Shown in pieces: positions 1 through 64,000 of a stretch of DNA of 64,000 bases. Each line of letters begins with the position of its first letter. Positions within the stretch are counted from its first letter, which is position 1. Under the pieces are notes generated by a model. That model did not search any database, had not been told where the DNA came from, and saw only the letters and a program-made list of their open reading frames with translations. The DNA lies in assembly GCA_964106915.2 (NCBI GenBank), contig OZ066917.1; one strand, written 5' to 3'. This DNA comes from Podarcis gaigeae. Lineage: Eukaryota. Made by a program: the position numbers and the translations under genes.

Positions 1-345
1 GATGTTTGAGCCCATGATTTCCTTCCTGATTAGTCCTTGTACACATGCAGGGGAAGATTTCTTTTGCCTCAGTGGATGAAAATTTACATTCAATTATATT
101 AGGATTTGTTTTGTTTGTTTTTTTGGTGTGTTTTTTTGCCAATTTATCCAGTTGGAAGCTCTTCAGTCCACTTGGATATTTAGACTTCCTAAAAAAACAT
201 GGGTGTGTCATGTACCAACTTGGCTGGCTTGGTGCCAAGCCAAAATTCTATGTAATTTATAAATATGTTTAATGACATCTTTCTCAAAACTGGTCCATGG
301 GGTGGTCTCATCTCCTTCCTTTGCCCTCTGTTCCATTCACAATTA

Positions 346-507
346 CAGTGGACCCTCGGGTAACGTAACTTTCAGGCTGCGAACTCATCAAACCTGGAAG
401 TGGGTTTGCTGCTCACGCATGCGCAGAAGCGGTCCTCCAATTATAGAATTTTCGGGATACAGCAGGGGCTCCGGAACGGATCGCGTTCGTAACTGGAGGT
501 ACCACTG
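346..507. mobile_element. Non-autonomous Tc1/mariner (Tigger/pogo-like) MITE
   Basis: TA|CAGTGGACCCTC...GAGGTACCACTG|TA: imperfect terminal inverted repeats flanked by TA (344-345, 508-509). Same terminal motif as the elements at 19580 and 19808. Confidence 0.8.
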
Positions 508-1594
508 TACATTTGCACAATGCCACCAAGGAAGAAAGGAAGGAAGGAAAGTTCACTTCAAAAGAAAGTCACTCATTGAGAATAGTCAGTAGTAAGAGTA
601 GTAAGCTGCCCTTTGTGACCTTGCTCAGTCAGTTCTTATCATATAGATACAGTGATAAAGTAGCATCGGTAGTGCAGTGATAGAGGTATTTTGATAGAAC
701 CTATTTTGCCTCTCCTGGGTAAATATGCAGATTGGAATAAAACTACCATTCAGATTTTGCACTTCTCTGAATGTTGCTGAACAGTTCTTAGCACAAAAAA
801 TATACCCAAATGCCTTTAGAAATGTGTGCATGTGTACATTTAGAAATGTGTACTGTGTTTGTTTTCTAAAAAAAAAGTAATTTACAGGTCAACGCAAATG
901 GAATGGACTTATCGATACACGTGAAACTGACATGAATCAGAAACAGATTGGTCCACCTTCCCCAGGCAGAGGTATGTGGTTGTTGAATTCAACTCCCATT
1001 TTGCCCGGCAGCAGAGCGTGGTGGGGTGGGGAATGCTATAAGGACAATAAGGAAGAGATGCTTGCTGCTGTTCCATCCCAAAGAGCCAGATTACATGTTT
1101 AACATGAACAGCTGCCCCTGAGTTGTGTACTGTTTGCATTCAAACATTTTAGGATGTTCCATCATCTCATGGGAAACATGCATCCTATTAAATGTATGGG
1201 AAATGTTGGAAGCAGATTTGCGCTAATGGGTCCATGCAAAAAAGTTTACTGAATTCTTTCGGCAAGATCCGTTTTATGCCTTATTATCGCTTGATCACTA
1301 ATGAGAAAGGCAATAAATTACCAGCCAAATGCAAGAGAGTTCAGCTATGAGGAGCCTGGGAAGATTGGCTTCATAACTGTGCAAACCAGTGAGAAATCTG
1401 GTTTTTGGGGGGGTTGGCCCTGAACAGGTCCCAGTCCAGAAAACTGTCCGAAGCTGCTGCAACCCACAAATTGAAACAATGAGTAAATATGGGGTAAAAT
1501 AAACTCAGTTCTAGTTCTTGGGCCACCTCTAGAAATTCAGCCCAGCTCTAGGTGGCAGTAGCTAAAAGAAAGAAATAAACATGAAAAGTCATCT

Positions 1595-4500
1595 GTTGTT
1601 GTTGTTGTTTAGTCGTTTAGTCGTGTCCGACTCTTCGTGACCCCATGGACCAGAGAACGCCAGGCACCTCTGTCCTCCACTGCCTCCCGCAGTTTGCTCA
1701 AACTCATGCTGGTAACCTCGAAAACACTATCCAACCATCTCGTCCTCTGCCGTCCCCTTCTCCTTGTGCCCTCCATCTTTCCCAACATCAGGGTCTTCTC
1801 CAGGGAGTCTTCTCTTCTCATGAGGTGGCCAAAGTACTGGAGCCTCAGCTTCACAATCTGTCCTTCCAGTGAGCACTCAGGGTTGATTTCCTTCAGTATG
1901 GAGAGGTTTGATCTTCTTGCAGTCCATGGGACTCTCAAGAGTCTCCTCCAGCACCATAATTCAAAAGCATCAATTCTTCGGCGATCAGCCTTCTTTATGA
2001 TCCAGCTCTCACTTCCATACATCACTACTGGGAAAACCATAGCTTTAACTATACGAACCTTTGTTGGCAAGGTGATGTCTCTACTTCTCAAGATGCTGTC
2101 TAGGCCTGTCATTGCCCTTCTCCCAAGAAGCAGGCGTCTTTTAATTTCGTGGCTGCTGTCACCATCTGCAGTGATCATTGAGCCCAAGAAAGTAAAATCT
2201 CTCACTACCTCCATTTCTTCCCCTTCTATTTGCCAGGAGGTGATGGGACCAGTGGCCATGATCTTCGTTTTTTTGATGTTGAGCTTCAGGCCATATTTTG
2301 CGCTCTCCTCTTTCACCCTCATTAAAAGGTTCTTTAATTCCTCCTCACTTTCTGCCATCAAGGTTGTGTCATCTGCATATCTGAGGTTGTTGATATTTCT
2401 TCCGGCAATCTTAATTCCGGCTAGGGATTCATCCAGCCCAGCCTTTCGCATGATGAATTCTGCATATAAGTTAAATAAGCAGGGAGACAAAATACAGCCT
2501 TGTCGTACTCCTTTCCCAATTTTGAACCAATCAGTTGTTCCATATCCAGTTCTAACTGTAGCTTCTTGTCCCACATAGAGATTTCTCAGGAGACAGATGA
2601 GGTGATCTGGCACTCCCATTTCTTTAAGAACTTGCCATAGTTTGCCGTGGTCGACACAGTCAAAAGCTTTTGCATAGTCAATGAAGCAGAAGTAGATGTC
2701 TTTCTGGAACTCTCTAGCTTTCTCCATAATCCAGCGCATGTTTGCAATTTGGTCTCTGGTTCCTCTGCCTCTTCTAAATCCAGTTTGCACTTCTGGGAGT
2801 TCTCGGTCCACATACTGCTTGAGCCTTCCTTGTAGAATTTTAAGCATAACCTTGCTAGCGTGTGAAATGAGTGCAATTGTGCGGTAGTTGGAGCATTCTT
2901 TGGCACTGCCCTTCTTTGGGATTGGGATGTAGACTGATCTTCTCCAATCCTCTGGCCACTGCTGAGTTTTCCAAACTTGCTGGCATATTGAGTGTAGCAC
3001 CTTAACAGCATCATCTTTTAAAATTTTAAATAGTTCAGCTGGAATGCCATCACTTCCACTGGCCTTGTTATTTGCAGTGCTTTCTAAGGCCCATTTGACT
3101 TCACTTTCCAGGATGTCTGGCTCAAGGTCAGCAACCACACTACCTGGGGTATACGAGACATCCATTTCTTTCTGGTATAATTCCTCTGTGTATTCTTGCC
3201 ACCTCTTCTTGATGTCTTCTGCTTCTGTTAGGTCCTTTCCACTTTTGTCCTTTATTGTGGAAATCTTTGTACGAAATGTTCCTTTCATATCTCCAATTTT
3301 CTTGAACAGATCTCTGGTTCTTCCCATTCTATTGCTTTCCTCTATTTCTTTGCATTGCTCGTTTAAGAAGGTCTTCTTGTCTCTCCTTGCTATTCTTTGG
3401 AAATCTGCATTCAATTTCCTGTATCTTCCACCATCTCCCTCGCATTTTGCTTGCCTTCTCTCCCCCGCTATTTGTAAGGCCTCATTGGACAGCCACTTTG
3501 CTTTCTTGCATTTCCTTTTCATTGGGATGGTTTTCGTTGCTGCCTCCTGTATAATGTTACGAGCCTCCATCCATAGTTCTTCAGGCATTCTGTCCACCAA
3601 ATCTAAATCCTTAAACCTGTTCCTCACTTCCACTGTGTATTCATAAGGGATTTGACTTAGATTGTATCTTACCGGCCCAGTGGTTTTTCCTACTTTCTTC
3701 AGTTTAAGCTTGAATTTTGCTATAAGAAGCTGATGATCTGAGCCACAGTCAGCTCCAGGTCTTGTTTTTGCTGACTGTATAGAGCTTCTCCATCTTTGGC
3801 TGCAGAGAATATAATCAATCTGATTTCGATGCTGCCCATCTGGTGATGTCCATGTGTAGAGTCGTCTCTTGTGTTGCTGGAAAAGCGTGTTTGTGATGAC
3901 CAGCTTGTTCTCTTGACAGAACTCTATTAGCCTTTGCCCTGCTTCGTTTTGATCTCCAAGGCCAAACTTGCCAGTTGTTCCTTTTATCTCTTGACTCCCT
4001 ACTTTAGCATTCCAATCCCCTATAATGAGAAGAACATCCTTCTTTGGTGTCACTTCTATAAGGTCTTGTAAGTCTTCATAGAATTGGTCAATTTCAGTTT
4101 CTTCAGCACAAGTAGTTGGTGCATAAACTTGGATTACTGTGATGTTAAAAGGTCTGCCTTGGATTCGTATCGAGATCATTCTATCATTTTTGAGATTGCA
4201 TCCCAGTACAGCTTTCACCACTCTTTTGTTGACTATGAGGGCCACTCCATTTCTTTTATGGGTTTCTTGCCCACAGTAGTAGATATGATGGTCATCCGAA
4301 CTGAATTCACCCATTCCCGTCCATTTTAGTTCACTGATGCCCAGGATGTCAATATTTATTCTTGCCATCTCATTTTTGACCACCTCCAACTTACCCAGGT
4401 TCATGGTTCTTACATTCCAGGTTCCTATGCAATATTTTTCTTTACAGCATTGGACTTTCCTTTTGCTTCCAGGCATATCCGCAACTGAGCGTCCTTTCGG

Positions 4501-4820
4501 CTTTGGCCCAGCCGCTTCATCAGCTCTGGATCTACTTGTACTTGCCCTCCGCTCTTCCCCAGTAGCATGTTGGACGCCTTCCGACCTGAGGGGCTCATCT
4601 TCCAGCGTCATATCTTTTATATGCCTGTTGTCTTTGTCCATGGAGTTTTCTTGGCAGGGATACTGGAGTGGCTTGCCGGTTCCTCCTCCAGGTGGATCAC
4701 GTTTGGTCAAAACTCTCCACTATGACCTGTTCATCTTGGGTGCCCTGCTCGGCATAGTTCATAGCTTCTCTGAGTTCTTCAAGCCCCTTCGCCACGGCAA
4801 GGCAGTGATCCATGAAGGGG
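1595..4820 (-). mobile_element. Full-length BovB (RTE-clade) non-LTR retrotransposon
   Basis: 3226 bp between identical 12-bp direct repeats GAAAAGTCATCT (1583-1594 and 4821-4832). (CAA)n tail on the minus strand directly after ...GAAGAGTCGGACACGACTAAACGACTAA. Single long ORF; 5' UTR resembles BovB (GGATCACTGCCTTG...GGGCACCCAAGA). Confidence 0.97.
1609..4641 (-). CDS. BovB ORF: APE-like endonuclease + reverse transcriptase (1010 aa from first ATG at 4641; frame open from a TTG at 4710, 1033 aa)
   Basis: Endonuclease motifs IGTWNVRT, ILGISE, IQVYAPT, IIGDWNAKVG, QIDYIL, SDHQLL. RT motifs IDYAKAFDCV, GVRQGCILSPCLFNLY, LRYADD, FTFLGS. RTE C-terminus IDAFELWCWRRLLRVPWT...LQYFGHLMRR. No stops or frameshifts. 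Confidence 0.96.
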   Translation of the reverse strand: MDKDNRHIKDMTLEDEPLRSEGVQHATGEERRASTSRSRADEAAGPKPKGRSVADMPGSKRKVQCCKEKYCIGTWNVRTMNLGKLEVVKNEMARINIDILGISELKWTGMGEFSSDDHHIYYCGQETHKRNGVALIVNKRVVKAVLGCNLKNDRMISIRIQGRPFNITVIQVYAPTTCAEETEIDQFYEDLQDLIEVTPKKDVLLIIGDWNAKVGSQEIKGTTGKFGLGDQNEAGQRLIEFCQENKLVITNTLFQQHKRRLYTWTSPDGQHRNQIDYILCSQRWRSSIQSAKTRPGADCGSDHQLLIAKFKLKLKKVGKTTGPVRYNLSQIPYEYTVEVRNRFKDLDLVDRMPEELWMEARNIIQEAATKTIPMKRKCKKAKWLSNEALQIAGERRQAKCEGDGGRYRKLNADFQRIARRDKKTFLNEQCKEIEESNRMGRTRDLFKKIGDMKGTFRTKISTIKDKSGKDLTEAEDIKKRWQEYTEELYQKEMDVSYTPGSVVADLEPDILESEVKWALESTANNKASGSDGIPAELFKILKDDAVKVLHSICQQVWKTQQWPEDWRRSVYIPIPKKGSAKECSNYRTIALISHASKVMLKILQGRLKQYVDRELPEVQTGFRRGRGTRDQIANMRWIMEKAREFQKDIYFCFIDYAKAFDCVDHGKLWQVLKEMGVPDHLICLLRNLYVGQEATVRTGYGTTDWFKIGKGVRQGCILSPCLFNLYAEFIMRKAGLDESLAGIKIAGRNINNLRYADDTTLMAESEEELKNLLMRVKEESAKYGLKLNIKKTKIMATGPITSWQIEGEEMEVVRDFTFLGSMITADGDSSHEIKRRLLLGRRAMTGLDSILRSRDITLPTKVRIVKAMVFPVVMYGSESWIIKKADRRRIDAFELWCWRRLLRVPWTARRSNLSILKEINPECSLEGQIVKLRLQYFGHLMRREDSLEKTLMLGKMEGTRRRGRQRTRWLDSVFEVTSMSLSKLREAVEDRGAWRSLVHGVTKSRTRLND

Positions 4821-5426
4821 GAAAAGTCATCTACTCTAAGTAAATATTTAAAGAATCGGCTGCTATTTAGACAAAAAGGAAGGAAATAGTTCTGGAATCA
4901 GTAAGCAGATTCTGAACAATTTCACTACTGTTGTCTCTTGTTTAGAGTGGAATATTAACCAATTAATATACTTTTCTGTGCCACTAAGCTGTTTTTACTT
5001 GTGAGTGCTGAGATGTATCTTACTTTGCAGTTAAAACGGAAATTGCACCTCATCTAAAAGGCACTTAAATGAACCACAATATGAACCACCTCATTATGTT
5101 TCTGGGTAACCACCAATTCCTCAGCCCCAAAGACAAAATAAAAAACTCCCTCCACCTTCATTACTAAATATTCTTCCACTTAAAAGAGAATTATTGGAGA
5201 AAAATTCAGACATTGCTGCAGATGTGGGGACACCTCAGGCATTTAACTTCAAGGCGAGCCCCAACTTCTTGGTTTGAATGTTACCTCAGAATCGCAAAAC
5301 ATGGAAGTGCTTCCTCTCTCTACCTTGGCTGAGGTAATAGTTGATCTGGATAAAGCAAAAACTATTAAGAAGATGAGAAGAATATCTTTCTAGTCTCCAA
5401 TAGGCAGACAAAGATACATAGAATTA

Positions 5427-6607
5427 CCGTATTTTTCCCTCTATAACACGCAGATTTTTTCTCCTAAAAAAGAAGGGGAAATGTCTGTGCGTGTTATAGA
5501 ACGAATGTGTGGTCCCTGGAGCCGAAAAAGCAGGCAAAAATCAAATCGCGCGTCTCCTAGAAGGGAAACTTGAAAAGAGGAAGTGGCTGCTTTCCTGCAT
5601 TCTGCCTCAGGGTCTTACTGCCCACCCTCCTCTGTTTCGTTGCTGTGTTTGCTGAAACAGAACAAAGAGCAGGGAAAGCCCCTCCCCTCCAGGCAAGCAG
5701 AGGGGAATTCCTCTCTGTGCTCCGGTGCTGCTGGGGGAGAGGGGGGGGAGGGGGAGGGAGAGAGAGGGGGGGAGGGAGGGAGAGAGAGAGATATGGCTGG
5801 CTTGGGTGGGGGAAAACTTTTGCCTTTCTTTCCTCCCTCCGTTAAATCCCTCTCCTGCATTCTTAGCCAGCTGCTTCTCTGCACACCCCTCTCATGTCCC
5901 TTCTTTGTTTTTCCTTCGCTCCCCACTTAAAATGTGGTTACAAAGCATAGATCCACATGGATCCTCAGGATCTTTGCATTGGGTCACCCCAAATTCACCA
6001 TCAGATCACATAGCATGTCCATGGCTACAGCCTGCCCCCCCAAAATCACGCACCCACTGTTGCCTGGGGCTGCAATGGTGCAAAAACGTGGTTAAAAAGC
6101 ATGGATCCACATGGATCCTCAGGATCTTTGCATTGGGTCACCCCAAATTCACCATCAGATCACATAGCATGTCCATGGCTACAGCCTGCACCAAAAAAAT
6201 CACACACCCACTGTTGCCTGGGGCTGCAATGGTGCAAAAATGAGGTTACAAAGCATGGATCCACAGGGATTCTCAGGATCTTTGCATTGGGTCACCCCAA
6301 ATTCACCATCAAATCACATAGCATGTCCATGGCTACAGCCTGCACCAAAAAAATCACGCACCCACTGTTGCCTGGGGCTGCAATGGTGCAAAAACATGGT
6401 TACAAAGCATGGATCCACAGGAATTCTCAGGATTTTTGCATTGGGTCACCCCAAATTCACCATCAGATCACATGTCTGTGGCCACAGCATGAAGCCCAAA
6501 AATGATACATCCACTGTTTCATTCAGAATGTTTTTCCCCTTGTTTTCCTCCTCTAAAAGCGATGTGCGTGTTATGATCAGGTGCGTGTTATAGAGCGAAA
6601 AATACGG
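5427..6607. mobile_element. Non-autonomous Tc1/mariner element (Tc2/Kanga-like CCGTATTT termini) with internal tandem array
   Basis: TA|CCGTATTTTTCCCTCTATAACACGCA ... TGCGTGTTATAGAGCGAAAAATACGG|TA: ~26-bp TIR with one mismatch, TA duplication, no transposase ORF. Confidence 0.88.
5934..6472. repeat. 154-bp tandem repeat, ~3.5 copies, inside the MITE
   Basis: GGTTA(C/A)AAAGCAT(A/G)GATCCACA... recurs at 5936, 6090, 6244 and 6398 (exact period 154). Confidence 0.93.
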
Positions 6608-9090
6608 TAATTCCCAATGTTACAATCAACCTTAGGACAACAGGTCTGTACCCACACAAAATTTTTCACCTTTAAACATTTTGAAATATACTGGCTTTTG
6701 CTACACTGCCAACCAAATATGAAATAAAATGTTTTACACCTCTAGTTTCAAGTGACTTTGACCATTGATCAAAGTTAACATTCTGTTTATTTATTTCAAC
6801 AATCCAAACCTGGACAATTACTAATGGTTTGCCGAGACATCTGTTTACTTCCTAAGAATTAAAAGTTCTAAAACTGCATTCTACAATGAGTATTTACATC
6901 TTAAGAGAGAGAGAAATGAAATATATTCCAGAGCTTTGTGGCAGAAATAGACATCTTAATTGAAATAACAAAACCACAGTATAAAACCAAAGGCACCTTT
7001 GAACTACTGTTTATTCAGAAAAAAAGGTCTATGCTAAGATTTTAATGGCAAAGAACTGCACTTTGAAAAACGAGAGAGAAATTAATTAAAACCCAGTGCT
7101 AATCCCATTGCAGATATTTTTAGTTTTAGAAAGATATTTCTGGATGCTGTAAAATAACCTAAAATATTAAGTTGTCATTGCCCTTTTAAATCCTTTCAAC
7201 TTGAATTCCCTAATTGTTCCCTCACTTTATCTCACTGTACCAGTAAGTAAATAAATTAACAAAATAGCTTTTATCGCACAGAATAACCTTTTAACTGAAG
7301 GATTATCTCTGGTTTATTTTTCATTTCTTGCACTGCAGATAGCAGTTCATGCCTCATTGATTAGTTTGCTGAGGTGGTGACCAGAAAAGAAAACAAGGTC
7401 TCTTAGATATTGCTAGGACCTGTAAATATTTTTGTAAAAATGCTCTATAGCTAATATAATATAATAAGGATTAGGCTGGAACTTTGGCCCAGTTCACCTT
7501 ACTATCCTCTTAAGATGATCAACCAGCGATCCTAATTACTGACCCAATCACTACAATTAATTCCTATTTAGCAGACAGAGCCTTAGATTATGTTTAATTT
7601 TTTAAAAAAACTTTCGTTTCTCTCTCTTTCTCCCCACTTTAGCTAAATTATCACTAGTTAGTATACAGCAAACAACCTACAAAAAAAGTAAAATAACATA
7701 CTAATATCTGTATAACAAGATGGCTGGTTTTCTAATTCAGTAAATTGGATTCTCTTTTGTATCTTTGCTACCAAAATGCCTTTTCTCAATTTTTTAATTT
7801 CATCATGTGAAACAGATTTTCCTTGTGTACGTGCACAAACAGATTAGATATCCCTATATGCTGCAAGTTCCCAATCAGGTACCCAAATAACAGTTTTGAA
7901 TTGTTTTGAAATAGTCTAGTATTGTTTTAATGTCCTATTTAAAAATGTTCCCAGCAGTTGCCTTACCTGAGAGTAAGTCACACTGAACACAGTGTTGCTT
8001 ACTTCTGAGAAGACATGTATAGGATTATACTTTAAGATGAAATGATATGAACAAGGGCTATGAACAAACTTGGATAGCTGAAAAATTAACTCAAAAAAAT
8101 TATGCTGTAATAGAAGACAAACATTCATGGGGGCAAAAAACTGCTTTATATATAAATGATGAAGGCTATGTTGAAATGCCTCCAGTGTAATATTTTTTTA
8201 AAAAATATGTTTTGAAGAAGAAAAAACGAGGGGATTTCGAAGAGAAGCACTCAGACCAAAACCCACTACATAATACCTCACCTTGGTTGATGCAAGAGAC
8301 AAATCTGGTTTTCCATAAAAAATATTCCTGCTGTGAGAAACATTTTTAGTTGGTTGCGGATGAACACCATTCATTGCAACATTCCTTTTAAGAAATAATC
8401 ATTTTGCATACCAAAGGGCACAACTCTGCTAAATTTTATATTTTGCCAACTGGATGGTGTCTGCAGCTTAACGAAACGTGAGCCCCTGTTCCTGCTAAAT
8501 TGTCCTTGATATAAAGATTATGCTCTGTTAACAGTGCATTATACAAATGCCTACATTCACTCATCTTTTAGTATCCACTTAAAAGATCAAGATCAACATA
8601 AAGGCAATAAAATGATACATAATAGCAGACACTTATGTTCTCTGTACTTTACTTATCAGTTTTAACTAAGATGACTTTATCAAAAGGTTCATTTTCATAC
8701 TGAGTTTATATCAATCAGCTATCCTTTACACCTGTCAGAACGTTACTATTATTCCCAGATAAATGTGACTTATCATATAGTGGTGCGAGATAATGAAAAA
8801 CTCTTATGAAAACTATTTTTTATTACTATTCCACAGCTGTTTCCTGCTATAAATGCCCTACATTGTAACAAACACTGCTAATGATATGTAACAAGGGTTG
8901 GGGGAAAAGAAACCTGGGGGGAAAGGCGATGAGCTGGAGCAAGAAGGGCTGACCAAGAATCCCAGTTGTAAAGATCACACGGTCTCTAGGCTTTTAGGCC
9001 CCGTGAAAGCGGAAATAGTTACAAAGGATCTGTTTCTAAAACATTTCCATGCTAAAATAAAATGTATGAACGGGAAGTGCATCAGCTGAC

Positions 9091-9216
9091 TTGGGCAGCT
9101 CAGTCGGTTAGTGTGTGGTGCTGATAAAGCCAAAGTTGCAGGTTCGATCCCCGTAAGAGGACACATATTCCCGCATTTCAGGGGTTTGGAGTAGATGATT
9201 CTCAATGATTCTATGA
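9091..9216 (+). mobile_element. tRNA-derived SINE with CR1-type tail (Squam3-like), decayed
   Basis: A-box-like AGCTCAGTCGGTTAG, B-box GGTTCGATCCC, then GGGGTTTGGAGTAGATGAT...ATGATTCTATGA (CR1-like 3' end). Confidence 0.7.
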
Positions 9217-10077
9217 AGGAGCTGGGAATTGGCTGGGGAAATACAGCAGTCTGAGCCCCTTTGCTGCCACCTCCTCTCTTCCCGCTTCCTTCTTCATGGC
9301 AACCCCTTGTCTCTCCCTCCCCACCGCTCCCTTCTTGCTATAGGGAAAATGGTAGTTTTCCATGCCTTGCTCTTAGAAATGGGTCCTTCTGCTGCAACCA
9401 CTTTGTCAACAGAGGGGGGAAAGAAGCAGTGGGAGGGAGGGAAGAGCAGCAACACAGCCAGAGGCATAGCAAGGTCAGGTGGTACCCAGTGCAGATTTTT
9501 TTGTTTTATCACTCTCCCCCCCCCCCCTTGAAATTATTAAAAGGAGGAAAAATAAGATACTTTGGTATTTTCTGGTTTATTTACTTAACACTGTGAGCAG
9601 AAGCACTTAAAAAAAATCCCCCCTAACTTTGTTCTCCCACCCCACCTCTCCTCCCGTGAGTTCCAGGGTTTGGGTCCCAAGTTGGGGGAGCTTTTGCTTC
9701 TCTCCTTCCCTCCTCCCTCTGCTTCTTTGCTCGCCTGCCTCCTTCCCGTCCTCTCCCTGCCTGCCCGCCTCCTCCAGCAGCCTGGGAGCAGCGTAGCTCC
9801 CCCACTTCCCCCGACGGCTCAGGTAGGCTTGGGAGTTGCAGGAGGGCTGCACACCAAATGTCACCCCCTCAGAGATGACACCCGGAGCAGCCCGCCCCCC
9901 CCTTCCTACGCCTCCGAATAGAGCTATGGTGGAAGTAGAGAGCCTTGCAGGATATGAAGGGCATGAACAAGCCAACCTGAAGCCCAAGTCACATGGCTCA
10001 ACACAGCTAACGACGCACATTTGAGTACATCTCTCTTATTCTAACCTCTGCTCAATATTGCTCAACATCCAATGACC

Positions 10078-10653
10078 ACTTTTTCGCTCTATAACACGCA
10101 CCCGACCATAACACACACATAGTTTTTAGAGAAGGAAAACAATAAAAAAAATATTCTAAATGAAACAGCGGATGTATGATTTTTGTGGTTCATGCTGTGG
10201 CCACAGACATGTGATCTGACGGTGAGTTTGGGGTAGCCCAATGCAAAAATCCTGAGGATCCATGTGGATCTGTGCTGTGTAACCCCGTTTTAAGTGGGGA
10301 GGGAAGGAAAAGCACTCAAGGGACAAGGAACACGCGTGGGGTGGGTGGAGAAGGATGCTGTTAATAATGCAGAAGAGGGGTATAAGAGGAGAAGGCACCT
10401 CTCCTCTCCTGCTTTGCTCCTTTAAAGCAAGCAGGCTCTCTGTCCCTCTCTCCTCCCCCCTAGCGGCTCTTCTCCCGCTTTGCTGTTTCAAAGCAAGCCA
10501 CGGAGGAGGGAAGGAAGGGGAACCATGGATCCTCTGCTCATGACTGCAGCAGATCCCCCTGTCATCCGTAGGCATTCACTCCGTAACACACACAGACATT
10601 TCCCCATACTTTCTAGGATGAAAAAAGTGAGTGTTATGGTGCAAAAAATACGG
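10078..10653. mobile_element. Second copy of the CCGTATTT-type Tc1/mariner MITE, inverted relative to 5427-6607
   Basis: Left end TTTTTCGCTCTATAACACGCA, right end AAAAATACGG|TA. 10080-10300 is the reverse complement of the 5427 element's right part, with only one partial 154-bp unit. Confidence 0.8.
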
Positions 10654-11944
10654 TACTTACTTATTTTAAAACCCTCATGTCCACATTTCTAGCCTTTGTG
10701 GAATCTGGTGACAACCATCGGACGTCAATTTATGGCAACAGGAAAAGTGTAAAAATATATGGAAATTGCCTGGTGAAACCTGCCTAGGCCCCTGCCTTCA
10801 ACTAGTCAATGCAGAATGAATTATGCACTATAGTGAAAATGCATATTTTATAGAAACTATTTATTTGCTGCTTCTTCTTTTTTAACAAATCACAGAATTA
10901 AGCTTTTCTTCATGCAGGATTTCGGTTACCTTACTGCAGATAAACATATATCACATTAATATGGAGCACACAAAACCCTTACTGTATGCTAGGCTTCCAA
11001 AACATAGTGCTGGTTCTGTTTCAGGATTTCAGACCCCGTCTGAACTGGCCTGAATGTACAGGCCTCTCCAAAGAAGAAGCCGAATATCAGTGGCTCTTAA
11101 GTGGTACATATGCACTACACTGAAGAGAATACTGAAAGTTCATTATGAGTTAAGATTTTGATTGTATTTATTTTGAACGAACTCAACATTTTCCTTCCAC
11201 ACTAGGCTACTGGACATGATTATATTCTTAAATTCGTTAAGAATGGTTGCTTATTTGACACTGCTACAGAAAAACAAACATGAAAGCAAAATAGGATTAT
11301 TTCAGAAAATGTGTCATTGGTACATCTCTGGGACAGGTTACCATATTCCTTCTAACAATTTTTCATCATTCTATCTTTCCCCCTTTGACACAGACTAGCT
11401 TCTGTATACAGTAGGTATTGTGAGGGTCGTTTAAGTGCCAAATTACATGTATAATTACTACATGCTGATTGCACCCATGACTCAACTAATGGTTGAAACC
11501 TTTCCTCCTATCACTTATACTTATGATCTGTTTACCCTAATATACTGTAATGTAGTATAAACACTAATATAAGCCGTCAAACTTGGGCAAGCTCCAAAGT
11601 AACATTTTTTAAAAGGAATCGAACACAGGGTAATGGATTTCTGCTTCCTCTGCGTGTGTGTTTTTAAAAATGTTACTCCAGAAGACATCCTTTGTGTGTT
11701 TATTCCTCTGCCTGAAGTTGACAGTCATGAATAAAGCAAAATAAACTATGGGAATAAAAACAAAAATAAAATCAAGGTGCCTCGGGTGAACTTTGGCTGT
11801 CTTCAGAATGCTGAAGCGTGATGTATATTCTATATTGGCCAAATTAGGAGACATAGGCTAATTCAGTTCTGAAAACAGATCGGAACCCAGATTGTAGCGG
11901 GTCTAGATAAGATGTCTCTTCCAAGAATACCCAAAGTTGCTCCA

Positions 11945-12200
11945 AAACCACCCTCTCCACCACCTTTGCCAAGAAAGGGGCTATAGTTCTTTCACTCCAC
12001 TGGGTCTAGGATGGGCTTTTTGAGGAGTGGATTCACCACTTCCTCTTTAAAAACCGTGGGCACCACTGCTCCCACACAAGGATGTGTTTCCCACGCCTTT
12101 CACCTATTCACGTCACCCCAGTTAGCTTTAATAAGCCACGATGGACAAGGATCTAATGAGCAGGTGGTCAGGATACTGTCCACCTCCAAAGGCTGCATCA
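11945..12200 (-). mobile_element. L2 LINE reverse-transcriptase fragment, decayed
   Basis: Minus-strand translation gives TTCSLDPCPSWLIK and FKEEVVNPLLKKPILDPVE*KNYSP...FLGK, the L2 pre-RT motifs. Confidence 0.75.
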
Positions 12201-12559
12201 CCTGGAAATGATCCCATAACACCAGGGTCAACATTTCATTGGATGCCTCGGTTGGTACCGTCACAATCACAGTTTCTAAATCACTGAAGAGCCAAGCAAC
12301 ATTTTATCCCTCTGGCACATCTATGCTATCCTGGCTCATCAGGAACCCAGGAGATCTTAAGTTGGTGCACGCCTTGAAAAGTGGGGGAGGCACAGCAGGA
12401 ATGGGAACCAGAAACAGATATTAGGCTGGAGCCTATGCCTACTGGGCTTGGTCACCTGGGCTTGGTCACCCAGCTTACCTGGCAAAAAGGGTGGTGTGCC
12501 TCAAACACTATTTTAAAGGCTGGTTTTCCCTCTCTCCCTCCCCCTCCCTCTCTCTTACA

Positions 12560-12562
<3 letters not shown>

Positions 12563-12591
<29 letters not shown>
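12563..12591. repeat. (AC)n microsatellite
   Basis: Direct read. Confidence 0.95.
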
Positions 12592-12593
<2 letters not shown>

Positions 12594-12990
12594 GCATTTT
12601 TGCTGCTCCTTCTTCCAATCTCAATTTTTTTCCTGTGGAGACATGATGCATTTGGGATTTCACAGAAGCTCAGCCAAAGAACATTACTCTAATAATATGT
12701 TTGCAGATATTATTAAAGTGCATCATGTTTTACAATCTAATTATTCCATCAGCTCATGTTTTCTTGTAGTCTGATCTAAATCCACAATTTGCTTGCATTG
12801 GCGTGTGGCATCTAACAAATTTTAGAAGTTGCAGCAATATTTCTGGGGCATGATCCAGCCAAAGTTCGGCCCCTTTCTCATTTACTTACTTCAAGAACAA
12901 AACCCGTTGTCAAGAGATGAGATCCAACATACCCCAACAGCACTGAAAATAGTCAAATAGTTTTTCCACAACTCCATATTCCAGGTAGTG

Positions 12991-13242
12991 CATAGGTAGG
13001 CAAACTAAGGCCCAGGGGCCAGATCCAGCCCATTCACCTTCTAAATCCAGCCCATGGACGGTCGAGTAATCAGCGTGTTTTTACATGAGTAGAATGTGTG
13101 CTTTTATTTAAAATGCATATCTGGGTTATTTGTGGGGCATAGGAATTTGTTCTTTTTTTTCTTTTCAAAATACAGTCCAGCCCCCCACAAGGTCTGAGGG
13201 ACAGTGGACCAGCCCCCTGCTGAAAAAGTTTGCTGATCCCTG
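12991..13242. mobile_element. hAT-superfamily MITE
   Basis: CATAGGTAGGCAAACT...AGTTTGCTGATCCCTG termini; 8-bp flanks AGGTAGTG / AGGTAGTT (7/8 match) as expected for a hAT TSD. Confidence 0.78.
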
Positions 13243-13738
13243 AGGTAGTTCTTATGAGGTGTGAATTGTTACATTATATTTAAGGGATTTCTGGGGAGAA
13301 ATATATTTCTTCTTGCAGCAAAGTGACCCCACAAACTGCTGATCAAAGCTATTAGCCATCATGGCTCCAAGTGTGTAGTCCTTTTACATGTAAGAAAAGA
13401 GAACAGATGTTGAAAAAATCAGTATTTTGTCTTTTTGCATAATAAACAAATTTCTTGCCTCCCTAAAGTCACTGCAAATAGTATCAGGGGTGAAGAGTAC
13501 CCCCCTCCCATTTTATAAACCTGAAATGCTTAAATGTTTTTTTCCCAGGTAGAAAAATTTCTGTGACCCAGCAAAACTGCCTTCCCCCTAATTATATTTA
13601 TAATTTTGCATTAATTTTACAGATTTGTGGCTTTTTGGAAAATGGATACCTTCAGTACCTTTTACAAATGTTTGAAAGAAACCAGAACCCTCACTTCAAC
13701 AGGTAGCCACAGCAAATCTCATTCAAGGACCTTTAGAT

Positions 13739-13926
13739 CAGGGCTAGCCAAAAGTGCTCATATAAATCAGGGCTAGCCATTGTGGTCCAGTCCCAGTCCC
13801 GCCCCCGACGAGTAGTTGTTGAACTACATGTCCCATCATCTCTGACCATTAAGCTTGCTGGTCAGGATTGGCACTGATGGGAGATATAATCCAAGAACTT
13901 CCGGAGGGCATGACACTGGCTACCCT
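13739..13926. mobile_element. Decayed hAT MITE related to 36970-37105
   Basis: CAGGGCTAGCCA...GAACTACATGTCCCATCA...TGATGGGAGATATAATCC...GGAGGGC...TGGCTACCCT foldback layout. Confidence 0.55.
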
Positions 13927-14827
13927 TTCTTTAGGTGAGCACTCCCCACCCCCACCCCCAGTTCAGAAAACAATGTGATCCCTCTGGCCTTCTTCAAAAT
14001 AATCTATAAATAATTCAAAATAATCAATAAAGTTCTCATCTGATTATCAATTTCAATGCCAAACTACCAATGCAAGAGGCAAGCTTGTGCGATCAGTTTA
14101 TCAACATGGTGATCCTCCAAAAAGATGCAGAACTCTCAGACCAATGGGGGTGAGGGGTATTGTTTTTGTTCATTACTACTTTGTATTTTTTGTGTTTTAT
14201 ATTGTAAACCACCCTGTGATCCTTGGATGAAGGGTGGCACAGAAAGTTGTTATTATTATTATTATTATTATTAACAAGATGGAAATCTTTATTATAATGA
14301 AACTAAGGGTGGTGAGGACACATATGACCTGATGATCTCCACAAACACTTTCAAACACATAATCGACCCACGATGCTGTGAGCATCCAAAATGATGTCGC
14401 TTCCTTAGGAGACCTCGATCTGGAGTTCATCAAATCCTGACTTGCGATTGAGTCTAGACGTATAGCCAGCTTCCCAGGGACATCAAATAGGACAGCCACA
14501 TAGCTGGTAGGGAGCTGGCATTGCTAACACCAAGGAAAAAGGAAGGTGTCATCTCTGCGGTTGCCCCAACGACAGACAATCACAGCGCAATGATGCGTTT
14601 CGTGTCCTAGTCATGCAGTTGTGAATTGCGGTAGCTGCACATAGGCTGCTCAGGTAGCATGTGCTATGCAATCTCTGTGGGTTTTTGTCATGCTGTTTCT
14701 AGTAGGTTCACAGCTTACAATCACTGCACTTGTGTAGCTGTTATAATTCTGTTATATTTATTTTAACGTCACAATCTTTTTCTTAAAGGAAAAAAACCTG
14801 TGTATTGTCAATGAGACATTACATACT

Positions 14828-14891
14828 ATCATAGAATCATAGAGTTGGAAGAGACCACAAGGGCCATCGAGTCCAACCCCCTGCCAAGCAG
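14828..14891 (-). mobile_element. Extremely 5'-truncated CR1 3' end
   Basis: ATCATAGAATCATAGAGTTGGAAGAGACCACAAGGGCCATCGAGTCCAACCCCCTGCCAAGCAG is the reverse complement of the CR1 tail at ~25458-25521. Confidence 0.85.
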
Positions 14892-14934
14892 ATTTTTTGT
14901 AGGTATTTTTTGTAGGTTTTTGCACTTTATATCA

Positions 14935-14966
14935 CTAATGGTCAGGGGTCCCTTTACCTTTACCTT
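14935..14966 (+). mobile_element. Sauria SINE 3' tail remnant
   Basis: CTAATGGTCAGGGGTCCCTTTACCTTTACCTT, matching the ends of the full SINE copies. Confidence 0.75.
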
Positions 14967-16832
14967 ATCATTGGGTGCAATGGACTCCAATCTGTAACTA
15001 TATTGATTTACTGGAAAGCAGGAGGTCTCAATAAATACATTGGGGTTATGTGCGCGCGTGTGTGTGTGTGTGTTTTTAATTTAAAAAAATGGAAATATTG
15101 CCCTTGTCCAAAACTTCCATCAGGAATTATAGCTGTATGGCTTTCCTGAAATACATTTGACTCCAATACGAGATTGGTAAAGTCGTTTTTTTCCAATATC
15201 TCACCAGGGTTGGGTTGGTGTTGCTTTTTGGCTTCCCAACATGAATCTTGCTGCCAGTAAGAAGAGGGAGAGGGGTGAAACAGTGATGACTCAACACAGT
15301 GCAAACACAGCGGCAATCTCTTGACCCTGCCACTGCACCCATACCATGCTGACCTTCCCACTATCTCACCTCATCCTTTCCCCTCCATTTATCAGCAGTG
15401 TCCCCTGTGTTGAGAAGCAAGGTGAGCAGCACCACACCACCCTCTTCCGCCCCGCTAACCGCTACTGAGTTTTTCTGTTGATGGATAATGAATTTCTCCA
15501 ATCAAGATCGATGCCATTTCAAAGTGTTTGACACTGGCTGAATTGTGCCCCAAATAGTCACGATTTTAGACTGTAGTTTCTTTATTAATACTGACAAAGC
15601 ATCTTTTGTTTTCACATTTCACATATGGTTATTAATACCACAATCAGAGCTTTCTGGCTAATATGAATACATGAAACAGATCTGTGATGAATCAGACCAC
15701 AGACCCATTTAGACCACTACAACTTGTACTGTACAAATTATTCTAACTGGCAGTGACTCACCAGTATCTTGTGAAAGTATGTTTTTTCCAGATTTACTAC
15801 TTAAGAGTCTTCTCACTGGAGATGGTCAGGCGATTTAACATGGGACCTTCTGCAAGCAAAATACATGCTATGGACCATCTCACGCCTCTCAGACAACCAG
15901 AATTTTACCATGTGACCACAGGGACACATTGTGATACAGAGGGCATGAGACTTACCACGTCACTGTAATGATAAAACTACGTTTGTGCAGCTTTGTGCTT
16001 TTGCTTATGATGCCCGTTCAATAGTTTTACAATGTTTTATTCAGTTGCATTGACGCATCAACGTTTTGTTGTGCAACGTTGCTTCCCTGCTCTCTCCTCT
16101 GCTTGTGTGCCCTCACTGCCCCTAAATCTACTCCAGGGGTTCCCACAACCCTATGGAGAACACCTGGGAGGAAGGTGGGGGAAGAAGAGGGCAGGGAAGT
16201 TAAATATCAGAGCTAAAAGTCATTGCGCTAGCATAAAATGTTTAGTTGAAAACTACCCAATATCTGTGTCTTTTAAATATAGTTTAATGTATATCCCGTC
16301 TGGTTTCCTCTTGGGTTCCTGAGTGGATCCACTTTAACTACTTTAAAAGACTAGATTTACTGCTCAAAACTGATTTTTTCCTATTTCTTTTTCTCATTAT
16401 GCATTCAGGTAAAAATAGAAATAAGAGAGAAAATATGAGAAGCCCTTGCTTTAGGAGGTCTGGATTCAGCATGGAAAACATTGATACAGCCAGATCAGAT
16501 ATTAATAAACTCTTTCGTGGTAGTACACTTTCCCCAAAAGTTTTAAGAACTTTCCATTTAATTAAAAATAGCTCAAAAATATTAGCAGCCAACAGCAATT
16601 AAAGATAATCAAATCTGGCAAAATGTGTAGGAAGTATAAAAAGATCTGTAGATATTTTGGTTAAATGCTTATTATCAACCGAAGAACTGTTTGCTGTACA
16701 AAAACGGTACAATGCTTATCGTTAAAACGTAAAACATTCCTCCAAAGTTCTTATGCCTGATTTTCCGCTTTTATAATATGCAACTGAATGGGGGGAGGGA
16801 AAGAGTCTTCAAATAATAATAAAAAAGGCCTA

Positions 16833-17125
16833 NNNNNNNNNNNNNNNNNNNNNNNNNNNNNNNNNNNNNNNNNNNNNNNNNNNNNNNNNNNNNNNNNNNN
16901 NNNNNNNNNNNNNNNNNNNNNNNNNNNNNNNNNNNNNNNNNNNNNNNNNNNNNNNNNNNNNNNNNNNNNNNNNNNNNNNNNNNNNNNNNNNNNNNNNNNN
17001 NNNNNNNNNNNNNNNNNNNNNNNNNNNNNNNNNNNNNNNNNNNNNNNNNNNNNNNNNNNNNNNNNNNNNNNNNNNNNNNNNNNNNNNNNNNNNNNNNNNN
17101 NNNNNNNNNNNNNNNNNNNNNNNNN
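16833..17125. other. N-run, 293 bp (others: 31093-31280, 34497-34682, 35861-36040, 46555-46694, 55927-56284)
   Basis: Undetermined or masked bases. Confidence 0.99.
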
Positions 17126-19579
17126 AAGATGCAACAACAGACCTTTTGCAATTTTCTATTATTTCTCCTGTCTTCATCGCAAAATCTTCTTGTCTTTTAA
17201 TACCACTTGGTGTCTCGGTGATTATTATTTGTTTGCTAATGATATGGCATGATTGCTTGTTCTATATTAAAAAAGAAAGGCTAGAAGGTGCTGAAACCAA
17301 TTTTCCACACTTTTTGTTAGTCAACTATGGTTTATACCACTTTTTAATTTGTTTATTAGAAATACTTCTTCTTTACAAGATGAAATAAAGAAAAATATTC
17401 TTGCAAAAGGTTAGGAAGCTTTGCAAATATTTTAAATGCATGGGGAAACATAACTGATGGAAAAGCTTTTAAAATACTATTTTAAGTAAAACAGGACATG
17501 TTTCATTCTTATCTATAAGTTTTGCTAAAGTTTTAAGAAAAGCAGAAGTATAGATTAGTTTGTTTTCGCTGTACAAAAAGCAAGCTGTGTTAATTCAACT
17601 GTGGTCTCGAAGGAGTTCAATTTAATTTGTGTGGCACAACTAGGAAGTAACAGAGTCCTTGCAAGATCAGTCTCTTGGTACTTTTCAGCATGCATGTGAT
17701 CAGATGTTGAATTTAATGCAGAACATTCCTTCATATCTGGATGTCTCAAAATTAAAATAAATGAGTGTATCAGCTATGCATAAAATCATTGCTTAGATTT
17801 GTAATATACTGGCTCATTGTAAATTGTCCATTAAATGGCTGAAAGGTAACATGAAACAAACTACTGACGTATTAACTTTCTTGATCATGAGATATTGTCC
17901 AAAAGGGGAGGGAAATGTATATACGGGCTACTATCCTGCTTAAATACTATTAAAGTGAATGAGATGTAAGCAGGATTGCATCCACAGCTTGCAATAATAA
18001 ACTTTCTCTACAACTCTTGAGGCATATTTTATCATATTTCACAATTACTACTAAAACCTCACAATCTAAGTTAACAGTGATTTGGATTACCCACCACAAC
18101 CAAATTATGCTAGGAGGCCTTTGGCTTGGAGTGTAGACTGAAACACAAAAGATTCTTACACCATATGGCCTGCGTATTGAAAACAAATGTTCTGATATTA
18201 ACTTTCTAATAGATTATTACTCATTTCTGCTCCGAAGATATCAAAGCATGGGCTTCCTCTGGCCTGGGCTTCTGCTGGAAAACTGTGGCTGGACTATTGC
18301 ATTGCACAACAATCAATATGCTTTCCCCTCCTCCAGTTTTCCTCTTTAAAACATCAGTAAAACAGAAGAGAGCTTTCAATCTAAACATAATTGCTAACAT
18401 AACCCCAAGTGAATAACTTTAACTAACCCTGGAACAATAAACACATGACTAACTTTAATCAGAGAAATGAAGTCATCACTATGCTTGGTTTGGAAAACAG
18501 GGCTCCAAATTAAAGCAAACACATCCGAACAACTCTTTATGGCCCCTCTTCCCTTTGCCTGAATACGCTGCTCTATTGTAAACCACTGAGGTCCATCCAT
18601 GAATTACCACTCTATTTATTGTCTGTCTTTTTTTAACTGTTGCTTTCTTCTAGTTTCAAGTTTCTCAGCATGAGCTGTCTGTTTAACTCTACTCAAGTAA
18701 CATGTAACAAGAAAAGAATTTCCCCGTCTATAATAATATTGCTTATTTTATTTCCTCAACCCAAACCACCTGTTCAATTTTGCTATATCAAGCTCTGCAA
18801 AATGACTGGCTACCTCAATATATTTACTGAGAAATGAAAGGCTGCTAAAATGCAGTTGCTGCTCTTCTTTGCTTATAAACTAAGAACAGCACCACCCAAC
18901 ATATGCTTTCCTGATTCAAGAGGAGTAAAGGGTTTGCCCTATGCAACCCAGAGGAAAGACCAAATACAGTTACACTTCTTAATTTATGTAAGCATCACTC
19001 AAAATGGTCTCCGGGCTGCTTCAGATATAGTGCTCAATTATCAAAATGAAAACTGCCTTCTGAAATCTCTTTCTTGACCTGGGGACCAACTGTGATTATT
19101 CAGTGATGGGGGAAAGCACCTTGTGAGCATGTGCACACATACAAACATAGGTATTCTCTTATTATTTTACAGCTTCCAAGGCTGAGGCCTCTCCCAAGTT
19201 CAATAATTATACAGCTCTTAGCTGCACCTAAAGTCTTGCTGACAACAGGCATTTAAATTAGTTGTGACTCCATTCTTCCATTGATTTCAGTAGGATTAAG
19301 GGAGGTTTCTGGGATGAGACCTGTTGAGTCCAAGTTCAGATTAAACCCTTTAAGGCATTCAAGATGAAAAACATTTTTGACTAAGCAAAATCTTCCAAAA
19401 TGCAAGTGTATGACAACTTATAGAGCCCAATTCTAATGCTTTCTTTAGCCTAGGTTACATTTCCAAAAAATAATAATCTGTTGAACAAATTTATGGTAAG
19501 ATAAGGTAACAATTTACATTAAATTTTCATTGCTGTAGAAAGCTCTGGTCCTCAAAATACAATACTACTCCTATCAATA

Positions 19580-19805
19580 CAGTGGCACCTCAGGTTAAGA
19601 ACGTAATTCGTTCTGGAGGTCAGTTCTTAACCTGAAACTGTTCTTAACCTGAGGTACCACTTTAGCTAATGGGGACTCCCGCTGCCGCCGCGCCGCAAGA
19701 GCACGATTTCTGTTTTCATCCTGAAGCAAAGTTCTTAACCTGAGGTACTATTTCTGGGTTAGCGGAGTCTGTAACCTGAAGCGTCTGTAACCTGAGGTAC
19801 CACTG
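19580..19805. mobile_element. Tigger/pogo-like Tc1/mariner MITE (226 bp)
   Basis: TA|CAGTGGCACCTCAGGTTA...TAACCTGAGGTACCACTG|TA; internal TTCTTAACCTGA repeats. Confidence 0.88.
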
Positions 19806-19807
19806 TA

Positions 19808-21301
19808 CAGTGGTGCCTCGCAAGACGAAATTAATTCGTTCCGCAAGTCTTTTCGTCTTGCGAGTTTTTCGTCTTGCGAAGCACGGTTTCCCATAGGAAT
19901 GCATTGAAAATCAATCAATGCGTTCCTATGGAAACCGCCTTCAGACCAGGTCCGGGGACAGTCTGTCCCCCGACCTCTTCTGAAGGCCGGCGGGGGGGGG
20001 AAGTATTTGTTTTCCCCCGCCTGCCTTCCCGGGACAGCGGAGACTTCTCCGCTGTCCTGGGGTGATTTTAAAATGCTGGCGGGCGCCAGCGAAGCCTTCG
20101 CTGCCGTCCCCCAGCATTTTAAAAACCCCGGGACAGCGGAGGACTTCTCCGCTGTCCGGGGCGATCTTAAAATGCTGGCGGGCGGCAGCGCTGCCGCCCG
20201 CCAGCATTTTAAAATCGCCCCGGGACAGCGGATGAATTCTCCGCTGTCCCGGGGCGATTTAAAAGCCCCCGGGAAGGCAGGCATGGGGGACAAAGACTTT
20301 TGCCCCCCTCCAGCCTTCAGAAGAGGTCCAGAGGGCTCTCCAAGCTGCGGATAGCAGCCTGCTGCCCCGCGCGAGGGGCGCTCTGCTTAAGAGCGCCCCT
20401 CGCGCGGGGCAGCAGGCTGCTATCCGCAGCCTAGGCGGGAACTCTTCTGAAGGCTGGCGGGGGAGAAGGGCTTTCCTCCCCACCGCCAGCCTTCAGAACA
20501 GCCTTCTGAATGTTGGCGGTGGGGAGGAAAACCTTCCTCCCACCGCAAGTCTTCAAGACAGGTCCGGGAACAGAGGAGAAGCGCTGCGCACCTTCCCTTC
20601 TGTTCCCGGGCCTGTCCTGAAGTCTTGCGGTGGGAGGAGGGCTTTCCTCCCCACCGCTAACATGCAGAATGCTGTTCTGAATGTTGGCGGTGGGGAGGAA
20701 AAACCCTCCTCCCACCGCAAGCCCCGGGAACAGAGGAGAAGCGCTGCGCACCTTCCCCTCTGTTCCCGGACCTGTCCTGAAGGCTTGCGGTGGGAGGAGG
20801 GCTTTCCTCCCCACCACCAACATGCAGAATGCTGTTCTGAATGTTGGCGGTGGGGAGGAAAAACCCTCCTCCCACCGCAAGCCCCGGGAACAGAGGAGAA
20901 GCGCTGCGCACCTTCCCCTCTGTTCCCGGACCTGTCCTGAAGGCTTGCGGTGGGAGGAGGGCTTTCCTCCCCACCGCCAACATGCAGAAGGCTGTTCTGA
21001 ATGTTGGCGGTGGGGAGGAAAAAGCCTCCTCCCACCGCAAGCCCCGGGAACAGAGGAGAAGCGCTGCGCACCTTCCCCTCTGTTCCCGGACCTCCCACCG
21101 CAAGCCTTAGGACAGGTCCGGGAACAGAGGAGAAGGCGCGCTGCGCTTCCCCGCTGTCCCCAGAGATTTCCCTATGGGCTTTCGTCTTGCGAAGCAAGCC
21201 CATAGGGAAATTTGTCTTGCGAAGCCGCTAAAAAATCGGAAAACCCTTTCGTCTTGCGGGTTTTTCGTTTAGCGAGGCATTCGTCTTGCGGGGCACCACT
21301 G
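19808..21301. mobile_element. Large Tigger/pogo-like non-autonomous element (1494 bp) with a GC-rich hairpin and tandem-repeat core
   Basis: TA|CAGTGGTGCCTCGCAAGACGAA ... TTCGTCTTGCGGGGCACCACTG|TA; subterminal TTCGTCTTGCG repeats at both ends; no transposase. Confidence 0.9.
20500..21100. repeat. 160-bp GC-rich tandem repeat (~3.7 copies) made of short hairpins
   Basis: CATGCAGAA(T/G)GCTGTTCTGAATGTTGGCGGTGGGGAGG at 20661, 20821 and 20981; the first unit is 11 bp longer. Confidence 0.92.
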
Positions 21302-21602
21302 TACTAGAATATTCAATGATACTGGGAGCACTGGGTGCTTCTTTCAAAGATGGTCATATATTATTATTTATATAATTTACATATTTGGTCATGAGATTTT
21401 GGGAAAGGAAGAAGAGTTATGAGAATGTTTATTCTGTATGTAATGTGCATGTATGTATACCTTCTCTCTCTCTCTCTCCATTCCTGGGGCTACTGCAATA
21501 GCAAGTTGATGAATGGAGTAGATGGAGCAAGGTCCCTTCTCAAGTAACCATTTATAGTAAGCCTGCAACTTAAGTTGGGGTTAAATTTAGGGAATTGTAC
21601 CT

Positions 21603-21950
21603 GGTGGTGCTGTGGGTTAAACCACAGAGCCTAGGGCTTGCCGATCAGAAGGTCGGCGGTTTGAATCCCTGTGATGGGGTGAGCTCCTGTTCCTTGGTCC
21701 CTGCTCCTGCCAACCTAGCAGTTCGAAAGCACATTAAAGTGCAAGTAGATAAATAGGTACCGTTCCAGCGGGAAGGTAAACGGCGCTTCCGTGCATTGCT
21801 CTGGTTCGCCAGAAGCGGCTTAGTCATGCTGGCCACATGACCAGCTGTACGCCGGCTCCCTCGGCCAATAAAGCGAGATGAGTGTCGCAACCCCAGAGTC
21901 AGCCATGACTGGACCTAATGGTCAGGGGTCCCTTTACCCTTTACCTTACC
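21603..21950 (+). mobile_element. Sauria SINE (Squam1)
   Basis: tRNA-like head GGTGGTGCTGTGGGTTAAACC...GGTTTGAATCC, body AAGTGCAAGTAGATAAATAGGTACC, tail AGAGTCAGCCATGACTGGACC...TTTACC repeats. Confidence 0.92.
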
Positions 21951-24189
21951 TAAAGCTAAAAATGCATATAGTGAAAACTATATAGTCAAAACACACTGGG
22001 TGCAACGGCACGTGAGACTGCCAAAGTTGCCCCTCCCCAACCGATATCTACCACCCCTGATGAATGTGCGCAAGTTAAACCATTGTAAGTAATTATGGAA
22101 CTAGAAGGGAGTTGCAACCTGCTTTTATATACAGTGTATTTGCTCTGACTAAATTAAGAACTAAAACTTTCCAGCATCACTCAGATTGCCGCAAGATGCA
22201 GAAATACATTTTGGAGTGGCCAGACCTTATCACGCCGAAGATTCATCCGTAAGTGACAAGCTTCTTGAAACAGGCCCATGTGACTCAAGCAAAGGATCTA
22301 TACTCAGCAGTATGGCGTGGGCATTGCCTCTGAAAGCTCACAACACAAAGTAACCATCAGCTAGCATGTCACACAGAAAAATTCCTTTCCACTCACAAAT
22401 GTGTCATGATTGATTGGTTGGCTGGTTGACTGATAATCATAAAATAAATAAATATTAGATCCTTTAAAAGGCAAGCCAAAACCATCCATCAATCTAGACA
22501 GGAGGAAAGTAATATTAAGACGGAAAGTAATGTTAAAAGCCCAGAAATTGTAACTTACTTTCTCTATTCACATTCAGGGTCCCCATGTGTTCATAAGTCT
22601 AAATCACAAACGTACCATGCATATTGGTCTTCAATAAACATTTTTAAAAATTCTTTTAATAAAATTTATTGCCGCAGAGCTTTTTTCCCATGAGTATTAT
22701 TACACAATCTGATTGAAAATAGGTATTCGCTAATGAGTTGCGGCAGAATTTGTAATGTGGTTGTGTAGTTGGGCTGTGGACGAGTTCTGGCTTCTCAGAC
22801 TTCAAACAATAGTTGCACCACTGTTTGGGCTGCAAAGAAAACACTGAGATCTTCTAAAAATGTTTCTGCACAGTGTGTCTGTGCTTACTGGGTTCATACC
22901 TGCGTGAATGAGACTGCAACAGCAAACTAAAAACAGAAATATATTTATCCTTTATAACCAGGAGTTCCTTCAATATTTCATGGAAAGAATGCCTTTAATG
23001 TATAGATTTTGGGTGTGAATTATGTAGTTAGTTTGTGTGATATTTGCGGGAAGCCCATGTAGTATAATGGAACTTGGACCAGAGAAACTCAGCTAAAATC
23101 CTTACTTGCCATGAAGCTCAATGGGTAATCTCAGGCCAGTTTACGTTGTTATTGCAAAGATAAAATGCCTTACATATGCTATCAGGAAGTCCTTGGAAGA
23201 AGAGCGTCAAACACGAAATAAATACTGTAACTGGGACCCCCAACAAAATATTGCAATGTGTCCTCACCCCCTAACAAGAATTCAGGATCCCAAGCACCCC
23301 AACCTTCAGACACGATATTCCACTCCCGTTGTTTTTTCCAACAAGCATTTCACATTCTGTGGCTATATTGGGAGGAAGGTGCCTCCTTATTGATAACTTT
23401 TGGAAACCTCGGGATTCAAAGTACATTGCTTCCCAGTAAAGTATGACACTGTGGGGCTACACTGCTTACCTAACCTTCCTTCAGACAAGTCACTGTCACA
23501 TACTAGGTCAAAGGGAAGAGGGTCAAGTCAGGACAATGCAAATGCACAAGTGGAGTCTACCCAGTACTCCTGCTGGCGTGTTTGCACCACACCAACTTCA
23601 CTGTCCCCTTGGACCCTTTCCTCTCTTTATCCCATTGTGCAGTAGTGACTTGGCCAGTTGGTGACACTGCACCATCTGCTGCCGCTGCTGCGTCTCCTCT
23701 GGCCACATTCTGGCTCTACTTCTGCCAGCGCTTACCACCTGTGATGCCAACAGATACTGCGTTAGAATAAAACGAGAAAGAGGAGAAAACAGTCATGGCA
23801 GTTCTCTACATCCTATATAGTAGCAACCTCTTGAAACTCCAGATGTTTGGTAACCGCCTCCTACAGTACTTGAAAATGCCAAAAGACGTGGAATAGGATC
23901 AAAGGAGGATATCATATTGTTGGCATCTGTCTCTCTCAAGAGGCAATGGAGCGCCGCCTCTGGCAGCAAAGTCAGACTGCTGGAGAATCACAGTGCCTGC
24001 TGTGGCTGCAGAGGCTGGTAACTCGTAAATGATGCCTCTTGCATTGTTTCTGCTGTGTTAGCAAAACTGAAGTGATCTCTCTGGGATGCAGCCTGGACAG
24101 TGTGTATGGAGAGGCGATCTTTATTTCTCCCACAACATTGGCTACTATGATTAGCAGCAACTCTGTCAAGGCCCAAGGAAGTTCCTTCC

Positions 24190-24282
24190 CATTACCTGCT
24201 ACCTGAGCCTTTTCACTGGAGATGCTAAGGATTGGACTTGGGGAACTTCTTTATGCAAAGGATGTGCTTTACCACTGAGCCA
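24190..24282 (-). mobile_element. Old tRNA-head SINE fragment (related copies near 15815-15890, 34725-34890, 51510-51700)
   Basis: GGAGATGCTAAGGATTGGACTTGGGG...ATGCAAAGGATGTGCTTTACCACTGAGC resembles reversed B/A boxes of a common squamate SINE; heavily diverged. Confidence 0.45.
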
Positions 24283-24899
24283 GAAGAGTAACCCTCCTTA
24301 AAGGAGATAGAGAGTACTGGAGAGAGAAGAGAAAGCAGGCCATATGGCTAATTAAAAGCGATTCATCCATCCCACACATTTTGAGGGCTAATATTCAAAA
24401 TCTGATCCAAAGTTCCAATGCTTGACATTTGTCATATATTTTTATCAGATAACAGCAAATGACAAATGTCAAACACTAAACGTCAGCCTCTTTTTATTCA
24501 GCATTCATAAGGATCCTTGAACGGTTAATTTTTAAAAGGCATTTAGAAGGGTTTTCAGAAGTAATGCCAATGTAAAGTAACAAAGAGAACCTTAAAGACT
24601 ACGGGAGCAACCTAACGCCGCTGTAAAGCCAAGTTTGGGATCTTAGGAAATGACGCAAATAATGTTGTGCTGGCAGAGGAAGAGGAATGACAAAGGGAGG
24701 ATTGTTTACATCACTGGATACGTAGCCTGACATGCCAGTGCAAAGCTCCCTTGATCCACTAATTGGCATAAATGGTCCACTAGCAATAATCTACCATCAG
24801 AGCAGGGGAAACGGTGTATTGGATACACATTAATACCAGGCATGGATACCACATACAAATCGCCTTTGCTTCCCCAACATGCCCACAGAAATGGAATAA

Positions 24900-25527
24900 C
24901 TGCATCAATAGGAGTATAGCATCTAGATCAAGGGAAGTAATAGTGCCACTGTATTCTGCTCTGGTCAGACCTCACCTGGAGTACTGTGTCCAGTTCTGGG
25001 CACCACAGTTCAAGAAGGACTCTGACAAACTGGAACGTGTCCAGAGGAGGGCAACCAAAATGGTCAAAGGCCTGGAAACGATGCCTTATGAGGAACGGCT
25101 AAGGGAGCTGGGCATGTTTAGCCTGGAGAAGAGGAGGTTAAGGGGTGATATGATAGCCATGTTCAAATATATAAAAGGATGTCACATAGAGGAGGGAGAG
25201 AGGTTGTTTTCTGCTGCTCCAGAGAAGCGGACACGGAGCAATGGATCCAAACTACAAGAAAGAAGATTCCACCTAAACATTAGGAAGCACTTCCTGACCA
25301 CAAGGGCCATCGAGTCCAACCCCCTGCCAAGCAGGAAACACCATCAGAGCACTCCTGACATATGGTTGTCAAGCCTCTGCTTAAAGACCTCCAAAGAAGG
25401 AGACTCCACCACACTCCTTGGCAGCAAATTCCACTGTCAAACAGCTCTTACTGTTTCCTGCTTGGCAGGGGGTTGGACTCGATGGCCCTTGTGGTCTCTT
25501 CCAACTCTATGATTCTATGATTCTATG
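24900..25527 (+). mobile_element. 5'-truncated CR1 LINE (RT C-terminus + 3' UTR) with an internal inversion
   Basis: Translation [40 protein letters not shown]...[11 protein letters not shown] is the CR1 ORF2 C-terminus; (ATTCTATG)n tail at ~25505-25527. Confidence 0.95.
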
Positions 25528-26089
25528 AACTCTCTACCAGCCTGTAACTGTGTTTAATTCCCTCCCACTGCAATCAATAGTACAGAATTATTATTTTTTT
25601 AAGGGCTGTTCTCCACACCTCTTGCCCTGTGAAACAAGAGGATGGGGCAATCACTCTGCAGGCGGGTTTCTGGGGTCTCTATCCCCCCCACCTCAGCATA
25701 ATGCTGACTTGGGATTATTCAACCTCACATTTATTATGGCACAAGCTTTCCTGTATTAGAGTCACCAGACACATCTGCTGTAGCGGACTCTAGAATACCA
25801 AAATTAGGTCATAATAAACATTATGAATGATGTACAATGTAAGTGTTTCTGCTTGCCAGACACAACAATCCCCACTTCTCTCTCCCAAGATGCTGTTCTG
25901 GGTTCTCGAGATCCTCAAAGTGGATTTGGGTAAGGAAAGGGGTGGTCTATATGGAGCTTGACAACCTGCAGGATCTTACTGCTCATGGAACGTTTATGAA
26001 TGACTAGTGGAAAGAGCTTGGCATGGTGGGACAACAGGTTTTGTGCTCCTGCAACAGAGTGCTAGATAGATCTATCTATCTAGCATACA

Positions 26090-27500
26090 TACTGTTTGAT
26101 TGTAACAAAACCACAACACAGCTTACAATAAATTAAAGTTATCAATAGAAACAGTTAAAAACAATAGTTAGAACATTTAAAAGACTATTAAAACCAACAG
26201 TAAACCAGAAAGAGATTAAAACACACAAACATCTACATGTCTGGATAGGCTTGCCTAATCAAAAATGTTTTAAGCAGGTGGAGGAAAGAATATAACAGGC
26301 ACCTGCCTTAATGCAATAGGCAGGGAGTAACAAAGTATTATTGACAGATATTACATGGCACCTGTAACAGATTTAGTTCTGTAGATTGAAACAGCCATGT
26401 GGGCACTGAGATGATCGCACAACTAAACTGGTCCCAACGTGTTAAGAGTGTTATATGCAGTAACACACTGAACTTTGCCTGGTAACAAATCTGCAACCAG
26501 TGTAGGAGCAGAGGTGTTATTTGCTGGCAGAGTCTCACTCCTGTTAGCAACCACACTTCAGTGTTTTCCACTAACTGCAGTTTCTAGATCAAGCACAAGC
26601 ACAAGGGAAGTCCCAGATATAATAATCCAATCCTCAAGTCACCAATGCCTGAACTGTGGTCTCCCAGTTTAGGAACTGTCACAGCTGTCACACCAGGTGC
26701 ACTAAGGCTATCAAAGCTTCCAAAGCTGGGTCCAGAAGTGCCCCCAAACAGTGTACCTGCCCCTTCAGAGGGAGCGCAACCCCACCTAGGGCAGGCCACT
26801 GACCAATTTCTCAGACATGGGAATGACTCAGCCACAGAGCTCCCCTGAATATCAAAGAGCCACTCAGGATCCACAACACTGGAGAGGATGTTCAGAAGCA
26901 ATCACATCAACTGTCCATTTCATCTTGCTACTCTGTAGTAAGACCAGGGCTTCAAAAGCATAAAATCAGCTTTCTCCACTAGGAAGCCCCTCAGACAATT
27001 CAAAAACACATCAGCTTCCATCAGTCTCTGAATGGGCCCATCAACCGTATGGGGGGGAATAGTCGCTACCAGATCCAACCATGACAAGGGAGTGGTTTGC
27101 ACACTTTTGGACCACCCAACGTATTACTACTACATCAAGGGTGTGCCCTACAAAATGTATTGGACTGATGACCATTTGAGGCAGCTCCATGATATTCATG
27201 AAGGCCATGAAGTCCTGTGCTGGCCCAATGGCAGCCCCTGTGTGGATGCTATTGTCTTGGGGTCCTCCCAACACCACACCAGCTCAGTCAGGGATACTGC
27301 TGGGCAACAGGGTGGCTGATCTCACTTGCCCAATGCCAGGTGTAGACCCTCTAAGCTTATCACAAGAGGTCTTCTAGTAAAGAAGTCTCTGCTTGTAGGA
27401 ATAGAAACACCCCCTTCTCCCTAGTCTAGCCTGGTGTTGTACCAAGTACACAGCTGACTTAGGTCAAGACCACCCAGTTCACTCATTCAAGTCTCAGTAA
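26090..27500 (-). mobile_element. Decayed, internally deleted L2 LINE
   Basis: Minus-strand peptides AQDFMAFMNIMELPQMVISPIHFVGHTLDVV (endonuclease), GVALPLKGQVHCLGALLDP and LLTG...QITPLLLHWLQICYQAKFSVLL (L2 C-terminus). Boundaries approximate. Confidence 0.72.
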
Positions 27501-27946
27501 TAAATGCCAAGTCAGCACCTTCAAAGAATCATAAAATCACAGAATCCACAAGCGAGTCATGGATTAGCATGGTCTTATTATGCGCTTTCCTGGCATTCAA
27601 TAACAGCACCACCAGATCAGAGGGCTCACAGAAAAGCTACCAGTAACATCTGGAGGAGCCGGAGGGTTGAAATGGGAAACAGGGACAAATATTTAGGCCT
27701 GCACACCAGGTGATCAGCCCCTCCACTCTGACGCTAGCTTCCCCTGTCCACCACTGCCAAAACTGGAACAGCATCTACTTACATAGATCTCTTTGTTAAA
27801 ACCCTATTGATAGCAGTGAAAATGTTGGATCGTGTTTTGACAGAAAACAATCTGAAATAATTTTTCGTCTTGGGCGGGGAACTGAAACAGTAACTGAGTT
27901 CATTTAAATTAATGTAGATGCATATATGCATAGAGTATAAACCCTA

Positions 27947-28302
27947 GGGACGCGGGTGGCACTGTGGGTTAAACCACAGAGCCTAGGACTTGCCAATCAG
28001 AAGGTCGGCGGTTTGAATCCCCATGACGGGGTGAGCTCCCGTTGCTCGGTCCCTGCTCCTGCCAACCTAGCAGTTCAAAAGCACGTCAAAGTGCAAGTAG
28101 ATAAATAGGTACCGCTCCAACGGGAAGGTAAACAGTGTTTCCGTGCACTGCTCTGGTTCGTCAGAAGCGGCTTAGTCATGCTAGCCACATGACCCGGAAG
28201 CTGTACGCTGGCTCCCTCAGCCAATAAAGCAAGATGAGCGCCACAACCCCAGAGTCGGTCACAACTGGACCTAATGGTCAGGGGTCCCTTTACCTTTACC
28301 TT
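27947..28302 (+). mobile_element. Sauria SINE (Squam1), full length
   Basis: GGGACGCGGGTGGCACTGTGGGTTAAACC head, (TTTACC)n tail; near-TSD TATAAACCCTA (27936-27946) / TATAAATCCCTA (28303-28314). Confidence 0.95.
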
Positions 28303-31300
28303 TATAAATCCCTATCTGCATAGAGTAGTTCTGTACTGGTCCTCAGAATTAGACCACAAAATGGTGTAATGGACATAAGACTTTGCAAATCAGCACTTCA
28401 ATAAAGAAGAATCAAACAAAACCTTCCTAACATTGACAAGAATATGAACTGTTGAGGAATTCGCTGCTTTACCCCAGAAAAACTTCCTACTATCAGCTGA
28501 CACTGCTGAGTCTTCCAAAATAAGCAAATGATAGTGACGCTGAATATGTAATATGAGTGCTGGATTTCTTTAATGAAAAACCAACTGAGATGTTTAAGCA
28601 TCTCTTCCATGATTTATATTATGAATAAACCAATGCTCTGATCCAATTACAAAACATCTAAGTTCCCTTTGACCAGACAGAACAGTTCAACTTTCAGGAT
28701 ACATAAACTGTTTATTTATTTAAAAGGCAGGCAGAGATATTGCAACAACTTTCTCAATTTAAACTGACAAATAAACTCTTGTGCATATGAATTAAAATTG
28801 TAATTTGCAGGAACTACTTCGTTTTAATTCACAGTGGTAGAGGTAGAAATGTTCTTTATCCACACTTGCAGGAGTCAAGGAAGACAATTGCTTGAGAGAG
28901 TATAGATAACCAGCAACAGTTCACAAACTTTAAAAGGCTGCCATTTTTAATGTACTTCCCCCCTCACAGGTGGTGACATTGCATATCTGTTACCTCTGCA
29001 TGCTTGTTACGTTATTTTGTCCCAGCATTGTCTCTGCTCAAACAGGTTTGCAATAATTTCTTGTGCTTTATAAACCCATGAAACCTGCATAACAAGTAAC
29101 AACAACAGGAGAAAATAAATGAGTTGTAGAGCTCTACTGTGCAATCTTCGAATCTGTTAAAAATGCCATACAGTGATTACGAAAATGATTCTCACCATAT
29201 TGCTACTTGTGATGGCTGTTGGGACCTTCTCATTTCCAGACAGGATACACACATACAAATCTACCCAGCAACAACATGTAGGTATTCCCATGCCATTTGG
29301 AACGATAGCTTGAGGGTACCGGGGGGGGGGGGGGAATGTGAGGACTAGACACTGAAAGGAGTCCATGCACAGGCAAAATATTAAGCAGAACCAATCTCTT
29401 CCTTCAAGTGCCCATGGCAGGTGGAGTGAAAGGCCCTGAGCCCTGGTGTTTTGTTGTTATTCTGCAGAAGACCTTAGATATCCTACCCTTAAAAAAAACC
29501 AAAACACTAAAATTTAAAAATAGGGATACAGTTGTTGAGTGCATGACAGAGTGGCAGGCTGGAGAGTTTCGTTTGTTATGAAAATTAAGTTTAATGGGCA
29601 TGGGCTCACCCATGTGTACTCTTACCTTTGCCCACTAATGTAGCTCCTGTCATGTTGCACGTGGGGGAATGTGGCCTTTCCTGCCCAGCCACAATCAGGA
29701 GCAGAGCTAATGCGGCCTCCTGAGCAAGGACTAATTTTGATGTGCTCCCCCCCAACAATTTCGTTCTTATTTTCACAATAATTCCTTTTGGCACAGTTGC
29801 TGGTTTCTGGCTCTTCTCAGTAGGTACCCATATAAATATAGGTTTGTCATCATTATTTATTTTGCGCCCCCTCAGCTCAGCACCCTGTGAGGGGGGAATC
29901 ACTCGAATCACCCTAAATCGGGTGCTGGCCACAAACCTGACAGATATCACCACACAGTGTAACTGAATTAGAAAAGAATAATTACAGCCTCCCCCCGAAC
30001 ACAGCATTTATTTATTTATTATAGAGAACAATACGAGTGCTAGCTATACCATTAAAGTAACTTCTAGTTGGGCTCTCTGTGTAACAAATCGTGCGACTGC
30101 ACAGAATTTAACTAGAGAGCTATAGATGCTCTTTCCAACTTTATGAGCTATTTGCCCAAGGACAAAAGGACTAGACAAGCAGCTACTATAACCGGTGCAA
30201 CTTGAGGCAGATTGGCTTTCACAGTCAGATGGATGGAATGGATGATACATGAGGTTCTTTCTCAATTCTACGACTGTTTAAATTTTTTGCACTGAATTCT
30301 ATTGGCTTGTAAATATGTCCCTATAGTTTGAGGGTCTTATAGCTCAGACAAAATTCCTGTCGTTTCAGACATTTTGCATGAAAAAGAAACAAATGAAATT
30401 AGCATGTTTAAAGGCAAACGCCTTTAAAACCGAGTCAGAATTTCCTAATAAGCAATAGATTTACCGAGTGCAAAGGAGACTCACAAAAACTGTGAATAGT
30501 TTAATTGTCTCATAAACATATGATGCATCTCCTATGAAGTCATTATGAATGGCTGTCCAAATCAGAACTGCAGAACAGTTTTTTGGGGGGAGAATGCTCC
30601 AAATTCTGAGAGCCCAATGTCTTGAAGGAGGTTATAACTACTCCATGTAATTTTGGAAAACAGAATTATTACCGTAAACGAACACAGTGCATGGTCCCAA
30701 AATCAACCTATTAATATCCTATTAAACTGGAATAGATTCACTTCAAGAGGAAACATGAATTCATATGAAGGCTGCACAGGAAGAGTTGGAATATTAGCAT
30801 TGATTCTTTTTTAAAAAAATCTTTATTCAATAAAGTTCTAGTGTGAAATATTGCAGGCTTTTCATCTGCCATTTATGCTCTTTTCTGTCTGATAATTAAG
30901 GTAGGTAACTAGTCAATGAAGTCTGGAATTTGCCATTGTAATCAAGTGTTATTGTAAATGGCAATCAGATATTTACAAAATAACTAGAAATGTTTTTGGA
31001 GGGGGAGGGAGAATGGGAGGGAGGTTACAAACCGGCTTCTTTTGCCTGTTCAAAGTCAAAAATAATGGTGTCTGGTCCCCAAAGGATTCACTNNNNNNNN
31101 NNNNNNNNNNNNNNNNNNNNNNNNNNNNNNNNNNNNNNNNNNNNNNNNNNNNNNNNNNNNNNNNNNNNNNNNNNNNNNNNNNNNNNNNNNNNNNNNNNNN
31201 NNNNNNNNNNNNNNNNNNNNNNNNNNNNNNNNNNNNNNNNNNNNNNNNNNNNNNNNNNNNNNNNNNNNNNNNNNNNNNNNAGTTTTTATTATTATTATTA

Positions 31301-33131
31301 TCATGCACAACAGATCAAATTGCAACTGTTTGTGCAGTCCAGTGATGCTCCATTTCTGTCGTTTTGAGTGAATACCAACTGCACAATAACAGCTTTGCCA
31401 AAAGCATTATTCTTCTGCCCTTTCTAATAAGTGAAGGTCTTGTTGATTTAAATACTCTATAGGACATGGAAATGATTTCATTATTGCACCCAGCTATGTT
31501 TTCTCAGGACAAGATGGAAAACTTAGCAGGTGGGTAGATTAGATAAAGAGAGGTGAGTCTGTACTACTCAAAATGGTGCAAGGAGGAAACATCCATTTTA
31601 ATGCTCACTCTCCTTTGCCACAGACTCCCTTCAGAAATGATGCTTAAGGAATTTAATGCTAATGTTAATATTCACTAAGTCCAGATTTTTCTTTTAAAAA
31701 GTAGAAGTGTAACTAAAGGGAGAACATAGCAACAGGACTAGGTGAAAATTTCAATCAGGTTGTAGCAGAGCCAAGCCCAGATCCCCCTGCCTCTTTTTAA
31801 ATAAAATAAATAATAATCACTTGCTGCCATGGATTCTTTCCTCCTTCCCAGCAAGGTGAAGAAGATTCCCATTATTCATAAACCCCGAAACAAGCCAGCA
31901 CATAAGTGCTAGCTTGTTTTACTGCCCAGTATGCAAGGATCTCCAGCTTTAACCATTTTCAGACAGTTTTCTGGCTTTGCTAGGTGATAACTACAGTTAC
32001 TAATATGTGTGGACCGAGTGAATCTACAAGTTCCTCTCAGACTGGAGGCAATCATGCGCCTCCCCCCAAGACACAGAGCATAGCTTGGAATTTTATTTGT
32101 TAAGTACTCAAACTTCTTTAGGAGAATAGCTGCTTATGCCATCTTTTCATGCAACCACAGATTACCTAATGAACCACATAAATTTGGATATTTCTTGAGT
32201 AATCTAGAGCTTGTTCTTGGTTGTCTCATTCGCCCTGTCTGGCCAGCTTGTACACATGTGATAGACTGGTAAACTGAGATGAAAGGCAATCAGAGGGTTC
32301 AGTGCAACTGGCAGTGACAAGTGTGGTTAAGGAGCATAGTTCCTTACAACAAATTCCCATAGCTCTGCAGCAGGTGTTGCTCAAAGTTATAGAATAATCG
32401 GGACTGGTGGCTGCTACTTCTGTGTAAATAGCAAGCTGAACACCTCTCCCTCAGTTCTCTGTAAGAGACAAATGGGAGTGCATGCTTGATCATCACAAGA
32501 AGTTAGACGAATTTCATTAATTCAAGTCAACTTGATTATATCCTAAGAAATAAATCAGCTCCTCTAGCAAGAAGCCACATTGCACATGATCAAAGGAACC
32601 ACAAGACAATAAACGGCGTGGCCACAGTGTAGCTAAAATAAATGTAAATGACCATCCTATTATGCTTAACTGTAACATCTAATACCACATCGAAATAGCA
32701 AGTTTTTACAGTGTTAGAATATGCTTATTCTTATAAATGGATGAACTTCAAAGAATAGAGAGTTCTATAACTGTGGAATAGCCATCAAAATGCCTTCTTC
32801 CATGTTGCAATTCAAGTGTAATGCAAAGGTGATATTAAAATATACTCTTCTTTGTTGATTTTTCTTATGAGTAAAAGATGCAAACAACAAAAATTAAGTC
32901 TAGCCATCCATCAAAAAGCTGTTTAGGGCTTCTATAGGTTCAAATCTTCACAGTGAATTCTGTCTAAGTAGCATCTGGAACACCAATAAAATATGTCTCA
33001 TGGCCTTCCAGAAGGTGAACAACCCTGTTCAAAACCTCAGACTTTGAACAGTCTTCCAAGTCATCAAGAGCGTACATTGCTCATGTAGTGTTCCAGTGTT
33101 GGGATTATTTCAGATCTCAGCACTGTATACA

Positions 33132-33230
33132 GCAGGGATGGGGAACCTATCGCATTCCAGATGTTGGACCCCAACTTGCATCAGGCTGGCTGGGGATGGG
33201 AGCTGCTATCTAACAACATCGGGAGGGTCA
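33132..33230. mobile_element. Decayed hAT MITE
   Basis: CAGGGATGGGGAACCT...CCAGATGTTGGAC...GGGATGGGAGCTG...AACATCGGGAGGG, same layout as 36970-37105. Confidence 0.5.
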
Positions 33231-36200
33231 TAGTAAAGCACACTTGATGCAAAAGAACCCAAGTTATTGATGTGAGGATCAGTGTTAGCCACAAGTTAAG
33301 CTTTTCAACCCTGAACCATAAAGGTGCTAATGAGAACTGGGGCTTTCACATAACTAGTTTGCCCAACCTATCTCCCTGAGGGACAGCAACGAATATTCAT
33401 GTGTAAAACTTCCCTAGAACTAATAACCCTTAACAGGTAGCCCAGCAAAATGAGAGGCAAAACAACAGCAATGTAGGAGGAAGATGGGTGTGGTTGTGAG
33501 ATATATTTAATCTCTTTAAGCAGATACAACATAAGGTATTTTGGATGCGAAGACATGCTTTGGCTCTTCTCACTGTCACAGTCCTACACCAGGGTGAAAC
33601 TTCTGGTCCAAATTAGGGCAGAAAATTGTTTGACTTCAGCAAGTACCATACTTCAGAAGTAGTAAATCTAGAGACTAGATGCAATGCAGGACTTCACTTT
33701 TCCTCTTTGGGACAAATGTGTGGCAGCTATTAAGGAATAGGATACACGCAAGGATACTCGCGTAGTAGGGCTAAACACATTAATGGCTCTGCAATGATAC
33801 ACTGTACAAGGAATGGCACAGATAGTAGATCACAAGCAGACTAGCCATAAATTACAGCTCTAGCTTCTGATTCACACATCACTACAGAATATCAACTCAG
33901 TTCTTCTGGACAGATACCTCCAATCTTAATCTAAACTTTCTATTGTTTCTAAAAGATTTACTTCCAGGAAATGGGTGAAATTAAGACTGTGACTACACAA
34001 TGCAGGATACTGGGGTGGTTGTGATGGTTTAGAATTAAAAAAACCCCATTCATATTTTGGTTACTTCCAACACCAAAAGCACCTTTCAAAGCTTCTGTCA
34101 TGCTATGAACAGAGATAAACAGTGTGCATCTCTGTCAAAAGGTGTCAGATTCCGCTTTTGAGAACACCAGTTCAAGGAAACGCAAGTTGAAGGGTGGTGG
34201 AAAGATGAGATTTTGGAAATCCATTGCCAGTCAAGATTAGATTAGATAGACCAATGGTCTGACTCAGTATAATGAAGCTTCATTTCTATAAAACTATATA
34301 AATATAATGTAAACTCATATTAAGAAGAAATGCCATTACCACTTTTATAGGAGACTCACCTAAATTCTGGAGTTACCGGTATATTGGTGTAAGTAGACAG
34401 CGAATGGCTGCTTAAGAGATGTTACAGGTATATATTGTAATATTTCAATATTCAAATCCTGTATAGGAAAGCTCATAGTGAAAGGCTTTTCTAGATNNNN
34501 NNNNNNNNNNNNNNNNNNNNNNNNNNNNNNNNNNNNNNNNNNNNNNNNNNNNNNNNNNNNNNNNNNNNNNNNNNNNNNNNNNNNNNNNNNNNNNNNNNNN
34601 NNNNNNNNNNNNNNNNNNNNNNNNNNNNNNNNNNNNNNNNNNNNNNNNNNNNNNNNNNNNNNNNNNNNNNNNNNNNNNNNNNATAGGAAGGATGAGAAGA
34701 AATAAAACTTTCTTATTTTGAGACAGACTATCGGTCTATCTAGTTCAGTATTTTATAAACTGATTTTATAAACTGATTCTCCAGAGCCTTCCCTAGTCCT
34801 ACCTGCAGATGAACCTAGAGAACCTGGGAACTTCTGCATTCTTATATTTTGCATGAAAGCATACACTCTACCAATGAGCTAAGGACCCTTCTGAAGGTTT
34901 ACTTGGGGTAAGAATCATTCAGCACAGCACAACATATTTCTGAGTTAGCAGGATGGGTTTGGGAGAAATAGTACAATGTTTCTGTGTCCCAAAGTGATCT
35001 GCTTTCAGTACTGCACAGTGCGGTATCTAGATGAAGCTCTAGACACCTCAAAGCATCTGCTTACAGTTGCTCCACATTTTGGAGACCCACAAACTTTCTG
35101 TTGCTTTTTGCGCTTATTGTGGGTTTCAAATTAAGAAAGCCAAACATTTTAATGTGCGTATTTCTAATTTACATTTGGGAGGAATGTTACCGAGTTTGAT
35201 CTGAAGCAATAAAAATGAAGGGCAGATGCAAGGGACTCCCCAGCCCAACAGAAACATAACTAGCTGGCACAAGTTACTTATATAATTAAATCCTTCTTTC
35301 ACACTTGCACAAAACAAAATATTATACCCTTCTAAATTCTCTATCAGGTTGCCATAAAGACTGCAAAAGAAAAATAATTCATTCAAACTATTTATTCTAC
35401 TGAGGACAGATTGACAGTATCTCTCTGTGTTTTTGAAAGCTCTTTTAACATTAACTGATACTTTGGTGTGAGAAGAAACTAAAAGCTTTCTACATGTAAA
35501 AGTTCATCGTTTACCTTCTCCCAGCTATCAGATAAAAGCATAAGGGCAATGAAGCCACAGCTCTCAGATTTATTACTCCCAGAGGAGAGAGCCCAAATGC
35601 ATCATCATCAGCAAAGGCAGCAGGTGTGAGCACTGACAAAAGAACAATGTTATACAAAGATGCAATACTGAGACTCGTTAAACCAAGCCTATTAAAGCCA
35701 GCGCCTGCTAAACGGAAAAGGTTTTGTTTGTCATACAAAAGCTGGAATCCGTCTTAACTAGAGAAATACACAAACCAAAATACAGCATGTAATGTTTTAG
35801 CAAACTTTCTTATGAATAGATTGCAACACAAAATGACAGAACTCCCTCAATTGCACTTTTNNNNNNNNNNNNNNNNNNNNNNNNNNNNNNNNNNNNNNNN
35901 NNNNNNNNNNNNNNNNNNNNNNNNNNNNNNNNNNNNNNNNNNNNNNNNNNNNNNNNNNNNNNNNNNNNNNNNNNNNNNNNNNNNNNNNNNNNNNNNNNNN
36001 NNNNNNNNNNNNNNNNNNNNNNNNNNNNNNNNNNNNNNNNCAAAGCAATAATTCATAGATGCCTTTAAAAGGTTTGTACACTAGCACATGCAAAGGAAAG
36101 AGAGAGCTAATCTTTGCTTCAACATCTGTTTGAGCATGTAGTGGCTTAAAGCAATAAGATTGTGAGCTTCTGTGCAGATATCTCTTTTTATACCTGAATT

Positions 36201-36969
36201 ACCTGCCAATGTATGCTATGAACACAATGATTAACTCCATTCTGGTATATACATTTGAACATTTGCTGGTCTAAAGTTGTGCAGCGTGTATGTTCCAAAT
36301 ATTTGAGAATCAATCTATATCCCCTTTTTTGTGAAGCAGCAATTTAAAGAACCAAGCTGCGAATAAGAATCTAAGAAAACGTAGTACCACATCCTCTTGT
36401 ATGGTCATTACCGTGCAAATAATAAATATTGAATATTTATTTTCTAACATGTTAATTCTTCTGTTCCTACAGTTTGAGTACAATATCAGCAAACACATAA
36501 CGATGCTTAGGGATATAGTCATGCTAGTGCAAAAATGTATATAAGGAAGGCCTAATACTTTATGCACATCAAAATATGACTTCCATTCTTCACTTGCTAG
36601 CTTTGGTAGAAAGTAGAAAGCGAGTAGAAATGCTTTCCTCCCTCTCAATAGCAGAATTGCTCTTTGGTACACTCTCTGACTGGCATTAGAGAGGTCATAA
36701 TTTAAGCACCTAGATAGACTAGAGAACAAGCAAACACATATGTCATCTGAGCTGGAGATGAAAGATATGCTAAAGCTTCCCTGACCTTCTGAATCAGCTG
36801 GGGATTATGTGGGGAATCTCCTGCTACTAAGGCAATGTACCTGCTTGGCAAAAAGTCCAAAGCTAGAAGCATAGGATTGTTACAGGTTTGCAGGGGGGAA
36901 AGGGTCTCCTTATAATTTCTGAAATTAGTAAATGTGGTGCTTGATCCATGGATTTTGCAAGGCCTAAAC

Positions 36970-37105
36970 CAGGCATAGGCAAACGTGGCCCTCCAGATGT
37001 TTTGGGACTACAACTCCCATCACCCATAGCTAACAGGACCAGTGCTCAGGGATGGTGGGAGTTGTAGTCCCAAAACATCTGGAGGGCCGAATCTGCCTAT
37101 GCCTG
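36970..37105. mobile_element. hAT MITE (136 bp, foldback)
   Basis: TIR CAGGCATAGGCA / TGCCTATGCCTG; perfect 8-bp TSD GCCTAAAC (36962-36969, 37106-37113); inner arms GGCCCTCCAGATGTTTTGGGACTACAACTCCCA / TGGGAGTTGTAGTCCCAAAACATCTGGAGGGCC. Confidence 0.93.
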
Positions 37106-38349
37106 GCCTAAACAATAAGTCACGCCAGCTTCCTCAGAGAGGTGCCATCACAAAACAAAGGCAGGTGATATCAGAGTCATGATTCTGACAAAAGATGACA
37201 CATTCAGTGTCAAGACAAGAGTGGGGGTCGAGCTCCTGTCCCAGCTGTATGTTAGTTAGCAGAAGACAACAGCAGAGTTGGGAGGGGGAAGTTTCCAGGG
37301 TTACAGGGGGCAAAAAATGCATTATTATTTTTTTACATAAGGCTTGAGTTCCATTTGGAGCAAGGTTTGGGGGGGAAGATGAGGGGAGGGGCTAGAACTC
37401 CATGTGGAACTGGCTGGAGGAGGATGCGGAGAGCATGGCTGGCTTCTTCTCAAGCTGCCTGAGACTATAAGAGAAGCAACAAGAAACACTCTTGATGTGC
37501 AATGTTCTGCCCCTCTCTACATCAATGCTAAGGTGTCTATATGCGTAAATAAATCCATGTATCTCAGCCATGTCTCATTCCGAAGGAACACAAGCCCTGG
37601 TTAAGTGCCAAGACCCCTGGATTCTTGCTACTGCTGGGCAGAGATTGGGGTGGCTGGTAACAGTATACTGCTTAGGGGCAATTCCGGCTTTGTCCAAGGT
37701 GGAACAGGCTTTCCCAGAAATCAACCAAAATAAATCAGGCTGCTCCTAAGCCTCAGTATTTAAGATCTGAAGAATGCAGTGTTAGATTGTTTGTTTAAAA
37801 ATAGATAAGATTTCCTCTCCAAGTTCTCCGTACAAGGAAAAACAGGGTTAAGTGAGAAAGGGCTTTAGTTTTCTGCCTCAGAGCTCCAGCTTGCAATCAG
37901 AAATAAACTTATCAAGACTCTCCTATTTATATCCAATCACAGAGCTTTGGGGAAGGATTTTATTTATTTATTTCATAAAATTTACGAAAAGCAGATGTCG
38001 AAGGAACAGTTAGTGTCAACTGAGCAAGAAACAAAAACTAAGCCTCAACATCTTTTTAATTTATCATAATTCCTGAACACCGACTTCTCTTAAATTTCAC
38101 AGGTTATCAAGGATCACGTCTGCTATTTTCATACAAATTACCCCCAAAAGCCATGGAGGAGGGACGGAATCTATCCCCCTGACTCAAAACCACTAATACT
38201 CCCCATGGAAGGGCTAATACATCTGCACATTCCATCAAGTTCTGCCCAAAAGTAAAAGTTTTAGCAGTTGTTCCATTTTACCCATGTAAGTCAATGGGAA
38301 GCCTCAGGTTTTCTGAAGTGAGGTTCTGATCTGGACCAGAGGTGAAGTG

Positions 38350-38625
38350 GGTCATACCCAAAGCAGTCCAAGTCATTTGGAGAACAGTCTTTAACAAAGG
38401 CATCATGGGCTTTAAAGATGCTCAGACTCAGGACAAAAGGGAAAGAAGGCACATTTGGCAAACCCTCACTGTGATCAACTCCCGCCCGGAAACCTATGTC
38501 TCCACAGTGGAAGGACATGTGGATCCAGAATGGGCCTCCACAGCCACTTATGGACTCACTGTTGGACTCACTTATGGACTCATGAAAGACTATCTTACTC
38601 AGCCACGAATGATCGCCAAAGAAGC
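38350..38625 (+). mobile_element. 3' fragment of a non-BovB RTE-clade LINE
   Basis: WRTVFNKGIMGF...KRERR followed, after a frameshift, by GRTCGSRMGLHSHLWTH, resembling the C-terminal CxxC/H motif of RTE-1-type elements. Confidence 0.6.
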
Positions 38626-38859
38626 AGCAGCTAGCTGGAGCTGATGAGAATTGTAGTCCAAAACATCTGGAGAGCATAAGGTTCGTCAAGACTGGTGTAC
38701 ATTGTTACAAAGTAGGAATATTATCAATAACTATTGCCACATACAAACATGAATGTTACAAAATACCACAAAAGTATGTCGTTTCATCAGAGAAATTGGA
38801 TCTCAAACAAGCTCTCTGAATGTTGGAATATTAAGAACAGTCAAAAGGAGATAGTTCTT

Positions 38860-39155
38860 CATAAGAGTGCCCAGTTAAACCATGGATTTCACTACCACAA
38901 AACGTAGTGATGGCCACCAACAAGGATGGCTCTAAAAGAGGTTTACACAAATTCGTGGATAATAAGGCTATCAATGGCTACTAGCCATAATGGCTATATT
39001 CTACCTCCAATGCTGGAAGCATTATACCTTCAAATACCAGTGACTGTGAATCACAAATGAGGTAAGTGCTCTTGCTCTGGGACTTCCGGTAGGTTAGTCA
39101 CTGTTGTGAATCTGATGCTGGACTAGATAGGCCTTTGAGATGATCCAGCAGGATT
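38860..39155 (+). mobile_element. Old CR1-type 3' end, decayed
   Basis: GTGATGGCCACCAAC...GGATGGCTCTAAAAGAGG...ACAAATTCGTGGA...GGCTATCAATGGCTACTAGCC...GATGCTGGACTAGATAGGCC...GATCCAGCAGG, a recalled squamate CR1 3' UTR pattern. Confidence 0.55.
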
Positions 39156-42100
39156 GGCCTGGCTGATTTAGAATCAGAGACCTTTGTGTAAAAATCTTTA
39201 ATTCTTATTTGTTACTGTATTTAGAATCCAAATGAAGAGCACACATATATAATTTTATTTTGAATGTTCTCAGGAAGCATATCTAATTAAGATGCCAAAG
39301 TAAAGAACCCATGTGACAGTTACTTTGAAGTTTTACATGTTGCTATTTTAAACTTTTATTACTACTAGACTATAATGTGTAATTGTACATTATTAAACAA
39401 TTGGGTGACACTCAAGAATATACTCACTAAAATCAGCATACTTGTCAACTGGCCTCAACAGGTCTACTGGGAATATGGGTTTGATATCACCCATTGATTT
39501 CATTGATTAATAGGTAGCGAACAATTTTAATCAATGAAAATACAATTATTACAAAGGCACACTTGTTTTTTTTTAGCCTATTTCACTGTGATAGGAACTG
39601 AAAAAGAAAATATTAAGACCACCTTTCATTCCAACAGTTAACTTTTGTTTACTGAAGTCTCACCTAACTCAAACTACTTCAATATGTATCTATCTCAAGG
39701 TCTATAAATATGTGGGTTTAGATAACAGAATATCATTTACTCATTTATTTTTCTGGGTACTAGCATCTGCATTCTGCCAATGATACTTATGGTGGTCTTA
39801 CATTAAATTACATTATTTGGTTATTCAGTTCTGAATAACAATCAATTTTAAAAGTAGTGTTTTTATAAACATCCCTTGAGTAGATGGGTTGAAAGGCAAA
39901 GTGCAGTTGCACTAAGTGTGTAAAACAAACGCTTGACAGCCCTAATGTTTTATCCAAACCAAGTCAATCTTTAATTTTTCTTTCCTTAAAAAATGAGCCC
40001 ACCTAAGGATAACAGTATTAAATAAATCCATTTCAAAAGTTTAAATAAGTGTTTTATACGTTTCAGCAGCACAAACCAGTAAACTCCCACTTTGGCTTGC
40101 TTGTTGCTAGTCTTTGTCTCTTTTTTCCTATAGTTCTGTTTAAATTCTCACCTTGTTCTGCCCTTGTCATCAAGTCATTCAAGCACAAAGCAGGGAGTAC
40201 GGGAGTGTTTACTCATTTCCCAAGTCCATTATCTTACACATTAATCACTGGTCTGGAACTTTTGGACAATGCTGAATCTGTTACCTCTTTCCCTTCTAAC
40301 TGCTTTACTCCTGGGTCTCTTAGCTCTAAAGCTACAGATACCCAGGAAGATCTTTTCTGTTTAGCTGTTCTCTCCCCACAACACACTAAACTCAATGAAG
40401 CCAGATAAAATGCTTTTAATTCCCACAAAAAGCAAAGAAAGGAGAGCACAGATGAGTGAAAATCTATTTAATGTTTTGGTGAAATGAAATACACACACAC
40501 ACACACAACCAAAATTTCCACAGAACATTGCTCTATCTTGTTTGTTGTTGTCAAGCATCCATGCAATAATAAAACAAGCAAAAGAACCGAAGCATTCTCT
40601 TCTAAGCAGCAAACTACTAAAGTGAATGGGCAAAATAATGATTCCAGAATATGAAAAGCTTGCTTTTACTGAAATCTACAGGACTCTAAAATAATTCTGA
40701 AGGACTGCACAGGGCATCTAACGTTTATTTGTGATCATGACCAAAGACTAAAAGACAGAAAGGGATGCAAAGCTGGAGGCTCTTGAACTAGACTTGTTAA
40801 AAGATTTGTTTGTGAAACATGCATTTTATTGCCTTGTGTGCATGTTATAATGAGGCATGGACAACTGCAACATTACACTTAATGATTGAATTTCTTGTTT
40901 CAACCAGTTTCCTTGTCCTCTTGCAATTAACGTTTTCCCAGATCACCCAAGGCTACTTTGTCAGAAGGGGAGGGGGGCATCTGAAATTCACATAAATGAG
41001 CAATGTCAATAGTTTAGAAAGAGTTTACTTAGAGAACAAAAGGGCCCTTATGAGCCACTAGTGAGAAGAAATGGGGGGAAAATGAATCCTCACAATGTAG
41101 GCCTTTTCTAACAGTGACTTGTTATCAAGCAGTTTGCGAGAGTCCCTCAAATCTGCATTAAAATACATTTCATTCCATTCACTCATTTGCATTAATTTCT
41201 TCCATTATATCTGAAAATGCTTGAATGTCTACCCAACACAATGCAGCAGCCTATCACAAACAGCCACGGCTTCACCAGGTGCCAATTTACTCCTCTCGGT
41301 TCTTTTCATTCTGTTTGCTGATTCTGACAACTGGAGTTTTCTCCCCTCCGGTCGAAGGGACTTTTCAATTGGATTTGCTTGTGGTGACAAAATGGTTGCT
41401 CTGCGGAGAGGAGGGGGGGAGACTCTTTGACTGAGTGTCTATCATGCTGCCATGGGAAAGAGGGAAGCGAATGATTCTCAGTAGCTTCTGATTTCCAGTA
41501 TTTGTTCAGCATTAGGCCCCACTTATCTCCAGGAGAAAAAGCAACATATATAGAGAGAAAGTGACAGGCAGAAACACACTCGCTCCCTCATTCATCCTGG
41601 CAGAGCTCTGTATTCAAACAAGGGGAAGGGGGGGCACCTATTACACTGAAAGCTCCAAATCAACCTCACTCAATTATCTCAGCTAATCCTTATAGCTCTA
41701 TAAAGTAAATATTTCATTACAATTTCAAATAAACAGTCACCCAATCTAATGAAGCAAGATCTCAAAAGTGGCAATGTCACAGAACATGTTGCCACCATCT
41801 AAAGGAAAGGACAGAGGACTATCTGCTATAGTAATACAAAAATGGCTCCCTTAGCCCTCGCCATTCCTCCTCTCTCCAACAGCCATGGAGGGGTGGGAAG
41901 AGATAGGGAGCTGCAGCTCTCTTTGCACTCCTCCTTGCTTTGCAGCAAGTGGTGTGTCTTGTCCCGGTGCAAAAGGAATTGAGGGGAGGGAGTATAAGCA
42001 GAAACTGACTGATGGAAACAAGCCTATCAACAACCTAGTATTGAGAAGGTTAAATGCATGTACGAGGCCTAATATAGACCAGCAATTGCATCAAGTGGTT

Positions 42101-42377
42101 AGGTTTTTTTAATCACATGGCATAAGAACACATTTTGGTAGATAAAGAAAACTCCTCCTAAATTTTATTTGTAGGCATTTTATGGTAGGAAAGCACTTGA
42201 TAGGCAGGAACAGCCTATAAAAAAATAGACCACTACTACCACAAAGAAAGATCCAACTGGGTCCACCCACCAAGAGATTTCCCGTAGCACAATGAAACTT
42301 CCCCTTCTTCTTCTATTCCCCCACCTTGGGGGAGGAAGACTCTTGAAAGAAGAAATATATAAAAAGAATAAAAAAAA

Positions 42378-42456
42378 TTGTCCAATAGCACCTTAGTGAC
42401 CAACTAAGTTTGTTCTTGGTATGAGCTTTCGTGTGCATGCACACTTCCTTCAGATA
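42378..42456. mobile_element. Penelope-like element terminal fragment
   Basis: GTCCAATAGCACCTTAGTGACCAAC...ATGAGCTTTCGTG...CACTTCCTTCAGATA resembles the recalled sauropsid Penelope end motif. Confidence 0.5.
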
Positions 42457-44088
42457 TCACTTCTTGAAAGAAGATTTGGGGGTGAGAGTTGCATGGGGAG
42501 AAGAAGAAGAGAACATCCTTTTGCATGGGTGGAAATTTGCTTGCACAATATTGGATATCACCTGATAACAATGCAAAATTCCAAATTGAATCACATAATA
42601 AGTTTATTATAGTGTGCTGGAGAAGGGTGTTTTCTTTAAGGGGATAATGGTGTTAAAATAAGAAACTAGCTATATTTCTGATGTTTGTGGTTTTGTGCGA
42701 TTAGGGGACTTGGGGATTAAATCTTGATTAAAGGTATAAAATTACACAGAGTCTGGTTACACAGACTTAAAAGCAACACAACAGAACTCTTCCAGACTTT
42801 AAAACAATGTAATCTTCCTTTTAAGACTCAGAGATCCCTAAGAGATTTTTTTATTGACCTCTGAAACAAAACCACTTTCAGTATGAATAAACTTTTATAA
42901 CCATGGGACATATTAGTCACCTCTTTCCATGAATTAGTGACAAGATGTAGTAATGCATGGGCTGGGGAGGGCCTCCCACTGCAATGGAACAAATCAGTAA
43001 ATAAGTCAATTCATCTTTCTTATTGTGTTGTTGGATGAGAATTTTAGGAACTGTTTATCATAAATCATTTTAAACATGGCTTTTAAGATGGTCATTTTGA
43101 GACAGTTCTTTGTGTATGGTGTAACAAATGTAATTAATATTTAATGATTATAATAAGGCAACTCCCTAATTCTACAAATCCATCAGTATTGCTGCACATT
43201 AACACATTTAATAACAGGCAAATATCTAATACATGCTTGTAGACCTGCTTACATGAGCATTCGTGACAATAATTAATACTAGAATATTCATACAATGTTC
43301 AGTAAACGAGTCATCGGATAGGTGCCTTTAGGTATAAAAATTGCTTTTTGATGAGACCATGGCCAGATACGAAGGTCTCAAGGAGGACAGAAATAACTTA
43401 GCTCTCATTGTTTGTTTTCTAGGCCAGCTCCTGTAGTCCTGAACTTCTGGAGGGCATCAGATTGGCTCCCCCTGTTCTTGGCATTCGGATGTATTAACTG
43501 CCACTGTGAGGTAGTATGTTGGACTATAATCATATTTGATGTGTATTCCAAAGTTAAGTTTGCAAATACAAGTCCCACGTTAAGTTTCACAAACGCTACA
43601 TATGTTATGCTCATTAAAAATGCTCAGTGCTATCTGGGACTTAACATTCTTTCCAAATATTATTGCCATACATATGTAAGATGACAGTGCACTTCAAAAG
43701 GCATAATACAAATGTCACCATGGCAGTTCCTTGTCACCTATCTTTGTATCTTCAGTTTTCATGGAAAGATAATTTTTTGTTTCATGCCCATCCTAATAGC
43801 CAAGTTCTATTAGTATTTCACAAAGAATGTGCAGCTTCAGCGACACTACAAAAGACCTGACATATTAACTGTCTCAAGGCATAAAGATGAAGTTCATAAC
43901 TAATTGATTAATGGGCACTTCAAATTGGCTTGACTGACAATTTGAGGTGCTGAATGCCCCAAACATTTCCTGAGTTGAGGACACTTAGAGGTCTGTGACT
44001 AAGAAGGAATGAATGAGCTGCTTCATAAAACTACCTCTACTTGGCCAAAAACACAGGAGTGGCAGTCAACTAAGTTTTACTCATAGTA

Positions 44089-44567
44089 TTGTTGTTTAGT
44101 CACTGAGTTGTGTCCGACTCTTCGTGACCCCATGGACCAGAGCACGCCAGACACTCCTGTCTTCTACTGCCTCCCGCAGTTTGGTTAAACTCATGTTAGT
44201 AGCTTTGAGAACACTGTCCAACCATCTCGTCCTCTGTCGTTCCCTTCTCCTTGTGCCCTCCATCTTTCCCAACATCAGGGTCTTTTCCAGGGTCTTCTCT
44301 TCTCATGAGGTGGCCAAAGTATTGGAGCCTCAGCTTCACGATCTGTCCTTCCAGTGAGCACTCAGGGCTGATTTCCTTCAGAATGGAGAGGTTTGATCTC
44401 CTTGCAGTCCATGGGACTCTCAAGAGTCTCCTCCAGCACCAGAATTCAAAAGCATCAATTCTTCGGCAATCAGCCTTCTTTATGGTCCAGCTTTCACTTC
44501 CATACATCACTACTGGGAAAACCATAGCTTTAACTATACAGACCTTTGTCAGCAAGATGTTGTCTCT
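44089..44567 (-). mobile_element. 5'-truncated BovB copy (~480 bp)
   Basis: Colinear with the 3' end of the full-length copy (about 1602-2083); VKAMVFPVVMYGSESW...LQYFGHLMRR; 2-bp deletion frameshift near 44291; short (CAA) tail; no clear TSD. Confidence 0.95.
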
Positions 44568-45509
44568 GATGAAGGATACTGGGGCTTAAATCAGGGTTAT
44601 ATGTTTCAGATTCTAGTGCTATTCCCAGAAGTGCGTATGGTGATATAAACTGGGAAGGATCAAGGACCTACACAGGGAGGTGACAGTTGAAAGACAGTGG
44701 TCCCTGCTCCTAGGTGGGATCTGGGAGGATCTATCTTTCTGTGTATGGATAAAGGATATGATATAAATGTGATGAATGGCCTTTGTATTTATTCTTTCTC
44801 CTTCTCGTCTCTGCACTTTCTGATTCTTCTTATTTTGGTTTCTCGTTATTCTTTTTCTTCAGACTAGTTTGACTTTTTCTATATTCTATGTTGCAAACTT
44901 TCAATAAAAAGCTTCTTTGAAAAAGGTGGGGGATAGCCCCTCATTAAAAAGATATGCTTCTATGAAGGAGTTCACACAGGTGACCAAGCTATCCCATGGT
45001 GATCTTGTCATACTGGAACGGTTTGGTTGTTTGCATCAGTATGGAGAATTTGGTTGCATATCAGGTACAGCAGTGTGGAAAAATTGTAATATTTAATCAC
45101 CCAAAGACAGTTTCCCCACCATTACAAGTCCTCGCCTCTGAGGCACTGTCTACAATGCTGGATGTTTCATGCCCTGCTTGGGGCTTCCCACGTGCATATG
45201 GTTGGCCACTGTGGACTGTATGGGCCATTGGCTCTTCTTATAGGGGGTATACTCTTAAGTCCATGGACATTTTTTAGCAGGTCTGACCAAAGCTTCATGA
45301 AAAACAATTCTGCCTCAGAAGATACTGTTGGTATACTTTACCTCACTCAGGAGTTCTTCAGAAATCAAGTAAATGTGAAAACAGTTCACTAAAAATATCA
45401 ATTTTTCAAATCACTGCTCCATAGTAAATACACAGATCCCTCCCTTCCCTATATTTGGGGAACTTTAGCTATCCCATGTGATCTTTGATGCTAAGATTGT
45501 ATTGTGTTT

Positions 45510-45513
<4 letters not shown>

Positions 45514-45554
<41 letters not shown>
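45514..45554. repeat. (AT)n microsatellite
   Basis: Direct read. Confidence 0.95.
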
Positions 45555-45558
<4 letters not shown>

Positions 45559-47799
45559 AAATACAAGAGGATCTGAATTATACAGTATAGTTTTATACCA
45601 TCTTTTTTACTGCACAGATAAAGTATTTTGGTTCACAAAAATGAATCTGGTGATGATGAAAAATTAATTTGTTTATTAACACACAAAGTCAAGATGTTTG
45701 CCTATATTTGTTAAACATGAAAACGAAAGTTATTGTTTAATCTTTAAAGGAAATATTATGCAATTATAATGAAAGAGCAGATGCTGAACTAACTACTGCT
45801 AAAAAGAAAAAGAGTAACTATGCTATCTACACATATCTGGGAGCAAACTCTATGAAGCTTGCTTGCATTTAGTAGAAATGCATACGACTGTCCTGTTAAA
45901 CCATGTTTTCGAAGGTGCACTTGCACATAACAAAATTGGCCTGGTTCTGTCCAACAGAGGGTTCCCAAAAGCCTATTTCCTGACATGTGAAAACACCAAA
46001 CCTGGGAGAAGATAGCAGTCTATTTACTAACATGTCTACTGAAAAATCTAGAATAAATTTCCAAGCATTTCCTTAGCACTTATCCAATGAAGTGTCACCA
46101 AGAGTCACCAAGTATAGTTGATCTACAGCCAGCTTAGTAATGAAAAGACGTACCCCCAAAACAGATTTCTTAATTTTATATGACATTTCTGCCCTTGATT
46201 CCATGCAGAAAACCACAAAACTTTTGCATCTTGGGAGAATGTAAAGAGGGGAGAATTGGGGTTAAGAATAGAATCACACATACAGTGTTTAAATTGCAGG
46301 ATGCTTTGGGCAAGATCATACACTTGACCCAAGCTGAAGGTTGAAATCTTAATCCATTTCTGTGACAAAGATCAAGCTCCACAGTTGTTTTTTATCTGCC
46401 TCATAATACAAGCAACAGTTGTAAACCTTGCTGTTATTGTTCAAGCAATGCTCCCCCCAAGACTGCAAATTTATTATAGCATTCATCTCCAAGACAAAAG
46501 ACCTAGGATAGGAAAAAAGCTCTTTTTAGCAAAAAGTATGGTTGTTATTTATAGNNNNNNNNNNNNNNNNNNNNNNNNNNNNNNNNNNNNNNNNNNNNNN
46601 NNNNNNNNNNNNNNNNNNNNNNNNNNNNNNNNNNNNNNNNNNNNNNNNNNNNNNNNNNNNNNNNNNNNNNNNNNNNNNNNNNNNNNNNNNNNNNTATTTT
46701 CCTAGCTCTTTAACACTTTGTCTACTATGTGCACTGTGCAACTTGTTCAGAGAAAATACAGGGGCTCAGAGTCGCAAATGCTATAAATCAGGTGAAAAAG
46801 GATTTTACTGCAGGGGGGAAATCTGTTAAATAGCCTTATGGGAAGTTTCAACATAATCCTTGTGGCTTCGTGCACCACAATGTATTTTCCAAGTGTTTGT
46901 ATTTATAATTATTAAAGTCACTTCACATCTATACCAATCTGAAAATGAACATGAGCTGTAATTCATGCTTCACCCACATGGTCTAGGCAGATATGTGCCT
47001 CATCCACTCCCAGATACCCCTCTTGGCTAAAAACTGCTGATAAAAACAACTTCATTAAACTTATTTATTCTAATCTTGGTTGCTTGACTAATATAAAGCA
47101 AAAATAATGCTCTTGTTGCTGGTTTGAGTAACACCTCTACCAGATTTTGCAGCGACACAGTAAAAGCAAATCCACACAGAACTGAGCTAAGAATGCAGTT
47201 GGAAACAAAATTCACCAAAAGCTGATTGGTTAACAGGCGATAACCATAATCGTCATGCCATGAACGGTTTTCAAAGCCACTTAGTTGGTTACAGATTGGA
47301 ACAATTGCGTTGATCAGGGTAGCCCTTTCGTCTCATCCAGCAAGGAACTTCTTAAATTCTCAATAAACTAACATCTGGTCTCTCCTGCCCTCGTTCCTTT
47401 TATTCTGGAATGCGAAGAAGACGTTGTCTGCTGTCACTGTCTCTCAACCCAGTCTTGGGCAGCTGTCAAAACACTACTAAAGAACATCTCTTGTTTGCGA
47501 CCCAGAGATTTCAGACCTTGGACTCTGCAGTGAGAAGGCATCAAGAAGAAAGTAGCTTGCAGTTGCTAGCCGCTGCTCCTTCCACGCCACCTATTTAACT
47601 CTTGTAACTACCTTGAGGTACGCCTTCCTAAAAGAGACAACTACTGAGAGGTCCACATACTCCAGGAGATTGACTTCACTGTATCTATGACTCCCAAAAC
47701 TTCCATCTATTTCTATGAGACCTTTTTTTATTCCTCGGGCGTACTAGTCTACCCAACCCTGCACCATCCCTAAATTTCTCGTGGTTTGCATTCAGCATA

Positions 47800-49450
47800 A
47801 CGACATGTACTCGCACTCTGCTCCAATCTCATGCCCATTCAATGGCTCCCCTCTCCTTTCTCCTCCGCACAGAGAGCAATCAACCTCCACCAACCTTTTC
47901 TCTCTCAATCCCAACCCTTGCCCTCAACAAAATCAGGCTCTCTGCCTCTGACACTGCAGTTATTGCTGTTCTCTTCTTTGGCATCATTTCTCCTGCATGC
48001 GTCATGCTAAAGGTCTTGGAAGTGGTATTGACCCTTGTAAAAATAAATTTTAAAAACCGCTGCAAGCTCAACCCAACATCCTCCCCACCCCACCACGAAC
48101 AGATCTCTTCTCAAACATCAGCCTCTACTCCCTTCTGCACCTCCCTGGCACCCTCTCAACTTTTGTTTCAGTCCTGAAACATGGGCCACCTTCTCACCAT
48201 ACTCCATGTCCCCATTCTTAGAATTGTGGAGTTGAAAGAGACCTGGAGGGTATAATCCAAACTTCTGGAGAGCAGGAATCTTTTGCCCAACGTGGGGCTT
48301 GAATCCACAACTCTGAGATTAAGAGTCTCATACTCTACTGAGTCATCATGAGTTCCTTAAGCATACTTCAAGCATACTTCTTGTAGATTTCAATATTACT
48401 GTCAGAGATCTGACCTAGCTGCCTCCTGCTTTCTCTACCTGACCTTCTCTTGACCTTTGCCTTAGGTCTAACTCGCCCACCCACTGTGTAGGGTGAATTG
48501 AACTGTGTTTCTAACCCCCACTTTCAATCTGGTTTGTGTTCCCTACACATGCAAAAGTAACAGTCCTCACCACAATCACCCATTATCTCCATTGGCATCC
48601 TTCCTAAAACTCCAGGTTGTTTTTTGTAAAACTGATCACTCTCTCCTAATTGACTCCTTTCATGGCCTAGGTTTTCAGCCCGCTGTCCTTGGGTTCTATT
48701 CCTAATAGTAGGAGGTGACTTTCCCTAGGCAAATTTCCCTAGGCTTGATTTGAATCAGGGAATTATGAAGGATACTGGAGAAAGTTTTCTTCCTGAGAAT
48801 TCTAAATTCCCCTCACTTCCTGCAGCTACACCAGCTGCTACAGCAGAAACAAGAAGGTGAAAACATGTAGGTGGGAGTGGAAGAGGAGTTAGGGTGGTGT
48901 AATTTCAGCCATCATGTCAGGAACGTTCTGGAAAGATCCAGATTCAAATCCTATTCAGTCACTGTATTGGACAGGTCTACTTCTCTCAGCCTAACTTTCT
49001 GTACAAAGTTCTTCCGAGGACAAAATCAGAGGGGATACTATTTATACTGCTCTGAGATACTCGGAGGAAATACAGGACAAAAATGCAATTTACTATTTAG
49101 TCTTAGGGGCATTTGGTTTGAAGTGAAGTTGGGTCAAGGAAATGCTAACTCTGGTGACATCTCTCACTCAGTGTTTTCGTAGAGAACCTTTTCATCTGCT
49201 TTCTTCTGGATTTTCCTGGCCTAAAAGCTCCCTTTTCGGCTGATTAATGCTTCTGTTCCATAACTCCATGGATCAGTCCTAGATCTCCCTATCTCAGCAC
49301 TTGCATCAGCTGCTGTTCCAACTCTGGCTCCAATCTCTGCACCAGGTTTTGGTCAAAATTATGGTTCACACACTGATCCTGCCTCATCTCTTGACTACTG
49401 TAACTTTCTCCTCTCTGTCTTCTTTTGTCACTCCTTAGCTTTTAACCTCT
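47800..49450 (+). mobile_element. Very old L2-like LINE remnants, interrupted
   Basis: C/T-rich tract with LLVDFNI (~48378-48398), TDHSLL (~48631) and LDYCNFLL (~49390), resembling L2 GDFNI, SDH and LDYCNSLL motifs. Boundaries very approximate. Confidence 0.45.
48214..48345 (-). mobile_element. tRNA-Lys-derived SINE with CR1-type tail
   Basis: Reverse complement reads CTCAGTAGAGTATGAGACTCTTAATCTCAGAGTTGTGGATTCAAGCCCCACGTTGGGCAAAAGATTCCTGC...CAACTCCACAATTCTAAGAAT: a tRNA-Lys(CTT)-like head and CR1-like tail. Confidence 0.7.
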
Positions 49451-51784
49451 TGATAGAGCTCTGGCCTCCAAGAGGTTCAAGAGCAGCTTGCCATGCAGTA
49501 TGGAGAACTGCTCTGTAAGAAAAATGATTCTAACCCCCCATGGTCTTGGTTACATGGTAGCTTGGCTCATGGACAGTATGTGCATCTCACCTTATTACAC
49601 ACCTACTTCTTAATCCTCTGAATCAGAGCTTCTGGAACTGATTTATCAGCTGAATAATTCCAACTGCTGTAATTGTACTATCTTGTGGACTGCACACATA
49701 AGAACTCCTTTCTACATATTTACCACAAGTACCATATTGATGTAGAGCATCCTCTTTCTGCCACCTTATTAGCATTTTATTATGTTGTGATGCATTGTGT
49801 GCTATGATGTGTTGTGCATTTCTCATTTCTACTGGGTTTTTTAAAAGGACTTTGATGCTTCCCTCCTTCTAGTTTCATTCAAATAATTCCTGAACTACAA
49901 TTTACATCTGTATTACAGTACTTTACCCTGACACAGAAATGAAAGTTAATTAGTTTCTATGACGACCTGATGCATAAAAGGACCACAGGTTCTTTCACAT
50001 TTGTAAATACATAGCAACTTAGTATTCAGAGAGCAGAGTGTATCAGCATTAAGTACAAATAATATGAATTTGTTTTTCTACGGCAGAAAAAAGAGACTTC
50101 AACCAGACGACATTATTTATTAGAGCATGCATTTGTCAGTGAACAGATGAGTTCCAACTTATTTTACTGTTTTTCTTTGTATTTACAGTACGAAATACTG
50201 CTAAGTAACAGTGTTGATACTAATCAGCATTATTTTTAAGCTTCAGGTGGATTTATGTAGCCATGTGCATTGAATTATATTTTTACTCCAATGCATCAAA
50301 ATAATTGACACAAGGCCACTGCATACATTTATCATGAAACTGAGTACTGTACATGGAGGTAGAACATCAATGCATGTGAAGGCACTGGCTGAGTAAAGAA
50401 CATAATTGTGGCATGGGATGTATGTGCATATGTGTGTTTGTGTGTTACATGCCTAATCTCAGTCATTTGTCTACCCACACTCGGGATTTTGTTTGGTACA
50501 TAGTTTATCATTACTTGGCTGGCATGGGAGAGTGGGACCATAGTGTGGGAGGTGGAATTTTAAACCTTTGCCTCTACTGCAGTCCTTATGGAATCTTCCT
50601 CCTCCTCTCTCCTCCCCACTCCACACCTGCTATTCACAATCAAAGGAAAGCTCCACTGGATTATGATCTGCAGAGATAAATCCCCTTTTCCTCCCACGTC
50701 ACAGGCTCAGGCTTCCTTGCACCAGTTATTCCTTTGGGGAGAAAATCAGCCAGCCAAGGCCAAATCATATAATTCTGGTTTGGTGCCCAGTCTCTAGAAT
50801 AGAGATTACCAGGCAAAGCAGGTATAATGCCGGCAGATCTGCAACCTCCCGAGTCTGTTTGCTTTGGCACTTTTGCCATATCAGTCTCCTATTGTGCTTA
50901 GGGCATGCCTGGTAGTCTTCTCCCTTTGCTTGTACCCCTTCCAGGCGGCACAGATACAGACATGCAGTTAATGGGCTTCTGCAGGGAAATAAAACAAGGG
51001 AAACAACTGTATGCATGACATGTTGCACTGAGCAAGATTCGCCTAATGAGCCCCGTCAGCGGAAGCCCAGAAGAAGGACTTCTGCTTCAGCAAAGGGGCT
51101 TCCGCTCCCTCTCCTCCCCAAAGGGGGGTGGGAGAACACCCAGAACAGGGGGAGAAGAGGTGGGATCATTCTGTCTGTCAAGTTGCAATGCTTACGCAGA
51201 GAGAACATTTGTTTGTTTACATACCGCCCTTATCCATGGATCACAGGGTGGTTTACAGTATAATTGGGTCATAGTGCAACAGTGAATGTGGACTTTGGCT
51301 GTGTGTGTGCACCCCAAGTCACTTTATGCATATGAGGAACAGCTAGATTTGTGTACTTGCCCATTGTCCCAAAATATCTCATTAGCCATTATCACAGTTG
51401 TCTTATCCACCAAACCTATGGAATGAATTGATCAGCTTTACACAAACCCTGGTGGTCTTTTCTATTTCTAGTATATCCTATCCACTCTTAAGGAATCGTC
51501 CAAATGAAATGGCCTGTAGTTTAGGGGCACAGCAAATACTTTGTATGCAGAAGCTTCAATCCCTGCCATCTCCAGTTCAAAGGACTAGATAGTAGCTGGT
51601 GTGAAATGCCTCTGCTGAAGACTCTGATTGTCACTGCCAGTCAGAGAATACTGGGCTATATGGAAGAACAGGTTGACCTGAAAGCAGCCTCAAATGTCCT
51701 TAATGTTTACCAAGAATAGTAGAACAAAACAAAGCTTACACTAAGGGTATATTTAGGGCGTCATTCACCATGATGTTTTACATC

Positions 51785-52233
51785 ATCATCATTTACTCAA
51801 ATTATATACCACCCTATATCCAAAGATCCTAGGGCAGCGTACCACATAACTTACATAACAAAACAGTAACAATTAAACAATCTAAGGAAAACTCATAATA
51901 ACAATCCTCCCACTTCTAAAGGGACAACCATGGATTGTTTAATGGCCGAAAGACCTAGGTAAAGAGGAATTTTTTTGACTGGTGCCTAAAGATATACAAT
52001 GATGGCAGCAGGCAAGCCTCTCTGGGAAAAGCATTTCACAAACAGTGAGCCACTACAGAAAAGGACCATTCTTGTGTTGTCATCCTCCAAACCTCTCAGT
52101 GACGGGCCTCAAATGGGTCCGGGGTCAGTTCATATGGGTAGAGACGATCCTTAGTGATATCCTGAGCCGTTTAAGGCTTTATAGGTTAGCACCAGTGCTT
52201 CGAATTGAGTCCAGAAACTAATTGACAGCCAGT
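51785..52233 (-). mobile_element. L2 LINE 3' end
   Basis: Minus-strand WLSISFWTQFEALVLTYKALNGSG (L2 LHWLP...FKVLVLTYKALNG motif), followed by an L2-type 3' UTR. Confidence 0.75.
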
Positions 52234-55200
52234 TACTGTTCTTGCCTCACTCTATATCTGTGACATAGACGTGTGCTTCCCTGCAGAAGTATGTGTACTC
52301 TACCACCACATTTTTCAATAACACTAATGTAAGCGCTTCTTCTTTCTTGCTTACCATTTTCATGGCTTTATCATCAAATGAACCAATTTTTAAATAAAAA
52401 ATAAATGAGTCATAGTGTGTGTACACACAATCCTATGCACAGAAATATTCCCAGTTTCCTAGTTCTCAGATTCACATTGGAGTGGCTAGGTGTTCAAACA
52501 CAATGACACTGTGTTTCAAAGGCTGATAAAAAGGAAGGTGGACCTTCAGTGGAGATTGCAGACTAACAACTGTGCACAAATTGTACTTGCAGTTGATACC
52601 ATGTTCTTCCCATACTGTACAATAAAAATATTTTATGCCATTAGGAAATCAGCTTTGGGGAAGTATTGTTTAACCCAAAGAGAATGGATAACATGCACAA
52701 AGACAATCACACACACAACCTGCCTCAGAGATTAACTATTTACATAGCATGGACATTTCTATCTATTAATCTATTCCAGTTTAGCTGTAGTCTCTGAAAG
52801 AACCTCCAAAATTATATCGCAGTAAGGGAGTTGGCTTCCCCTACAGAACTACAGTTCTGATGGCTACATGAGGTGGGACAGGGCAGGGCAGGGGATGGAC
52901 GTGAATGAGAATTAAAATGTTTTCAATTCTGATACACCCTATGTTAAACCCAAAGATAAATGAAAAGGGGTGCATCTTCATCCCAACCCCCCAAGGCAAC
53001 AGCAGAGTGCCTACACTGGTAAAGTCAGGGATGTTTTTTGTTGTTGAGCTGTTTTTTTACAGCCCAGTCAGACTGAACTCTTTCTCCCAACTGCACTGGA
53101 AATTTTAAAAAGCCCTGTCAAATCATACACGTCTAACTGGCTTCACTGGGGCCCCATCCTACAGCCCAGTTCTCTTCTCTTCTTATACTTCTAAACTTCT
53201 ACTCCTATATTCTGTTGACACTTCCTGCCGGTGATCCTTCGATGAAGCAGCAAAAGTTGTACTTCCCAACTGTTACCTCATGGAATTCCTTACTTAATAC
53301 ATTCCTGAAATCCTGATTCAGAGCAAAATATAGAATACCGATAAGTTACACACATATATACACTACACAACCCCCACCCAACCAATGTAATACAAATTAG
53401 AAAATGCAGAACAAGGAAAGCAAATCTGGCTTTTTCTTAGAGGTCCATTATATTTTCCTAACATCAAAATTTAACTTTGCTCAGCTTCACTTGTACAACA
53501 TAGTAAGTATGGCTGCTTCACTTCTAACGAACAATAAAACCCACTTAAATACTAACCACTCATGCCTGACATCCCTATAAAAACAAAAATAATCCATTGT
53601 CAGCAGAATGTCCAAGGGCTTCTGTCACTCCACTCCTAGCATGAACCCTTCCTTGGCCAGGAGGGTTTTCGCTGCTCTACTTTCCTCATTAGAATGGAAT
53701 TTGTGTTAACTTCCATGTTCCATGACTTACTAATAGGATTGCTAGCAATTATTATACTGAAATGAAATCAGCACAAACTATTAGATCTGTTTAAACAAGT
53801 TAAAAATAAACCTTGATTAAATGTGCTTTTTAAAGAAACTGCTCATTAGGGCTGCAGGGCCTTCCGATAAATTGGTGTTTCATTAACATCAAAGAATGAA
53901 TCAAGTTTAAACTCACTTACCCAACAAGTTATGCTTTAAAAAAAAAACAAGTTTTAAACAGAATAACCTGGATTACAACAATCACAAATGAAAGATTTGA
54001 AATAGGCTCTATTTATACTTAAATACAGAAGGTACAGTAGCTTCAAATCAGGAGCCGCCTACTCATAAACCAAAGCAGACAGAAAACAATCCAAAATTCA
54101 CTAATGCAGCTTTCAAGTTTATGCCCATTTTAGGTAGTGAGATAATTTTAAAATATCGCATTGAGACTTCAGTCTGAGATATGTTAGACGTACCACAGAA
54201 GTATTAAGAAAACAAGCATAGATAATTATGTGTATTCTCCCCCCACATTTCCCTCTGCCTCTAAAGGGGAGGGGAGGGGGAAAGAAATAGGTTCTTGTGA
54301 AACACAGGCAGAACATGTATTTACATATTTAATTTTAAAAACCCAGAAGGGTGGGGAGTCAGTACAAAGCCTCTATGCTCTTCTTTCACCACTTCTGGAG
54401 ACTATCTGGAGGTGTGTTCAAACCTGCAACAGAACGCTTTCTTCTATTACAATAAAATGCAATCTAGAGGCTGACCTTCAAATTTCTGTCTCTGTTCCTC
54501 ACAGGCTTACCTGAAACTGATTCATGCATGCACTAACAGCATGTCTGCTGCCGGGTCAAGTTGCACCCATCTGAGTGAGTCCCCATGCAGCTGCAGTGAG
54601 ATTTGAAATTGGTTTCCTAGCTGAACTGCGTAAAAGTACAACCAGCAGCAATGGATATGGCTCCTTCTGATGCAAGCAAACAAGAAGGGATAAGGGGGAG
54701 TCACCTCCTATACTTGTAATAGCAATATACAGGAAGGTGTTACAGCAGGTGCAACTCATTATATGGGAGTGAGAAAAGGTGAACCTGCTATTAAAAAGAC
54801 AGAAGCCCACCACCTCAGATCCTTCCACTCCAGATGGGAATCTGATCCAAGGATTCCTGAAGCCTAACGTGAAATTGATTTTTGTGGGACAATGCTGAAG
54901 GTCAGTATGCAGTCTCCATATTAGCCGGCATAATCTTCCTTTCCAACTTAATACCTGGTTAGGAATTTATCATCATTTTTAACAGTCACCATCCCACTTG
55001 GCAAAATTCATCAGCTAGCTTAGTTCATAAAGTATTACTCATATAGTTCCAAGGCAACTTTGTGATGCACCAGCCTGGTTTGTGTGTCATGTTAAGACAA
55101 CCCATGGCTTAGCAAACACACAAGTGTGTGGGCTCCCAAAGAGAAGTTGTAGCTGCTTTACTCTTCCCTTGTTGTTCTGCTTTTCCACTGCAATGAGATA

Positions 55201-56670
55201 AACCATGGCTTGACTTAAGTGTCTCCTCCACACCCGGGATCATGGTTTAGTTTTCTCCTGCAGTACTAATAGTACTGCTAACGTACTATTAGCAGTAACC
55301 AAGTTGTGTACTACAGTTGACCGTGCATGCTTTGTCCCCGAGAGCTAAACCACAAGGCTGGAATTAGTTGGCACACTGAGCCAGGATATGGCTCGGCACT
55401 GCACAGCAGCAACGTGATTGGTAAGAAGCAAAGAGGCTGCAATCTTCTCTCCCCGAGCCCATGCATTCACACATAACCATGGTTTGGCTTAGTGTGACAT
55501 GTAGAATTGGCTAATATTTTATAGCTGAAGTTGTGAAAGGTCATTCAAAAACAGATTAGTAATAATCTATTAAAACAGATTGATTGCATTATGCTATAAA
55601 AGTAGATATATTTGTGGAAAGATTTCCTAGTTGTTCCCACCTATCACAGTGCTGAACAGAGCACACGGCAATTAGCAATGAAATTTGACATGTTCAAATA
55701 TGCTGATCCCTGCTATAGTTCACTTGCTACTTTCCCTTCAAGAGAAATATAAAAGTGCTTTCTAAAAGGGACAAACCTTTCCTTTAAGTAATTAATATCC
55801 CTTAATTAAATGCACCAAACCATAGACAATGCAGTCTTTATAAAGCCATGAGTATGGCTAAAGCAACAAAGAAACACTTTTGTTGAAGCATTTTAGTGTG
55901 TGTGTTTTGCACAGTTTTTTAAAGTTNNNNNNNNNNNNNNNNNNNNNNNNNNNNNNNNNNNNNNNNNNNNNNNNNNNNNNNNNNNNNNNNNNNNNNNNNN
56001 NNNNNNNNNNNNNNNNNNNNNNNNNNNNNNNNNNNNNNNNNNNNNNNNNNNNNNNNNNNNNNNNNNNNNNNNNNNNNNNNNNNNNNNNNNNNNNNNNNNN
56101 NNNNNNNNNNNNNNNNNNNNNNNNNNNNNNNNNNNNNNNNNNNNNNNNNNNNNNNNNNNNNNNNNNNNNNNNNNNNNNNNNNNNNNNNNNNNNNNNNNNN
56201 NNNNNNNNNNNNNNNNNNNNNNNNNNNNNNNNNNNNNNNNNNNNNNNNNNNNNNNNNNNNNNNNNNNNNNNNNNNNNNNNNNNNTCATAAAAATCTCTAA
56301 AGTTACAATATTCCTTTGTCTGATGCTGCCATTGAAACCATTCCTTGAAAGGTTTCTCTATTGTATACATGCAAAAAGTTTGCTCTAAATAACACAACAG
56401 CTATATTCATGGGAATGTTACGCTAAACACAGATGTTTAATGGATTCCTATATGCACACACAGAGAGATATACAGAGAGAGAGTTTAATGTTATTCTGCC
56501 TGCCCAAAATATAATACTGTTTGATGAAATACTCCACTGTAACTTGCAGTAACCAAATATATTGTAATAAACTGTGAACCTGAAGAATGTTTTTCTGCTT
56601 TATTACGTTGAATTGCTTACATACAAGTAGCCTAAAGTACTAAAGGCAGCACAACAAGCTCTGGTATCTT

Positions 56671-56745
56671 AACATTTTATATGTTGATATACCAGATGAA
56701 TTCTATCAACATTTTATATGTTGATATACCAGATGAATTCATCAA
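56671..56745. repeat. Local tandem duplication (period 37)
   Basis: AACATTTTATATGTTGATATACCAGATGAATTC at 56671 and 56708. Confidence 0.9.
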
Positions 56746-58781
56746 ATAATGCATAATTACAGTATATTGGATATAATTATATGGGTGTTCTTTGAGAGAA
56801 AGAAGAAATATGTACAACTCACTCTCACTTTTGTCACTGCATGTTGTTAATTACTTCATAGTCCAGCCTACTTTGAAGGGTTGGTTGCAAGCATAAGATG
56901 ATGTGAGCCAACCCAGACTTCCCCTCGAATTCTTTGAGGAAAGCCAGGATGTCAATAAAATAAATTAATCACATCCCAAAGCATACTATTCTTTTCATCC
57001 AAAGCACATTTTAATACTTCTGTTTTTTTCTCTTTGATACTTACAGCTAAATGCACTATTGTGTATGTTGTCAAGTTAAGTACAAACTGAAATGGAATTA
57101 TATGTGCTTTTAAAAATTCCCAGATGAGCCACTTGCTCAATTATTAGTTTAATTTCTTACAAGAATGCTAAAATATTGACTCTCTTGAACTTTCATTTTG
57201 ACTTAAAAGAAAACAAAAATATTTAGCAATTGCAAATTTTACAAAACTATCTTTTCTTCTTCAGCATTTCCTAATGTTTGGCCTCAAGCCCTTTAATCTA
57301 GTCCATCTGTAATGATCTCATAGTACTTTCAACCATTATTTAACTGTAAGAAAAAAAATATGTTGCACTATATGTTTCAACAATAAAATCCCTTCTTAAG
57401 CTTCACAAAGCAGAACAATTCATTATTTGATCTCTTTCCAGGTTCAAAGTCTGTCTTATTGCAGTACTTCAAAGAAATCTGTAATCAAAGACAAACAGCT
57501 GTGAAAACAATCTTTTATTACTTTATTATCATCTAGTATATATCTTTAGGGTAAACCAATGAAAATGTTACACAAATAACACACACAAATCTTTCCTTTT
57601 TTTCTAAATAGCTATTAACTATAAATAGAGTCTACTATCTTTATCTAGGGCCCCAGCCAAAGGATGGTGCAGAGTCTCAGCCTAGCACCCTACAGAAATA
57701 TTTCAGCTCAGTCCGTGCAGAATGGATTTTTTTACTCTACAGTTGAATGTTATGCACAGTTTTATACAAATGCCTAATACATTTGACACCAGCAGGTTAG
57801 CTCAGATGCATTCAAACTGGTCTTTTGGCTGCAACATTAACAGAATCTATCACACCAAGGAAGGTATTGCCATTTTAGCAATATGGGGGCAGGGGAGGCC
57901 ACTAAAGTTCTATTCTTCCAGACAGTCACAATTACAATTCAAACAGATGCAATTCAAACACAGTTTTTTTTAAAATAAAATACTTGGTGATGATGAAGAA
58001 GAAATATGCAAACACTGAAATACGGGAAAGAATGGATCATTATTTTTCTGAGACTCAGGAGTGTCAGAGCATAGGGAACCTCTGGCACACAGGCCCACTT
58101 ATACCCAACAGAGTTTTTAATTTGGCCCTGGAGATGCTGTTTTCACCAAGCCACACCTGACAACGTATGACATTACGTGTGAGCTGTACAAAGACTTGGA
58201 TGCAAAGGAAAAACTGGAAGCCTTATAGTGTGCTCCAGATTGTTCCTTGCCAGATTAGGCTTGTGTTCACCACTTTCCAAATCTGGCATCAAATGCAAGC
58301 CCCGCTGGGATTGGCTACATTCTAGTGTCCCCTATCTGAGCTCCTAAGTAGAGCCAATCCCTTCTGAAAGTTGGACATGTAGTCACTGCTCGCTGGTGCA
58401 GCTGATTCCTGCCAAAATATGTATTTGTAATGCTATCCCATGGTTGAAGCTGGAAATGGAACTGACGAAGGAATTCTCACAAGAGAATGGAGTATATCAG
58501 CGTTCAGGGTGCTCCCAATCAGCATTCAGTACGTTAGCATTCTGCGAAAGGCACGGTCAGTATAGATCATGCACTTGCGCAGGTTCAAAATAGTATGCAC
58601 TGTTTCTCACCTGCATGGCTCTTCATCAAAAGGAGTCTAGAAAGTGGATGCTGTTACTGATCTCTGGTGCCAGCCATCGTCTAAAATGGGCCAGTATGTT
58701 TGAAACAAAACGTTTCAAACTTTGGTAATACAGTACTGTTTATTGAGTAGCAGGAGGCAGAAATATATACACACAGAGAGA

Positions 58782-59012
58782 GAGTCATACCTCGGGTTGA
58801 ATGCGCTTCCGGCTGAGCACGTTCGAGTTGCGCTCCGCAGCGACCCAGAAGTAAAGGAGTGCGTTACTTCCGGGTTTTGCCGCTTGCGCATGCGCAGATG
58901 CTCAAAATGACGTCACGCGCATGCGCAGAAGCGGCGAAAAGTGACACGTGCGTACGCAGACGTGCCATCACTAGTTACGTTTGCTTCTAGATACGAATGG
59001 AGCTCCGGAACG
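58782..59012. mobile_element. Truncated Tigger-like MITE related to 346-507
   Basis: AGTCATACCTCGGGTT start; shares GCATGCGCAGAAGCGG and GCTCCGGAACG with 346-507; right TIR missing. Confidence 0.6.
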
Positions 59013-60093
59013 TTGCTATCATCTAAGTAAACAACCTTCCCCAGCTGGGTGCTGCTTGTGGCTAACGAAAGTTTTCATTCAAAACACCTAGACAGCATCC
59101 GGTTTGCAAAGCCTACAAGAGAGGGTAAATGCTGGACCCTACTTTAAAAAGTTGTAGCAACTTTTAAGTAACAGAATGCCCCCAAGAACAACGCTGGGTC
59201 GTGACATAACATCATCCGCATGGTCACTGACAAGGCGGAAAAATTGTTGCCCCCGTGTTCCACGTGTGCAGTTGTGACTATTGGGGCAGCACCTTTTCTT
59301 CACTAAAGTTCTCCACGGAATGTTGATGGATTACTGTAGGCTCAACACAACTAGAATCTAAAGATAGTATTTAACATGCTGATAACATTAGCCCTTATAA
59401 AGTGCTAACTCTTCAAAAGCACGCCAGTAGTCTACAACTGCACATTTTCTGTTCACAGAGCAAAATGACGTTCCTATCAAAACCAGTTTGTGTTACAAAC
59501 TAAACTATGAAAAAAGGCCTGCGTGCAATGCAGGTTTCTATACGTCTCTTGCAAGCTAAAGCCCTAATCATTTTTCATTGCATCATGTCAGAGGTTCTAA
59601 GTACAAAAGGGAAAAATACCTGTCACTCCAGATTTTAACCATCACTTACATGTCTTTAATTTACTTCTCAGGGTCTCTGGCAGAGGTTGCCTTTAATGGG
59701 GAAAATGTTTTTCTTTATGAGCCTAACCTATACATAGTTCCAAGGAGCTGGTTTAAATTCAGTGTTTATAATGTAACAGACACATTGATTTATACACAAC
59801 TCTTGTCCATTCCCATTTTCACCCAAAGGAGGCTTAACTTCATGCAGTGTCAAGCACTTCAGTGATTCTTAAGCAGTACAGCCACCACCATCAGCTGTTT
59901 GTGTGAATTAGGCTTTAGTAACCAATTCGTGAGCGACAATTCTATATACCAAAGTTTAAACAAGGAAATTCTGTCCTGACCATATTTCTACCAGTTTTGC
60001 TTTGCCAAGCTCAATGTTTTTCATCAAGACACCCTTAATCCTGGGAAATTGCTGGCTTACCATGAATGATCAGTCCTGGACAACATACAGTAA

Positions 60094-60448
60094 GGTAAAA
60101 AGGTAAAGGGACCCCTAACCATTAGGTCCAGTCGTGACCGACTCTGGGGTTGCGGCGCTCATCTCGTTTTATTGGCCGAGGGAGCCGGCGTACAGCTTCC
60201 GGGTCATGTGGCCAGCATGACTAAGCCGCTTCTGGTGAACCAGAGCAGCGCATGGAAACGCCATTTACCTTCCCACCGGAGCGGTACCTATTTATCTACT
60301 TGAACTTTAACGTGTTTTCGAACTGCTAGGTTGGCAGGAGCAGGGACTGAGCAATGGAAGCTCACCCCATTGCGGGGATTCGAACCGCCGACCTTCTGAT
60401 CGGCAAGTCCTAGGCTCTGTGGTTTAACCCACAGCACCACCCGCGTCC
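60094..60448 (-). mobile_element. Sauria SINE (Squam1), full length
   Basis: Reverse complement of the 27947 copy; perfect 14-bp TSD ACAACATACAGTAA (60080-60093, 60449-60462). Confidence 0.96.
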
Positions 60449-61999
60449 ACAACATACAGTAAACATGGGTGCAAAAAGAAAGACCCATTCCTGGAGTAAG
60501 CAGGTCTGACCAGTTACATGAGCCTTAGTCACTTGCAGATTAGATTCCTGCAACATATTCTACATTGGGCTTGAAAGGAGTTTGGAAACCACAGCTATGG
60601 CAAGAATGAATTCTGACGTCTGCTTTTCTGACCTTATCACACTATCTTGTTAAATTGCTTGTGATTTGCTTTTGGTCCCAATTCAAGGTGCTGGGTTGAG
60701 ACTACATAAGGAGGACAGCCTCCTCCCACATGAACCTAGCTACCAGCTTTAACAGAAGCCTTGGTTACTACTCCTGGTTTGCTTGGAGCGAGACAAAGGA
60801 CAAGCTTGGGTTCAGATGTAACAGTAGACCAAAGCATAACTTGGTTCCTGGTAGCATGGCAGCAGTGGGGAACGAGCTAAGTGGCCACAATTTTCTCACG
60901 GCACCAACACCCCTACTTGTTCATCCTAAACCATAGTTTCACATTACATGTAAAACAGGTCACAGAACCATCTCAAATCTGCTGTGATGTGAATGCTACC
61001 TACTTGGCAGTCAAAAATAACTGTTCTCAGAGCAACTTAGAGGCAGCATCACAGTTCAAGGGATCAGAGACTTAGACTCTTCTTTTATCCAAATCACTTT
61101 CAACGGTGTGTTCCACTAAGTTGGAGTCCTATCCATCTTACCTGGTGAAAGTCATCTGGGAAAATTTGTATCCTTATCTGGCTGAAATCGGAACATCTTC
61201 TCAGGTGACAGCTCAAATCTGCTGTCAAAAATAAATCAAAACCTGAGTTGACTTTCACTAATCACATCATTTCCTGCCTTTCATTTGTGAAGAACCTGGC
61301 TGCTGTGCAAGTCAGACGAACCTGAGTGTTACTGGCTTTCTCAAGCCATGTGTGCCTGGTTTTCAATATGGACAGTGCACCAATAATGTATTTGTGACTC
61401 TTGCTGACAGTCTTTGCTGAGAGACTAATAGCCATAAGTACCTTGGCTGTAACAGATATTTTTGTGGGCTCTCCAATACATTTCATCGTTAAGACGAAAA
61501 GGTCTAGCTGGAAGACCAAGCACGTTTTATAGGATTGCTGCCCAAGGTGAACATGGTGTTTTTTTCCGTGGTCTATCTTGCCCATTCATTCACCCACCGA
61601 ACTTTGTGTGTATATGAAGATGCTGGGCAACATCTTACAATGGCCCTAGCATTCATTGCTGATAGAACCCAGATCTCTCACGTTCATCCAAATCTGGAGC
61701 CTGCCTGCTGCTGTGTCTATGCTTATCCAGCAAATGAACATGTTTGAGAACGGCAATCTTGTAAACGGAAAAGAAGATATAATCTTAAATAATTGATGTT
61801 TTGCTGTTCCTGGTAATATAAGTTTATAGACTAGGAGTGGCCCTGGACCCATTGTTGTATTCTCAGGCAGCAGATGTGATAACTAGCAATTTTCATCAAT
61901 GACACGTGGATCAAAAGCTATAACCCTTTCTAAACTTCAATACGACAATAGAATGTATTTCATGACTGGTATGCTAAGACCTACTTTTAAGTGTACCCA

Positions 62000-62524
62000 A
62001 TAAGAAACAAAAACAGCACAGGCCTAGCAATCTCAACTCTTCCCAGTACATCTTAGTCCAATGAGGGAGTTGCAAGGAAAGAAGGTCCCCGCCCTCCCAA
62101 ACTGCCTAAGTCCCCTCCTCTCCAAGGTTTCTTCCAAGCAATCAGACTGTGTCTGTGCACTACCAATCTCTCCCCTGCTCTTTTCATTTCTCTTCATGTT
62201 CTGGGAGACCAGGGGGGAGGGGAACTGGCCACAGCAGGAGAGGGAGACTCCCTGGACTCTTCAGCAGCTGACCTCATCTCTGTCTCCTGGTCCTCCTCTT
62301 CTCCAGCCTCTGAATCAGGACCTCTCTGCCCCAGCTGCTGCTTCTCACTAAACCCTGTTGTTTCTTCAGCTTCTGACAAATCCTCTTCCCAGTCTGCTCT
62401 CTCTTCTCCCTCTGACCACTTATCATCATTCCACCATTGGTCCCCTAGCTTCTCCTGGGGGTTCCCTTGAGGTTCCCCAGATTGTGCCTCCTACCAATCC
62501 TCTGCATCCAACCAGTCCATGACA
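62000..62524 (-). mobile_element. Possible solo LTR
   Basis: Minus strand begins TGTCATGGACTGGTTGGATGCAGAGG and is purine-rich, like recalled lizard LTRs; other end and TSD not located. Confidence 0.35.
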
Positions 62525-62759
62525 TACAATCCTGCCAGGTATAAAAAAACTGCTTTCTAAAGGTTCAGCTGGTGTGAAGCCATTTTGGACAGAGAGCAAA
62601 AGTCTTTTGGATGCACATAACTAGTGGTGTGGTTCTTTGGACCAATGGACATACTTGCAGCTGGGTGAGGTCTTATGATTTTTTTTTTCACGGTGTGAGA
62701 ATTATCCTCTAGTTTTATAACTTGTACCTATGTTTTAGATAGTTACACAGAGGCTTAGC

Positions 62760-63035
62760 TAACACATTACATTAAACCATAGTTAAAATTAACTATATGC
62801 AGGAGCAGTCTGTTCATGCACATGACTCAAATATCCACATTTTGTTCTTCCCCTTTTGTTTCTGCTTGTGGTTTGTTTGATGAGAACAAACCATGGGCCT
62901 AGGTTTTCAGAAAATATTAAGCCAGATTCTGGTTTTCTTCTTAGTGAATCATGGACTTCTGAACAGCACACACTAGTTCTTTTATATCAAGCCATAGTTT
63001 ATTTTAACTATGGTTCTATGTAACATGTGAACCAG
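62760..63035. repeat. Imperfect palindromic element (AAACCATGG/AACCATAGTT motifs), probable old DNA transposon; similar motifs at ~55075-55500
   Basis: TTACATTAAACCATAGTTAAAAT ... ATTTTAACTATGGTTCTATGTAA inverted arms. Confidence 0.5.
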
Positions 63036-64000
63036 GCCCAAGTGTGTGCAGTACAACTCTGCAGCCTTACACACAACTTGAAAAGCCACTTTTGAAATAA
63101 GTTACAGGCGAAGGGTGTTCAACACAAAGTCTTCTGGGAAACTAATGAACTTCCCTTCATAAGTATCCTTTTATTTGTTTATCTTAAATATTTCTGATGT
63201 GTCTTTCCACTAAAAAGTTTTCAATGTAATTTACAAGTTCAAGAACCAACTGAAACAATATTTATAGGGCAATACAAAATAATCACAACCAAAAAGAAAG
63301 CTATACAAGATACACAGACAAGAAAACCCCGAAGATTAAAATATTTGGTAAGCCAAAGGCTTGCCAAAAGGGAAAGTCTTTGGGTAGCAGAACAAGACCA
63401 TTAGAAAATGGGCAAGTCTGGCCCCACGGGGCAGAAAACCAATCAGGATTTAGGAACATGATAAGGCCCATAACTATCAAACTCTCAGTTGTTAGTAGAA
63501 TGCTGCTAGGAAGCTCTCTAGAACTATCTCTTTTTGTCCTGAAGGCTTCATTTTTGTTGGCCTACCCTGCTAGGGCCACATGCCAGTGAAGGGCATGAAC
63601 AAGCAAAAGTGGGCATCACCAAGGCTGGAATGGTTGGCATGCATCCGCTGCCTCTTGCATCCACACTGGCAGGCATACAAACAGGAAGACATGTATATAC
63701 AGCAACAGAGAGAACAGAAGAGCATGTTGAATCAGGCAAATGACCCATCTAATCTATCATTCTGTTCTCACAGTGGCCAAGCAGAAATATACCCCATACT
63801 CCTCTGCAGGTGGGGGGGGGGCGGTCTCTTGCCCTTCACTGCACAGTGCTGGAAGGAAAGCTTAAAACTCATGACCATAATTTTGAACTGAGTGCAGAAA
63901 CAGACAGGTCATTACTGTATTTTTCTATCTACTTAGGGTGTACCTATGTTGGGATTAAAAAATTAAAAATACAAGAGCACTTTATTATATACCTACCAAG

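Follow-up and report, generated by a model that had tools for sequence, protein, structure and literature searches.

A complete, recently inserted BovB retrotransposon and its lacertid subfamily

Structure and affiliation of the BovB copy

The window, i.e., the whole 64,000-nucleotide stretch of DNA analysed, contains a BovB retrotransposon 3,226 bp in length on the minus strand; its features are listed in Table 1. The element is bounded by a perfect target site duplication (TSD) of 12 bp, the first base of which may be assigned to the tail instead, giving 11 or 12 bp. Within the 64-kb window the 12-mer is present at exactly two places, with no occurrence on the opposite strand, and it is not a chance repeat, since its copies flank the element at both ends and empty alleles (see below) carry a single copy.

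The minus-strand frame 4719..1609 is open over 1,036 codons and, from the first ATG, encodes a protein of 1,010 aa, with an AP-type endonuclease followed by reverse transcriptase (RT); ORF1 is absent. The catalytic motifs GDWN (aa 208), IDY (aa 275), SDH (aa 301) and YADD were found, and matches to Pfam families RVT_1 (E 3e-40) and Exo_endo_phos (E 4e-16) both exceed the curated cut-offs. The mean pLDDT of the AlphaFold model is 71, and residues 1–65 are probably disordered according to prediction. The 5' UTR contains four upstream ATGs. The anatomy proposed in an earlier sequence-only reading, namely, a 3,226-bp element with a 5' UTR, an ORF of at least 1010 aa carrying endonuclease and RT motifs, a CAA tail and a 12-bp TSD, is borne out by the sequence and Pfam, and the length and the 1,010-aa frame agree with its description as a full-length, ORF-intact BovB.

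Table 1. Features of the BovB copy, its insertion site and its own amino acid changes (positions in the window)
Feature	Position	Strand	Remarks
TSD, element 3' end, 12 bp, first base A on element strand	1583..1594	-	Single copy in empty alleles
BovB insert, 3,226 bp	1595..4820	-	
(CAA)4 microsatellite tail, 14 nt	1595..1608	-	Adjoins stop codon, no further 3' UTR
Single ORF, 1,010 aa + stop, endonuclease and reverse transcriptase	1609..4641	-	
T881I	2000	-	T in 28 of 30 relatives with a residue there
Reverse transcriptase domain, aa 574–820, YADD at aa 755	2182..2922	-	Pfam RVT_1
A620T, RT motif QxGFR	2784	-	A in 34 of 38 relatives; V in human L1 ORF2p
E405G	3428	-	E in 25 of 38 relatives
AP-type endonuclease domain, aa 73–305, GDWN/IDY/SDH	3727..4425	-	Pfam
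E60K	4464	-	CpG transition; variable N-terminus, predicted disordered
5' UTR, 179 nt	4642..4820	-	Identical 5' end at 466 genomic places; loose contig ends pile up behind 4820 in X1, X3 and X4
TSD, element 5' end, T before it on element strand	4821..4832	-	
Three-T tract, 10–12 nt upstream of first TSD base (Tn-TA target signature)	4842..4844	-	Signature as in PMC13295347

Relatives of the protein were searched by scoring the 7,992 best candidates and taking the best 120 of 669 matches. The closest of these 120 is a UniRef cluster of Podarcis muralis, with 95% identity over 99% of the length. Among the matches listed, identity is 88–96% for P. muralis, 91% for Zootoca, 66–80% for Varanus, 74–80% for ruminants and 71% for Anolis. 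A quick-mode IQ-TREE tree of 39 proteins (the focal copy and 38 of the 120 listed matches) places the focal copy inside a six-row lacertid clade (SH-aLRT 100), which adjoins Varanus and ruminant-type sequences, so that the protein groups with BovB of squamates and ruminants. The host is accordingly taken to be a lacertid. The matches carry organism names rather than the designation 'BovB'; the label is based on this grouping and on the match to the family already described in P. muralis (PMC13295347). The length of about 3.2 kb and the short 5' UTR also agree with canonical BovB, for which a length of 3.2 kb is given (PMC6036668).

The insertion site of the focal copy has TTT at positions -12 to -10, T at -1 and A at +1. 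Target sites were compared at 53 of 76 loci, namely, those with a TSD of at least 9 bp and an adjoining tail. The TSD is 11–12 bp long in 40/53 loci and begins with A in 45/53; T precedes it in 40/53 and occupies positions -13, -12 and -11 in 37/53, 39/53 and 33/53 loci, respectively. Tails of the 53 copies consist of two to seven CAA units. The Tn-TA signature of P. muralis BovB comprises three T residues about 10 nt upstream of TA, with a TSD beginning with A, and the tails in that species are (CAA)2-6 (PMC13295347). The focal copy agrees with the Tn-TA definition and has (CAA)n in place of poly(A), both of which count towards its assignment to BovB.

Abundance, age and empty sites

The assembly searched comprises 1.51 Gb in 211 contigs. 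The first 44 nt of the focal copy have exact matches at 466 genomic places and the last 44 nt at 4,209; in a search with the first 600 nt, the 39 best matches apart from the focal copy each score 1,078 bits, compared with 1,083 for the focal copy itself. The 75 copies fetched were these 39 plus a further 36 that completed the set of 45 on contig C1, where every place with the exact 5' word was taken. Frames of 1,007–1,011 aa were found in 38 of the 75, encoding 35 distinct proteins. On C1, 32/45 places align over at least 3,100 bp, and 13/45 contain a frame no shorter than 1,000 aa; one of these 13 has a one-base deletion near its end. Scaling 13/45 to the 466 places, on the assumption that C1 is typical, gives about 135 (83–202) intact copies in the genome. 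Full length and an intact frame, which had appeared to set the focal copy apart, therefore do not distinguish it: the copy is not exceptional, since 466 places carry an identical 5' end and 13/45 places on C1 have an open frame.

For divergence estimates, 63 copies were aligned; the 12 of the 75 loci that are truncated, inverted or internally deleted were omitted, including L083, which carries the sequence word of T881I. The majority state was taken from the 40 rows with no more than 15 differences from it, referred to below as young. The focal copy differs from this majority at 4 of 3,214 bases, or 0.12% (95% interval 0.03–0.32%), a low count being favoured in its case, as the majority was built from copies close to it. 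The count agrees with a young copy, as the divergence check of the sequence-only reading had anticipated. The 32 near-full-length copies of C1 show 4–110 differences (median 24). Among the 40 young rows, the mean pairwise difference is 9 bases (0.28%) and the minimum is 1; no identical pair was found. At a single borrowed rate of 0.0013 per site per My, used in PMC13295347, the four changes would correspond to an age of about 1 My (0.3–2.5), which leans toward an upper value because some of them may come from an unsampled parent.

Window positions 700–5400 were compared by alignment with contigs from four public runs, covering two samples of organism A (S1, run X1; S2, run X3), organism B (X4) and organism C (X5). 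No RNA dataset was among those listed as containing the flank. Single contigs in three of the four runs, namely, X3, X4 and X5, join position 1582 directly to 4821 and contain one copy of the TSD. The flank contigs of X1 end at 1575 and resume at 4821, a pattern that fits two alleles and that a small local variant would also produce; this run was not counted. The flanks differ from the window by 0.41% in X1, 0.57% in X3, 0.96% in X4 and 1.44% in X5; being closest in the two samples of organism A, they point to this organism as the likely species of the window. If the window derives from organism A, both alleles would probably be segregating in that species. The focal copy is recently inserted. 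The view that it is very young and absent elsewhere is upheld by the empty site in three other samples, one likely conspecific and two from relatives.

Mode of insertion, source copies and activity of the family

Target-primed reverse transcription (TPRT) is established LINE biology. A model of it is given in PMC13295347, and the events at the locus may be outlined accordingly. A full-length RNA from another copy would have been translated into the single endonuclease-RT protein; the endonuclease would nick the TA step about 10 nt downstream of the T tract, the CAA tail would prime reverse transcription running through to the 5' end, and the duplication of 11–12 bp would result from a second, staggered nick. 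The focal copy would afterwards have gained up to four amino acid changes and left no detectable daughters in the assembly. The locus is very probably a complete RTE-clade BovB, absent here in three related samples and likely inserted by TPRT within approximately the last million years. It would be one end product of a lacertid subfamily that has been inherited vertically and in which several source lineages are likely still active.

Changes in the ORF bear on the activity of this subfamily. Counted once per site, changes common to at least two of the 40 young rows comprise 13 silent and 9 replacement ones, and private changes comprise 18 silent, 68 replacement and 4 nonsense ones; the silent share of sites is 0.27, and the silent enrichment of shared over private changes is significant (Fisher p=0.0009). 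From the sequences, neutrality suits the private changes and filtering the shared ones, a pattern to be expected where propagation is confined to functional copies. The tree of copies consists of several small clusters rather than one star, and the silent enrichment among shared changes points to several recently replicating lineages. The family is probably active. On the other side, every pair among the 40 young rows differs by at least one base.

The same absence of an identical pair, together with the diversity of the 38 intact frames (35 distinct proteins), would suit a family that has recently become extinct, in which movement has ceased and the intact copies are left from a burst that came to its end some hundred thousand years ago. 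This reading has an appreciable, clearly minor, probability, as 5 of the 40 young copies have no private change, several young pairs differ by one base in 3.2 kb, and one haplotype that lacks the focal insertion differs by just 0.6% in its flanks. A family of BovB elements retrotransposing today is on balance the probable state, with several competing source lineages under purifying selection, about 100–200 intact copies, presence/absence alleles and L1-style 5'-inverted insertions at a notable rate. If so, the genome would be a living reservoir of the best known among horizontally transferred vertebrate retrotransposons, and target choice and host range of the RTE clade could be tested directly in a natural system already at hand.

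The focal copy had also been put forward as a possible source element. It is full-length and among the least diverged copies, with an open frame and every catalytic motif, as a master element making new insertions should be. Each of its four copy-specific changes is a replacement, an outcome with a chance of 0.29 under neutrality. Three of them occur in 0/63 aligned copies, and the fourth, E60K, at a CpG, recurs in one of the 63, a copy with 43 changes from the majority. Exact-word counts across the genome were run for two of the four changes, and the carriers fetched were 9/9 for A620T and 31/155 for T881I. The nine other places with the A620T word all have at least 26 changes from the majority; one of these old copies, L107 (152 changes), also carries E405G. 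The T881I word is present at 155 other places; the 31 fetched, mostly short older pieces, are all at least 0.8% from the majority, and A620T is absent from all six that cover position 620. As all carriers are diverged, the assembly is without any near-identical daughter of more than about 1.2 kb that carries the A620T word; shorter ones, covered by sampling, may exist. Three of the changes strike fairly conserved residues, so that the focal copy may be impaired; yet human L1 ORF2p has V at the A620 site, and the substitution may be tolerated. Daughters that predate the four changes, or that are present only in other animals, would escape detection. As no daughter with its own changes was found in the one assembly, and the four changes are all replacements, three of them at fairly conserved residues, the source reading is not supported; it was rejected for this assembly on the word counts and fetched carriers, and is in general improbable.

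Two further origins were considered. Domestication of the focal copy was rejected on the absence of the copy from relatives and the replacement nature of all four changes. Conversion from an older subfamily was considered as the origin of the four changes, since older copies share some of the letters; it is not favoured, because no neighbouring old-type letters accompany them.

Horizontal mobility had likewise been proposed, and squamates are well documented both as recipients and as donors of BovB (PMC6036668, PMC6050309, PMC9007160). Recent entry of the subfamily into the lizard lineage by horizontal transfer, or recent donation from it, would accord with this record, with deep branches of the protein tree that depart from host relationships (ruminants beside Varanus, Anolis outside) and with the alignment of ruminant-like BovB at 81% nucleotide identity over 3.1 kb. 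The last value, judged from sequence comparison, probably reflects the established transfer history of BovB. The focal copy itself nests among lacertid sequences in the quick protein tree, the closest proteins among the matches listed being those of P. muralis and Zootoca, and its non-lacertid relatives are about 80% identical; recent transfer is therefore not supported. Named non-lacertid proteins are all at most 80% identical among the best 120 of 669 matches, metagenome relatives of at least 300 bp reach only 68–83% nucleotide identity (34 of 35 loci aligned), and no pattern match to the focal BovB was found in viral contigs. A near-identical copy in a distant taxon was not found among the listed proteins and the viral and metagenome contigs, and on these searches, which gave nothing close outside lacertids, recent transfer was rejected. 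Contigs at least 99% alike are similarly common in organisms B (12,308/51,322) and C (11,520/46,267) compared with X1 (15,208/57,701), and the genome contains older copies diverged by up to about 5% and fragments at 8%, as expected from long residence. Recent transfer is thus very improbable, and vertical inheritance within lacertids is preferred.

Comparison with known elements and other BovB structures

Bov-B_PMu of P. muralis is represented by 435 copies longer than 3 kb, with 353 perfect TSDs (Nakatsuka and Ohshima 2026, PMC13295347). The family described here belongs to the same lineage (95% aa identity) and shares with it the (CAA)n tail, the A-first TSD, the Tn-TA signature and the presence of hundreds of copies longer than 3 kb (PMC13295347). 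In contrast, mean pairwise divergence is 3.0% for Bov-B_PMu copies over 3 kb (PMC13295347) and 0.28% in the youngest group here; a count of intact frames, presence/absence data and a selection test were not found in the part of PMC13295347 consulted, the Figure S3 of which may show close copies. Canonical BovB of ruminants, snakes and frogs has the same length of 3.2 kb and a single endonuclease-RT frame (PMC6036668, PMC9007160), and ruminant-type copies are 74–80% identical to the focal copy at the amino acid and about 81% at the nucleotide level. The focal copy differs in belonging to a separate lacertid branch, for which there is no sign of recent transfer, and in its (CAA)n tail, which in cattle BovB is (CTGAA)n. 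Human L1 ORF2p (PDB 8uw3, 9k6g and others) aligns with the endonuclease and RT (aa 125–878, E 2e-36); the general TPRT mechanism is the same, and 5'-inverted products are also found in lacertid BovB. Unlike human L1, BovB here has no ORF1 and no poly(A) tail, the TSD is shorter (11–12 bp in 40/53) and the target signature is different.

The single copy is ordinary, and the family context is of some value. What is new is the finding of empty sites, a very low divergence, an estimated number of intact copies and a signal of selection. What is known of the BovB mechanism has been deduced from traces left in genomes, and PMC13295347 points to assays of retrotransposition with RTE-clade LINEs as a means of evaluating it. 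Among the titles listed in a literature search that covered few subscription papers, there was neither a BovB retrotransposition assay nor a study of polymorphic BovB insertions in lacertids. A lizard in which intact, near-identical copies are numerous and sites are found both empty and filled offers natural templates and known pre-insertion targets for such an assay, and these sites may also serve as population markers in lacertid genetics.

Inverted and rearranged copies were found among the loci fetched. Three of the 45 C1 places (L147, L148 and L149) contain 5'-inverted BovB with a tail and TSD. L146 is inverted, with its left end outside the fetched DNA, and L100 and L103 contain inverted pieces of ambiguous structure, so that up to 6/45 places are inverted if the ambiguous ones are counted; L130 was grouped with the inverted set. 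L146–L149 are the same places as L079, L094, L096 and L097 on contig C1. At the inversion junction, three copies of the inverted set are short of 2.4–2.6 kb, and two copies join at element position 2594–2595, at a short match to the reversed 5' end. By analogy, these copies fit twin priming as described for L1 (PMC2912911); among the titles listed in the literature search, which covered few subscription papers, none concerned 5' inversion in BovB.

At five of the 45 C1 places (L070, L080, L087, L091 and L100), the first 18–21 nt of the element are tandemly repeated just upstream of the 5' end, which suggests repeated template jumps at the RNA 5' end. Internally deleted copies that keep both ends are L072, L083, L088, L105, L032 and L057, four of them with a TSD-like repeat of 11–13 bp; deleted RNAs or template skips may have been mobilised. 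L154, on contig C1, is a full-length BovB with an 11-bp TSD, split at position 655–659 by other DNA of about 2.7 kb. Older, 5'-truncated BovB is represented by two pieces, at window 44089-44567 (minus strand) and, just before the window, at L155:9513-9860 (plus strand), with 91.9% and 92.8% identity to the element, respectively. At L094:396-3440 (minus strand), directly adjoining an inverted BovB insertion, lies an unrelated RT frame of 1,014 aa, 28% identical to BovB over 390 aa and with no endonuclease match, which we take to be L1/Tx1-like.

The 54 longer frames of the window gave no Pfam match above the cut-off and one sub-threshold match. Two tandem arrays are present in the window, one at 5929-6473, with a 154 bp unit in 3.5 copies (94%), and the other at 20447-21093, GC-rich, with a 160 bp unit in 3.3 copies (97%). 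A short stretch at approximately 344-510, bounded by an 8-bp inverted repeat with TA ends, resembles a small DNA-transposon remnant.
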